From Thecamonas trahens ATCC 50062 (lineage: Eukaryota; Protista; Apusomonadida), in NCBI RefSeq assembly GCF_000142905.1, contig NW_013657668.1:498822-562821 (forward strand): a stretch of 64,000 bases of DNA, in the 5' to 3' direction. This document shows positions 1-64,000 of this stretch, piece after piece (position 1 is the first letter of the stretch; each line of letters begins with the position of its first letter). The notes beneath the pieces are model-generated. The model saw nothing but the letters and a program-made list of their open reading frames with translations, was not told where the DNA came from and did no database searches. A program made the position numbers and the translations under genes.

Positions 1-153
1 GTCATCCGCCAGTCGCGCGCGAGCCTGAGCACCGCCTGCGCGCGTGCTTGCCCGCCTCGACCTCGACGATGACTTCTTGCTCGCCGACCGAGCATCCTTC
101 GATTGCGACCTACTGGATCCCTTCTGCCTTGACCTTGACCTTCTACTCGACAT
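1..153 (-). CDS. 5' end of a gene running off the left edge; Ser/Arg/Lys-rich N-terminus (MSSRRSRSRQKGSSRSQSKDARS...)
   Basis: ATG at 153 (minus) opens a stop-free frame to position 1. It is preceded by a sense-strand C-rich leader like other genes in the window. No product can be assigned. Confidence 0.45.
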   Translation of the reverse strand, partial: MSSRRSRSRQKGSSRSQSKDARSASKKSSSRSRRASTRAGGAQARARLADD

Positions 154-397
154 TCGTGTGTGCGTGTGGATGAGCTGCCAGTGGCCGAGACGAGAGCTGC
201 GCGTGTCGCCTATAGTTGTTTCGCGAATGACGTGAGGGCGGGGAGCGGGCCGAGGAAGCCCAGAGTTATCCAAGGGTGGCGTGGGTTGTGGAGGATGCTT
301 GTGGAAGGGAGATGGGCGGAAGGGAGGGGATTAGTAGGAGAATGGGGATATGTGTGTGGGCTGTGGGTGCTATGTTGAAGGAAGAGGGATATGCACC

Positions 398-720
398 TCT
401 GCATTGTGCAAACGTGAGTTAATCGTTGTGTTTCATCCCTGCATTATACAAACGTGAGTTAATCGTTGTGTCTCATCTCTTCATTGTGCAAACGTGAGTT
501 AATCGTTGTGTTTCATCCCTGCATTATGCAAACGTGAGTTAATCGTTGTGTCTCATCCCTGCATTATACAAACGTGAGTTAATCGTTGTGTTTCATCCCT
601 GCATTATGCAAACGTGAGTTAATCGTTGTGTCTCATCCCTGCATTATACAAACGTGAGTTAATCGTTGTGTCTCATCCCTGCATTGTGCAAACGTGAGTT
701 AATCGTTGTGCCTGCATTGT
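398..720. repeat. AT-rich 40-bp tandem repeat, about 8 copies
   Basis: Unit GCATT(G/A)T(G/A)CAAACGTGAGTTAATCGTTGTGT(T/C)TCATCCCT starts at 401, 441, 481, 521, 561, 601, 641 and 681 (last copy partial). There are no spacers. Confidence 0.97.
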
Positions 721-787
721 GCCATTCGGCTGGTGCCAATGTTCCCAAAAGCCGCCGTCGTGGAACACCCGTCGCCTTCCCTTCGCC

Positions 788-2635
788 ATGGCCAGCAACG
801 GCAACCAGGGCATACAGCCGACCCTCGGCAGGCTTGCACGGGTAGGGGCATACACAGCATCGGCAGGACTGTTTGTCTCGAGGTGGGGCCTCGCACTCTC
901 ATCCACAGCGGCGTCATCGGCCCTCGGCCTCTCCTCGCTCCTCGCCTCTTCGACCGCCCTCGTCGTCCCCTCGCTCCTGCCTGGTGGCTCAGCCATTTCT
1001 TCGGCTCTCTCGGCCATCGCTCTCGGCTCGTGGGCTGCACGCACCTCGATCACCGCATCATCACTTTCGGCACAGTCATCGCTGCTCGCCCTAGAACTCG
1101 CCCTCCGCACCGGCTCGTGGGCCGCTGCAACCATCGCCTCAGTCGCCTCGGCTTCGTCCTCGGCTCCGGCACCAGCTGCGACAGACGACTTTGACAATGC
1201 GCCGCTGGTGGTAGCCTGGCGGAGCTGGGAGCGCCCGGACTCGGTTGATCGCTGGCTTCGCCCGGCCATGAACGTGCATGCATGGCAGCTCGACGTGGAC
1301 ATCTTGCAGACCGCCATCGGCTCACACGCTGCTGCGCTGAGCGCATGGACGGCTGCTGATGGAAACATGGCGGCCTTGCCCGAGGCCAAGCGCATGACGC
1401 TCGCGCTGTGGTACGCCGCCGCCCACGCTGCGCTCGAGCCGTCGGACGCGCGGTCTGCGCTCGGCAGCCGTCTCCTCTCGGGCGGATCAGCAGTGGCCGC
1501 GCTGGCCTTGCTGCATCAGCACGAGCGGGGCGCGAGTGCAAGCGAGCGCAAGCCAAGAGTCGAAACAGAAGCTGCGCCTGCGACAAGCTCGTCGTGGTCG
1601 TCGTGGCTTCCTTGGCGGGCGCGGGCGTCGCAGCCGCGGGCTGCGGGCTCGTCATCCGAGGCTGCAGCACTCGTCAACTTGGGGCGTATGTACATGCCGC
1701 TGGCGATCGCAGCGTACGGTGAGGCTGCGCTTATCAAGCTTTCGGCCGAGCCAGAGGTTGCAGCAGCGTATCCGTCGTTTGATGCTTTTGTGAGCTCGGT
1801 TGCTGGCGACGAGCTGCGGGTGGTGCGTGCGCGTGGACAGACCGACGGCCGCGCGCTCAACTACGCAGTGCTGGAGGACACCGCTAATAGCGTGATTGTC
1901 GTTGCCATTGCCGCGCCGCGCAGTTTGGACGAGCTTGTGACCTCGGCACTTGTCAAGCCACCGCTCAAGCTCGATGATGCTAACTTTGTGGCGCGCGAGG
2001 CGCACGAGCTCGCGGTTACACTCCGCGACGAGATCGGACCAGAGCTCGCACGGCTGGCTCTGGCACAGGCTGCGCCGGCCACCGTGGTGGTGGCCGGGCA
2101 CTCTCTCGGCGGCTCGGTTGCCGCGCTCCTCGCGCTCTACCTTGTCGAGCCGATGCGCGAGGCTGCACCCGCAGCCACTGTCCGCGCACTTGCATACGCC
2201 CCGCTTCCGTTTGTGTCGCACCGGTACGCGATCCAGGACGTGGTCCGCAGAACAGTTGTTGTCTACGTAGCCACCGCCGACGCCCTGCCACGACTGACGG
2301 CCTCGCACGTGGCAGCGCGGGTGACGGCACCGCTTGTCGCACTCGCTACAAGCGCAGCTGCGCTGGTCCCGGCCATTCTTCTTGGCGAGCAGGTCGACGC
2401 CGGTGCCGCTCTGCTGCCTGCGCCGACCGACCTCCCGTCGCTCTCCAGCCCGGGCCTCGAGGCCAATCTCGTTGTCGCCGGCACGGTTTTGGTCGTCGAC
2501 AATGGCGGCGAGATTGTCAACGAGAGTGAGCCCGGTGCACTCGCCGCGGGCCTGACGCTTGCTCCCGACGCGTTTACCTCGCACATGCCGCAAGCCTATG
2601 CGCGCGCGCTCTCGGTCACCACCGATAGCTGCTGA
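788..2635 (+). CDS. Class 3 lipase (alpha/beta hydrolase)
   Basis: Nucleophile elbow VVVAGHSLGGSVAALL, followed by DALPRL (Asp) and HMPQAY (His). The first ATG in ORF 719..2635 is at 788. Confidence 0.8.
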   Translation: MASNGNQGIQPTLGRLARVGAYTASAGLFVSRWGLALSSTAASSALGLSSLLASSTALVVPSLLPGGSAISSALSAIALGSWAARTSITASSLSAQSSLLALELALRTGSWAAATIASVASASSSAPAPAATDDFDNAPLVVAWRSWERPDSVDRWLRPAMNVHAWQLDVDILQTAIGSHAAALSAWTAADGNMAALPEAKRMTLALWYAAAHAALEPSDARSALGSRLLSGGSAVAALALLHQHERGASASERKPRVETEAAPATSSSWSSWLPWRARASQPRAAGSSSEAAALVNLGRMYMPLAIAAYGEAALIKLSAEPEVAAAYPSFDAFVSSVAGDELRVVRARGQTDGRALNYAVLEDTANSVIVVAIAAPRSLDELVTSALVKPPLKLDDANFVAREAHELAVTLRDEIGPELARLALAQAAPATVVVAGHSLGGSVAALLALYLVEPMREAAPAATVRALAYAPLPFVSHRYAIQDVVRRTVVVYVATADALPRLTASHVAARVTAPLVALATSAAALVPAILLGEQVDAGAALLPAPTDLPSLSSPGLEANLVVAGTVLVVDNGGEIVNESEPGALAAGLTLAPDAFTSHMPQAYARALSVTTDSC

Positions 2636-2645
2636 GCGAGGCTTG

Positions 2646-4940
2646 TCACGAGTAAAAGTGAAACGCAGTCGACGACGACGATCGGTGGACCTCATCCTGT
2701 CGTGCAATGCTCTTGATCCGCACGCCCGAGCTATTGACGCGGCAGAGGGGCAACCCAGAATCCGCGACATGCATGCCCGAGCCCAAGCCCGAGCCCGACA
2801 ACTGCGACGATGGCAGTGAAGCAAGCGAGGCGCCACCGGTTGTGCCCCGTGAGTTGGTCGGCGAGGCTGACCCAGTCACCAAGCCCGAGGAGCTGGCGTA
2901 GGCAACGTCGCGGAGCGAGACAGGAAAGCGCGAAGAAGCTTGCGCACTTTGGCTCTCCCTCTCGTTGCTCTTGTTCTCGACAGGCTTCTGCCCCTGACCG
3001 GCGGGCTCGGCGACGCCGAGCTGGGGTGGTTGCTCATCGGTACTCGCAGGGCGGGCTACCGGCAGCTCATGGGCGCTGTCGGACCACCAGGCGGGGATAG
3101 CCGACCCTTTGGGACCGAGGGCAGCAGCCTGCATCTGGGCGTACACAGTGTAAAAGGCATCGGTGACACCCGGGAACTTGGACTCGAGGTCGGCGAGAAC
3201 GTCTGCGGTTCGGGCGCGCTCGATGGTCAGCGACGAGTGATGCGGGCCGGCGAGGAGACGGCCCGCCGCCGTCGCCATGCGGGTGTCCTGTGCCTGGAGC
3301 AAAGTGAGTGGGTCGTGTGTGGATACCGGATGCGAGACAAAGGCGGCGTCGAGGACGGCTTGTGGGACAGAGAACGTGCTGTCGAAGCGATCGTTGTCAG
3401 CGATGCGCGCGATGGCATCGGTCAGCTGCTGAGCAGTCTCGGGAGTGACCGAGTTGTTGTCCACAGCAAGCTCGAGAGGCGGGCGGGTCGGGAACAGCTC
3501 CAGAAGGCAGATTAACTCATGGACGCCAGCATCGGTTACGTCGTTGCCGCTCAAATCAACTCGCGCAATGCGGGCGTTGAGAACAACCGCTCGGGCGACA
3601 GCGCCCATGGCATCGTCTGATACAAAGTTGGCGGCAATGTTGAGCTCCTCAAGGGCGGGCGCACGGGCGAGTGTCTGCGCGATGGCAGCGACGCCGTCGT
3701 CAAAGAGCTCGTTGTCGGCGATGCCGAGCACAGTGAGCGAGGTGGCGGCTGGGAGTGCGGCTGCGATGACTGAGGCACCACCAGGACCGAGGTGGTTGTA
3801 GTCGAGACAGATCGACGAGATCGTTGACTTGGGATGCGCGAGCACAAAGGCAATTTGTGAGGCACTCGAGTCGGTGATGGCGTTCTTGGCGAGGTCAATG
3901 TGAGCTGGAAAGACCTCGCCGCCAGGCACGTCGACCATGGCGGCGAGGAGCGCATGGACGTCGCTATCGCCAAAGTTGCATGCCACCAGACGGAGCTCAT
4001 CGAGCTGGACGGCAGCAAAGATGCGCCCCGCGTACTTGCTGAGGTTGGCAGACGTCTGCGCTTGCTCGTCGAGGTCGATTTGTGAGAGATCGAGCGATCC
4101 CTCGGTGACAGCCGATCCGAGTGGGTTGTGTGAGACGTCTAGCACACGGAGGGTGGGACAGCCTCGGATGCCGCGGGAAAGCACCGCAAGTCCATCGACG
4201 TCGAGCGAGACGTCACAGAGAGAAAGTCTTGTGAGCGGTGCATTCACAAGCATGCGTGCCACATACACCATACCTTGGGCCTTGAGTCGGTTGTGCGAGA
4301 AGACGACAGCCTCGAGCCGCGGCAACAACGACAGCGTGGCACAGAGCGTGCGGGTCTTCTCGCGGTCGAGACCTTGCCACGACACATCGATCGACTTGAC
4401 CTTCTTGGCAATCCGTCTCGAGCGGAGCGACTTGGTCGACCGGCTTGACTTGACCGACTTGATGGTCGCGGTTGAGCCGACATCATCGTCGACGTCTGTT
4501 CCTTCGTCCGACTTTCCGCTCTCACCAGACTCTGTCGAGCCTTTGCCGAGCCAGTCGACCCTCCGCGGCGGCGCCGTCTCCCGTCCCAGTGACGATGACG
4601 ACGAAGCCGAGAGGCCTTGGACCAGACCTATGGAGCCCGGAATAGACTCCAGCCGACCGTGATGGCTCGCCGCGAGCTGTTCCGAGTCTGCGAGTGCGTG
4701 AGGCGACAAGCCAGCCGAGCCAGCCGAGCCGACCGAGCCCCCAGAACCGGGTGAGCCAACCGCATGTACTTCATGTGGACCAGGGCTCTGTTGGGCTTCG
4801 CTTCCGCTCTCTGGGCGACTCTCGTCCGGCCCGCCTGCGTCGAGGACCTTGATAAGCTCATTGAAGACATACGAGTCGCAGAGCGCATTGGCCTTCACGG
4901 TGACATGGCCGCGCTTGAAGAGGACAACACGGTGTGGCAT
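2646..4940 (-). CDS. RI-like leucine-rich repeat protein (NLRC3/RanGAP-type repeats)
   Basis: Repeated LxxLxLxxNxLxDxG motifs (LRVLDVSHNPLG, ICLDYNHLGPGG, LGIADNELFDDG, VDLSGNDVTDAG). Confidence 0.8.
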   Translation of the reverse strand: MPHRVVLFKRGHVTVKANALCDSYVFNELIKVLDAGGPDESRPESGSEAQQSPGPHEVHAVGSPGSGGSVGSAGSAGLSPHALADSEQLAASHHGRLESIPGSIGLVQGLSASSSSSLGRETAPPRRVDWLGKGSTESGESGKSDEGTDVDDDVGSTATIKSVKSSRSTKSLRSRRIAKKVKSIDVSWQGLDREKTRTLCATLSLLPRLEAVVFSHNRLKAQGMVYVARMLVNAPLTRLSLCDVSLDVDGLAVLSRGIRGCPTLRVLDVSHNPLGSAVTEGSLDLSQIDLDEQAQTSANLSKYAGRIFAAVQLDELRLVACNFGDSDVHALLAAMVDVPGGEVFPAHIDLAKNAITDSSASQIAFVLAHPKSTISSICLDYNHLGPGGASVIAAALPAATSLTVLGIADNELFDDGVAAIAQTLARAPALEELNIAANFVSDDAMGAVARAVVLNARIARVDLSGNDVTDAGVHELICLLELFPTRPPLELAVDNNSVTPETAQQLTDAIARIADNDRFDSTFSVPQAVLDAAFVSHPVSTHDPLTLLQAQDTRMATAAGRLLAGPHHSSLTIERARTADVLADLESKFPGVTDAFYTVYAQMQAAALGPKGSAIPAWWSDSAHELPVARPASTDEQPPQLGVAEPAGQGQKPVENKSNERESQSAQASSRFPVSLRDVAYASSSGLVTGSASPTNSRGTTGGASLASLPSSQLSGSGLGSGMHVADSGLPLCRVNSSGVRIKSIARQDEVHRSSSSTAFHFYS

Positions 4941-5173
4941 GGCGCGGCACCGTGGTCACAGAGCAAGCAAGCAAGAACGTTCCAAGTATACCTGTGTCGC
5001 CTTGTTTGCTCGCTAAACCTTCCCACAATATCTCGGCTATGCTCTTGTTCCCACGCCCCACCGCGTTCTGGAGCGAGGTGATGACCATTCCTATCCGCTG
5101 TGGGAAAAAATCGGGTCTTCGCGAGGGTGGACTGTGGGAGGAAAAAACGTTTGACAGACCGCTTATCCGCATT

Positions 5174-6819
5174 TTAATTGGCTTGACTCACGTGGCCCCA
5201 AATAGGTGACAGCCTGTCCTGGTTGCCACTCGCGCTGCTATCGGCACAGAGAGCAGCACGGAGCGCTGCGGCGGCAGAAGGCGAGAGCGAGCGTGGGTAT
5301 GACGTGCTTGCAGAGGAGGCGTAGCTGGCCAGAATATCGAGCGCTTCGTCAAGCAGTTTCTGGGCGGATGCGGCGGCATCGACAACAACATCAGATGTTA
5401 GTCGTGATTCGGCCAAATCAAACGGAGCGCCCAGGTGGATGAGAAAGCGGAGGCTGCCGCCTCCGTCCAGGATGCCGATGTAGACCGGCCGGCCCGGCTC
5501 GATGGTCACGGTGTCGAGTGCGGCAAGGAGCGTGTCTGTTTTTGAGCAAGCTGTTTCACCGACATTGCCGGTCGAGAGCAGGGCGTCGTCGACCTTGGCA
5601 CAAACGACATAGCTGAGGCCTGGCGGGTACTCAGCCGATGCCATTGCTGGCGTTGCCGACGCCTCATAGGCAGCGTGGATGGCAAGCTTGTAGCCGGGCG
5701 CGAGATCAGCGACAAGCGCCGAGAGTGCAGCTCCTGCGGGCGACGCGAGCGGAAGTGGGACAAGGGCACCGCCAGCAAGCGTTCGGATGTCTAGCCGCGC
5801 GGCGTGCGCAGCGTGTGAGGTCAACGCACGTGTGCGGGCATCAATGGCAGCACGCGCGTCCGCCATCGCAGTGTCGAGTGCAGAAAAGGCTTCCGTATAG
5901 CGTGGCCCGAGACTCGCGAGCTGGGCCTCGGCAGAGGCGAGCCGTGCGGAAGCAGCAGCAGCAGCAGCGGCGTACTCGGCGTCGAGCGCGGCCGTGGCGT
6001 CGGTGACGGCGCTCACCAGCGCCGTCCACTCGGCATCGAGCACGCGACAAGCGCGATCGTGGGCGTTGGTGGCGGCACGGGCACGGATAGCTGCTGCAGA
6101 AGCAGCTCGCCGCGCGGAATCAACCGCCGCGGCGCGCGTAGCCGCAAACTCGCGCTCGGCGGCGAGGTGAGCATCGCGGGCGGTGGCGACTCGGCTCTCG
6201 GCCACCCGCAGGCCGTCGAGGCTTGACAGCGCGGGCATGTGGTGGAGTACAAGGTCGACATACGACGGATGCCGCGCGAGCGGGTTGCCCGGGCGTGCGG
6301 ATCGGCCAGCGCCAAGTGTGCAAGGCGGGGCAGCCTTGCAAGTTTCGAGAGAACCGCGGGCGAGGCTAGGCGATTGCCCGAGAGGTTGATCTTGGTGAGC
6401 GCGGCAAGCCGACCGACACCGGCGAGGTCGGTCAGCGCATTGTCAGCAACATCGAGATCGGCAAGCATTGGGGCATCGAGCTCGGCCGATGTCGGCAGGC
6501 TCGTCAGCTCGTTGCCTGCGAGGTTGAGGGCAACGAGGGCCGGCAGCGAGAGCGTTTGCTTTGCGAGCGGCGAGCCGATTCGATTGCTGGGACAAATGAG
6601 ATGGGTTATATGGAGCGCAACGCCGATGCCGTCGAGCGATCGCAGCGAGCCGTGCGACATGAGCCGGACAGTGGTCAGCGACGGCGAGCTCAGCGCTGCG
6701 CCGAGGGCGACGATCGACCGGCAGTCGGTTCCGACCAGCGACAGCTCCTCCGCGTCGGTGGGGAGCGCTTCCGGCAGGGCCTCGAACGCCCACTCGTACC
6801 TGCGCCCACCAGCGGCCAT
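5174..6819 (-). CDS. SDS22-type LRR protein with LRRcap and coiled coil, LRRC9-like; one frame break near 6290
   Basis: ORF 6013..6873 (ATG at 6819) carries LRRs up to LALADPHA. Adding one nt continues into GNPLARHPSYVDLVLHHMPALSSLDG, the DP..NP...Y..V..HLP.L..LD cap recalled from LRRC9, and then into ORF 5174..6238. Confidence 0.65.
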
Positions 6820-7039
6820 AGACAGAGCGGCGAGCGGTGACGACGGGTGAGGTGTTTGCAAGCGTGCTGGCATGTGCGCCTACGTGTGTGTGTGTATGCA
6901 CCGGTTGTGGTGATGTGGCGTGGGGGGTGCGAGTGTTGACGACACAAATTGTTGGGAGGGTCGCAAGTGGGTGGGGGGTGGGGGGTGAGGAGCTGACATT
7001 TTTTCTTCTGTGATGCGGCCGAATGCTTCTCTGGGTGGT

Positions 7040-7972
7040 ATGAACGGAGCGGAGTGCCTCGGAGCGGACGGTACGAGAGGTAGCTTGACTCAGGTCATGT
7101 CGCTCCACCGACGACAAGTGGCGGGCAACGAGTTGGGCAGGGACGCGCCACCGGCACCCATTATGGGCGTACCGGGTGCGGCGGCGCGGTATGTGCGGAA
7201 CGGCGGCGGAGAGGCGACGCAAAAGTCGGTGCGGCGGACAGCCTTTGCTGAGCTCCGCATCTGGCTGGTCATCGTCGCCATCCTTCATGCGGTACAGGCG
7301 ATAGTCTTTCTCGCTCGAGGAGGAATAGCAAGCGTGCCGGTGACTGCGAGCTTTTCCAACGCTGCGCCTGGTCTTCTCGCTATCCCTCAGGCCAAAGTGC
7401 TCTTCTCGGTCAATCTCGCCTCGACAACTGCTTTGTACGTCGGTCTCGAGGCCGCCGGCCTTGCTCTCCTCGCTTCTGTTGGCTTTGACCGTTATTCCAC
7501 GCAGATCCGTCGTCGAGCCGGCTCGCTTCGCTGGCTGGCCATGGGTATACCGGCTGTCATCATGTACTTGCTCATCGCCATGATTGCCGGTGTGACGGAT
7601 CTTGCGGCGCTGCTCATGCTCACGTCGTCGATGGTGGCATGCTTTGCGCTCGGTTCTGCAGCAGAGGCCAACGTCCGGACGACTGGCAGTCTTTCTTGGA
7701 CTTTGTTCGGGTTTGGCTGCTTTGCCGGCGGCATGCCGTGGCTGGTGATTGTTCTCTATGCCGCCATGGCCGGCGGCGCGTACCCGAGCTTTCTCGTGGC
7801 GCTGGTAGCTCTTCAGATGGTCGCCACGCTTGCCTTTCCGCTCAACTTGGCCATCACCAACTCACGGTTCGGGTGGTCTGCACTCACAGGCGAAGTCATC
7901 TTTGTCCTTATCTCGCTCATGGCCAAGACGCTTCTGGCGTGGATGGTGTTTGGCTTCGCGTCGCTAGAGTAG
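7040..7972 (+). CDS. Heliorhodopsin (divergent, counterion-substituted)
   Basis: 7 hydrophobic helices collinear with HeR motifs: LHAVQA (helix A HxxQ), RY...LRW (helix C), IAMIAGVTD, FGCFAGGMPW, and GEVIFVLISLMAKTLLAW (helix G SxxxK, Lys codon 7925-7927). Start codon uncertain (7040, 7097 or 7163). Confidence 0.88.
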   Translation: MNGAECLGADGTRGSLTQVMSLHRRQVAGNELGRDAPPAPIMGVPGAAARYVRNGGGEATQKSVRRTAFAELRIWLVIVAILHAVQAIVFLARGGIASVPVTASFSNAAPGLLAIPQAKVLFSVNLASTTALYVGLEAAGLALLASVGFDRYSTQIRRRAGSLRWLAMGIPAVIMYLLIAMIAGVTDLAALLMLTSSMVACFALGSAAEANVRTTGSLSWTLFGFGCFAGGMPWLVIVLYAAMAGGAYPSFLVALVALQMVATLAFPLNLAITNSRFGWSALTGEVIFVLISLMAKTLLAWMVFGFASLE

Positions 7973-7983
7973 CAGTACCGAGC

Positions 7984-10900
7984 TCAGTTTGACGACGAGG
8001 AGCCGACCGAGCCGATGGCGGGAGCGGGAGCGGGAGCGCTCCCGTTCGACCCGACTATGGATGGCGGCGGCGTGTGCTTGAACAAGCTGGAGTCCATGCC
8101 GACACCGGTGATGATGCTGCTGGAGCAGCCCGAGTCGGCTATGGTGTCGAGAGAGGCAACCTGAGCAGAGGCTTCGTGCCGGTGGCCAAGATCGGCGAGC
8201 AGGACGCTCTCGCCATCGCCCATCCGGCTTTGCGTTGCCGGGTCGAGGTCGGCGGCGTCATCAAAGCCGTCAGCGTTGGCAAACACGCCCGAGACGTAAA
8301 ATTCATCTGCCTCGACAGCCTTCTCGTTGCGGACCATGCGAAGGATGTCAATGGCGTTGCCGAGGACAATGGCGAGGACGTTGACGATGATGCCGACAGC
8401 GACGGCGATGCGCCGTGACTCGCGCTCGTCAAAGGTACCGCCGTAGAGAACGAGGCTGGTGGCGGCGAGGACGATGCCGGCGACCGCATTGTGAAAGCCG
8501 GCGGCGTACGGCCGGGCGAGCGCAAGATGGACGAGTGCGGCGACGAGGATAACAAGCGCGGTGTTGGCCTTGCCCTCGTCGGCAAAGACAAAGGTCATGG
8601 CGATGACAACGCCGGCCTTGCGGGCCATGATTGCCGCCTCGAACCACCATGTGTTGCCGGTGAAACGGCCAACAAGAAAGCCGTACTGGAGCTGAAAGGC
8701 CACTGGATCGAGGTGCCGGCGCTTCTGCCACAAGACGGCGACGACGGCTGCCGGGACGCCGATCCCGTAGCCGGCGACTGCCAGGAGACCCGGGGCAAAT
8801 AGGCCGCGCCACCACGCGCTGTTGTAGCAGCTCCGAGCCGGGTCTGCGTCCATGACCCAACGGCGGCTCTCGTCGCGGCGGCAGCCAAAGACGGCAAACG
8901 AGGCCCGCGCCAGCGGGAGGTAGAGCAGGACGAGGATCTGGAAGACAGTGCGGCCGTAGGCACCGACGAGCCGGCGGCCATTGATGGCGGCCAGCAAGCC
9001 AAGCCCGGCTTGACGCCCGACGACGATTGCGCAAGCGCCGATGCCGACAATGATGGCCGCCAACAGCGGGAGCGCGAGCGTGAGGACCCACTTGAGGACC
9101 CAGACGTCGGCGTTGGTGACAACGGCGCACTCGGGTGCGGTGAGGCCAAGATCGACGTTCAGCGCCGATGCGAGGTCAAAGTAGAGCTGGGCAAAATCAC
9201 CCCAGTCGAGGTCGAGCTTACCGTACAGCGCCGAGATCTGAAGGCCGTTGAGGCCGATCATGGCCGCTGCAAACTTGTACCGCATGCTCTCGGCGAGATT
9301 GAAGCCAAGGAGCATCCAGCAGACAGCTAGGATGCCGAGGACAAGCAGCGTGATGACGAGCGCGTTCCGCCCGCCGTTACACTTGTGGCACACCGAGCCG
9401 AGCCGATAGTACCCACGGTCGCACTCGGCGCACAGCCGAGCGGTGTAGCCTGATGAACAGGTGCCATCGCCGGCGCACGCGCGCTCGTTCGGGCACGCCA
9501 CAAAGAGGGTCGAGCCAGCAGCGTCCGGGAAGAAGCCCGGTGCCGCGACGGGCGGCTCGAGCTCACCGGCGCACACGCCGCCGCGCGGGCAGAGCTCGCA
9601 CGCCGTGTCGACAGTCATGCTCGGGCTCCAGAACCCGGACTTGCAGACGCAGACAGAGCCGGATCCGTCGGTCGACGCGTTGCTCGGCGTCCGGAACGTG
9701 TTTTCCGGGCAACTCAGAGTGCCAGTGCAGCTCGCGAGGCTGCCGTCGCCTGGCGAGGTGGTACCGGACGGGCAGAGCGCGCAGGCAATGACATCAACGC
9801 CGTCGATGGTGCGGGCGACGCCACCCTCACCCGCTGCGCACCCGCCGACCGTCATGCTCGCACGGAGCGGAGAAACAGGCATGCCGACGGTGGCTCCCGA
9901 TGCGGCCAGGCGCGCGTCGACGCCCAGCGCCACGTCGACCGCCAGCGGGATGTTGGTCTCGGCGCCAGCGGTGACGTAGACAGCAGCGGTGGGAGAGGCG
10001 ACTGCCGTTGTCACCAGTGGGGTTGTTGCCACGCCGCCGACGAGAGCGGAGCTCTGCGGAGTGTCGTAGCTCAGCACAAGCGTGACGTGCGGCTCGATCA
10101 GACTCTGGCCAAACATGTCACGGCCGCGGATGGCACCTTCGATGGCTTCGCCCGATGGGACAGAAGTCCGCGGAAGGCTGGCCCACTCGAGCGTTGCCAA
10201 AGGGCCGGCGATCTTGCCGGCGCCGGTCTCCACCAGCGCGGACCAGGCGTCGGGCGCAATGCGGAGCCAAGGGAGGCCGACAGACGAGGCCAGGCTCGGC
10301 GCAAAGCCGTCAGCGGCGCAGACAAAGGCATGCTTAGAGCTGCTTCGCCATGATGCAGCGGCGCCGCGCATAGCAATGGAAGCGCCGCAGGCAAAGACAG
10401 CATCGCCAAACAAAGAAGCGCTGTTGTCGGTGAGGGCAACATCGACGAGCTCGATGCTGGGGATGGCGGTCGGGCCGGCAGAGGCGGCGGCGGCACCACG
10501 AGCCATGGGCACGTCCACGCTAGCGGTGGCGCGCAGCGTCTCGGCGACAAGCTGGGGATCGACGACAGCGATGCCGCCGCCCGAACTGGCGACGTTGTTG
10601 GCAAAGATAGCGGACGTGACGGAGAGTGTGCTGCCGGCGTCGGCAAGGATGCCGCCACCGAGTCCATTGCCGGCTGCGACGTTGGCGGTGATTTGCGGCG
10701 CGGCGTCGAGATTGGCGATGGCCGTCGTACCGACAAAGAGACCACCGCCACCGGTGTTGGCGGCAGTGCAGGCATTGATGAGCGTGTTGGCGTGAGCGCG
10801 AAGGTGTGCACTGCCGACGATGGCCATCCCACCGCCCTGCTCGCCGGCGGTGCAGTGAGCGAGGGTCAGATCGGTAGTGGTGACCCGGGTGCCGGCGCCA

Positions 10901-13768
10901 GTGGCAAAGAGCGCCCGCCGCGGAACGACGCCGAGTTGTGTGTCATGGTAACGGCGGCCAAATCGAGCTCGGCGCCGCCTGATGCGAGCAGTGCACCACC
11001 GCGGCCCTCGTGCAGATACTGGATGCCCGGGAGGGTACCAGCCGAACTGGCGAGACGGTGAGCGCAGCAAGGCGAAGACGGACGCCTGCGCCATCAGCGC
11101 GAATGCCCGGCGAGGCGTAGAGCGAGCTCCGGCCGGTGGTCATGCCAACAATGTCGATGCCGGAGATCGCGAGATGGCCAAGCGTGTCGATGAGCGGCGA
11201 GCTGTGGGGCGTGACCCGAAAGGTGACACCGCCGCCGGCCGCGGTGCAGTTAATGGCGACACGGCCGGAGGAGGAGAGAGGCGCGAGGGCAACCGGACGC
11301 TCGATAAGGATGTGAGTGTCACGGCGGCAGTTGACAAAGTCAGCAGATGGCAGAAGGAGTGTCTGCTGCTCGCACCACGAGAGCGCGCCGAGGCTCTCGG
11401 TGATGCATGCAAGGGTGTGTGGCGCGGAGGAGCAAGCAAGCGATGTCGGAGCGTAGGCGACTGCCGGGGCAGAGTAGTTGTGGAACGGGCCGCGGAGATA
11501 GCGGGTGAGCATGACGAGCTTGTCCGAGTACTGAGTACCGACGATGAGATCGCTGTCGCCGTCGGCGTCGATGTCGGCGGCAGTGATGGCAAAGGCACCC
11601 GAGCCACTGTACATATCCCGCTTGGACGACCACGAGACGCCGCTAGCGTAGTTCTCGAACCAGGAGAAAACGTTCTCATCAAAGATGGCGACGGCGATGT
11701 CGAGGTCGCCGTCGAGATCAAAGTCGGCGACGGTGACAGAGGCGATGCCAGCAAGGTCCACACCTGAGGCAATGGTGTTCGTGGTGGTAAAGGTTCCGGC
11801 GCTGTCCGAGTTTTCGCGCCAGACAACCGCAGCAGAGAGCGAAGCAACAATGACAACGTCAATGTCACCGTCAGCATCCATGTCTGCCGGCTGCACGTCG
11901 ACGGGACGATTGAGAGTGGTCTCAACGGGCTGGGCAGGGCCGAAAGAGCCATCGCCAACGCCGGCGTGCCACTCGACCTTGTCGCTGCCACGGCAGGCGA
12001 CGATGACGTCAAACTCGGAGTCGTCGTTGAGGTCTGCGACGGCGACCGAGGCGGCGCCGGCGCAGGCAGCGTTGACGACAACCGGGGATGCAAACGAGCC
12101 GCGGCCATCGGTGTTGGAGAGGTACACGATCGAGTCGTCGTCGACGGCGGCGTAGATGATGTCGATGGAGCCCGAGTGGTCAAAGTCAAGGGCGCGGAGG
12201 GCAAATGCGCCGGGATGGGTGGTGGTGATGACTTGTTGCGGGCCAAACGAGCCGCGACCATCGAGGTTCTCGTACCAGGCAACCTTTGAGTCGCGCTCTG
12301 AGACCGAGACGAGATCAAGGTCGCCGTCGTTGTCGATGTCGGCAGCAGCGGCGGCAGTAACGCCATCGGCAACGGTGGTAATAGTGCGTGGGTCGGCAAA
12401 GTCGGCGGCGCCGTTGGTGTTGCTCACCCAGCGGATGGAGTCGTCGCCGTAGTTGACGTAGACGACGTCGAGGTCACCGTCAGCATCGATGTCTGCGACA
12501 GTGATGTGACGGATGCCGTCGGCGGTAGAGGTGATGGTGATGTCGGACGACCACGTCGAGCTCGGCGGAGTGTTGCGGAACCAGGCAACGGGGCCTGTGC
12601 CAGCGGCGCTGGAGGCGATGATGTCACGGCGGCCATCACCGTCGATGTCTGCGACTGCGAGCGCAGACGGGTCGGTAAAGTCGACAGCAAGCCTCTGGGC
12701 AGGGCCAAAGCCGCGAGCAGGCGAGACGTTCTCGGCCCAGTAGAGCATGTTGGCGTAGACGGCCGAGGCGACAAGGTCAAGGTCTCCGTCCGAGTCGACG
12801 TCGACGGCGATGACCGAGCGGGCACCGTTGAGCGCGGTAGAGACGACAATCTGCGGTGAGAAGGTGCCGGCACCGTCGACGCCGCGAGCCCACGCGAGTT
12901 TGTCATCAGCGAGCGAGACGGCGGCAATGTCGAGAATGCCGTCCGAGTCCAGGTCTGCGAGGACAACGTCCGAGACGTCATCGGTTGCGGTCATGGCGAT
13001 GCGGCGCGACGAAAAGGTGCCATTGATGGCCACATGATTGGCGTACCACACAACGACGTCTTCAAACGCCGGTGTGGCGGCGACGTCGAGTCGACCGTCG
13101 CCGTTGATGTCACCAAGGGCGACGGCGCGGACGCCATTGAGGCTGCCACTGTCGATGACGAGAGGAAGCGCAAAGGTGCCGGTACCATTGTTAGCGATCC
13201 ACACAATTTGCTGAGCATTCTCGACCGCAGCAACCACGTCGTTGCTTCCGTCACCGTTGACGTCACCGACGGCGACGGCGGCGACGGCGTCGAGATTGTC
13301 AGCCACGAGCTGGGGGGCGGCAAAGGAGCCAGCCGAGTCGATGTTGCGTATCCAGACGACGGACGAGTTGCCAGCTGAAGCCGCGACGAGATCCCAATGG
13401 GCATCGGCGTCGATGAGGGCTGTTGTCAGATGAGCGATGCCATTGACAAACTCGCTCGCGATGACGGTGGGAGGGGCAAAGGTAGCAGAGCCATCGTTCG
13501 TGACGAGAACAATGGTAGCCGAGGAAGCACATCCGATGACGACATCCCAGCCTCTCGCCAATCGCAACTTGTCCGAGACAATCATAGCGCTTGCAGAGTC
13601 CGATGGCCCACATGAGAAGATGGTAGAGTCGGAGAGGAGGCGCTCTGTTCGGCACTGAGCAATGTCCGGCCGAGCCGGAGTGCCGCTGGCCAGCGGGAGG
13701 AGGGTGAGGGTGAGGATGAGGGAGAGGGAGAGGAGGGGCACGAGGAAGTGGGGGCGGGGAGGGTGCAT
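7984..13768 (-). CDS. Large secreted-type FG-GAP/VCBS repeat + Pmp-like beta-helix + Cys-rich + multi-TM (about 7TM) protein; two frame breaks near 11050 and 10915
   Basis: Signal peptide, then many DxDxDGDLD repeats (10943..13768). A bridging third frame reads EGRGGALLASGGAELDLAAVTMTHNSASFRGG. Downstream are GGG/GGA beta-helix repeats, CxCxxGFW/CPxGGVC Cys repeats and a TM region with YGFLVGRF..WWFE...RK (7984..11094). Confidence 0.8.
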
Positions 13769-13939
13769 TGTGGACGGAGAGAGGTGTGACGGTGACGATG
13801 CTAGTGGTTGTGGCGGCTGTGGCGGCTGTAGCAGTGGCTCAGCTGTGGTATGGTCGGTCCAATTTGGGACGTGGGTGATCGAATTTGGGCAATTTTTGTG
13901 TGAGGCACGTGTGCGTGGGAGGGGGGGGGGGGGGGGGGG

Positions 13940-14936
13940 TCATGTGCGCGAGGCCCAGGTCGGGGTGAGGAGAGCGCCGGCGTGAGTCCAGAATGGGTCG
14001 TGGGCGTGATGATCCTTGGGGGCATCGATCGGGGCGAGCGGACGAGCGCGCTTGAGCGGGCGGGTGTAGTCGTGGCGGTCATCAACGGGCAGGGGAGGCG
14101 TGGCGGAGAGGCCCGGGCGGAGCGAGACCGGCGGGAAAGGGCCGTCCGAGTCGGTGGAGAGGGTCGGCGAGACGATAGTGCCAAAGATCAGATCGAGGGT
14201 CTCGTTGTGGAGGCGGGTGGCAATGGGCTGCTGCGGCGCGGCGAGGTCCATGGGCGCAGGGGCGACTGGGACCGAGGCCTGCGGGGCCATGGCGGCGGTA
14301 AAGCCCGGCGGGAGGACGGCGCGAAGGTTGTCGATAGCGGCGGCGAGGGCGGCATGCTGGTTGCGCGCGGCATCAACCTGGTCGCGAAGAGCCTCGGCAG
14401 TGGCGTCGAGGTCGGCGACGCGGCGCTCCATGTCGGCCTGGCGCATGGCCATCGAGTCGATGGCGTGCTCGTACTCGTCGCGGGTACGCTTGAGCGACTC
14501 GACCTCAACGCGCAGGTCAGTGACGCGAGCGGCATCCGAGGTTGCAGGCGGGTTGCCGGTGGCGGCGATGCGAGCGGCGCGGGTCAGCTGGCCGCGGCGA
14601 CGCTTCTGCGGCTTGCGCTTGATGCGATGGATGAGCTCGGGGGCTCGCGGAGAAAGTAGTCGTGAGCAAAGGTGCAGGGGCCCAAGGCGTTGGCCGGGCC
14701 GGCAACCTTGGAGAACGAAAGTTGTTGAGCTGGCGGACAAACGACTTGAACTTGGCATGGTTAAAGTGTCGCGGCAGGACGTTGGCGGCAAAGGCCGGCG
14801 GGTCGAGGATGGTGAAATGGGCGCCGTCGGCGCGCCATACGACCGCATCGGTCTCGGTATCGACGATGGTCCGCAGAGAGCGGAGAAACGGCGGGAGGAG
14901 GTCAGCATCGGCCAGGCCACCGGCAGCAAGAGCCAT
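13940..14936 (-). CDS. Heat shock factor (HSF-type DNA-binding domain + coiled coil); two frame breaks near 14718 and 14641
   Basis: PPFLRSL..IV...VVW..DG.HF.I.D...FA..VLPRHFNHAKFKSFVRQLNN; the shifted frame gives FSKV...TFAHDYFLR, then PELIHRIKRK and a heptad region. Confidence 0.85.
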
Positions 14937-15962
14937 AGTGGGCAGAGCGGTCGATGCAGAAGCAGCTAGAGGCTATGTCTTGGTGCAAGTGGTTTTGAGC
15001 CGATTCACGAACGTCTCAGCGGTGGTAAAGATTGTCGTTGTTGTTGTTGTCACACCTTTGGGCATCAAATGGATTTCCTTGCGCGCTAACGAGGAGGGCA
15101 AAGGGTGTGTAGGTTAAGGATGAGAAGGAGGAGGGAGGAGGACGATGACGATGGTCACAACAGCCAAGATACAGGTATGTATCTGTTCGAGCCTTTGGTG
15201 CAAAAAGATGGAGTCGGTCACCAAGCGAGTCTTTTTGTCAACGAGCAACCTTCTATTCCTTCGATGGAAGCGAATGAGAAACTTCGAACGCCTTCGACGG
15301 ACCTTCCAATGGAAGCTCAAAGCCCAACACGCAGGTCAAGCAAGTCGCCAGCCAACCACTCGATCACACACGGGATCGGTAGCTGTAATGCCGTGCAAAG
15401 AGGTTGTCACAGGAGAGAATGCCTGTGCTGGTGGTTGCGTATGGAGGGGATGTGTCTGGAACGCTTAGTGTCGACTGCTCTGCTTGGAGCGAGACGGGTG
15501 CAGAGACGAGCGGCCAGCGACGAGCGGCGAGCGGGCGAGCGGTGAACGAGAGCCACGGCTGAACCAGAGGCCGGTTGCGACGACATGAACATGCTGCAGC
15601 GGTGTACATGGCCTCATCACACAGCCGCCATCCACTCGCAGCGGCTGATCAGGCATATGGGCTTGATGCCTCCCCCTGATGACCGATCACGTGCTCACCT
15701 TTGGCCTCATCATGTGCGCGCGTGGACAAGATCATTGTACTGATGGCGCTGGAGATGGTGGATGAGACGATAACTGTAGCGATAGAGCACAGTTGACATT
15801 GTCATGCCAGCAGCAACCTCAGCAGGTTGTTGCCGACCTTAACCTGCTTGACGAGGCGGTGGAGCGGCGGTGCGCCATTGTTCGCCACATAGGCGACGAT
15901 AGCAGCGGATGTGACAGACTCGGACGGGTAACCGACCACACTCGACACTGGCCACCTGTAGC

Positions 15963-17107
15963 ATGCTCGGTGGTATACAAAGTGTAGTAGGCAGTCTCCG
16001 ACAGCCGGGAATGGCTATGGCTGTGGCGGCCGTCAGCGTCGGCTGCTGCTTGTTGACAACCACCTCTCTCGTGACTAACATGGGTTCGCGTCAGTCTGTA
16101 CCGGATGCCGAGTCGATCTATGACTTTACAGTCAAGGACATCCATGGAGAAGAGATCTCCCTTGCTACATACAAGGATACTGTTCTCCTCATCACTAACG
16201 TGGCCTCAAAGTGAGGCCTTACGGATGCTCGATACACCCAGCTGGTCACCTTGCACGAGAAGCTCCGCGACCGCAACTTCAACATTCTTGCATTCCCCTG
16301 CAACGTACGCATCCGTAGCTGATCAGCGGGGTGATGATGGTGATGGTTGGGATGGTTGGGATGGTTGGGATGATGGGAATGATGGGGGTGATGGTGGTAG
16401 CGGGCATGGGTATGGGCTAGCTGTCTGTGGTGGTTGTACTCTTCTGCTCATCGGACTCACTATTGTCAATATTCGGTGGCTTGGTCATCCGGCTGCGCAC
16501 TCTGTTCCGCAAAAACTCCGCACCCGGTCGATCGCTTGCTACGTGGCCCGTGACGAACTTTGATGGTTTTGGGGTCGTGTCTCAACTGCTGGCCGAACAC
16601 CAAACACCTCGTTGTGCCTTGGATGATCATCGATGTCACCTCTCACTGACTCTGCTCCACAACTGCCTCCGTACCCGGTCGATCGCTTGCTTCGTGGCGC
16701 GTGACGAACGAACGTCAATGGTGTGGGATGCCTCCGGTCGATTGTCGATGGCTTGGGATGGCGCCTTAACTGCACTACACTCTGCTCGACAGCAATTCGG
16801 CGGACAAGAACCCGGCACCAACGAAGAGATCCTCGAGTTTGTGGCGCGGTACAACGTCCAGTTCCCGCTCTTTGACAAGATTGACGTCAACGGTAGCAAC
16901 GCCGCCCCGCTGTACCGCTATCTCAAGGCGCAGTCGTCGACGCTGTTTATGACCCGTGTCAAGTGGAACTTTGAGACCTTTGTCGTCGACGCAGACGGCC
17001 ACGTCGTCTCGCGCCATCTGCCCACCGTCTCACCGCTCTCACTCGAGGACGACATCGTTCGCCTCCTTGACGAGCGCGACGCCCGCGACACCGCCGACAA
17101 CAACTAG
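15963..17107 (+). CDS. Selenocysteine-containing glutathione peroxidase (GPX4/PHGPx-like), 2 exons: 15963 (or 16080)..16304 and 16793..17107; UGA at 16212-16214 = Sec
   Basis: LITNVASK-[TGA]-GLT...ILAFPCN|QFGGQEPG...KIDVNG...VKWNF. The in-frame TGA sits exactly at the catalytic Cys/Sec position. The intron GTACGC(16305)...CCTTAAC...ACAG(16792) is phase 0. Confidence 0.92.
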
Positions 17108-17144
17108 CCTGATCTCCCTTTCCGGCCGACGATGACACCTCTAC

Positions 17145-17210
17145 GTCCCTGACGCACGCTCTGGCAACCCGCGACGCCTCGCCGCCGCGGCCCGAGCCGT
17201 GCCGAGCCAC
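17145..17210 (+). promoter_or_regulatory. Candidate type II SECIS element in the GPx 3' UTR
   Basis: CUGAC (17149-17153), about 12-bp stem GCACGCUCUGGC, unpaired AA (17166-17167), apical mini-stem CGCG/CGCG, return strand GCCCGAGCCGUGC, then CGAG (17203-17206). Folded by hand. Confidence 0.6.
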
Positions 17211-17359
17211 CGCTGCCGACTCTCGTGTCGGGCACAAGATGTGCCCGATCGGCAGCCCGAAGAAGCGCCATCCGTCCCCCCCCCCCCCCCCCCTCCACCA
17301 AAGCCCACCACCAGCCACCTCACCTCCCCCCCCCCCCCCCCCCAGCGCGCCCCTGGCCC

Positions 17360-20300
17360 ATGACGACTCTTGCCACAGCGTCTATCTTCTCCAAACTCAC
17401 GTGGTCATGGGTCTCCCCGCTCCTCGCCCTTGGTAGCCAGCGGGCGCTGACGCTCGACGACATGCCCGACCTCGACGAGGCCGACACCACCGAGCGATTG
17501 TCGGCTGATCTGGCCGAGGCATGGGAGAGGCATCGCACGTCGGGTGGCAACTGGCGGCTGGCTCGGGCTCTGGCCGAAGCCTTTGGACCTTACTATCTCA
17601 AAGTCTCGTCTGCTGTGGCTGCAGAGTCGGCTGTTCGCCTCGTCCAGGTCATCTGTCTCACCGGCCTTGTCGAGTTTGTGGCCTCCGAATCGGCGAAGTC
17701 GGACTCGGTCTCCTCGCCTGTCGGCTGGCTCTGGGCTCTGGGCCTCTCGCTCTCAGTCATTGCTCATGGCGTTCTCCATCACGTCTACTTTTTCGGTGCA
17801 AACCGATGCGGGACCTGGTTCCGCACCTCGATCGCGTCGCTGATGTACGCCAAGGCGCTTCGCGTCCCGCAGTCGGCGCTTGCCGGCACCTCGACCGGCC
17901 GTATCGTCAACATCATTTCGTCCGATGCTGCCCGGCTGGAGCTCTTTGCCACCTACGCCATCTTTCTTGTTCTCGCCCCACTTGAGTGCATCGTCGCGCT
18001 CATCCTCATGTGGCGCGCCATCGGCCCGGCCTGCCTCGTCGGCTTTGCCACCCTCACCCTCCTCCTCCCGCTGCAGTGGTACTTTTCGCGCCGCATCGGC
18101 GCTCGCCGCTCCATCACCGCCAGCTTTACCGACGCTCGCCTCAAGCTCCTCACCGACGTGCTCAAGGGCATGCGCGTCATGAAGATGTACGCGTGGGAGG
18201 ACTCGTTCGCCGGCCTCATCCGCTCCGAGCGCGCTCAGGAAATCCACTCGCACCGCGTCATGGGCCGGTTCATGGCCACCAACCTCGCGTCGTTCACTGT
18301 ATTTGCCGTTCTCACCATGCTCACCACCATGACCACCCTCTACTTTCAGGGTCGCACCCTCACCCCGGCCTCCGTCTTCACCACGCTCGCTCTCTTCAAC
18401 ATGGTCCGCCTCTCTTTCACCCTCTTTATCCCCTTTGCCGCTATGACCGGCGCAGAGTCGCGCGTCACCCTCCGCCGCGTCGAAGCCTTTCTTGACCTGC
18501 CCGAGTTTGCCGTGCCGCACCTGCTGTCGTCGTCTCCGGCGACCACCGGCGACCTCTCGCCGTCCGCCCCGTACCTCGCTCTCTCGCCGACCGCGGCCTT
18601 TTCCTGGCACCCGGCCACGGCAGCTGGTTCCGCTGATACCTCGGACGGCCTGCCCTCGGCCTCGCGTCGGTTTCAGCTCTCACACATTCCGCTCACGCTT
18701 GTGCCCGACACCCTCACCGTCGTCATCGGCTCGGTCGGCGCCGGAAAGTCGTCGCTCCTCGCTGCGCTCCTCGGCGAGATGGCGCCGCTCCCGGCCGCAC
18801 CGCGGCTTCCAGCCTGGACGGCTGGCCTCCGCCTCGGCTATGTTGCCCAGGAAGCGTTCATTCTCTCCGCCACCATCCGTGACAACATCACCTTTGGCAC
18901 ACCCTACGACGACGCTTGGTACGCCACCGTTGTCGAAGCCGCAGCCCTCGTCCCAGACTTTGCGCTCTGGCCCGCTGGCGACCTCACCTTTATCGGCGAG
19001 CGCGGCGTCAATCTCTCCGGCGGGCAAAAGGCCCGCGTCTCGCTCGCTCGTGCCCTCTACGCCGCGCCCGACGTCTACCTCCTCGACGATCCGCTGTCGG
19101 CAGTCGATCCCAAGGTCGGCGCCCACCTCTTCCGCCGTGCCATCCTCGGACTCGCTTTGGCGCCACCGCCGCACTGCCCGCGTCCGCTCTCTTCCCGCGC
19201 CCGTCGCCCAGCCATCCTCCTCGTCACCCATCAGCTCCACTACGCCGCCGACGCCGATAACGTCGTCCTCATGGTCGACGGCTCCATTGCCGCCCAGGGC
19301 TCGATGGACGCGCTGATGGCTTCGCGCCATGGCTCGCAGGTTGAACTCCTTGCCAACCACGTGAGCGCTGGCTTGGCTCGCGGAACGTCGGCCACGCTCT
19401 CGTCCGAGCTTGGACCGCCGCAGCCGAGTCAGGCCTACGTCAAGACCGCCGACGACAAGGCCGAGTCACTGGTCGCCGAGGAGCGGTCGGTCGGCTCCGT
19501 CTCCGCCGCCACCTACGGAAAGTACCTCTCGTCGATGGGCTCCGCCCCAGAGTCGGCTGGCGTCGTGGCCCTCTGCCTCATTGCCGAGGCCGCACTCGTT
19601 CTCCCCAACTACTGGCTCGTCGAGTGGTCTGAGGCGTCGGCATCAGACCAGCGTGCTCCTTCGTGGCTCTATGTCTACGCTCTCGTCGCCATCGCCGCCA
19701 TGGTCCTCTCGTTCTCTCGCGCACAGATCTCGTGGGCCGCCATGCTTACCGCCGCCGCCAAGCTCCACTCGGACATGCTCGACGCCGTCATGCGCTCACC
19801 CATGGCGTTCTTCGACGCTAACCCGGTTGGCCGCATCCTCAATCGCTTCTCCGACGACCAGGGCGCCGTTGACTCGGTCCTCCCCTGGACTCTCTTCGAC
19901 TTTATCCAGGTCTCGCTCATGTCCACCGCCGTCCTCATCATCACTGCAATCGTCGTTCCCTGGATTCTCATCCCGCTCCTCCCACTCGTCGCCTACTACG
20001 CCTACGTCCGCTCGCGCTACGTCAAGTCTTCCCGCGAGCTCAAGCGCCTCGACGCTGTCTCGAAATCACCAGTCTTTGCCCACTTTGCCTCGTCGCTGGA
20101 CGGTCTCACCACCATCCGCGTCTTTGACGCCCAGCCCGTCTTTGCCGCCGGCTTCACCGGCAAGCTCAACGCCAACACCTCGACGTATCTCATGTTTCTC
20201 GCCACCTCGCGATGGCTCGGCTTTCGGCTCGACATGATGTCCGGGGTTTTTGTCACTCTCCTCGCTGTCCTCGTCGTCGTCACCGCTTCGTCCATCTCGC

Positions 20301-21619
20301 CAGGCTTCCTCGCCCTCGCCCTCGTCTACGCTCTTCAGCTCTCGGGCGCCTTTCAGTGGGCTGTGCGCCAGTCGTCGGTCGTCGAGAATCTCATGACTTC
20401 GGTCGAGCGTGAGCTCGCTTACGCCCGCCTCCCGCCCGAAGCCGATCGCGAGACTCCTCCCACCCTCCGCCACACTCTGCCCAAGCCGTGGCCATCAGCC
20501 GGTGCCATTGCCTTCCGCGACCTCACGCTCCGCTACACACCGAACGCACCGCCGGTCCTCAACGGCCTCACAGCCTCCATCCCGCCGGGAAAGCTCGTCG
20601 GCATCGTCGGCCGTACGGGCGCCGGCAAGTCTTCGCTCCTCGCCGCCCTTTTCCGCCTCGCCGAGCCATCTCCCCGCACTTCCATCACCATCGACGGCGT
20701 TGTTACCGCAGACCTTGGTCTTGCACACCTTCGCGCAGCACTCGCCGTCGTCCCACAAGATCCTGTTCTATTTGCCGGCACTCTTCGCTCCAACATTGAT
20801 CCGTTTGGCGCCTACCCTGACGCAGACCTCTGGCGTGTCCTCGAGCAGGTCCAGCTCAAGCATGTTGTCGAGCGCATGGTCGTCGACGAGCCGGCTGCCG
20901 CCTCGGGCCTCGACGTCACCATCGCCGAGGCCGGCGCCAATCTCTCCGTCGGCCAGCGCCAGCTCGTCTGCCTCGCCCGCGCTCTCCTCAAAAACGCCCG
21001 CATCCTGGTTCTCGACGAGGCCTCGGCCAACATCGATCTCGAGTCTGACGCTATCCTCCAGTCCTCGCTCCGCGCCTCGCTCCGCACTCGCTCCACCACC
21101 GTTCTTGCTGTCGCCCATCGCCTCAACACCATCGTCGACTACGACCTCATCATGGTACTCGCCGACGGCCGCGTCGTGGAGTTTGACTCACCCGCCGCCC
21201 TGGTCGCAAACCCAGACTCTGTCTTTTCGTCCATGGTCGACGATACCGGCAAGCGCTCGGCCGAACGCCTCCGCGCCGCCATTTTTGCATCTGCCCCCGC
21301 TCCTTCCTCATCGACCACCTCCAAACCACTGGCCACCTTTGATCTCGCTCGCTCGGCAGAGTCCAGCTACACCTATGACGCCTACCCCGATCCCGAATCC
21401 TCGGGCTCGGACTCGACCTCGGCCTCGGGATCAGACTCGGGAGCCACATCGGACTCGCACCCCCACCCAAGGTCTGCCCAAAGCCTTGTCCCGACCTCTA
21501 CCCTTGCGTCTACCACCCCTGCCACCTCGAACCTAGCGTCGTCTCTCTCAGCCTCTTCCCGTGACTCGGCGGTCACCACCTCGCTCTTCACTACCTCTGG
21601 TTCGCATTCAGACTACTGA
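17360..21619 (+). CDS. ABC transporter subfamily C (MRP4/ABCC4-like, TMD-NBD-TMD-NBD)
   Basis: SIFSKLTWSWVSPLL lasso; NBD1 GSVGAGKSS, LSGGQKARV, YLLDDPLSAVD; FFDANPVGRILNRFS; NBD2 GRTGAGKSS, LSVGQRQL, LDEASANID, AHRLNTI. ATG at 17360 follows poly-C tracts. Confidence 0.93.
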   Translation: MTTLATASIFSKLTWSWVSPLLALGSQRALTLDDMPDLDEADTTERLSADLAEAWERHRTSGGNWRLARALAEAFGPYYLKVSSAVAAESAVRLVQVICLTGLVEFVASESAKSDSVSSPVGWLWALGLSLSVIAHGVLHHVYFFGANRCGTWFRTSIASLMYAKALRVPQSALAGTSTGRIVNIISSDAARLELFATYAIFLVLAPLECIVALILMWRAIGPACLVGFATLTLLLPLQWYFSRRIGARRSITASFTDARLKLLTDVLKGMRVMKMYAWEDSFAGLIRSERAQEIHSHRVMGRFMATNLASFTVFAVLTMLTTMTTLYFQGRTLTPASVFTTLALFNMVRLSFTLFIPFAAMTGAESRVTLRRVEAFLDLPEFAVPHLLSSSPATTGDLSPSAPYLALSPTAAFSWHPATAAGSADTSDGLPSASRRFQLSHIPLTLVPDTLTVVIGSVGAGKSSLLAALLGEMAPLPAAPRLPAWTAGLRLGYVAQEAFILSATIRDNITFGTPYDDAWYATVVEAAALVPDFALWPAGDLTFIGERGVNLSGGQKARVSLARALYAAPDVYLLDDPLSAVDPKVGAHLFRRAILGLALAPPPHCPRPLSSRARRPAILLVTHQLHYAADADNVVLMVDGSIAAQGSMDALMASRHGSQVELLANHVSAGLARGTSATLSSELGPPQPSQAYVKTADDKAESLVAEERSVGSVSAATYGKYLSSMGSAPESAGVVALCLIAEAALVLPNYWLVEWSEASASDQRAPSWLYVYALVAIAAMVLSFSRAQISWAAMLTAAAKLHSDMLDAVMRSPMAFFDANPVGRILNRFSDDQGAVDSVLPWTLFDFIQVSLMSTAVLIITAIVVPWILIPLLPLVAYYAYVRSRYVKSSRELKRLDAVSKSPVFAHFASSLDGLTTIRVFDAQPVFAAGFTGKLNANTSTYLMFLATSRWLGFRLDMMSGVFVTLLAVLVVVTASSISPGFLALALVYALQLSGAFQWAVRQSSVVENLMTSVERELAYARLPPEADRETPPTLRHTLPKPWPSAGAIAFRDLTLRYTPNAPPVLNGLTASIPPGKLVGIVGRTGAGKSSLLAALFRLAEPSPRTSITIDGVVTADLGLAHLRAALAVVPQDPVLFAGTLRSNIDPFGAYPDADLWRVLEQVQLKHVVERMVVDEPAAASGLDVTIAEAGANLSVGQRQLVCLARALLKNARILVLDEASANIDLESDAILQSSLRASLRTRSTTVLAVAHRLNTIVDYDLIMVLADGRVVEFDSPAALVANPDSVFSSMVDDTGKRSAERLRAAIFASAPAPSSSTTSKPLATFDLARSAESSYTYDAYPDPESSGSDSTSASGSDSGATSDSHPHPRSAQSLVPTSTLASTTPATSNLASSLSASSRDSAVTTSLFTTSGSHSDY

Positions 21620-21625
21620 CAAGCT

Positions 21626-24600
21626 TTACGTCGAGCTAGCGGACGCACCCGAGATGCGAGAGCTACCCGAGCCACTCAACCTGCTCGAGCTGTTCCATCG
21701 ACCGTCGGCATCGGCGGTGGTCCCGGTCGCGGTCGCGGTTCCGGTCCCGGTCGTCGTCCCCCCACCGGTCTCCAACCCGCTGCTGCTGCCGGACGCAGCG
21801 CTCCCGGCATCATTGTCTCGACGCATCTCCATGAGAACCGCCCCGACGCCCACAGCGCCAGCACGGATGATGTCATCGTCGTACTCCGAGTATGTGAGAT
21901 CCGCCATGGCAACGGCCTTTTTGATGGCTACTGCGCCCGCCGCAGACTGCGCCTCGGCCCGGTTCGCCGCCACGCTCACCCCATCGAGCCGACAGATCCA
22001 CCATACAACCCGCGGCAGCTTGTGGCGCATCTTGCGAAGCTTCTGTCGCGCCGCAACCGCGAGCATGTACCCGGTTGAGCCGAGAAGGAGCAGAACAAGG
22101 AAGATCGTGAGGACCGAGTGGAACGGTGAGTTGACTACCACGGTGTCAGACCCTCCAAGCTCGTCGGCGTAGTAAAGCTGCGAGGCCATGAGGATGACAA
22201 AGGTGACGACGAGCGAGAGCATCTCCATCGAGGTCAAAATCGAAAACGCAAACGGCGAGGCCTTCATGTGGACAAACAGCGCCAGCGCCACCACCCACAC
22301 CGCCGCATACACCTGCGCCACAGGATTAGTCTTGAGCAAGACCTTGATGGTGATGATGGCAGACTTGCGCACAAGAATGACCATCTCCCAGTAGTACCGG
22401 TTCGGCAGAAATCCGGAGACCAGGAACGCGTACCGCCGCCGGCCCTCGGCCGTGTGCAGAACCTCACGCTGTCGCCAGAGGAGAAACACACCGCCAACCG
22501 GCACGCCCACCACGTACACCACAAAGAAAACGCCTGCGGCAATCATCCACCGCACATGCGACGCCGTGTAGCACGCAAGCGACATGTCGGCAGCAAGATA
22601 CGCCACACCGTCGATATTGCGGCAGGCAAAGACCTCCAGCACCGTGGACGTCACTGAGGGGTGGGTGAAGAAAATAAGCACTAGGACAGAGACCCAGATC
22701 CGCCGCGAGAACACTTTCCACCGCTTGGTCTTCAGTGAGCCAACACACTTGCGGACGTAGTAGTTGCCACAGAGGAGCGCGGTCGGGACCGTAACCACAA
22801 ACAGAGGCACAAGCATGGCCACCAGGACCGAGTCAAAGAAGCTCCACCCAAACGCGCACTGGATCGAGAAGAACCGTGTCGAGAATCCGTTCGACGACGA
22901 CGCCATGCCAAACAGCACCCGTAGCGTGTTTGGCCATCGCGTTCGAAAGTCGCCCAAAAACGCCACTGTCTGCAGAAAGTTGATCATGATCTTGAACACC
23001 GCCGCAGAGATCGACTTTTGCGACTTCCACGAGAGCAGTGCAGACTTGATGAGGAAGAGGATAAAGCCGATAAAGACAATGGCAATCGCCACAAGAATCG
23101 CCATGTTCTCCATCACACTCGGACATCGCAGGCAGTTGTCACCAAACTTGGCATAACTGTCACGGCACACTCCGCAAAGCGGACCAGTGTACTCGGCCGC
23201 ACACGCCTCCGATGCCCCACCCACGCACGCATCCACCTCGTCGCACTCGAGAATCACATCGTTTTGCGACCGCGACGCCCGCCAGAAGCCAGCCAGTGGC
23301 ACAATCGCGCCCGACGTACAGTTACCGCCACGCACACAACGCCGACACACACAGTCGGCACATCCAGCAGGCTCGCTCGACGGCAGGTACCACCCATCGC
23401 CGCAATGGCAGTCTGACCGCGCTCCGCGCGCCCCAGCAGTCGTGAACTTGTTGATCGGGCACTCGAGGCACCCGCCGTCGCCGACAAAGTCCTTGTACCC
23501 GCGGCTTGAGCACGGCTGGCACTTGACTTCGCCCGCCACACTCGCAACCTCGTACCCGAGCCCGCACTGGCAGTCAACTCGATTGTCCATGGCCACAGAG
23601 TAGTTGCGCGACTCGCCGCAGCTCATGACTCGCACACCGCTCACCACCAGCGGCGCAAAGCCGGCAGCCGTCGTAAACTCGAATCGGTAACTCTCGTTGC
23701 GGAGGCCCACAAATGAAAAGTCGTAAAACGTGGCCACGCCATCGGCCTCGGTCGTCGCACTCGTTCCCGTCGTGAGCGTCACCAGCTCGCTGTCGGCCTC
23801 TCGCACGACTTGCAGCATGATCGGGACCTGCACTGATGCGTCATTGACCACAATTGCCCCACTTGCATCGCCAACACCGATCGCAGGCTGCAGCAAAGCC
23901 TCCAGTGCACCGGCATTGTCGTACGCACTCGGAAGCGGGCGGACAAGCACAAGCTGCACAGGCGTCGAAAAGTAGGTAAACATCAGCGGCGGCGCATAGT
24001 TGAACCCGTCGTTGGTGACAGAGAGCGTTACAGCCCGCGTCGTCGGGAACGCAGGCAGCGTAAACTGGAGAATGGACTCGGAGACAAAGGTGATGCTGCT
24101 CCGTCTGAGGTCGACCAGCCCGCCTGCCCGCGATGCCGCTCGGTCAACCACACTGCGGCTCGCCGCCACGCTCTCAAACTTGATGCCAAGTGCCGGCGAG
24201 TCCAGAAAGACAAACGGAGGCGAGGCAAAGATGTACACGTTGGTACCACCGGCCTGCGGACCAGACTGCGGCACCGAGTCGAGAAGCGCCGGAATGTCGA
24301 CGTAGAAGAACGTGACGCTTGTCTCAACGCTTGTCACCCCGTTGACTGTCACCTGTACCACCTGCGATGTGCCCGTGTTCGGCCCGAGCGGCATGGTGCA
24401 TCCCGTGAGGATACCGTAGCTGTTGTCCAGCCCAGCCGAGCTCACTGCGCACGGATACCCGCCAATAGAGACACTCAGCCCGGTGCCGGCCAGCCCGGTC
24501 CCAGTCAACGTCACCGCAGTCCCGGTTGGCCCCAGTTTCGGACTAATCGAGACCAGGCCCGGCAGGATGGTCAGCGCCCCGCTCGCAGCCTCGCCGCCGC

Positions 24601-27600
24601 TGGTCACTCTCGCACTCACCACACGCCCAGATGCAAACGAAAGCGCTGGAACCACGCAGCCGGAGATACGGGTAAAAGTGACAACCACGCTCGAGTTGCA
24701 GCTGAGCCCGTCGAGGTCGACGACCGCATCCGGACCAAACCCGATGCCCACAATGTCGACAGCCGTGCCGGCCGCCGCACTGCTGGGCATCACGCTCGTC
24801 ACCGCGGGCACGTACTTGAACGACACGTCCGCTGCCGGCCCGTCAACCACCGCCGCTACGTTGCCGACCACCGCCGAGACCGCAGCCACGCTCCCGGATC
24901 CAGCGCTTGGCGCCACGCACCCAAGCAAGACCGTGGCACCAGATTGCGCCACACCCGCGCCCGAGCACAGCAGGCCGCCGAGCGAGATCGAGTTGAGCGG
25001 CAGACCAGTGCCAAAGTAGCCGATAATGCTCACCGCCGTGCCGACCGGGCCCGAGGTCGGCGCAATTCGCGAAATCGTCGCCGCGTATACAAACGAGACG
25101 CTACCGGTGGCAGAGCTCAAGCCGTCGAGCGTCACTCGGACGTCGGCAACCGTTCCCACCACCGCAGACGGTACGCTGCATCCGGTGACCGCAAAGAGCC
25201 CCGCTCCTGCTGCGCTCACGCTCGCTGGCCCGCCGCTCGCTGCCACTGCACCAAACACAATGTCACCACACGTGATGCCACCCAGCGAAGCGCCCACGAG
25301 CGTAAACGCCTGTCCGGTCATCCCGGCTGCAGGGGTCACAGACACCACCATCGGTTCGTACGTGAAAGTAACTCCTGCACCTGTACCCGAGGTCACAGCG
25401 TTAAACGCCACTGCGACTGCGCCGACGCGTGTGCTGGTTAGCCCTTGCGGGACGGCACAGCCTGCGAGCAGCGAACCGCTTGCTGCGGATGGTGTCCCGC
25501 TCGCCGCCACTCCGTCGATGAGAACCGAGGAGCAGTCTGCGCCAGCCAGCCCGCTGCCGGTCACATTGAATATCGTGTTCTGGTCGCCGGTGTCTGGCGA
25601 CATGCTCACCAGCTGGGGAACTACCGTAAAGCTCGGAACAACCGCTCCAGCCCGAGCTGCAGCGTCCAGCGATCCGGCCGACACGCTCACGCGGCCGACC
25701 GTTCCTACGCCAAGGCTCATCGGCACGGTACATCCGTCCAAGCGAGTCCCGCCCACAAGAACGGACGGACTTCCGCTCGCAGGTACGCCGTCAACGGTGA
25801 CCGCGGCACACGAGGCAACGTTATGAAAGCCGCTGCCGGTGACCATGATGGCAGCACCAGGCGGGCCGGAGCTCGGGCTCACCGCCACCACATCCGAGTA
25901 GACGTCGAGCGTGAGGTTGGCTGGCGCAGCAAGCGAGTCGAGCGTGAGCGTGAGCTCCAGACCTGCTTCCGCAGCCAGGCCGGGTGCCACTGTGCACCCA
26001 CGAATCTCGTCGTTCGGCGAGCCGCGGACCACGGTGGCGGTCCCGGCAAGCGCCTCGCCACGGACATGCAAATCAGCGCAGGTTGCGCCTAGAAAGCCGG
26101 TTCCGGTCACCGTCACCACCGAGCCGGCGACGACGCCGGTCGGTGCCACGGCGCCCAGCGTCGGCACTGCGCGCAATGTAGTGAACGCCGCCGCAAAGTT
26201 GGTCTCCAGCGGAATGCCCGCCGAGTTGACAGCCGTTGTCGCATCGAGGGCAATGTCAATGACCTCAAGGTTCGGCAGTACAGTAGCAGGCACAAACGTA
26301 GCCGATACGTTGGCGAGTGAGGCCCAGGTGAGCGTGCCAGGAAGAGTCACCCGCGGCCCACCACCCGACGGCAGGTATGAGACCAAGAGCGCAGCCGCAA
26401 CCGAGCTTGTCTCCATCGCTTCGTTGAACGCGAGTGTGATCGCAGTGGTGGGATGGACCAGCTCGGCCGTGTCTGGCGGTGCCACGCTCGTCACTCGTGG
26501 CGCGGTCACGTCAAGCGTGATAAAGCAGACGTCGACCGGCGGCGAGCCCAGGAGCCGATTGAGCGACACGTCGGTTGCCTCGCCGGTCACTTGCAAGCAG
26601 TGTCGCGTTAGATTGCGCAGTCCGTGGTCGCCACCTGGTGTGTAGGTGAGCACTCGGTTGACGTCTGACCACACAAAGGTACCCGACGCCGAAGCCGGCT
26701 CGAGCTCCTCGATCACTGCGGCACCGCTCCAGGCCGTGAGGTTGAACGCAGCCTCGGTTGTCGCCGTGCTCATCGGCTCGGAGAAAACATGCTGATGGGC
26801 GCGGAGGCACTCACACCAATGGTGCCGTCGGCCAGCGAGACCGAGACAACGGTGGGAGGCGTGAGATCGACCGTGCGGAAGGTGGCAACAGCAGTGGCAG
26901 CGAGCGAGTTGAGCACCACGTCCTTGGCCGTCCCGCCCGCCACCGTCGTCCGGTAAGAGGCGTCGTCGGAGAGCGGCGCATCTGGCACCCATGTGAGCCG
27001 CGTGAGATCGCTTGACCAAGCGCTGGAGCCGCTGATGGGCACAAACGATGAACCGTCGATTCGCGCCACCGTCAGCGCCGAGTCGGCCGACGCCACGTCC
27101 ATGCGCTCCGAGAAGACAATACTGACGTTTGCGGTGACCGGGATTGAAATGGCGGCGTCGGCTGGAGTCATCGAAATCACGGTCGGCGCGGTAATGTCCT
27201 GCGTCTCCCATGTAAAGACCAGGTCGGGACCAGGCGCCATGGCGTTGCCGATAGCATCGGTGAGTGCAGCTCGCACGAAAACCAGCCGACACAGAGTCTC
27301 GTTGACCAGCGGCCTGCCTGCGGCCGGGCGGATGCCTAACCGCGCACCACCGAGCGAAAAGGCAGCGATGTGCGGCAGAGGGGTCCACGGCCCATCACCC
27401 CCCACATCGCGACAGGCAAGCGTGGCGGCATCGCTCGCGGAGCTCACGTTGAGAGCCTCGTCAAAGGTGACGACGAGCAGAGTCGTGACCGCAACGTTTG
27501 CAGAAGCGTTGGCTGGGGCGACGCTGACAACGACGGGGCCGTCGATGTCCTCGGTGGTAAACTGGAAGAACGACGGCGCGAGCGAGTTGCCCGAAACATC

Positions 27601-30600
27601 GTGGGCGCCTGCCGAGACAGCAACATAGTGGGTAGTCTTCTGGGCAAGAAGCGCCGAGGGCGTAAAGGTAACGACCGAGTTGTTTCCGGTCCAGGCAAAG
27701 GAGCCCGGAACGACACGTGCATCCGCGTCGGAGAGCGAGAAGGCGGGCGGGAACGTGGTGGTGTTCATCGGCTCGTTAAAGGCGAGCGTGACCACGGTGG
27801 AAGAGATGGAGAGCGGGCCGGCGTCGTCGACTGGCAGGTGCCACTGCATGACTGGTGGGATGTTGTCGATGGTGTGGAAGGAGGAGGCCCAGGTCGGCGA
27901 GAGAGGGTACGACGACTCGTCTTGGGCGTCAGCTGAGATGGTGATGGTGTAGTCGCGGTCGGCGACCAAACCCGATGGAGTCCACTGGAGGACCGAGAGC
28001 GAGAGCCAAAAGGCCGAGCCGGAGACCGGAGTCACGCCGTCGAGCTTGACAGAGACCGCGTTCTCGGTCTTTGAGAGCGACATGGGCTCGGAGAAGGTGA
28101 TCAGGATCGAGGCCGCGAGCGAGACTGCTGGTGCACCGTTCGGCGGAGACATGTTGATGACCGATGGCGGTCCGTTGTCGACGGTGAAAAAGTGCGAGGC
28201 AAAGGGGGCAGCCATAAAGTTGCCTGAAACGTCGCGGATGGTGGTCAAGAGGCTGATGTCGTAGCGATGCGCAAAGGTGAGGTTCGACGTGGGGGTGAGG
28301 GCCACGCGGGTGTTGCCGGCGGACCAAGTGAGATAGCCGCCGACGCCGACGCTGGCCTCGTCCTCGACAATGAGGCTGCTGCCGAGAGTGACCGAGCTCG
28401 GGTCGATGGCCTCGTTGAACGCGATCTCAATGTCGTCACCGACCGGCACCCCCTGCTTAGCCCGGGTAGGGATGGTGAACGAGACCTGCGGCGGAGTGAG
28501 GTCGATGGTCTTGAAAGCAAACGAGCCGACGTTGGCAAAGGCAAGGCCACCAGTGGCGTCGCGGGCGTGGGTCGAGACGGTGACAACAAACGAGGTCTTC
28601 TCGGCGAGCGGCTGTGCAGGGTCAAACACGACAAGCCGCGGGGTGATCCAGGTGAAAGAACCCGGGAACGAAGCCACGATGCCGGCAGAGAGCGAAAAGG
28701 CGGCCTCGACACTCGAGGCGTTCATAGGCTCAGAAAAGACGACGGTGACGTTGGACTCGACCGCGACGTCCACAGCGTTGGCCAGTGGGATGGTGGCGTC
28801 GATGAACGGGCGGGTGACGTCTTGGCAGGTTGGCGGCAGGAGCGACCAGACTGGGCCAGGCTGGCAAGTCCGCGACGCGTCGCCGATAAGCGAGTAGTAC
28901 TGGTTGCAGCCGTAGTGGCAGACGCTGGGGAAGGTGGTGTTGGTGCAGCCGTCGACAAGATAGCCAGCGACCGGCGGGATGAGCGGCCCACAGTCCTGGG
29001 CCACGCACACCGGATGACTGCCTGTCCAGTTGCCGGTCACCAGGCACGTTCGCGACGTTGCGCCGATAATGTCATAGCCCGAGTTGCAGGAGAACGACGC
29101 ACAGATGCGGTCGACTTCAGGAACACAACCGGTCGGCGGCTGGAGGTCGCCGTTGGCCGGCGCGGCGAGCGCAGGGCACCAGTTGGGGAGCGGCTTACAA
29201 ACCGGAGTCGGCGCGGACCAGTTACCTGCGGTGGCCGAGCCTTGGAGACACGAGAGCGTTGGCGAACCAACCAGATAGTACCCGGTGTTGCAGCCAAAGA
29301 CGCCACACTGACCGGCGATGGAGCGGTTGCAGGCGCCAAGCGTACCGTGGGGGTCGGCCTCGAGGTCGGGGCAGTACTCGGTGGAGATGGCGCAGATGGC
29401 CGGCGTTGACGACCACGAGCCCGAGGCCAGGCAGGTGCGGGTGATGTCGCCAACAAGGATGAAGCCGTCGTCGCAGTCGTAGGAGCAGACGTCACGGTAG
29501 GTACGCGACGGGCAGCTGAGGAGCCTGCCGTTGACCGGGGCAACGAGCTGCTCGCACTCGATGTTGGTGCAGCGTGAGGCGTTTCCGGACCACAGGCCGA
29601 CGGTCTCGTTGAAAGCAGTGCATGTACGCGAGGTCGGGCCGTCGAGCTCGTAGCCGACGTCGCAGTAAAAGACACCGCAGGTGTCGTCGACGCGATGGCC
29701 GCACTCGTTGAGGTTGCCAAATTGCGGCGGAGGCAGCGGCGTGCAGTATCCGTCGCGCGGCGTGCAGTCGACTAGCGAGGCATTGCTCCACACGCCCAAA
29801 GCGCGGCTTGCGCCTTGGACGCATGCCGTGGACTGGACGCCGAGCGAGTGGTAGCCATCACGGCAAGTCATGTCGAGGACCTGGCCGAGGCGGCGCGAGA
29901 AGGAGGCAAAGGTGCCGCCTTCGGCAGGAGCCAGGTAGGGGCAAAACGACTCGTCGACGGGGCAGACAATGTCTTGCGACCACTTGCCATGGGTAGCATT
30001 GTGTGCCTTGCATGTGACGTTGACGACGTAGTCGTCGACGGCAAAGCCGATCTGTTTGCGGCCGACATCGCATTGGAATGGGCCGCAGCTGCCGCCGATG
30101 GAGGTGGTGCAGGCTCCACCAAAGGTGCCGCCGTCCGGGGTGGCTAGCAGCGGACAGTAGTCAGCAATGAGGGCGGAGCAGTCGGCGCCGTCGTATCCAA
30201 TGTCGCAGGCGCAGGTGTTTGGCGCGACGCATGCGCCGTGCTCAATTGAGCAGGCCGGCGCGTTGCAGATGGGATCACACTCGTCGAGCGCGAGGACAGA
30301 AATGCCATGCACGGCCGAGTTGGGGCAGGCAGCGACTTGGAGCGAGACTTCGATGTGACCGAGGGCAGCGGCGACAAACTCAACGTATGGCGCGCCGGTG
30401 AGCGCCGAAGTGACTGTTGCCGGGCCGGTGACAGTCCAGGCATACGAGGACGAAGCGACGTTGGTGCTCACGCGGAGCGACATGGTGATGCAAGCGGTGG
30501 TGTTGAGCGTGGCGCCGTCAAAGGACGAGGCGCCGTCGACGACAATGGCGGTGGCGAGCGGGCCGACCACCAGCTCGCTCGGGTAATGGAAAGAGCCGAG

Positions 30601-33102
30601 GTTGATGTCGTAGACGGCCTCGGTACCGACCGGGAGCCGGACAATGGCGTCCGGGTACGCCTCGGCATCGTCAAAGTATGTGGCGGCGGCGCCGGGAACC
30701 GACCAGAGGATCTCGCCCGCTGTGGTGTTGACGGCGCTGGCCGAGATGTTAGACTGGGAGAGGTAGACGGTGCCAACAAAGCAGTCGCGGGCAATGGTGA
30801 GGAGCGGGGTGGCATCGTCGAGAAAGTCGGTGATGACCGGGTCGGCAGCCGAGGCTTCGATGTAAACGTTGGCGACATCGCCAGGCAGACCAGCGCCGCC
30901 GGGTCCGCCGGTCCCGCCGGCCCCGCCAGCTCCACCATCGGCGCCAGCGCCGACGACGTCGAGGAACGTCGAGTTTGCGGTGACGTACTCGACGCCTTCG
31001 TTGCATGTAATGACGACGGAGCCGTTGCAGTAAGAGGGGACGTAGCCCGAGGTGCACCTGCCGAGAAAGTAGAGGCCGCCACACTGTTCAGGCACGATGT
31101 TTCCAGAGCAGGAGGCCGTGGCGTTGTTGTTGACGCACACTTCAACGGTCTCTTCGGGCACAAAGGTAGTGTTGAGCCAGGAAGCGCAGGTGTAGCCGGC
31201 GATGGCGTATGTCCCGTTGCAGCATTCGGCGGTGGCGTTGCCTGAGCAGCACGGGCGCGGCGCGGCGCAGTCATCGAGAAAGACACCTGTGGAGCAGTAC
31301 GGCTCGAGAGTGCCTGCGCAGCAAGCGGCGGTGGCGTTGCCGAGGCAGCAGCCTTCAGTGCCGGCGCACGTGGCGTTGTACTCGAACGCGCCGGAGGAGC
31401 AGTTGAGGCCGTAGGTACCTGTGCAGCATGCGGCGGTCGCGGTGTCGTTGCCGTAGCAGCACGCGTCTTGTGGAGTCGACCAAGTGCCGTTGGTGCACGC
31501 CAGCTCGTAGGTCCCATTTGAGCAGCAAGCTTCGGTGGTGTTGCCGAGGCAGCAGTCAGCCGCGCCGGCGCATGTGGCGTTGTAGTCCCAGGTTGCGCCG
31601 TGGCAGAGGGCCTCGGGCGTGCCGCCAACGCAGACCGGCTGCGGGTTGGCATCGCGCGGGCAGCATGAGGCGTAGGGACAGTCATGGACGTAGGTGCCGT
31701 TGGCGCAGGTAAAGACTGGTTCCCAGTGGGTGCAGTTTGCAACAGTGACGTACTGGACGGTGGCATCGCCGGTGAAGACGCCACCAATGCCGCCGTCGCC
31801 ACCAGCGCCGCCGGCGCCGCCAGGGCCGCCGACGCCGCCGGTGCCACCAGGACCGGCCTCGAGCGAGCACATGCGGAAGACGCCGTTGGCGCCGTTGTTG
31901 AAGACATAGACGGCAAAGTTGCCGCCGCCGGAGAAGCCACCTGTTCCCGGATAGCCGCCTTGACCGCCGCCGCCGCCGCCGCCACCGCCGGAGCCGGCAC
32001 CAAAGACGGTGATGTTGGTGGAGCGGAAGCCGCCGCCGCCACCGCCGCCAGAACCGCCCTCGCCGCCGTAGCCGGCGGTGCCGTTTGCGCCGCGGCCGCC
32101 GGGAAAGTAAAATCCTGCAGCGTGGATGGGAAGCTGAGCTGAGACGCCTCCCTCGTCGCCGGCGGCGCCCGAGACGCCGTCGACGGCGACACCGCCTGTG
32201 CCGCCCGGCGGGCCTGCCGTGCCGCCGACGCCTCCCGGTCCGCCGAGAGGTGAGGCACCGCCATCGGCACCATGCCATCCGGCGGGTCCGCCTGAGCCGC
32301 CGCCGCCACCGCCCATGCCGTCTTGAGTCATGTTGGTGCCGAGCTGCATCGAGCCGGCGGTCGAGTTGACGCCGGCGGTCCCGCCGTAGACGCCGGCACC
32401 GGCGCCGCCGGTCCCGCCAAGGCCCGGTGCGTTCTCGAGCTCCTTCGTCCCGTTGCCGCCGGAGAGACCGGGCAAACCGGGCAGGCCAGGGGCGCCTGCG
32501 GTGCCCGGAGCGCCAGAGGAGGCGGCACCGGTGACGACGCGGACCCGAGTAAAGGTGTAGTCAGAGCAGGCCTCGAGACGGATGCCGTAGATGGTGACAC
32601 CAGCAGCCGAAGAAGCAGGAGCGTCTGCGACTTGAAGCCGCAAAGTATGCAGCTCAAAGTGAGAAGCATCCGTAGCGATGAGACCGGCGATGTAAGGGTA
32701 GGAGGCGTTGCCATCGACATTGAGAGATGATCGGAAGAGGACAGTCGTGTCTGGGTTGTTTGTCCTCGACCAGGCCGCAGGCTCGTAACCACCTTGAACA
32801 AAGGTATACGACGGGAGGGCCAGAGCGGTATCAAACGAGTATGTACCGGTAGCAAGGTAGACATAGACCGTATCATCGGCACTACCACACAGCGCAGCCA
32901 GTTCCAGTCCGTGACCAAGTGTGGTGGGTGCAGAGCGAGTGCCATTGGAGCCACTGTCGCCCGTCACCGTTACAAACACTTCCAAAGCATTCACATCAAG
33001 CGGACAGAGAGCTTGAGATGTTGATGTCAAGACAACGAGGACGAGGACGAGGACGAGGATGGTGGTGGTGGTGGTGGTGGTGGTGGTGGTGGTGGTGGTC
33101 AT
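21626..33102 (-). CDS. Giant (~3800 aa) cell-surface protein: signal peptide, beta-helix/Gly-rich domain, Cys-rich insert, EGF, Sushi/CCP repeats, bacterial Ig-like (Big_5-type) repeats, IPT/TIG repeats, Cys-rich, about 7 TM; one frame break near 26786
   Basis: ORF 26770..33102 ends in ...APISM and ORF 21626..27388 resumes VFSEPM in the middle of an Ig repeat. Motifs: C.Y.CDDGF.L.G...RTC...G.WS (Sushi), DxTPPxV...P..F(S/N)EPM (Big_5), SP..GP.GT.V.I.G (IPT), RRYAFLVSGF...YYWE.V...RK (TM module). Confidence 0.85.
33061..33099. repeat. (GGT)13 microsatellite encoding N-terminal poly-Thr
   Basis: Read directly, immediately after the ATG of the giant gene. Confidence 0.9.
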
Positions 33103-33595
33103 GGTCGATGTGGGTGGGAGGGGGGGGAGGGGCGGGGGGAGGGGGAAAGAATGAACTCCTCGGGGGGAGGAGACGGGGTGAGGGAGGGGAAGGGGGGAGT
33201 GGGGGGAGGGGTGAGGAGGAGTGGAGGTAGGAGGAGAAAGAGAGAGGGAGTGAGGGAGTGGCGTTGGGTGTTAGGCGGCAACAGATGAGGGGGGTGGGGG
33301 GTGGGGGGTGGGGGGTGGGGGAGGGGGGTGGCAGGAAGGCTCGAAGACACCCGTGCCACCACCCACGTGGACCGTGGCGCATCAAGTTGAGGATGATTTT
33401 TTTGGGGCGGAGGTGGCTGGCGTGAGGGAGCGCGAGCTTGGCTGCCTTACCGGTTGTCAAGTCGATTGCTTTTTAGCATGGCATTGCCAGCGAGTATTGG
33501 TGTGCTGTGTGCTGTATAGTGTGGCTGTCATGTGGCGAGATGATCAAGGGGTAGGGGGTGGGATGGGGGTGCAACAAGGAGTGCAGCGCGACATA

Positions 33596-34026
33596 CGCCC
33601 AGCCATCGCCCAGCCATCGCCCAGCCATCGCCCAGCCATCGCCCAGCCATCGCCCAGCCATCGCCCAGCCATCGCCCAGCCATCGCCCAGCCATCGCCCA
33701 GCCATCGCCCGGCCATCACCCAGCCATCGCCCAGCCATCGCCCAGCCATCGCCCAGCCATCGCCCAGCCATCGCCCGGCCATCACCCAGCCATCGCCCAG
33801 CCATCGCCCAGCCATCGCCCAGCCATCGCCCAGCCATCGCCCGGCCATCACCCAGCCATCGCCCAGCCATCGCCCAGCCATCGCCCAGCCATCGTCCAGC
33901 CATCGCCCAGCCATCGCCCAGCCATCGCCCAGCCATCGCCCAGCCATCGCCCAGCCATCGCCCAGCCATCGCCCAGCCATCGCCCAGCCATGCCCAGCCA
34001 TCGCCCAGCCATCGCCCAGCCATCGC
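33596..34026. repeat. 11-bp minisatellite (CGCCCAGCCAT), about 39 copies
   Basis: Read directly. The variant CCGGCCATCAC recurs at 33711, 33777 and 33843 (66-bp higher-order period). Confidence 0.97.
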
Positions 34027-34235
34027 TCACCTTCATTCGCATCCGTTCACCTTTCCCCACTCGCCACCACCACCTGACCCCACCCAACACCCACCACCCT
34101 CCCGCCCTCCCCACCCCACCCACTCCACCACACCACACCACACCGCACCGCACCCCACAACCTTCCACCCACCCACTATCTCCCCCCTCCCCCTCCCCCT
34201 CCCTACGTACCCTCCCTCTACTCTCGACACCCGCC

Positions 34236-37200
34236 ATGTCTGGGCGCAAGACGTCGTCGTCGTACTTTGCCGAAATCGACAAGTCCCTCCGAAAGAGAGC
34301 AGGCAGTTCACCGAGCTCATCTGCTTCGTCAAGGTCAAGGGCGTCCGCAGTACACCGTTCTGGAAGGGGAAGCAGTGCTAGTGGCTGTTTTGGTCATGGT
34401 TCTGGTCCTGCTTTGACGGCGGTGGCTGGCTCGTGGTCACACTCGCCGCTGCGCTCACAGGGCTTGCCTTCGCCTCACACCACTGCTCCTTCAGGCGCTC
34501 GTCGGCAAGACGCGGCTGATGACGACTCGGTGCGGAGCTCGGGCTCACCGAGATCTCGTTCGACTCAGTCTCCTCGTTCGCTGAGCACGATGAAGGCAAG
34601 AGCAGGCGGGCGGGTCCAGTCGGGTCCGCCGTCGGGCCGGACGGGACAGGCACAGGCGGAGGGGCGTGTGCGGGCTTTGGAGGGCAATGAGGCGAGCTCG
34701 CTGGAGGCAGCGCGGGACCTGGCGGTGGGCTCGGTGCGTGCAGGGTCCGAGCCGCGATCACTGGGTGCAAGCCGTGGCTCGGGCGATGACGCCAGCGACG
34801 TCGTCCTGGTTCCACACTCGTCGCTAGAGCGCGTGGTGGAGGAAGAGTTGCATAGAGGCGTCGGCTCGGCATCGTCTGGACGCGAGTCTCAGCGCAAGCG
34901 GCGGGTGCTGCGGCACTCGTTTGATGCTCACGAGCCGAACAGCAGCACTTCGCCGACGCGGCCGACTGCGGTGGCGCTGTATGACTTCAAGGGCCGCGAT
35001 GGGTCGCAGCTCTCGTTCAAGCGCGGCGACGTCCTCTTGCTTGTCTCCACCGTCTCGACGTGGTGGACTGCAGAACTCGATGGTCGCCGCGGCAAGATTC
35101 CCTTCAACTACGTCCGGGTCCGCGACGAGTCGGAGGCCTCGGCCAGCGACGCCAGCCTCAAACGTCGCGAGCAAACCTCTCCAGGCATCGATGCTGGCTT
35201 TGGGCCTTCCATCAGTGTCTCTGCCGCGAGTGGAGGTGGGTCCGCTGGCGAGAGCCGGGCCGAGGTGGCGTCCTCCGGACGGGTGGCAGCCGCCCAGGCT
35301 GCGCGCCGGCGCAAGGCCCGCGTCTACACCCATGGGCGAGTGGACAAAGTCAAGGAAACCCCTCAGCTTGTCTCGCGGGAGTCGCTCCATGCGGCGTACG
35401 CCGAAATCGACCGACTCCGGCAGCTGCTCGTGGTGACCCAGCAAGAGTCGATTGCCAAGTCCAAACTCGTCCACTCACTCACACGCAGCCTCGCGGTGTC
35501 GGGTGATGAGGTCCGCCAGCTCAAGGCCGAAAATCGCCATGCTGCCAAGGTGGCGAAGGCCCAAGCCGAGAACTGTGCCTCGGGCGCATGTCAGGTCTCC
35601 TCGCTAGCGGCCACCAAGTACGCCATCCGTGCCATGACCTCGACGGCGAGCCGGCGGCTCCACGCGGGTTCTGCACCGACCAAGTGAGAGCACGCCTGCC
35701 CGCCTGCCCACCTACCCGCTCCTTCAATGAACTCGGTTTCCTCTGTCTACTCTCCCGCCTGAATCATCGCCGCTCATCACCTGATCCATCGCCCTCCCCC
35801 CCCCCCCCCCCGCCCAACCCGTCGTCTGCCTGCCACTGATCGCCCGCCCGTCGCCACAGACAGGCAGCCCACCCCCTGCCCTCCTCTCCCCTCGCCCCTC
35901 GCTCTCGCCCACCACCACCACCCCACCCACCACCACTCCTGCCCACACCAGCCAACACCAGGCATATATGAACGCCACCGAGCAGCTGTTTGCCGAGCTC
36001 GAGGCGGTCTACGCCACAGCTGACGAGCTTCGGGCTGTGCTGGCCAGCGCGCGCGAAAGCAACGAGAGTTTGAAAGAGAGCGAGGCGACGGTTCGGAAGG
36101 AGCGGGACGAGGCCGTGGCAGCCAAGAATGAGCTGATACTCGAGCTGAAGCGCGTCAGGGACAATGCATGTGCTACAGAGTCTCGTTTGGCTGACACAGA
36201 GAGCGAGATAGCTCGTTTGGCTGGCCTTCAATCCCAGAACGGCGCACTTGTCGAGCAGATCGAGGCTCTGAAGGCGCGGGCAGAGGCGGCTGAGCGCAAA
36301 GGCTGCGACGCCCAGAAGAGTGCTGATGGGTGGCAGAAGCGGGCTGAAGCAGCAGGAGGAGAGGCCCGGGCACTGGGGGCGGCACTGGCGGCGGCTCAGG
36401 CCAAGGTGCAGGTGCAGGCAGCCGAGGCGGCGTCGGTGGCGGAGATCCGGGCGGCGCGTGAGGAGGCACTGTCCGAGGCCAAGGCCCGAGCTGCAGCGCT
36501 AGCGCGCGAGGTTCGTGACGCTCGCGCCGAGCGCGATGCGCTGGCAGACAAGCTGGCGACAGTTCGTGACGACGCGGCGCGCTTGGCGGCGGTAGCGGCG
36601 GCGGGGCGTGCCGAGATCGAGGCGATGCAGGCCGAGACGGGCAAGGCTGCCCAGCAGGCGGCGGCGGCGCGGCAGGCCCGCGATGTGGCCATCGCCGAGG
36701 AGGCTCGACGGAGCGCAGCGCTCGAGGACGCGCTGCAGCGTGCTCACACTATGCTCGAGGAGTCGCGTGCTGAGCTCCGCTCGAGCAGTGCGGCGTTGAG
36801 TACGCTGCGCGAAGAGGTGGACGCGCTCAAGGAGACGGCGGCACGGCTGGCTCGCGAGCGCGATGCGGCGCGGGCCGAGGCGGCGGCAACCAGCGCCGAG
36901 CTCAAGGGCGTGACGGCAAGCCATCACTCGACACTCAACGCGCTTACAGCCGCCGAGCTCAAGCAGGCCGCCGCCGAAGCCGCCGCTGCCGAGCTCCGGG
37001 CCGGGCGCGACAAGCTCGAGGCGCAGCTTACCGAGTCGCGGACGGATGCGGCGGCAGCTCTCGAAGCGAGCCGAGTTGCTGAGACGCGAGTGGCCCAGCT
37101 CGAGGGCGAGCTCAAGATTGTGCGCAGCGAGAAGCGGTCGCTGGCAGCAGCCTTCCGCGCGGCGCAGGACGCGTTTGCAAGTGCAGTCGAGGGTATGGAA

Positions 37201-37866
37201 GCCGAGGCACGGCAGATGGCAAGCGAGCGCGACGGAGCCAAGCGCGAGTCGGCGGCACTGCATGCTCAGATGCAGGCGGCGGCGAGCCAGCGGGAGAGCC
37301 TGGTCGCCGAGGTCACTGGCCAGCTGGTGCAGCTGTCCGAGGCCGAGGAGCACACGTCGTCGGCACTGAGCGTGGCACAGACCGAAGCCTCGCTCTACTC
37401 GCGGCGGGTGGGCGCGCTCGAGTCGGCGCTTGCGGAGCTGAAGCGGATGCTCGAGACGGCGACGAGCGCGCTCGCCGAGTCGAACGCCGAAGTAGAGCGG
37501 CTACAGAGTGAGCTCGCCGAGACGGCAGCCGAGGCGGCGGCGGCGACAGCGGCGGTGGGTGAGGCGCGGACGGCGGCGGCGACGGCCGAGGCGCGGGCAA
37601 CCGCGACAGCGGCGACGGCGGCGGTGGCGCAGGCTAAGCTCGATGCAGCACTCGAGGCACAGGCCAAGCTCGATCGCGAGACGGCAGCGACACGCGAGGC
37701 GTTGGCAGCGGCCGAAGTCTCTGCGGCGGATCTCTCGTCGCGGTCGCTGCTCCGTGTACAGCAGCTGGAGTTTGAGCTTGCAACGGCGCGGCGCGAGGCT
37801 GCCGACTCCAAGCGCGAGCTGGAGAGTCTCCGCAAGCTCTGTGTCGAGTTGAGGGCGCTTCTTTAA
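34236..37866 (+). CDS. SH3-domain, long coiled-coil protein (probably 2 exons, intron about 35618/35684..35951)
   Basis: ATG at 34236; SH3 motif AVALYDF...QLSFKRGD...WW.AELDGRRGKIPFNYV; downstream ORF 35968..37866 is an A/E/R-rich coiled coil. Joining via GTACGC/GTGAGA donors and a CACCAG acceptor is inferred; two separate genes cannot be excluded. Confidence 0.65.
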
Positions 37867-37876
37867 TGCATGCGTT

Positions 37877-38290
37877 CTAGCGGAGGACGGCGACAAGCTC
37901 GAGATCCGTGTTGAGTGCGAGGCCGAGGGCGGTGTCGCGGGCGCGGATGCGGCGGAAGCCGCTGGCGCGCGCTGTCCGCAGTGCGAGCTTGTGCGACGGC
38001 ACGCCGCTGGCCTCTGCGGCGGCGACGATGGCAGAGACCAACGGTGCCTTCCATGTTGTGTCAAAGGCCATAGGCTCGGGCACATCGCGGCTGCGGCCGG
38101 AGCCGCGCTCGAACGAGATAGTGAGGCTGATGGGCCCGTTGTCGTTGTAAAACTTGTTGCCGCATGTTGAGCATCGGCACACGCCCGACTTCTCGGCGAG
38201 CTTGACGGCCTCGGCCTCGCCTGTAGACGCGCACGCAAGCGCCGACGCCACTGCGCATCGATCACCACCCCAATGCTGCTCAAACTTCAT
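37877..38290 (-). CDS. Small hypothetical protein (CxCxxC motif, possible ubiquitin-like C-terminal part)
   Basis: 137-aa ATG ORF with coding-like codon use, convergent with the coiled-coil gene. Confidence 0.5.
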   Translation of the reverse strand: MKFEQHWGGDRCAVASALACASTGEAEAVKLAEKSGVCRCSTCGNKFYNDNGPISLTISFERGSGRSRDVPEPMAFDTTWKAPLVSAIVAAAEASGVPSHKLALRTARASGFRRIRARDTALGLALNTDLELVAVLR

Positions 38291-39109
38291 GATTGGTGGG
38301 GCGGGGGTATGGAACTGCGAAAGTGTGTGGTTGTAGTTGCAGATGCCGAGCGCCCCGCTCTCGTTGTGGCGCGCCGATAGTCATAGTAAATGTGGCGGAG
38401 CAGCATGTGGCGGAGCAGGTGCCGGAAGGGCGACCCAACCGGCACATCCGCCACATGTTCAATGGAACAAGCACGTGATAAGAGATGGAAGATGTGACTA
38501 TCTGTTGTCTTGCGCCTCTGATGATCCTGGCGCTCGCCGGCGCTGTTTGAGTTGGTCTCTCCGACGGCTACCGCCTCGCCGTCGCCTCGCCGCCGCCGAC
38601 CCTCGCCGCTGAATGCTGGGCGCTATTGAGGGAGAGCCAGCGACGGTCTTGGACAGCCCACCAAGGCAGCATTCGCAATGCCACAGTTCGCAGTCTCACA
38701 TGATGATGGCTGTGAATGGTTATGCCTGTGGGCATACCTCTGCCGACATCTCGCCATCAACCATCTCTTGCCAAGTTGAACATGGTTGAGGTCAAACCCG
38801 ATCGTGTCCAACCCCGCCCACCCCTCACCCTGGCCCTTCACCCAAGCCCATCACTCCGTCTCACTTTGCCCCAGTCATCTCACTTGTCCCTGACAAGGTC
38901 AACGCCCTCATCGGCCCGCATCTCGCCTCACCCGCATGCCCCCAATTTGAGGCCACAACCCAAAAATGCAAAAGTCGCCAACGTCAGTGCGACGCCAGCA
39001 ATAGTCGCGTTGCCAGCCGGGCGGCGGCTCGCCAGCTGGTGGGCAAGGCAGGGCAGGGCAAGCAACGGGAGGTGAGGCCACCTCACTTTGAGACAGACAG
39101 TGGCAGAGG

Positions 39110-40681
39110 ATGACGAGAGTGGAACTGATTGTACATGGCAACTTTGTGCACTCCAAGTCGTTTGACGAGTTGGAGGTGCTAGAGGCGAGCTACGTGGGCG
39201 TGGACAACAAAGGGAGCATTGTGTTTATGGCCTCTGCTGAGGAGATGTCTGGTGTGGAGGCTGCGTTTGGCTTTACTCTTGATGACTTTGATGGACGACT
39301 GGTGGATACTCTGGCGGGCAAGGATCGGGCCGATGGTACTTTTATTGTTCCTGGCTACATCGATACCCATGTCCATGCTCCGCAGTATGCCTTTGCTGGC
39401 CTGGGTCTGGACATGCCTCTCCTCCAGTGGCTCGAGACGTACACCTATCCCATGGAGGCTCGATTTGCCGACACCGACTTTGCTGCTGTGGTGTACAAGG
39501 CCATGCTCAAGCGCATGGTGGCTGCAGGCACCACCACGGCTTGCATGTTTGGCACTCTTCACGCCCCGGCTTCCGTTGATCTTGCCCGCTACTCGCGCGA
39601 CGTCGGCCTCCGCGGCCTCGTCGGCAAGGTCTGCATGGACTCGCACGCACCAGACAACTACATCGAGCCGAGCGCAGAGGACTCGCTTGCCGCCACCAAG
39701 GACTTTGTCCGCGATGTACTCGCTCTCGACAACGCGCGTGTCCGTCCGGTCATTACCCCGCGCTTTGCGCCGTCGTGCTCGGCTGAGCTCCTCGCCGGCC
39801 TCGGCCAACTCGCCACCGACTTTGGCGGCCTCCACATCCAGAGCCACATCTCCGAGTCGCCGGCCGAAATCGCCTGGGTCCGCGACCTCTTCCCCGACGC
39901 TGCCTCGTATGCCGACGTCTACGCCGCCGCTGGCCTGCTCACCAAGCGGACCGTCATGGCCCACGGCATTCACCTCACGCCCGATGAGATGTCGCTCTTT
40001 GCCCGCGCCCGCACCGGCGTCTCACACTGCCCGGCCTCCAACTTTGGCCTCACCTCGGGCATCCTCAACGTTCTCGACCTCGTCCAGTACGACATCGATG
40101 TCGGCCTCGGCACCGACGTCGCCGGCGGCCCGGCCATTTCCATCCTCGATGCCATGCGCCTCGCCCTCGTCGCCTCCAAGATCCTCACCATGCCGCAGCA
40201 CCAGGCCAACCGCAAGCCCAACTCGGACGCCCTCTCCATCCATAACGTCTTCTACATGGCCACCATGGGCGGCGCCCGCGTCCTCGACATGCACCACTCG
40301 GTCGGATCGTTTGCCGTCGGCAAGCAGTTTGACGCCGTCGTCGTTGACGCTCTCGCTCCAGACTCGCCCTTTGACGTCTTTGCCACCGACACCTCGCTCC
40401 ACGCGCTCTTTGAAAAGTACCTCATCCTCGGTGACGATCGCAACCACGCCGCCGTCTACGTCGCCGGCGAGCTCATCCACACCCGCGAGACCTTCTCCCA
40501 CTCGGCTGAGTCGTCCACCACCACTACCACATGGCACAAGTCGCCGCTCTCTCGCCGCTCCCGCCGCTCCCGCCGCTCCTGCGCCCCGCAAGCCTCGACC
40601 GCCCTCATCGCCGCCCGCGCTGCCTCGGTCATTACTGCTGCCGCCGCCGCCGCCATCGCCGTCTTTACCACCACCGCCTAG
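39110..40681 (+). CDS. GDA: Guanine deaminase (amidohydrolase)
   Basis: PGYIDTHVHAPQY, LLQWLETYTYPME, VITPRFAPSCS, QSHISE, MAHGIHL, SHCPASN, GLGTDVAGG, GDDRN. Confidence 0.92.
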   Translation: MTRVELIVHGNFVHSKSFDELEVLEASYVGVDNKGSIVFMASAEEMSGVEAAFGFTLDDFDGRLVDTLAGKDRADGTFIVPGYIDTHVHAPQYAFAGLGLDMPLLQWLETYTYPMEARFADTDFAAVVYKAMLKRMVAAGTTTACMFGTLHAPASVDLARYSRDVGLRGLVGKVCMDSHAPDNYIEPSAEDSLAATKDFVRDVLALDNARVRPVITPRFAPSCSAELLAGLGQLATDFGGLHIQSHISESPAEIAWVRDLFPDAASYADVYAAAGLLTKRTVMAHGIHLTPDEMSLFARARTGVSHCPASNFGLTSGILNVLDLVQYDIDVGLGTDVAGGPAISILDAMRLALVASKILTMPQHQANRKPNSDALSIHNVFYMATMGGARVLDMHHSVGSFAVGKQFDAVVVDALAPDSPFDVFATDTSLHALFEKYLILGDDRNHAAVYVAGELIHTRETFSHSAESSTTTTTWHKSPLSRRSRRSRRSCAPQASTALIAARAASVITAAAAAAIAVFTTTA

Positions 40682-40853
40682 CCTAGCCCTGCCTAGTCTA
40701 GCCCTGGACCTGGACCTGCGCCACTCTTAAATCCCGAGCTCGGCCAGCCGCCTGCCGCCCGTCGCCCGTCGACCGCCGCCCGTCGACCGCCGCCCGACGC
40801 CCGCCGCCAACCACACAGCCACAGCCACTCAGCTCCCCCCCCCCCCCCCCCCC

Positions 40854-41320
40854 NNNNNNNNNNNNNNNNNNNNNNNNNNNNNNNNNNNNNNNNNNNNNNN
40901 NNNNNNNNNNNNNNNNNNNNNNNNNNNNNNNNNNNNNNNNNNNNNNNNNNNNNNNNNNNNNNNNNNNNNNNNNNNNNNNNNNNNNNNNNNNNNNNNNNNN
41001 NNNNNNNNNNNNNNNNNNNNNNNNNNNNNNNNNNNNNNNNNNNNNNNNNNNNNNNNNNNNNNNNNNNNNNNNNNNNNNNNNNNNNNNNNNNNNNNNNNNN
41101 NNNNNNNNNNNNNNNNNNNNNNNNNNNNNNNNNNNNNNNNNNNNNNNNNNNNNNNNNNNNNNNNNNNNNNNNNNNNNNNNNNNNNNNNNNNNNNNNNNNN
41201 NNNNNNNNNNNNNNNNNNNNNNNNNNNNNNNNNNNNNNNNNNNNNNNNNNNNNNNNNNNNNNNNNNNNNNNNNNNNNNNNNNNNNNNNNNNNNNNNNNNN
41301 NNNNNNNNNNNNNNNNNNNN
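40854..41320. other. Assembly gap (N run)
   Basis: 467 N, beginning at a poly-C tract. Confidence 1.
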
Positions 41321-41326
41321 CTCGCT

Positions 41327-42607
41327 ATGCTTCGGGGTGTTCTCATTGTATGCGCGTCGTCGGGCAAGCTGCTATTCTCGCATGCAGCGACAGCAGGCTT
41401 TGGCCTCCCGCCTGCACTGGCACCGCCAGGCCAAGGCGGCGAGCACTCGTTGGCCGGACTCATCTTTGCCTTTTTCCTCAACTCTTGCAACTCTCTTGCT
41501 GCCGCCTCCTCGCGCGATTGCCCGCCGCATTTGGTCATGACGCTACCGGCATCTGCGACAAAGATGGTTCTTGCTACTCTGTCTCATCAAGATCTTCCTT
41601 CGCCGCTTCTTGTTGCTCTGCTCCTTGACTCTGCCCTTGTTTCGTCTGGCACTGACGCCGATGGCAGCGGCTTCCTTGTCTCGTCTCTGGCGTCGTCGCT
41701 TGTCGATGCCTTTGCCCGCAAAGTTGCGCGGAGGCTCACTCGTGGTCACTCACTTGTTGCCTGTGCCACCGCGAGCACCGCTTGGCTCCGTGCCTGGATC
41801 GCCACAGACCTTCCCGTCGTTGTCGGTAAGCTTCTCGTCGTCGCCGCGCGCACTCCGTGGATGTGGATATATCTTGCCCGCGCCACAGATGATGCCGAGC
41901 ACAGCGCGAGTGATTCGGTCTACCATGCTATGGTTCCGAGCGAAGCGCCGCCCATGCTTGCGCCGTACACCGTTTTTGCCGCGCCCGACGAGTCGCCGTC
42001 GATAGGCACTCAGATGCGCGCCGCGCTTGCCGCCTGCTGCGGCTGCTGCTGCCGGTCGACCAAGGCCGGACGAGTGGTCGACGCAAGTGATGATGACTGT
42101 AACCCCAAAGGCCAGGAGGGTTGTGATGTCGACGCGGATGCCTCCTCCCACCCTCGCCGCGTCTTTGCTCTGCCGGTCTCGTCGGTCCTCGTCGCCGAGC
42201 GGCCCGAGGCGGGGACCCGATACGCGCTCGCCGGCTCGAGCTTGGCTAAGCTCGCACCCGAGCTGCTCACCAAGCTTAGTCCGGATCCAGACCTGCTCGG
42301 TAGATACCAGCGTCAGCGGGTGAGCGTGAATGTGAGTCTCAGCCCCAGCGTGGGCGACATTGACAACAGCGGCGAGGGTGGTACGAGTTCGTCCGGCTTT
42401 GAGCTTGACGTCGACGTCGCTTGTCTCTCGTCGCGCATTCTTGTCGGCATTCCTACGCGGGATGCGGCGTCTCTTGGCGAGACGCTGTTGCCCGAGGCGG
42501 CACTCCGCGTTCTCGAGGGCTACCTCGAGCTGCTAGAAGGCTCGCGGCTCGAGCCCGACGCAGTAGCAACTGCGGTGGCGTCTGTCGTCGAGTGCGGGGC
42601 CGACTGA
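41327..42607 (+). CDS. Hypothetical protein, possible longin-like N-terminus; internal CCGCCC cluster
   Basis: 426-aa ATG ORF; MLRGVLIVCASSGKLLFS resembles longin strands. The start lies next to the gap, so it may be incomplete. Confidence 0.55.
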   Translation: MLRGVLIVCASSGKLLFSHAATAGFGLPPALAPPGQGGEHSLAGLIFAFFLNSCNSLAAASSRDCPPHLVMTLPASATKMVLATLSHQDLPSPLLVALLLDSALVSSGTDADGSGFLVSSLASSLVDAFARKVARRLTRGHSLVACATASTAWLRAWIATDLPVVVGKLLVVAARTPWMWIYLARATDDAEHSASDSVYHAMVPSEAPPMLAPYTVFAAPDESPSIGTQMRAALAACCGCCCRSTKAGRVVDASDDDCNPKGQEGCDVDADASSHPRRVFALPVSSVLVAERPEAGTRYALAGSSLAKLAPELLTKLSPDPDLLGRYQRQRVSVNVSLSPSVGDIDNSGEGGTSSSGFELDVDVACLSSRILVGIPTRDAASLGETLLPEAALRVLEGYLELLEGSRLEPDAVATAVASVVECGAD

Positions 42608-42617
42608 GGTGCGACGT

Positions 42618-45406
42618 TTACTGCGCTGCGCTCTGCGGAGGCGGCGGGTCGGCCGCGCGCTCCAGCGCGTCCAGGACCTCGGCCGCGCGGTCGAGAACAG
42701 GCTCGGGCATGCCGGCAAGCCGGGCAACGTGCAGGCCGTACGACTTGGATGCTGCGCCCGGCACCACCTTGTAGAGGAAGAGTAAGTTGTTGGCGAGCTC
42801 GCGGACATCCATGGCATAGTTGCTCACGTTGGGCAGCGCCTCGCCGAGCTTGGTCAGCTCGTGGTAGTGGGTGGCAAAGAGGGTGCGAGCGCGCGGCGCG
42901 AGGGCAAGGTGCTCAACAATGGCCCACGCGAGGGCGAGCCCATCGTAGGTCGCCGTCCCACGCCCGATCTCGTCCATCAGCACCAGCGACGCTGGGGTGG
43001 CCGACTTGACAATGGCTGCAGCCTCGACCATTTCGACCATAAAGGTTGACCGGTCGCCAGCGAGGTCGTCAGCAGCGCCGACCCGCGAGTAGACGGCGTC
43101 GACGACACCGATGGTCGCCGCCTCGGCCGGAACGAACGAGCCCATCTGAGCCAAAATGACGATGAGCGCGTTCTGCCGCAGGAACGTCGACTTGCCGCCC
43201 ATGTTCGGCCCGGTGATGAGGTGGAGCGAGGTGGCCCCGTCAAAGGCGCAGTCGTTTGGTGTAAACGTTCCGCGACCGCTGCCGGAGAGCTCAACAAGTG
43301 GGTGCCGGCCGCCGACAATGTCGAGGATCCGCGGGTCGGGCGTCATGTCTGGCCGCACAAACCCGTGGTCTGCTGCCAGCTTGGCGAGTGCCGATGTGAC
43401 GTCGAGCTCGGCCAGCGCCTCGGAGAGATCGAACAGAGCCGGCGCTGCAGCGAGCGCAGCCTGGACAAGCTCGTCGAAGAGCTTGGTTTCCAGGAGGACT
43501 GCGTCCGATGCCGCCGCTGCCAACTCTCGCTCGAGGTCCTTGAGCTCGGCCGAGGCGTAGCGGTGCGAGGCCGCCATCGACTGAATGTGGAAGATGTCGG
43601 GCGCAAACTCGTCCATTCGTTCTTTGCGGGTGGCCGGGACCTGGATGTAGTACCCAAGCACCGAGTTGTGGCGGATTTTGAGGGCAGCGAGCCCGGTGGC
43701 GTCGCGGTACTTGGTCTCGAGCTCGGCAACAAGCGCAGCGCCGTCGTCGCGTGCAGCGCGCTTGCGGTCGAGCTCGGCTGAGAAGCCCGCCGCAACGACC
43801 GCCGCGCCCGATGAGAGCCCACTCAGATCAGCGAGCGAGATCGGGAGCGTATCGGCCAATGCAGAACCGAGCGTGGCTGCCAGCCCGGACGTTGCAGCCA
43901 CAACTGACGGTGGCACCGGTGGGCTCGGTGCGTCGAGCGCCACCAGCTCGGCAGCCTTGGCTAGCGATCGCGAGACGACGCCGAGGTCGCGCGGCGAGCC
44001 TTTGGCCATGCACAGCCGCTGCAGTGACCGCGAGAGGTCGCCGGTTCCGCGGAGGATGTGGCGAACATCCTTGACAGTGGCCGGCGCAGTGACATATGCC
44101 TCGACCGCGTCGTGCCGGGCGGCAATGTCCGGCAGCGAGGTAAGCGGGGAGGCGAGCCATGAGCCAAGCATCCGCCCGCCGGGGCCAGTCACCGTCTTAT
44201 CAATGAGCGAGAGGAGAGTCGGCCCGGGCTTGCGCGCAAGAGCGTGAACCGGCACAGCCGACGCGGGCTCGCTGGCTTCAGTCACATCCGGTGGCGCCAC
44301 AGCGGCCGAGGACGAGGTGAGCTCGAGCGAGGCTCGGGTCGCTGCGTCCATCGAAAGCATAGAGTCGCGGGCGCAAAGTCGCGGCGGGTGCAACAGCGGC
44401 GTTGCGCCTGGATGGGTGCCAGCCACCACGTCGAGGAGAAGATTTCCGGCAGCAGTGTGGTGTGGTGCAAACGGTGCAGCGTCGAGCGCGGCACGGGCGG
44501 CAGCGAGCGAGGCGCAGTCAGCAGCAGCGGCTGCCGGCGGCGCCGGCGGGTGGGTGTTGACGTAGTACGGCTCAAGGGCTGGACGGAGGACGTCAAGCAA
44601 GTGAGGAAGCTGTGGGTCGAGCACAATCTCGGCCGGAGCCAGCCGCGCGAGGTCGGCCGGAAGCAGGTCCGGCGACGTCCGGTCGAGGAACCACTCGCCG
44701 GTGGAGACGTCGATCCAGGCGAGGCTGCACATGGACGGCGGAGCAGCCGGCGACGGCGGAGCAGGCGCGGAGATCGACATGAGGTAGTTTGCGATGCGCG
44801 GCGCAAGCAGAGCGTCGTCAATGAGAGTACCGGGGGTGATGCGCTTGGTGATGGCGCGGTCAACGATCTTGGCACCACGCGACCGCGCGGCAGCCGGCTC
44901 TTCAACCTGATCGGCGACGGCGACGAGAAAGCCCTTTTGATCAGCCGCTCAATATACAGCGAGGCAGCATGAGCAGGCACGCCAGCCATGGGAATGGGGG
45001 CGCCATTGTGGCTGCCGCGTGTGGTCAGAGCAATGTCCAGAGCAGCAGACGCACGGGCAGCATCATCAAAGAACAGCTCATAGAAATCGCCCATACGAAA
45101 GAGGAGAATGAATCCAGGTACACTCGCCTTGAGTTCCATGTACTGATTCATCATCGGTGTCGTCGCCGTCGCTCTGCTCCTGCTCAGCCTCGCTGATCTG
45201 CCCGTCTTGCCTCCTCGCCTTGCTTTGCTTTTGCTGCTCGCTCCGCCTGCGCTGCTCGCTCCGCCTGCTCTGCTTGCTCCGCCTGCGCTGCTCGCTCCGC
45301 CTGCTCTGCTTGCTGCAACCGTTGCAAACAAGCTCCGGTAGCCGTGTACCCATGTATGTGCGTGTCCTATATACATGGCCGTGCTGCGAGGTATCAGCCG
45401 CAGCAT
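42618..45406 (-). CDS. mutS: Bacterial-type DNA mismatch repair protein MutS1 / mitochondrial MSH1-like; one frame break near 44936
   Basis: [35 protein letters not shown]; the shifted frame gives [12 protein letters not shown]...ITPGT. C-terminal [48 protein letters not shown]. Arg/Ser-rich, acid-free N-terminus. Confidence 0.92.
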
Positions 45407-45832
45407 GGCTCGGGCGAGGGTGAAGTGTGCCCGCCCACAGCCGACGACCGGCAGCAGCCGATGGGGGGGAGGGGGGGGGGGAGGGGGGGGGGGGGGAGGG
45501 GGGGGTCAACACAGCACGGTCTGGTATGATCTGATAGCCGCCAGAGTGTAGGAGGTAGGTGGAGCACGTGGTCAGGGTGGAGCACGGTTTATGCGACTCG
45601 GTCGATCGGAAGCAGATGGAGCGCGGAGAGGAGAAAGGGAGAGGGAGGGAGCGGGAGAGGCAGAGGTGCCCAGCTAGAGTTCGATGTCTTGAGAGCTAAG
45701 CTTGATACTCGAGTGCGTAGCTGGCCAAGCCCATAGTCCCGGGCGCGGAACAGCTGTTCCAGCCTGACGATCCAGGCCCGATGGCGACCGACCGACGTCG
45801 ATTGATGCAGGGGAAGGGAGAAAGAGGGGCGA

Positions 45833-46362
45833 TTAGGCCGATGCCGGGTTGGGGGCGACAGAGGTGTCGACAAAGGCAGCCAGAGCCGCAGCTAGATCGC
45901 CGTTGTGCTCGCGAAGGAGGGTGTCGGCGTCGTTGATGGGCAGATCGAGGTGGTAGGCGAGGCGCTGGACGTCGTTCTCGTCGACCTGAACCCGTGCCAG
46001 TGCCAGCTTGCGCATGATCTCTTCACGCCGTGCGGCCTCACGCTGCTCGTTCACTTCCTGGAAAGCCTGTCCGTGCCATGATGTCACTCGTCATGCTGTG
46101 AGTCGCTTGCCCATGCCCCCGGCCTCCATGCCCGCCACGAGGTGTCGGTCAAAGTGGATCGAGCCGGAGCCTTCGACGACACGGGAGTGTCACTGGTAGG
46201 GGGTACGGAGAAGGAGGAGAAGGGAAAGTAGATACAGAGTATACGTACCTTCTCGGCACGCTCCTTGTCAAAGTTGGTGGTCTCTGCTTCCGCCATGGAC
46301 GCAAAATCAACGTCGGCAGACTTTTGCTGCGCAGAGCGTGTGTCGACCTCGGCGTCTGCCAT
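45833..46362 (-). CDS. HYPK: HYPK-like (huntingtin-interacting protein K, C-terminal UBA-like); exons 46362..46249 and 46066..45833
   Basis: MADAEVD...FDKERAEK|AFQEV...LARVQVDENDVQRLAYHLDL....ADTLLREHNGDLAAAL. Phase-0 intron GTACGT...ACAG. Confidence 0.75.
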
Positions 46363-46477
46363 GATTGATTGATGGATGATGATGATGAGAGCAGTGGGAG
46401 ATGGTAAAGGGGGGGGGGGGGGGGGGGGGGCTGCCAGCCCATGCTGGGTGTGTATCAGATCTGGGTTACAGTTCAAG

Positions 46478-47923
46478 CTATGCCCGTGAAGCGGCGTTGA
46501 TGGCGTAGTACGAGTCATCATAGCCGGCGTGCGGGTCGATGAGCGGGGCGGACTCATGGAGATAGGCGGCGCGGCGGTTTCGGCGGACAATGATGAGGGC
46601 CGTGACAGCGATGATGATGACAAGGCAGGCGGTGAGGATAATCCAGACCAGTGCACCGGCACCATGCGATGGAGGCGGTGGGGGTGGGGTGGTCGGGGAC
46701 GTCGGGGCCGGCGGTGGCGGTGGCGGTGATGCCGGCGGCGGTGGCGGCGAGGGCACGGCGATGGCCTCGTAGCCGACAACACGCGTAGCCGTGACGGCAA
46801 CAATATCACGGCTGCCTTGGTTGAAGATCCGGCCAGTCTGCAGCTGGACAATGCCGTTCAGCTCACCTGGAAGGACGTCAACGACCCACGAGCCGCCGCT
46901 ACCGCGACGCTGGGCCCAGGCGACGGTCGAGAGGTTGGCAGTGGCAAAGGCGATCGAGTCGATCTCGAGCGTGCCCTCGTCAATGGTGGCCATAGCCACC
47001 ACTTCGTGATGACTGTCGAGATCAGAGATGGTCTCGCGGATGGCAAACTGGAGCGGGCTGATCTGCTCCAGCCGAACAATGTTCACCGAGGTGGCGAGAA
47101 TTAGGCCCGGCAGAGTCAGCTTGCCAGCTTGGGAGAACTTGCCGGCGGTGACGGCTGTGATGGTGACGCCCTCTTGGACCTGATGAGCCATGGTAGGAGG
47201 CTTGAGCTCGCCGGAGCCAGTGTTGCGGATGATCCAGACGGTGTGCAGGTTGTTGGCCGTCTCGACGCCGTGGATGACGATGTCGTCGAGCCCGTCGCCA
47301 TCCATGTCGGCAAAGATCGGCGGGCTGAGTGCTTGTGCTGCCAGAGCCACAAGTGGGGCACCAAATCCGGTGCCGTTGCCGTACGTGTTCCGCATCCACG
47401 CCAGCGCCTTGAGCCCGCCGGTCTCGTGGCCGAGCAGCACCAGGTCCTGCGACGGCGCACCGGGATACGGCACCGAGATCTGGAGGGCACCGATCCAGGT
47501 CGGCTGCAGCGAGGCCGAGATGATGACGCTACTGTCGCCAAACGAGCCTTCGTTGTTGCGGTAGTACTCGATGCCCGTGCCATCTTTCACAGCAATGATG
47601 TCCGGCCAGCCCGAGCTGGTGAGCACTCCGAGGCAGGCAGCGTTCAGGGAACCGTCAAACGAGTCACCGACCATCAGCACAGGCCAGGACTTGCCCTTAT
47701 TCCCAGCCTCGCTGTTGATGGCCACTTCGATCTGGACCGAGCTGCCCAGCAGGAGATCCATCGCACCTGCAAGAGCAGTAACATGCCCAACTGAAAAAGG
47801 AGTACTCCACGTGTAGCTCGGCAAGAGCTCCTTGTGGAGCTCCGACGGCGGTGCGTAGCTCTCCATGCCGCTCGCTACAGAGACAGCAAACAGTAGAAGT
47901 ATGCCCGCAGCAATGTTCCACAT
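46478..47923 (-). CDS. Single-pass membrane protein with degenerate FG-GAP propeller, Pro-rich stalk and short Tyr-rich tail
   Basis: Signal peptide; FADMDGDGLDDIV and related repeats; PPPPPP stalk; TM ALVWIILTACLVIIIAVTALIIV followed by RRNRR. Confidence 0.75.
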   Translation of the reverse strand: MWNIAAGILLLFAVSVASGMESYAPPSELHKELLPSYTWSTPFSVGHVTALAGAMDLLLGSSVQIEVAINSEAGNKGKSWPVLMVGDSFDGSLNAACLGVLTSSGWPDIIAVKDGTGIEYYRNNEGSFGDSSVIISASLQPTWIGALQISVPYPGAPSQDLVLLGHETGGLKALAWMRNTYGNGTGFGAPLVALAAQALSPPIFADMDGDGLDDIVIHGVETANNLHTVWIIRNTGSGELKPPTMAHQVQEGVTITAVTAGKFSQAGKLTLPGLILATSVNIVRLEQISPLQFAIRETISDLDSHHEVVAMATIDEGTLEIDSIAFATANLSTVAWAQRRGSGGSWVVDVLPGELNGIVQLQTGRIFNQGSRDIVAVTATRVVGYEAIAVPSPPPPPASPPPPPPAPTSPTTPPPPPPSHGAGALVWIILTACLVIIIAVTALIIVRRNRRAAYLHESAPLIDPHAGYDDSYYAINAASRA

Positions 47924-48762
47924 AGTATGGGTGTAAGGAAAGGCGAGGGGAAGGACAGAGAGGAAGACGTGTGTGCTCCGTGGTGGGGGGGGGGGGGTCG
48001 TCTGAGTGAGGGATGATGGCCGGCGGCGTGCGCGTGTCCCGGCAGTTGTTTGGGCGATGAGCAGCGATGGGAGCGCGTGCGGGAAGATGGGTGAAATAAG
48101 AGACGACGGAGGAAGCGAAGCGGGTGAGAAGTGGGTGATGGGAGAGAGGGGGGGGAAGATGGAGAATAGCGTGGCAATGCTTGGTGACGAGGACAGTCAT
48201 GATGAATCAGACGACAGATCGCCAAAACTTTGGTTTGTGCGTAGTATGACACGGGAACATGATTGATTGACTTGAATGGATAACGTGGACGGACAACGTG
48301 CTGTGATGAGGGCGATGGCAACGATGAGAGCGTGCTGCATGGTACAGATGAATGAAGATACTGACAAGATGTGCGAGAGCATTTACTTCAGCTGTGATGA
48401 TGGCGCTGATGGTGGCTGTATCTCGGCACTGCCCTTCAATGCCATGCATTTGCTCCGCACTTGGGAAAACTGCCGCTGCCATGCGGTGTACTCATCACGC
48501 GGTCGCATGCCACCATATGTAAACGAGGCAATCACTGGGCTAGGTCGTCACGGATCCACCGATGCAAGGATGGGCGGAGGAGCAGAGCAGTGAATGATGA
48601 TTGTTGTGGCGCCAGAGTGGTGGATGTTCACGAACGTGGAGCGTAGAAGGCAGACAAGGGCTGTTGCGTAATTGGCGCATCGGTCAGCAAACAGACCCCG
48701 CATGAGCTGGTGGTCACCCGCACCCCCTCACTCCAAGCACACAACCAGTCTCGTCTTCCACA

Positions 48763-51700
48763 ATGGCGGGAGCGCGTGTAGTATGGATGGTTATGGCATG
48801 GCTGTGCTTGCACATAGCCGGGGCAAGCTACTTTACCAAACACCAAGGTATGTTTTATGGGTGAGCCCCGGGCATACCTAAGTTGGCGCTCGGGCTAAAA
48901 GAACAGGCTTCGGGCATCCCCCAGTCGTTGTGTGGTCAACCAAACAACATTATCATTGTTTTTGAGAGGCGGGCCAACCAGCACCCACCCAGAGGCCTTG
49001 GGCGGCTTCTGGGCGGTGTGTGGAAGAAGGTGGAGGGTGAGACTTACACAGGAACGGCTTTCGTCATGCGCTTGGGGAGGTGGTGTGCTTGCAGAATATA
49101 CAAAGAGCGTTGGTGAGGCCATGTGGGTATCGCCCGAGTTGGCGGTTGGTCCGAGCGGAAGCGGAGCATTTTCCGCAGCCGCCACCAGCGGCAACGCAAC
49201 ATGGTGCACAGTGGCGCGTGGCATTGCTGCCGATGGCAGCGACCGGCTGCGATGTGGCGGGAGCATTGCCCTTGAGTTTGATGTAGAGACGACGGCGGCT
49301 TTTTCGGCGCGGGCAGCGGTGGTCCCGGCGGGCGGCTTTGGCACCGAGATGCTGGTCTCGATCACATTAGCCGGCGGTGAGCGACGGAGCTGGATACGCG
49401 ATGTGAGTGCGCCTGGCGCGACGGCACCGGAACATGAGACAGCAGCGCCGCTCATCGACATCCTTCCGCACTGTCTCCTCCTCCCGGCCGGAAAAGTGAT
49501 GATCGAGCTCGGCCTGACAGCACCTGGCATGGCGGTAGAGGCAGTGACACTGTCGACACTCATGCTGGCACCTGTTTTGGAGAGGGTGGTCGGATGCGAG
49601 GAGCGGATGGACGGGACGAGCCCAGTGTGTCCAACCGGCCCCGGGACTAGCATTGCGGTTCATGGCGCGCGATTGTGTGCGGATGCGGGCGCGGTGGTTG
49701 TGAAGTTCGGCGGATCGAGCGCAACTGTGATTGCGGTAGCCGAGGATGGGATGAGTGCGGAGATTCAGCTGCCAACTGTCGCGTATGGACCCACGACGCT
49801 TATGGCGATGGTCAATGATGGAATAGGACATCTGACGCTGCTGCCCGGGCTTCCGCTGATTGTGGCAGCGTCGCTCTCGCGGAGCTCGTCGCGGGTGGTG
49901 GTTGCGATGGAGGGCCACCGACTGGGACGAGGCGTTGTCGACGACTCGCAGGCCTGGCTGAGACTTGCGAGCGGGGTGGAGGAAGCGTGCGCCAATGTGA
50001 CGGGCGGGACGCCAAGCTTGGAGTCAGCCACCAGCCGGCTCGAGTGCTGGACAAATGAGGCAAGCGCGGTGGCGACGATCGGAGTGCGGGTAGCGGTGGG
50101 AAGCGCAAGCAGCCCGGTGCGATGGTTTGGCCCCAACGAGCGGCTTCGGCGCAAAGCAAAATGCGTCCTGACTGGCTGTGCCCATGGCGGCCGTTGTGAT
50201 GTCGCGACCGGCGCGTGCCGGTGCTCATGGCCATGGCTTGGAGCCTCATGCCGAAACGACGGGCGCTATCTTGTTGTGATCCCGATTTTGGCAATCTGGA
50301 CAGTCTCGCTGCTCGCGTTTGGACTTGTGCGGATTGCAGGCTGGATTGGTGACCGGAGCCACCGGCGGAATGTGAGTGCTTACTCGACGACCATGGGCGA
50401 GATGAGCGACGGGGCGATGATGGCGTCGACCATCGCGGTCTCGCTCGACGATCTTGATGTTGTCCGGACCGTCGGACAAGGCTCTTGCGGCAAGGTGTAT
50501 GTGGCGTTGTGGCGTGGGAGCGAGGTAGCTGTCAAGCGGTTCTTTGTCTCTATGCCGAGCGCTACGGTCAAGACCGAGTTTGCATCTGAGTCGATGATCA
50601 AGTTCCATGTCCGGCACCCGAACCTTGTGGCGCTCATCGGCGCGAGCGCCGAACCGGAGCGCGTTGCGCTTGTCCTCGAGTATGTGGCCAATGGGGCGCT
50701 CTTCGACATCCTTGGCAAGAAGACGATAGCGCTGTTGTGGGAGCGGCGGTTACTGTGGGCGTCGCAGCTTGCAGCCGCGATGGCCTTTCTGCACACGTCA
50801 CGGGTGGCGCACGGCGCGCTCTCTTCGTTCAACGTCCTCCTCAGCGCATCATGGGACATCAAAGTCTCCGACTTTGGCTTTGTGGCGACCAAGAAAGCGT
50901 CGGCGGCAGCGGCGGCGAGCCCCTTACCGATAGCGGGCGAGGATTGGATGGCACAGCAATGCGATATGAGCGTGCCCGGCCAGCCGGCGCTGTCTGGGAC
51001 GCAGACGAACGGATCGATGGCGCGGAGCGAGTCGGCCACAGCTGTCTCTTTGCGCGGGCTTCAAAGGCAGCCGGCCAAGCGCAAACGGCGGTGGACGTTC
51101 TTCCGCGTGGTGCCCGATGAGAGCGTGCCAGAGACCACGATTCACAACGCGTTCTGGAGCGCGCCCGAGGCACTACTAGGCGATGTCAGCGATCCGTATG
51201 CGGTTGATGTGTATGCGCTCGGAGTGGTGCTTTGGGAGCTCCTCTCACGGCGACCGCTGTACGCGGGCATGCATCCACTGACGGTTGTGCGCAACGTTCT
51301 GGATGTCGAGCTGCGGCCATCGACGTCGTCATTGCCGCCGGACGCGGTAGCGTGCAAGACGCTGCTGCGCCAATGCTGGGCGCCAGTCGGGCTTCAGCGG
51401 CCGACGGCCGACAAGATCAAGTCACAGTTTGAGCGACTGTACATCAACAAGCGGGGGGACAGAATGGGACGCCACCTGCGCCGTTCCACAAGGAGGTAGT
51501 GCCCAAGTCTGGATTTCTGTTTTCGGTCTCGGTCGGCGTGTGCAACGCAGCGGCATTTTACGAGCAGGCTGCCTCCGAGGTAGCCGAGTTTGACACGCAG
51601 CTGCTGCACTTGCGCTCGGCACTGGCGGCTGCAACCAAAGCGCACTCGGGCTTCTCAACCTCAGCCGACGCGCTGCTCTACACCTCGGTCTTTGGCTCGG

Positions 51701-54021
51701 CCAATGACGCCTTGGAGTTTCTCGCAGATGTGGCCACACTCACCTCGGAGCTTATCACGGTCGGCGACGGGACCGATCTCGCCAAGCGCGGCCTCAAGCT
51801 TGGAAGTAGCCAGGCTGTCAACTCGACCGAGCTGGGCCCGCAGCTCTCGAGCCAGCTCGGATCGGACATCCTCTCGCGAGGCAACATTACTGCCATGTCG
51901 GCACTCTCGCCGTCGTATCCGTCGGCGGGCACAATGATGCAGTCTAACGACATCCTCTCGTCGGCCTCTGTCGCAGGCCTGCCATCCATGGTCAACGCAG
52001 GCTCACCGGTTCCGAACGTGATCCGCTCAGGAACACCCGGACCAAGCCATTGGCGTCCTCCCAAGCCCACTACAGCCGGCCTCCACAACTCGGCATCGTC
52101 GTTGAGCTCGTCGTCATCATCCAGCTCGTCGTCATCGACATCGTCGCCATCGTCGTCATCGCAGTCATTGCCAAGGGAAGCCGAGTTGCAGTCGCGAGCC
52201 GGGCTCGAAAGTGGATCATGCTCGGACGAGGGGGTGGAGGGTCAGACCACGAGCTCAGACGTCGAGTCGGTCTCGGAAACCGAAACCGAGTCGGTGTCGG
52301 ACGAGCAAGGGACGGCTGATGAGGAGAACGAATCCTTCGGCGCTATGCGAGACGCAGTGACAGGCGCTTCTACCTTGCGTTCGATATCCAGCAGTCTGGG
52401 GAGTTCATGCGAGAGTGACCCGCGTGCGCTGACCTCGCCTATGATCGATGCCGGGATCATGGTGTTTGACTTGCGTCCTGGATCTCAGGCCAAGTCCAAG
52501 TCTCGGGCCAAGTCCAAGGCCAAGTCCAAGGCCAAGTCCAAGGCCAAGTCCAAGGCCAAGTCCAAGGCCAAGGCCAAGACCGATGGCGAGATACAGACTC
52601 ACTCAAAGTCGAGTGGCAAGTCTGCGCTGACACCCATGCTGTCTCCGATGAGCGATATGGCTTTGCCAGAGATGCCAGAGCTGCCAGAGCTACCAAAGCC
52701 CCCGACCAGCAGACGGCGGCGGAAGAGGCAGAGTCGCTGGTCAACCTCGAATCAGCGGACAATGCGGCGCCCGCTGACGCCGCCGTCTCGATCAGCAATC
52801 TCGTGCACGTCGTTGCTGTCGTCGGTGCCATCACTGGCACTGTCCAGAGTTGGGCCGGCGCCGACTGACCGACCGCAACTTCCTGTGGCGGTTGTTTGCG
52901 CAGCAGGCTCGGCAACGGTCATGGACGATCGCAGCGTGCAGGGTGCGTTTCTGCGCGAGGCCGAGATGATGGCGCGAATGCTGGTGGTGCCGGCACTGCT
53001 ATTCTCGACGAGCTTTTCGCGGTCGCTCGATCTCCTGGACGCCAAGATCTCCGACTCGCTACCCAAACCGGTCGTGTGCAGCCTTACTGCCGAACTGGTG
53101 ATGATGTCACGACAGCTGCCTGCAACAGCGACATGGCACCTGCTAGCTGACCAGCTGGTGCCCAACTCACAGGTTCACTTTAACTCGGTGCTGTTCGAGG
53201 GTTTCAACGGGACGCTCGTTCCGCCTCCGACCACGGTGATGGGCTGGTCTGGCGACGATCGGGCTCATGCGAGGGCGTACCGAGTTTTTGTAGCACAAGT
53301 CCGCCCGCTAGTTGCTGTCACGTACAAACTGCGTGTCGCGCTCCGTGGTCGTGCTGCTCTGCTCCACTCTGTCAGCCACGAGAACCTGCTGCCATTTGTG
53401 GGCGCGGTGACCCTCGGCCCACAGGTGTCACTTGTCTACGCCCGATGGGGCATCTTTGCGCCGCTCGATAGGGTCATCAACAACGTTGTTCTCTCCAGCT
53501 CGCCGGACCGGATGCTGACCAACATGCTGCGCGGGATGGTGCTTGGGCTCGCGGCACTGCATGGCGCAGGAGTCATCCACGGTATGCTTTCACCGGACCA
53601 CGTCCTTGTCTCGCCGACAGGCACCATCAAGCTCATGATGTATGGTATGGAGGCGATTCTGGCCCACACGGCGCCGCGGCTCGTTGCCACCAAGGACATT
53701 TGCCTGGCACCCGAGGTGGTGATGGGCGAAAGGGCGAAGCCTGCCGCCGACATCTACGCCTTTGGCGTTCTCGCCATCTGGCTCCTCAACGGCCGCCAAC
53801 CGTTTGCCAACCACTCACTCCACGAGTTTATCGCCGAAGTCACTGGGCCCGCGATTGATTCGCCACCCGAGCTGGTCCTTGGGGGCGACGCCAACCTCAT
53901 TCCCTCGCTTGCATCCGCACTGTCGATGGCGACATGTCGAGCGCCAAGCATGCGGCCAACGGCGCCGACGCTGGCGACGGTGCTGACCAGCGTTGACTCG
54001 CTATATCAAGAGAGCCACTAG
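48763..54021 (+). CDS. Receptor-like protein: signal peptide, IPT, EGF, TM, TKL pseudokinase, degenerate nucleotide-cyclase-like region, second pseudokinase; inferred intron 48848..49094 and frame break near 51455
   Basis: Exon 1 MAGARVVWMVMAWLCLHIAG.. with GTATGT donor and TTGCAG acceptor in matching phase. Kinase 1: GQGSCGKV, VAVK, HGALSSFN, DFG, APE. ORF 51499..54021 has no ATG at its start and is open back to about 51433. Kinase 2: HENLL, HGMLSPDH, LAPE, DIYAFG. Confidence 0.7.
52489..52578 (+). repeat. Coding 12-bp repeat GCCAAGTCCAAG (AKSK)n
   Basis: Read directly, about 7 units. Confidence 0.9.
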
Positions 54022-54079
54022 CTGTGCGGTCGCTCGGACGTGTAGTTGCGAGCCTCAAAGTGAACCATCACCGACGGGT

Positions 54080-57000
54080 TTAAGCGTTTGCGCCACGAAG
54101 CGCCCAGAGCGCGAGCGACGAGACGTCGAGCTCGTAGATGACAGGCGCGAGCCGGGAGACGAGTAGGAAGCTCGAGTCATCAGGCACATCGAGCGCGAGA
54201 ACGGGAATGAGGCCTTGCTCGTGATGGACGTTGACGGTATCACCGGCGCCCCGTGATGCGGCGGCGGCCGACGTGTCGCGGAGAACACGCCGGCTCTGTG
54301 CCGCCTGGACCATAAACGGCTTTTCGCGCGAGTCCCAAAGGGTGAGCCGCGCAGGGTTCCCGGCCGCGCCAGCCCAGTGTGAGGCGAGCAAGCCCGAGCC
54401 CGAGACACAGAGACCACGCGGAGTCGCTGTGCCAGGCGCAGGCATCTCCTGGATCTGTACCAGCTTGGGCAGGCTTGCATCGCTGTCTAGAGCCAGCGTA
54501 ACGACCCGCAACGGCTCGCCACGCTCGCCGCAGGCCAGCGCCGAAATACGCTGATTCGGAAGGATAGCAAGGTGCGTGACGCCACCAAGCTTGGCGCTTG
54601 CCACCAGCGACCAGCCGGTGCCGTCGGCAAGGAGGAGCCACACGACAACACTTTTGGCCGAGGCTGTGACCATACGCCAGTCAGCAAGCGGTGCCAGCGC
54701 GTGGATGAGCTCGCCAAACTCGGCAAATCGGTACTGCGCGAGCGCGGGGAGCGACGGGTCGGCCTTTAGGGCAACCCGTGCCCCGGTCGACGTCTTGTAG
54801 TCAAGGACTGAGCCTTCGATGAGGACCAGGACCCGCTTCTTGGGCAGGGCCACAAGCGCCTTGACGGTCGGGTCGCGCCGGCCGATCGGGTGCTCATCGC
54901 TCGGAGCTCCGCCGGCGCTGCCGGCCGACGACCGCACATACGTCGAGCGGTCGAGTGTCCGCACCAGATGCCACTTGATGACCTCACCCGACCGAGGGTC
55001 GCGAGCGACAACCTGGAGGACGAGGACGTCGCCTGCAGCTGTGCCGACTAGAAGCGCGCCCCGGTCCGACTCAGCAACGGCAGTGACCGGCGAGTCGTAT
55101 CCAGGAAACGGGCCGACAGCGACGGCGTGAGCACTTGCGGCTGCGCCGCGGGAAGCCTGTGCGCTGGCGCGCTCGGCCACTTCTTCCGGCGAGAGCACCT
55201 CGGTGACAGCAGACGTCGGCGGGAGATCGCTTGGCGGGCGATAGACAACACAGCTACCGTTGGTCATGCCGAGCACGATGCGGCCGTCGACAAGTTCGAG
55301 CGCGGTGGTGACAGGCGCCGGGAGGGAGAATCCAAACTGGGCCACACGCTTGAAGGCCAGCGACTTGTAGAGCAAGTGTGGCGATCGATCGCGCAGGAGC
55401 TTGCGGCAGAGGCTGTTGTGGTACGAGTCGGCGAGGCCATTCCATACAAGATTCCGCAAACGGAGCTTGGCCAGTGCGTCGAGGTCTTCGCCGACGGCCT
55501 CGAGTTCGAGTGCGTTAGTAGTAGCAAGCGCAGCGTCGACGTCGGCAAGTGCAGCGAGCTCGTCGGGCGCAGCTGGGCCGTTAAACGAGATGTCGCATGC
55601 AAAGATGAGCGGATTGGCGGCAAAGGCCTGCGCAAGCTCGACGAGGACCGGGCCAGAGACGCGGTTCCACGCAATGTTGACTGAAACGACGGCCGAGGTG
55701 TGAGGAAGAACCTTAGCCACGTTGCGGACAATAGGGTCGCGGAGGTCGGCACCGGAAAGATCCATCCGCAGCCGCTTGGCGTACTTGTTGAGCTGAGTGA
55801 GGGCTTGCGGCGGGACCAGGAGCGAGAGGCCAAACTGGAGCCGCGGCTCAAGCTGCGACCAGACCAGGTCCGGCTGGCCGTGGAGGAAGAACCGCGGGTC
55901 GAGCGGGACGTGGTGCTCGGCGTCGAGAAGGCCGGCACCGAGTTGTTCGGGCAGGGCCAGGTACGAGAGCGAGCGGCACCGGGCCTCAATGTCGACGACA
56001 ACAGCGAGTGGGACGTTGGCGCAGCCGCGGAGGTCGAGCCGGCAAATCGAGGCAGCGGCGAGCTTGGCCACCGAGCCGACGGTGACAAGCTTGGAACAGT
56101 ATGAGACGTCGAGCCACTGCAGGTGGTCACAGCGACCGATGATGCGGGCGAGCGACTTGTCGTCGAGCTCAACGCAATGGGCAAGGACAAGCTTGCGGAA
56201 GAGGGTGCCGACAAGGGCCTTGAGAACCTCGCGCTGGAGCTTGGCCGGGAATGAGAAGAGGCCAAAGTTAAGGCGCTCCACAAAAGCCTCTTTGAAGAGA
56301 GGAAGGCGGAGGGCACGGAAAGGGCGCAGGTCAGAGCGCGAGAAGAGCGCGGTGACGGCGGCGTCGGCCTGCTCGTGGGCGAGATCGTTGAGCTCGGACC
56401 GGAGGTCGGCCGGTGAGACCATGGTGAGGTCAGCCCAAAGCGAGGAGGTTCGCTCGTCGGCGGTGGTCACCACCCGGCACTGTTGTTCGCGACGGACGAC
56501 GAGCGAGGGCGTGAGCGTGACCAGGCCGCGCCGGCCGCGCTTGTACTGTGACTCGGTGAGAAGGTGGAACCGCGCCCACGGGTTCATGGCCTCCTGGAAG
56601 GCGCGTGCATAGAGGGTCATGAGCTCGTGCTCAACAGCACCCAAAAGCTGCATGTGTGTGACGCGTGAGCCGCGGAGAACTTCCTGGATGAGAGTGATCT
56701 TGTGGTAAAGGACGTGGACGAGGCCGGGCTTGAAGAGCACGTCGAGTGTCGGCTTGCCTTCGGTATCGGCCATGTCCTTGCGGACATGCGGCAGCTCAAA
56801 CGAGGCCATGCGGGCGTCGATGGCCTCGAGCACGTCGACCCAGACGTCGAGAAGCGCGTCCGCGTGGACCGAATACAGCATGTAGTCGCGAAGGTCAGCG
56901 TCGACGGCGTCGTGCATCTCTTGCATGCAAAACAGAATGCACTTGAGGCGCGGGATGCGCTTGGAAAAGAAGCCCGACTTGGTGACAGCCGAAACGAACG

Positions 57001-60000
57001 AGTGATCGTTGTCGATGGGCACGATGCGGTAGGCCAGTTGCTCGGGGTCAACCGCTTCGCACACGTAGTTGTCCTCTTTGCCGTCTTCGGGATTGGTGAC
57101 GAGCGCGAGCAATACTTGCTGGGTAAACGAAAACGGGTCGTAGGAGATCGGGGTGTCGACTCGCGAGAGGGCAGCATCGTAGTTTTCGACGTTGTGACCG
57201 GCCGAGGCCCAGAGTTGCTTGAGTGTTGGGCCGGCGACAGTCTCGGACACGAGAAAGTAGTGGGCCTCGGCGCCAAAGTAGAGCTTGATGACGTCGACCC
57301 GCGGGGTGCCACCGGGATGTGGCGATGCGTTCGTACGGTTACCGCGGAAGAGGACCCGGCCGATGACGTGGACCGCGAGTTCCATGGCCGGCAGCTCCGG
57401 GTCGAGCTTAAAGTGAAAGTTGCCGACAGTGGCAACGGCACGGACACCGTGGTCGTAGGCACGGGTGACGGTGGAGCCAGAAAAGAGCTGCGCCACGGCG
57501 TCCGGACGGAGCTTCCGGACCTCATCGGAGCAAGCCGAGTAAAAGTAGGCACCGTTGTCCTCGGCAGCGGCGGCGGCGCAGAACGCATCGCGCGAGTCGA
57601 GAAAGTCGCGCCACCTCGGCATCTCGGCACGATGGGCCGAGATGCCGAGCGAGCACCACGAGGTGACAGAGCCCATACCGAGGCCAAATCCGGTGTACAC
57701 AGCATTGGGATCGAGCTGGCCAAACGAGTACATGACGTCGGAAATGTCATCGAGCGACGCCCGCCACCGCGTCTCGGTCAGGTACCCCAAGTCGCGGAAA
57801 GGGAGGCGGACAAGGGTACCTGGCTCGAATACGGGCTTGGACTCGCGAGCAAGTGTCTCGATCATGCCCGTCACAAAGTGAGAGGCCATGGTCTGGATGG
57901 GGCAGAGAACTTTGGCTACAAGCTCGCGGATCTCAGCCACTAGCTTTGGCGTCGCCATGCTTGGGAGAAGCACGTCGTTCTCCTCGCCTCGCGCGAGCTG
58001 GGCCACCATCCGAAGGCCAAGCGCAAAGCCAAAAGCATGGACCAGCGCGTCGCGAACAGCAACGTTAAAGACGCCGGCGTCATAGAGCGCGTCGAGGCGG
58101 GCGAGAGTCGAGACGGCAGACACGCCGAAGAAGAGCGCGAGACCGTCCACAAGCAGCATGGGAAAGCGCTGCAGGTCGGTCTTGACGTCGACCGTCACCT
58201 CGGCATCCGGTACCAACAGAGCACGGTCGACGAGCCACGGTGAGAACGTGCGCTCTGCGCCGGTGTTCTTGGCGAGGGCAAGGAGCGCATACGCCCGGCG
58301 GACTGGAGTGTCGGGGTGGAGGGCGAGAGCGGCATCTTCACACACAGCGACGCCTGCCTCTGTCTCGACAAGCGTGGCCATGAGGCGGCGATCAAAGAAT
58401 GCGTCGAGCGCCTTCTTGTATGAGGTGAAGAGATTGGCGTCACCTGCAATGTACGCAGCTGTCCGCAGCGAGTGCGCGATCGGATCAAGATAGTCCGAGT
58501 CGAGTGGCGGGGTCAGGAGCGAAATGAGCTCGCGGCGCTGCTTCGCTACAAGCGAAGCGGGCGTAGCCCGTGTGACAAGCGGCGAGAGCGCGGCCTCATC
58601 GAGGCGGAAGCCGCGCGGCGACCACGACGAGACCGGCCCGAGCTGGTATCCGGTCTCGCCGACAGTGAGCAGGAAGAGCTCGAGGAGATGTGCGAGTCGC
58701 AGAAAGTAGTCATCCCGTCCACCGGCGGGGAGGGAGGGGCATTCAGGCGCGAGTACGATATCGGGCTCGACGAGAAACACAATGTCCAGGTCGGAGAACG
58801 GAGCCATCTCGCCACGGGCCACCGAGCCGAGGCCAACCAAAGTAAAGGCAGACGGCGGAATGCCCAGGATGAGGGTGGCTTTTTCAAGAAGGAGCTCAAG
58901 GAAGGCCATGGCAAGCGCGTGGAAGACATCGTGGACAATAAACGCGCCCCGCGGGCCGGCCACACTCGCCTGGAGCGCCGGAGCCTGGAGGACGCTCACG
59001 ACAAACGAAGCGACGTCAAGCGGGCCGGCGAGGACGGCAGCAAGCTCATCGTCAAGCGGGAGACTGTCAAGGCGGGTTGCCACCTTGCGAAGGTAATACG
59101 GCGGGAGGACGTCGGGGAGCGGGTCGTGGAGCAGAGAGCAACCACTAAGCTCGCCGCCGGCGACAAGCGCAGTGGCAGCGCGGATGAAAGAGAGAATACC
59201 GCGGTGCTCGCGGACCTCCGCGGCAGCGAGCTCTGCTGCTGCAGCAGCGGCTACATCATCGTCACGCAGGCGTGCGCGCTCGGCAGCGAGACAAGAGGAT
59301 TGCGACGCCAGCTCGGGATAAGCGGTGACCAGCTCGCTGGCGGCGTCCAGGACCGAAGCTGCTGAATCGAAACGGTGGAGGCGGATCATGGTGTGAGTCA
59401 TAAAGAGGAGGCGGTCAAAGGCGGTGTGCAACTCTGCCGGGGAAGTAAGGACCGACGGGACGAGCGATAGGCTCAAGGTCGTTAGCGAGAGTGGGACAGG
59501 ATTGGTCACGGCCGCGCTGACGTAGTGGGAGAGGACCGATGTGAAGGCTGCCTCGGTGACCACCAGCAGCAGACTGTTTGGAGCTGCCATGTCCAGATCA
59601 CGGACCGAGGTGGCGTCAGAGTTGATCGGGGCGGTGTCGACTGCGTCGGCGAGGAGGCTGTCCAGAATGGTGACGGCCTCGGAAATAAAGAGCGCCGCGA
59701 GGCGGGTGCTGCTAAGGTAGCCGCGGCTGATCGAGAGTGCCAGGGCAGAGACGGCGAGGGCGCCAAGGTGCTCGCCCTCGAGCGCCAGAAAGTAGGCACG
59801 GAGGCGCCGGATGGTCGGCAGGCTCGAAAGCGCAGCATGTGACGACAACTTGCAGGCCAAGACAAGGATCGGCATCGAGACGGCGCCGTCATTGACGTTG
59901 GCGGCAAGCTCGAACGGAATGATGGCGCGAGTGAGGCATCTGGCAAGAGCTGCAAAGATCGCCGTAAGACTAGCATGGGCTGTGTCAAGACGCATCAGCG

Positions 60001-60690
60001 CGTCATCAACCAGCGAGCCACAAAGATCCTCGACAAGATGCTCGCGGATGGCGCGCGATGCGTCACTTGCGAGCCACGCCTTGACCAGCGGAAGAAACAG
60101 GTCGCCGAGTGGTAGGCACGGGGCCAAGTCGGCAGGGCACTCGCCTGAGAAACAGGCTCGAAGTACAGCCAGCATGTCAAGCGGGTTGTCCAGCGACGAG
60201 ACGATCTCGGCAACGATGTCACTTGCCGTTAAGCCGTCAGGCGTTTCGGTGAGCGCCGTAAGTGCAACAAGGTCAGCAGGATGCGGGACAGAGTAGGTGT
60301 CGAGCGGCGGTACAACGTGTACGTCGCCGGTTGCGTTGTTCACGACCACAGCATCGGGCCCAAGCGAGCCATGCGCACGGCCGGAGGCGTGAAGAGCAGC
60401 GAGGGCAGCAGCAAGTTGGGCAAAGACGCACGCGCGGGCGAGCGGCAACGGATGCGATTCTATAAAGTCTGCTAACGGCACAGCAGCGGGGGAGGCCATG
60501 GAAAGATGCCCATGGTCATGTCTGTCTCTGGGTGGGTAACGGTGGCAGCGCGGGCTGGGAAGGCCAGAGCCGGCAGCGGGTCCGTCCCGGCAACGATGAC
60601 CACGGGCACGTCATTGAGCGACGCGACCAATGCCGAGGAAGCGGCTGGGTGCGGGGAGGGGAACGAGAGTGTATCCCATGGTATTGACAT
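54080..60690 (-). CDS. ~2200-aa multidomain protein: degenerate kinase, helical repeats, GlnD/DUF294-type nucleotidyltransferase + substrate-binding helical domain, atypical (PI3/4K/HipA-like) kinase, LRRs, WD40-like propeller; one frame break near 60501
   Basis: LVGLGSVARGEMAPFSDLDIVFLV...GFRLDE (pol-beta NTase); VDVKTDL...STLARLDAL...LGLRMVAQL (DUF294_C-like); HFKLDPELPAMELAV...NPEDGKEDNY...IVPIDNDH; LQWLDVSYCSKL/LDLRGCANV; C-terminal beta-strand repeats. Upstream ORF MSIPWDTLSF (ATG 60690) joins with +1 nt. Confidence 0.75.
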
Positions 60691-60932
60691 GGCAAGAGAG
60701 AGAGAGAGAGAGTGTGTGTGTGTGTGCGTGCGTGTGGGTGGAGGGAGAGGGAGAGCGGTGGATATGCTTGTGCCCACGTGCCGGTTGTGGCTGACGGCTG
60801 TGGCTGACAGTCACACACACATTTACGGCGACATGGCGAGCGACGGCAGAGGAAACGGCAGTGCACTCTACTCGGTTGGGATAGGAGGGCTCGGGGGTGG
60901 AGAGGCTGGTGTCGTTGGCGATGGTGATGAGC

Positions 60933-62664
60933 CATGGCATGGGAGGGGGGATTGTGGCTGGGATAGGAGTGATGATGGTGGAGCAGTGGATGAGGGTGGT
61001 GGTTTGTGGTGATCGGACGTACTGAGTATGGTAGGGGGGACAAGGGGGGTCAAGACGTGGGTGGCGTGGCGGGCGACAGGGTGGTAAGTATGGGGAGTGA
61101 GCGTGCGGATTGATGTGGATGGGTATGGTAAGGCTGATGGCTGTGTGTGACGTGTGTGCGATGAGGGAGCCGGGTACTTGGGCGGCAGGGGGAGGAGGGC
61201 GGACGGATTGGATTGAGATGGACGTCGATGAAGACGATCGCTTGAGATTGGAAGAGGAGGCAGACAACTGCACTCTAGCCCACCACTGCATTGCATATCG
61301 ATTACCCTTGTCCTCTCTTGTTCTTCCTCGCCCTGACCAGTCCACAGGCTTCGTCGTCTGGCTCGGTGATCGCAGTTGGGAGGGCTGGCGATGAGCAGGC
61401 CGGCGGGGGCTGCGATGGGCAAGGCCGGAGGAGGGAGGGGAGGATTGGGTTGGAGGGCAGACTGGTAGTCATTGCTATTGCTGTGGCTATCCGTATGCAT
61501 CGTCTCCAATGCCCTGTCGATGGCGAGCTTGCTCTCGGTGGCGCCGGCGATGGTCGGTCGGCGGCGGGCGGCGGTCGGCGGCGAGCAGCAGGCGGCCGGC
61601 AGCGATGCTGTTGACGGGATGGCGTCGGCTAATGTGCGCATCGGCGCGCAGGGAGTGGGTGGATATGTTTGTACGGGTAGTGGGTATGTGTGGTGTGAGT
61701 GTGGTGATTGTGGGTGGGGATGGTGGGGAGTGGGGGTCGGATATGGGCCCGCGGCAGGGAGTCAGCACCTTCGAAGGGACACAGGGTCAATAACTTGGGC
61801 CTCAGGTGGCAGAACTCGGATTCTGGAATACTACAGCTGTGGATTGGAGACTGTACAAGGGGGTAGTGTGGGCGTGTAATAGAGTAGAAGTGAAATTCGA
61901 TTTGGCATATCTTGCAATGAGGTTGATGGGGGGCATGTGCGAGGTCGGGCGGTCGAGGACGGGCTCGACCACCTAGGCAAAACAAGCCGACGCGGAAATG
62001 AGCCGAGGAAGATGGGTGTCGATGACGACGATATTGATACTGGTGCTAGTGCATGGCGAGTGAAAACCTTGGGTGTGGTCGCGGGTTGTGTAGCTAGTGG
62101 TGGGAGGGAGCTAGGTGGTGATGAAGGTGGGCTGAACGGACGAGCGGGCGGCGGCTGGCGGCTGGTGGTCGGCGAGGCGGAGCAGCTGAGGGGGCTGGGT
62201 CGGGACTGGGTGGCTCGAAATTGCTGTTGGTTGGACGATGGGCAGCATGACTGGTGATGGTTGAGGGGTGGCGGTGTCGTGGGCGAGGATGAGGATGGGG
62301 GTGAGATGGAGCGGGAGAGACGAGGAGGACGAGGAGGAAGAGGAAGCCGAGTGCGCGATAGGGTGGTGATGGGTATGGCCATAGCATGGGGGTGGGAGTT
62401 GCAGCTGGAATGGGAGTGGTGGTGGTGGAGTAGAGGTGGGGGTGGTCGTTTGTGGTGACGGGTGGTAATGAGTATGGTAGGGGGGATGAGGGGGGTCGTG
62501 ACGTGGGTGACGGGACGGGCGAAGCGGTGGTGGATATGGCGATTGGGCTTGAGCATTGATGAAGGTGCGTATGATACGGCTAATGGGTGTGTGTGGGGTG
62601 TGGGCGATAGGGGCGGCGGGTACTTGGCCGGCAGAGGGAAGGCGGCGGACGTCAATTGAGTTGA
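60933..62664. repeat. Diverged direct duplication of about 285 bp in the subtelomere (60933-61216 and 62381-62664)
   Basis: Shared collinear blocks TTTGTGGTGA, TGAGTATGGTAGGGGGGA, GACGTGGGTG, CGGGTACTTGG.CGGCAG, GGCGGACG. Confidence 0.8.
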
Positions 62665-63642
62665 ACGTTGAATTAATTGAAGAAAAGCCGGAACCAGCAT
62701 CAAACGAGGCAATGACGTCCACAACAACAACCAAAGATCATACATGACTTGCACAGCACACGTAAAAGTAAGCCCACAGGGACTGGACAAAGCTAGCAGG
62801 CAATGGGATGGACTCGGGTGACGTTCAGGTCGATGACGCAGGGCGCGGTTGATCGATCAGATCTGCAGATCAACCACCACCACGACACAACAGGGTCAAC
62901 ACAAAATACATTGCATGAACAACTATTGACCATAGCCAACGACAACAAAGTTGAGAATCGATAGTGTAGTGAGCAAGGGCCGAAGATGGACGTCGGAGTC
63001 AAGGTCGATGAAAACAGGAGAATCAAGAACAATTGAAGCATGACGAATAATGATAAAAGCAACAACAAGAGCGAAAGGAATGATAAATGGGAATGCGTGT
63101 CGATTGTAGTCAACCATCAAAGGCAAGAGCAACCACAGCAGAACATGAAGGCAGACAATAGCAAACTCAAAGCATGCGGAAACATGAACGGCAAGGAACA
63201 AAGAACATGGTCAGCCGACGAGAACAGAAGCAGAAAGAATCGAATGATCAATTGACAATAATCAATAACAATCAATTGAATGTCAAACAATCGAACGAGT
63301 GACGAGTGGCGAATCATGAAAATGTTGAATGACATTCATGTCAAACAACAACCCGCACATGCCACTCGGCCGAGCAAGTGACACGGGCAAGTGTCAATGG
63401 AGGGATGGGGATAGTGAATCAGCATCAAAGACTCAATTCAAGCCCATGCCCAGCCATTCGCATGGTGGGATGGAGGATGAGTATGGTGGGGTGGGTGGGA
63501 CTGTGGATGTGGGTCATGGATGGGATGGGAAGGGGTGGCCAGGAGGCTGTGATTGGCAAGTAAAGTGAGTGGTGGTCGGTGGGGAGGTATGAAGTGGGGC
63601 TAGGCTTGATGAGGCATCAGCTAGGGATGACGAGGCATCAGC

Positions 63643-64000
63643 TAGGGTTAGGGTTAGGGTTAGGGTTAGGGTTAGGGTTAGGGTTAGGGTTAGGGTTAGG
63701 GTTAGGGTTAGGGTTAGGGTTAGGGTTAGGGTTAGGGTTAGGGTTAGGGTTAGGGTTAGGGTTAGGGTTAGGGTTAGGGTTAGGGTTAGGGTTAGGGTTA
63801 GGGTTAGGGTTAGGGTTAGGGTTAGGGTTAGGGTTAGGGTTAGGGTTAGGGTTAGGGTTAGGGTTAGGGTTAGGGTTAGGGTTAGGGTTAGGGTTAGGGT
63901 TAGGGTTAGGGTTAGGGTTAGGGTTAGGGTTAGGGTTAGGGTTAGGGTTAGGGTTAGGGATAGGGTTAGGGTTACGGTTAGGGTTAGGGTTAGGGTTAGG
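63643..64000 (+). repeat. Telomere (TTAGGG)n, about 59 units
   Basis: Near-perfect array to the end of the window, G-rich strand pointing outward; two single-base variants near 63960 and 63976. Confidence 0.99.

What the first reader, a model, noticed from the sequence alone, without database searches (positions are those of the whole stretch)
54080..60690. Telomere-proximal nucleotidyltransferase + atypical kinase + LRR + WD40 fusion: candidate conflict/immune-like sensor-effector
Seen: the last gene before the telomere strings together a dead kinase (HGSLG), a helical region, an apparently intact pol-beta-fold NTase (GS-x9-DLD at about 58770-58840, third Asp in GFRLDE at about 58600) with its DUF294_C-like partner, a second kinase-like catalytic domain (FK...E about 57375-57418, DGKEDN about 57070-57090, IDND about 57005-57015), two LRR types and a propeller. 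Established: GlnD/GlnE/DUF294 NTases are bacterial protein-modifying enzymes, and LRR/WD40 arrays serve as sensor modules in NLR-like receptors. My recollection that similar NTase and DGKxDN kinase modules occur in amoebal-endosymbiont effectors is unverified. Inference: a horizontally sourced AMPylase/kinase effector placed under repeat-domain control at a fast-evolving subtelomeric site, i.e. a possible undescribed protist defence or signalling system.
Basis: partly seen in the sequence, partly recalled or inferred. Interest (0 to 1): 0.8.

Follow-up and report, generated by a model that had tools for sequence, protein, structure and literature searches.

The report
Giant AMPylase plus PI4K-like kinase protein
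The last gene before this chromosome end of the flagellate Thecamonas trahens encodes a 2,139-residue protein that joins a Legionella-DrrA-type protein nucleotidyltransferase to an intact kinase folded like type II PI 4-kinase, followed by leucine-rich repeats and a propeller; the same enzyme pair is used in giant proteins of bacteria that live inside protists.

Summary
Window 54080-60499 (minus strand) is one uninterrupted 2,139-codon ORF of Thecamonas trahens. Its start lies about 420 bp from a 2.7-kb subtelomeric repeat shared by at least 40 contig ends, and 3.1 kb from (TTAGGG)n.

Domains found:
- A DrrA/GlnE-type nucleotidyltransferase with intact G-S...D-x-D...D motifs, plus DUF294_C.
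- An intact kinase domain. Its AlphaFold model (pLDDT 88.6) matches PI4K type II alpha (Z 16.4).
- FBXL-type and ribonuclease-inhibitor-type LRRs.
- A divergent WD40-like C-terminus.
- A weakly supported dead kinase remnant at the N-terminus.

The kinase domain belongs to a large family (1,353 cluster representatives) with no Pfam or NCBIfam model. Most members are giant Ank/LRR proteins of intracellular bacteria (Paracaedibacteraceae, Chlamydiae, Dependentiae, Coxiellaceae). The NTase-kinase(-LRR-WD40) cassette recurs in bacteria and in two other uncultured eukaryotes.

Seven related loci exist in this genome, and only this one abuts a telomere, so subtelomeric enrichment is not supported. 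There is no NTPase switch. A defence role and the direction of gene transfer remain open.

The scan met a paralogue of this gene before on another contig (s1-743412) and reached the same reading.

The parts
54080..60499 (-). Whole ORF, 2,139 codons plus stop. It lies tail-to-tail with the neighbouring + strand gene, which ends at 54021.
59990..60499 (-). aa 1-170: probable remnant of a protein-kinase C-lobe. It has HGSLG in place of HRDLK, no N-lobe and no DFG, so it is catalytically dead if it is a kinase at all.
   Evidence: No Pfam hit. Weak local alignment to the catalytic-loop region of paralogue C6b's Pkinase. ESM feature hits to kinase clusters, score 0.95. Relatives C6b and P0077 carry a real Pkinase at this position.
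59003..59989 (-). aa 171-499: Ala/Leu-rich region taken as helical. It was not tested here.
   Evidence: Sequence only. No family hit.
58382..58951 (-). aa 517-706: pol-beta-fold nucleotidyltransferase core (DUF294/DrrA-like). Motifs: G558-S559, D571-x-D573, D634.
57890..58324 (-). aa 726-870: helical DUF294_C / GlnD-GlnE-DrrA-type partner domain of the NTase.
   Evidence: Pfam DUF294_C E 3e-8. The DrrA alignment extends through this part.
56465..57547 (-). aa 985-1345: atypical kinase domain with a PI4K-type-II-like fold. Key residues: K1031, E1040, D1139, K1141, N1144, D1163, N1164, D1165.
55940..56227 (-). aa ~1425-1520: cysteine-containing (FBXL/SKP2-type) leucine-rich repeats.
   Evidence: Paralogue profile positions 26-132 hit FBXL2 at E 4.9e-27. 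Weak Pfam LRR_13 hit.
55400..55771 (-). aa ~1577-1700: ribonuclease-inhibitor/NLRP-type leucine-rich repeats.
   Evidence: Paralogue profile positions 183-325 hit a ribonuclease-inhibitor-like protein at E 1.5e-11.
54083..55357 (-). aa 1715-2139: divergent WD40-like region, a probable beta-propeller.
   Evidence: The paralogue profile hits WD40 chains at E 1.9e-36. hhalign against the other paralogues gives probability 65%, E 5.9e-5. The window copy alone has no hit.
60916..63640 (.). Subtelomeric repeat element shared with at least 40 contig ends. It is context only and not part of the gene.
63645..64000 (+). (TTAGGG)n telomere.

Best explanation
This is a functional, host-integrated gene of Thecamonas trahens. 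It belongs to a small family of giant cytosolic proteins, with seven related loci in the genome. Each family member carries one or both of two enzymatic modules in front of repeat domains.

Module 1 is a DrrA/GlnE-class protein nucleotidyltransferase: a pol-beta core plus a DUF294_C helical domain. All catalytic carboxylates are present. It most likely transfers AMP, or another NMP, onto a hydroxyl of a target protein.

Module 2 is an intact kinase of a large, so far unmodelled kinase-like family. Its closest solved fold is type II phosphatidylinositol 4-kinase. It most likely phosphorylates a phosphoinositide, or possibly a protein.

The FBXL-type LRRs, the RI-type LRRs and the WD40-like region would recruit the target or regulators.

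Shown here: domain identities, intact motifs, the fold, the family distribution, and conservation of the NTase-kinase-LRR-WD40 order in bacteria and other eukaryotes.

Inferred, at lower confidence (about 0.25): the two enzymes act on one pathway, small-GTPase/phosphoinositide membrane identity. This rests on analogy with Legionella DrrA (Rab1 AMPylase) and LepB (PI kinase), and on a relative that fuses the same two modules to Ras/Roc/Arf GTPase domains.

The cassette was exchanged between protists and their intracellular bacteria. Bacteria-to-eukaryote transfer is somewhat more likely, but this is unresolved.
For: Gene integrity:
- The ORF is an intact 6.4 kb stretch in a 62% GC genome.

NTase:
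- The motifs G-S...SDLD...GFRLDE are conserved in all five Thecamonas NTase paralogues and across 11 relatives.
- Pfam DUF294_C is above cut-off.
- The family profile aligns to the DrrA adenylyltransferase 6yx5_B at E 1.8e-11 over the core plus helical domain, and to GlnE at E 0.003.

Kinase:
- K, E, D-x-K-x2-N and D-N-D are invariant or nearly invariant in 44 sequences.
- The AlphaFold2 model has pLDDT 88.6 and pTM 0.90.
- PI4KII alpha matches at Z 16.4, rmsd 3.8 A over 252 residues, about 5 Z units above the next hits, which are all atypical or lipid kinases. Foldseek gives probability 1.0 for PI4KII beta.

Family distribution:
- 1,353 representatives at E<=1e-3.
- 40 loci in MAGs or genomes of Paracaedibacteraceae, Holosporales, Chlamydiae, Dependentiae, Coxiellaceae and Gammaproteobacteria.
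- 16 of 201 genomes sampled across the class of the Coxiellaceae MAG (Gammaproteobacteria by its record title) hold it, mostly small genomes.

The same cassette elsewhere:
- Bacterial P0060: DUF294 + DUF294_C + kinase + LRR.
- Bacterial P0127 and P0110: NTase + kinase + WD40.
- Cupriavidus P0003: Ank + DUF294 + DUF294_C + kinase.
- Eukaryotic P0134.
- Eukaryotic P0077: an intron-split Pkinase, then NTase + kinase + LRR + WD40.

GTPase fusion:
- P0139 combines SidM_N, Ras/Roc/Arf domains and this kinase.

Host integration:
- The gene sits on a 563-kb contig between host genes and the genome-wide subtelomeric repeat.
- Its GC matches the flanks. Two bacterial homologue contigs have 35-37% GC.
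Against: - No biochemical or expression data were available.
- The window's DUF294 core scores below Pfam's gathering cut-off (17.6 versus 21 bits).
- The kinase has no sequence-level match to any Pfam, NCBIfam or PDB kinase. The substrate class is therefore inferred from fold alone. Actin-fragmin kinase, CotH, Fam20 and HipA, which are protein kinases, also match at Z 9-11.5.
- Kinase folds can catalyse other reactions (SelO, SidJ).
- The link to small GTPases rests on analogy and on one fusion protein.
- The propeller and the N-terminal kinase remnant are weak in this copy.
Confidence: 0.6

Rival explanations
1. Innate-immune or conflict sensor-effector. The LRR and WD40 arrays sense a microbial ligand and release the AMPylase and kinase as effectors against an invader or against the cell itself.
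For: - The LRR plus WD40 C-terminal arrays resemble the sensor ends of NLR and ROCO proteins.
- The family has diverged strongly within the genome, at 20-43% identity.
- Relatives sit in proteins of host-associated bacteria, and one carries a TIR domain.
- This copy lies next to a telomere.
Against: - There is no NACHT, NB-ARC or other STAND NTPase switch, and no TIR or death-fold domain in the window protein or its Thecamonas paralogues.
- Only this one of seven loci abuts a telomere.
- The repeat regions are not hypervariable near-copies. They are old, divergent paralogues.
- Nothing shows induction on challenge.
Confidence: 0.15
2. The kinase-like domain is a protein kinase, or a pseudokinase with another transferase activity, rather than a lipid kinase. 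The protein would then be a two-headed protein modifier.
For: Actin-fragmin kinase, CotH, Fam20, CtkA and HipA are in the fold list at Z 9-11.5. The family has no sequence-level link to PI3/PI4 kinases.
Against: PI4KII alpha stands about 5 Z units above all other matches and covers 252 of 361 residues. The next tier is rich in lipid and PIKK kinases. The language-model neighbours include clusters that carry the Pfam LepB_N domain (a lead only); LepB is listed among phosphoinositide kinases in PMC9758233.
Confidence: 0.3
3. A decaying relic of a horizontally acquired bacterial effector gene with no present function.
For: - The location is subtelomeric.
- The N-terminal kinase part is reduced to a remnant.
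- The propeller is too divergent for Pfam.
- One paralogue (C73) has lost the kinase motifs.
Against: - 2,139 codons run without a stop.
- Every catalytic residue of both enzymes is retained.
- The composition matches that of the host.
Confidence: 0.05
4. Assembly contamination from a bacterial symbiont or prey.
For: Most relatives of the kinase domain are bacterial.
Against: - The gene lies on a 562,821-bp contig.
- It sits between a eukaryotic-type receptor gene and the genome-wide subtelomeric repeat plus TTAGGG telomere.
- It has 62-65% GC like its flanks.
- Six further related loci lie on other large contigs.
Confidence: 0.01

Closest known systems
Legionella pneumophila DrrA/SidM adenylyltransferase domain, and GlnE/GlnD (Pfam SidM_N, DUF294 + DUF294_C, GlnD_UR_UTase)
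   Same: - It has the pol-beta NTase core with G-S...D-x-D and a third Asp, followed by a helical partner domain.
- The profile aligns to DrrA 6yx5_B at E 1.8e-11 across both parts, and to GlnE at E 0.003.
- Pfam DUF294_C is above cut-off.
   Different: - It is encoded by a eukaryote and embedded in a 2,139-aa protein.
- It has no GEF or P4M domain.
- A 2015 survey described DrrA-like proteins as very rare and limited to Legionella (PMC4454073).
- The target and the nucleotide used are unknown.
Type II phosphatidylinositol 4-kinases (PI4KII alpha/beta)
   Same: - It is the best fold match: Z 16.4, 252 residues, rmsd 3.8 A, with Foldseek probability 1.0.
- The motif pattern D-G-K-x-D-N ... I-D-N-D resembles the PI4KII catalytic and Mg-binding loops as I recall them (recollection, not tested).
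   Different: - Identity is only 12%.
- There is no hit to Pfam PI3_PI4_kinase or to any PDB kinase sequence.
- It sits in a multidomain protein.
- The family is mostly bacterial.
Atypical phosphoinositide kinases of intracellular bacteria (LepB_N, MavQ, OpiA/LegA5/AnkK)
   Same: - They are atypical kinase folds in effector-type proteins with Ank or other eukaryote-like repeats.
- MavQ is in the fold list at Z 9.4.
- LepB_N-bearing clusters are language-model neighbours at 0.94.
- PMC9758233 lists these as Legionella PI kinases and notes that several are not yet in Pfam.
   Different: - There is no Pfam LepB_N hit in 44 family members.
- The relation to OpiA/LegA5 could not be tested, because no reference sequence was reachable with the tools.
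Expanded effector-like families of amoeba symbionts (for example Neochlamydia NEX2: F-box-(OTU)-DUF294-TPR)
   Same: They place a DUF294 NTase mid-protein between eukaryote-like interaction domains in large paralogous families (PMC4209131). The bacterial relatives found here combine Ank, LRR_6, F-box-like, WD40, HEAT and TIR domains.
   Different: NEX2 is described without the kinase module. The present gene is in the protist, not the symbiont.
ROCO/LRRK-type and NLR-type multidomain proteins
   Same: The layout is similar: repeats plus enzymatic core plus WD40, as in LRRK2. LRRs of the RI/NLRP type are present.
   Different: The window protein has no Roc-COR or NACHT/NB-ARC module. Its enzymatic core is an NTase plus an atypical kinase.

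Membership tests
DrrA/GlnE-class protein nucleotidyltransferases (DUF294 + DUF294_C) | The pol-beta motif hG[GS]x9-13Dh[DE] | tested here: met
   GLGSVARGEMAPFSDLDIV at aa 556-574. It is conserved in 5 paralogues and 10 of 11 relatives.
DrrA/GlnE-class protein nucleotidyltransferases (DUF294 + DUF294_C) | A third catalytic carboxylate on a later strand | tested here: met
   D634 in GFRLDE. The column is nearly invariant in A6 and aligns to the DrrA 'YPDP' Asp.
DrrA/GlnE-class protein nucleotidyltransferases (DUF294 + DUF294_C) | A helical partner domain directly after the NTase core | tested here: met
   Pfam DUF294_C at aa 770-841: E 3e-8, 34 bits, cut-off 22.5. The DrrA alignment runs through it.
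DrrA/GlnE-class protein nucleotidyltransferases (DUF294 + DUF294_C) | Pfam DUF294 core above the gathering score | tested here: not met
   The window protein scores 17.6 bits against a cut-off of 21. Paralogues C6b (36.2 bits) and C4 (27 bits) pass.
DrrA/GlnE-class protein nucleotidyltransferases (DUF294 + DUF294_C) | NMP transfer to a protein hydroxyl | not testable with these tools
   This needs a biochemical assay.
PI3/PI4-kinase superfamily, type II PI4K | A bilobal kinase fold closest to PI4KII | tested here: met
   Z 16.4 to 4hnd_A, with the next hit at 11.5. Model pLDDT is 88.6.
PI3/PI4-kinase superfamily, type II PI4K | Sequence membership (Pfam PI3_PI4_kinase, or a match to PI4KII sequences) | tested here: not met
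   No kinase family was hit at E<=1 in 44 members. No PDB kinase was hit with the profiles.
PI3/PI4-kinase superfamily, type II PI4K | ATP-binding Lys, helix-C Glu, catalytic Asp/Asn and Mg-binding Asp | tested here: inconclusive
   K1031, E1040, D1139, N1144 and D1163 are invariant or nearly invariant and sit in the expected secondary-structure elements. Residue-by-residue superposition on PI4KII was not available.
PI3/PI4-kinase superfamily, type II PI4K | Phosphoinositide kinase activity | not testable with these tools
   This needs a lipid kinase assay.
NLR/STAND immune receptors | A central NACHT/NB-ARC/STAND NTPase | tested here: not met
   Pfam found no such domain at E<=1 in the window protein or in the paralogues.
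NLR/STAND immune receptors | A C-terminal LRR or WD40 sensor array | tested here: met
ROCO (LRRK-like) proteins | A Roc GTPase plus COR domain | tested here: not met
   It is absent from the window protein. Ras/Roc/Arf domains occur only in the distant relative P0139.
Eukaryotic protein kinase (N-terminal segment) | A Pkinase HMM match and the catalytic HRD/DFG motifs | tested here: not met
   There is no Pfam hit. HGSLG replaces HRDLK, and no N-lobe was found upstream. Only a weak alignment and language-model similarity support it.

The most novel reading that the evidence does not exclude
Thecamonas, and at least two other uncultured eukaryotes, encode their own versions of the DrrA-type AMPylase plus atypical PI-kinase toolkit that intracellular bacteria use to rewrite host membrane identity. 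The protist proteins would be repeat-gated counter-effectors or sensors: the LRR/WD40 arrays recognise an invader or a perturbed GTPase, and the two enzymes then re-mark the compartment. This would be an undescribed eukaryotic cell-autonomous defence or trafficking-control system that shares ancestry with bacterial effectors.
Probability: 0.15. Interest if true: 0.85.

Novelty: new variant of a known kind. Interest (0 to 1): 0.62.

Why it matters
Three things would matter if this holds.

- It exposes a very large kinase-like family with no Pfam or NCBIfam model: 1,353 cluster representatives, and up to 19 domain copies in a 1.1-Mb Dependentiae genome. The family appears to be a major component of the effector-like repertoires of bacteria that live in protists.
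- It shows that DrrA-class protein AMPylases are not confined to Legionella, although a 2015 survey described them that way. They occur inside eukaryotic genes.
- The conserved fusion of an AMPylase to a PI4K-like kinase, in bacteria and eukaryotes alike, predicts that the two activities work on one pathway. This can be tested with two domain constructs. It could also explain how hosts and symbionts compete over Rab and phosphoinositide identity of vacuoles.

Tried and rejected
- I first took the 62% GC, the intronless giant ORF and the TTAGGG telomere for a trypanosomatid. This was rejected when the paralogues proved to be annotated Thecamonas trahens proteins on contigs of identical length.
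- Word-indexed protein searches with the window protein found almost nothing beyond one paralogue. This blank reflects the method, because the exhaustive profile search found 1,353 relatives.
- The first AlphaFold model, built from only the 5 paralogues, was poor (pLDDT 58). Its fold hits were weak but already pointed to PI4KII. It was replaced by the 44-sequence model.
- Sequence searches of the kinase domain against PDB, Pfam and NCBIfam gave nothing.
- The window's NTase segment alone against PDB gave nothing. Only the 11-sequence profile reached DrrA.
- The window's C-terminus alone against PDB gave nothing.
- tblastn found no upstream exon encoding a kinase N-lobe between the ATG and the telomere.
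- BLAST of the N-terminal 520 aa against the paralogues and against P0077's Pkinase gave nothing.
- The order-level genome search around the Coxiellaceae MAG covered only 2 genomes.
- No complex prediction was run. The GTPase-target idea is an inference. A Thecamonas Rab could not be supplied unspliced by reference, so that joined step was left out.
Full report
WHAT IS THERE

The minus strand of window 54080-60499 carries one uninterrupted ORF of 2,139 codons with an ATG start. The next in-frame stop lies 37 codons upstream. The supported gene is therefore 54080-60499.

The window ends in (TTAGGG)n from about 63645. The 2.7 kb between 60916 and 63640 recurs at 83-90% identity at 40 or more other contig ends of the same 28.7-Mb assembly. 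The gene's start codon thus sits about 420 bp from the shared subtelomeric element, and this is the last unique gene on the chromosome arm.

GC content is 62-65% across the gene, like its flanks.

The genome is Thecamonas trahens ATCC 50062. Three paralogous proteins returned by the searches are annotated T. trahens proteins, and they sit on contigs whose lengths equal contigs C6, C3 and C24 of this assembly. My first guess, a trypanosomatid, was wrong.

DOMAINS

(i) Nucleotidyltransferase.
- Pfam finds DUF294_C at aa 770-841 (E 3e-8, above cut-off). It finds DUF294 at aa 521-579 (E 0.0036, just below cut-off).
- They are conserved in all five Thecamonas paralogues that carry this domain and in most of 11 relatives from bacteria and other eukaryotes.
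- A profile of those 11 sequences aligns to the adenylyltransferase domain of Legionella DrrA (6yx5_B) at E 1.8e-11. The alignment spans both the catalytic core and the following helical domain, with the G-S, D-x-D and third-Asp columns matched. The profile aligns to GlnE at E 0.003.
- This is therefore a DrrA/GlnE-class protein nucleotidyltransferase with an intact active site.

(ii) Kinase-like domain, aa 985-1345.
- No Pfam, NCBIfam or PDB sequence match exists for it, nor for 43 relatives.
- An exhaustive profile search found 1,353 cluster representatives at E<=1e-3, and 314 at E<=1e-30. Nearly all are proteins of 1,000-5,000 residues.
- In a 44-sequence alignment, K1031, E1040, D1139, K1141, N1144 and D1163-N-D1165 are invariant or nearly invariant.
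- With that alignment, AlphaFold2 gives pLDDT 88.6 and pTM 0.90.
- The model's best solved match is PI4K type II alpha: Z 16.4, rmsd 3.8 A, 252 residues.
- The next matches are actin-fragmin kinase, ATM/SMG1, CotH, Vps34, PI4KIII beta, Fam20, MavQ and HipA, at Z 9-11.5.
- Foldseek agrees, with PI4KII beta at E 1.2e-4 and probability 1.0.

(iii) Leucine-rich repeats. A profile of the paralogues' aa ~1400-1715 region hits FBXL2, FBXL17 and SKP2 with its first part (E 4.9e-27). Its second part hits ribonuclease-inhibitor-like and NLRP LRRs (E 1.5e-11). This confirms two LRR types.

(iv) C-terminus.
- Paralogue C24 has an unmistakable WD40 propeller.
- A profile of five paralogue C-termini hits WD40 structures at E 1.9e-36.
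- The window copy alone hits nothing. It matches the other paralogues' profile only moderately (hhalign probability 65%, E 5.9e-5).
- A propeller is probable here, but it is divergent.

(v) N-terminus.
- Relatives C6b and P0077 carry a genuine Pkinase domain in front of the NTase.
- The window protein begins at what aligns weakly with helix E and the catalytic loop of C6b's kinase, with HGSLG in place of HRDLK.
- Language-model features place aa 1-200 next to short kinase clusters (score 0.95).
- Pfam sees nothing, and no N-lobe exon was found upstream.
- I treat this segment as a probable dead remnant, not as an established pseudokinase.

FAMILY IN THE GENOME

Six-frame searches found seven related loci.

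| Locus | Content |
|---|---|
| C12 (this gene) | NTase + kinase + LRR + WD40-like |
| C24 | NTase + kinase + LRR + WD40 |
| C6a | NTase + kinase + LRR + WD40 |
| C73 | the kinase-like domain, with the kinase motifs degenerate; no Pfam family found |
| C3 | the kinase-like domain followed by many LRR_6 repeats |
| C6b | Pkinase + NTase, with LRR_6 in the next frame |
| C4 | NTase + weak WD40 |

Identities are 20-43%, so these are old duplicates.

Only C12 abuts a telomere. C24 lies 8.6 kb from a contig end that has no telomere repeat and has another large ORF beyond it. The other loci are internal. With about 9% of the assembly lying within 10 kb of a contig end, 2 of 7 is not an enrichment (my arithmetic: binomial p about 0.13).

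RELATIVES ELSEWHERE

A scan of one genome per prokaryotic species returned 40 loci. All come from MAGs or genomes of Paracaedibacteraceae (including Paracaedibacter symbiosus), Holosporales, other Alphaproteobacteria, Chlamydiae, Dependentiae, Coxiellaceae and Gammaproteobacteria.

- Most of these proteins carry two tandem copies of the domain.
- A 1.1-Mb Dependentiae genome has 19 domain matches, and one 2.4-Mb gammaproteobacterial MAG has 15.
- 16 of 201 genomes drawn evenly from the class of the Coxiellaceae MAG (Gammaproteobacteria by its record title) hold the domain, mostly genomes of 1.5-3.2 Mb.
- In a census of 30 family members, the partner domains were LRR_6/LRR_4 (14 and 13 members), Ank (8), F-box-like (3) and WD40 (2). 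HEAT and TIR were seen in the first member, P0007.
- Literature adds that DUF294 NTases sit mid-protein in the expanded Neochlamydia NEX2 family (PMC4209131). A Legionella pan-kinome survey lists LepB, AnkK and MavQ as atypical PI kinases, several of them still outside Pfam (PMC9758233).

The NTase-kinase pair is not a Thecamonas invention.

| Protein or locus | Source and context | Architecture |
|---|---|---|
| P0060 | bacterial; contig with IS66 and PIN genes, 35% GC | DUF294 + DUF294_C + kinase + LRR |
| P0127, P0110 | P0127 in bacterial context, 37% GC | NTase + kinase + strong WD40 arrays |
| P0118 | metagenome | DUF294 + DUF294_C + kinase + LRR_6 + Ank |
| P0003 | Cupriavidus protein annotated as DUF294-containing | Ank + DUF294 + DUF294_C + kinase |
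| L041, L043, L045 | gammaproteobacterial MAG | NTase + kinase |
| P0134 | eukaryotic; 63%-GC contig beside EBP and CEP76-type genes | NTase + kinase |
| P0077 | eukaryotic; preceded by a Pkinase split by an intron, followed by RhoGEF and MORN gene pieces | Pkinase, then NTase + kinase + LRR + WD40 |
| P0139 | metagenome | SidM_N-type NTase + Ras/Roc/Arf GTPase domains + this kinase; lies next to a 2,642-aa DUF294 + Ank protein |

PHYLOGENY

In a quick IQ-TREE tree of 84 kinase domains, C12 groups with C73. Both then group with C6a and the eukaryotic P0134 (SH-aLRT 86).

C3 and C24 are unresolved, near NTase-linked sequences.

A 70-sequence set made up almost entirely of proteins without the NTase forms a separate group (support 82). 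Half of its rows are from named bacterial MAGs; the rest are metagenomic proteins of unknown source.

Constraining all seven eukaryotic sequences to one clade gives a slightly better likelihood (+1.84) and p-AU 0.52. A single origin of the eukaryotic copies is therefore compatible with the data.

The tree is unrooted, and several eukaryotic branches are long. The direction of transfer is not shown.

- Points toward bacteria-to-eukaryote transfer: the bacterial character of DUF294/GlnE/DrrA NTases, and the much larger bacterial diversity.
- Points the other way: the closest fold, PI4KII, is as far as I know a eukaryotic family, and the partner domains are 'eukaryote-like'.

MECHANISM

Shown:
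- There are two intact catalytic centres of defined classes.
- Their order is conserved across domains of life.
- Repeat domains follow them at the C-terminus.

Inferred:
- The NTase NMPylates a protein hydroxyl, as DrrA does on Rab1 and GlnE does on glutamine synthetase (established knowledge of those families).
- The kinase acts on a phosphoinositide, or on a protein.
- The LRR and WD40 parts bind the target or regulators.

That the two activities converge on small-GTPase/phosphoinositide membrane identity is a hypothesis. It rests on the Legionella precedent (DrrA, LepB) and on the P0139 fusion. I give it about 0.25.

The defence reading is not excluded, but it lacks its usual hallmarks. 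There is no STAND NTPase, no TIR or death effector in the Thecamonas copies, and no subtelomeric clustering.

NOVELTY

The components are known kinds. New elements are:
- a eukaryote-encoded DrrA-class NTase, where a 2015 survey reported DrrA-like proteins as confined to Legionella (PMC4454073);
- a very large kinase-like family with no curated model;
- their conserved fusion.

My literature searches found no description of this architecture.

The scan itself had already examined a paralogue, a 2,122-residue gene on another contig (s1-743412), and reached the same reading. My results were obtained independently before I read that note, and they agree with it.

All searches used unaltered references.

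Noticed in passing
window 60916-63640: This 2.7-kb subtelomeric element recurs at 83-90% identity at 40 or more contig ends of the assembly, often in partial tandem copies. Its inner boundary lies about 420 bp from the gene's ATG.
   Followed up: partly
window 60697-60740: A compound (GA)n(GT)n microsatellite lies in the short unique stretch between the start codon and the subtelomeric element.
   Followed up: no
L014:5537-6856 (G000 contig C6, paralogue C6a) versus P0002 (AMSG_01683): The genomic ORF encodes the full NTase motif (GLGSLAREEMCPFSDLDAILLV). The public gene model AMSG_01683 lacks exactly this segment. The model probably splices out, or misreads, the catalytic motif.
   Followed up: partly
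L015:2444-8575 (G000 contig C73): This paralogue has degenerate kinase motifs: SPEDACPRGYV in place of NPEDGKxDNYV, and VRTGRGRAF in place of IDNDHAF. It is probably a dead copy of the kinase domain.
   Followed up: partly
L020-L059 (bacterial loci): Most bacterial family members carry two tandem copies of the kinase-like domain. The N-terminal copy is much more divergent, which suggests a possible pseudokinase-kinase pair.
   Followed up: no
P0139 (JGI metagenome 3300059835, 158-kb contig; no DNA held): This protein combines a SidM_N-type NTase, several Ras/Roc/Arf GTPase domains and the kinase-like domain. It lies directly upstream of a 2,642-aa DUF294 + DUF294_C + Ank protein.
   Followed up: partly
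L063:669-7377: In this intron-bearing eukaryotic relative (P0077), the N-terminal Pkinase is intact (VAVKK, HRDLKSPN). The NTase motif is degenerate (SNVK in place of SDLD). This is the reverse of the pattern in the window gene.
   Followed up: no
window 54021-54080: The gene converges tail-to-tail on the neighbouring + strand gene (ORF 51499-54021), with only 58 bp between the two stop codons.
   Followed up: no
L065 (G000 contig C4, bases 1-60): Contig C4 starts inside the reverse complement of the same subtelomeric element, without telomere repeats. The NTase + WD40 paralogue on C4 lies about 32 kb from that end.
   Followed up: partly
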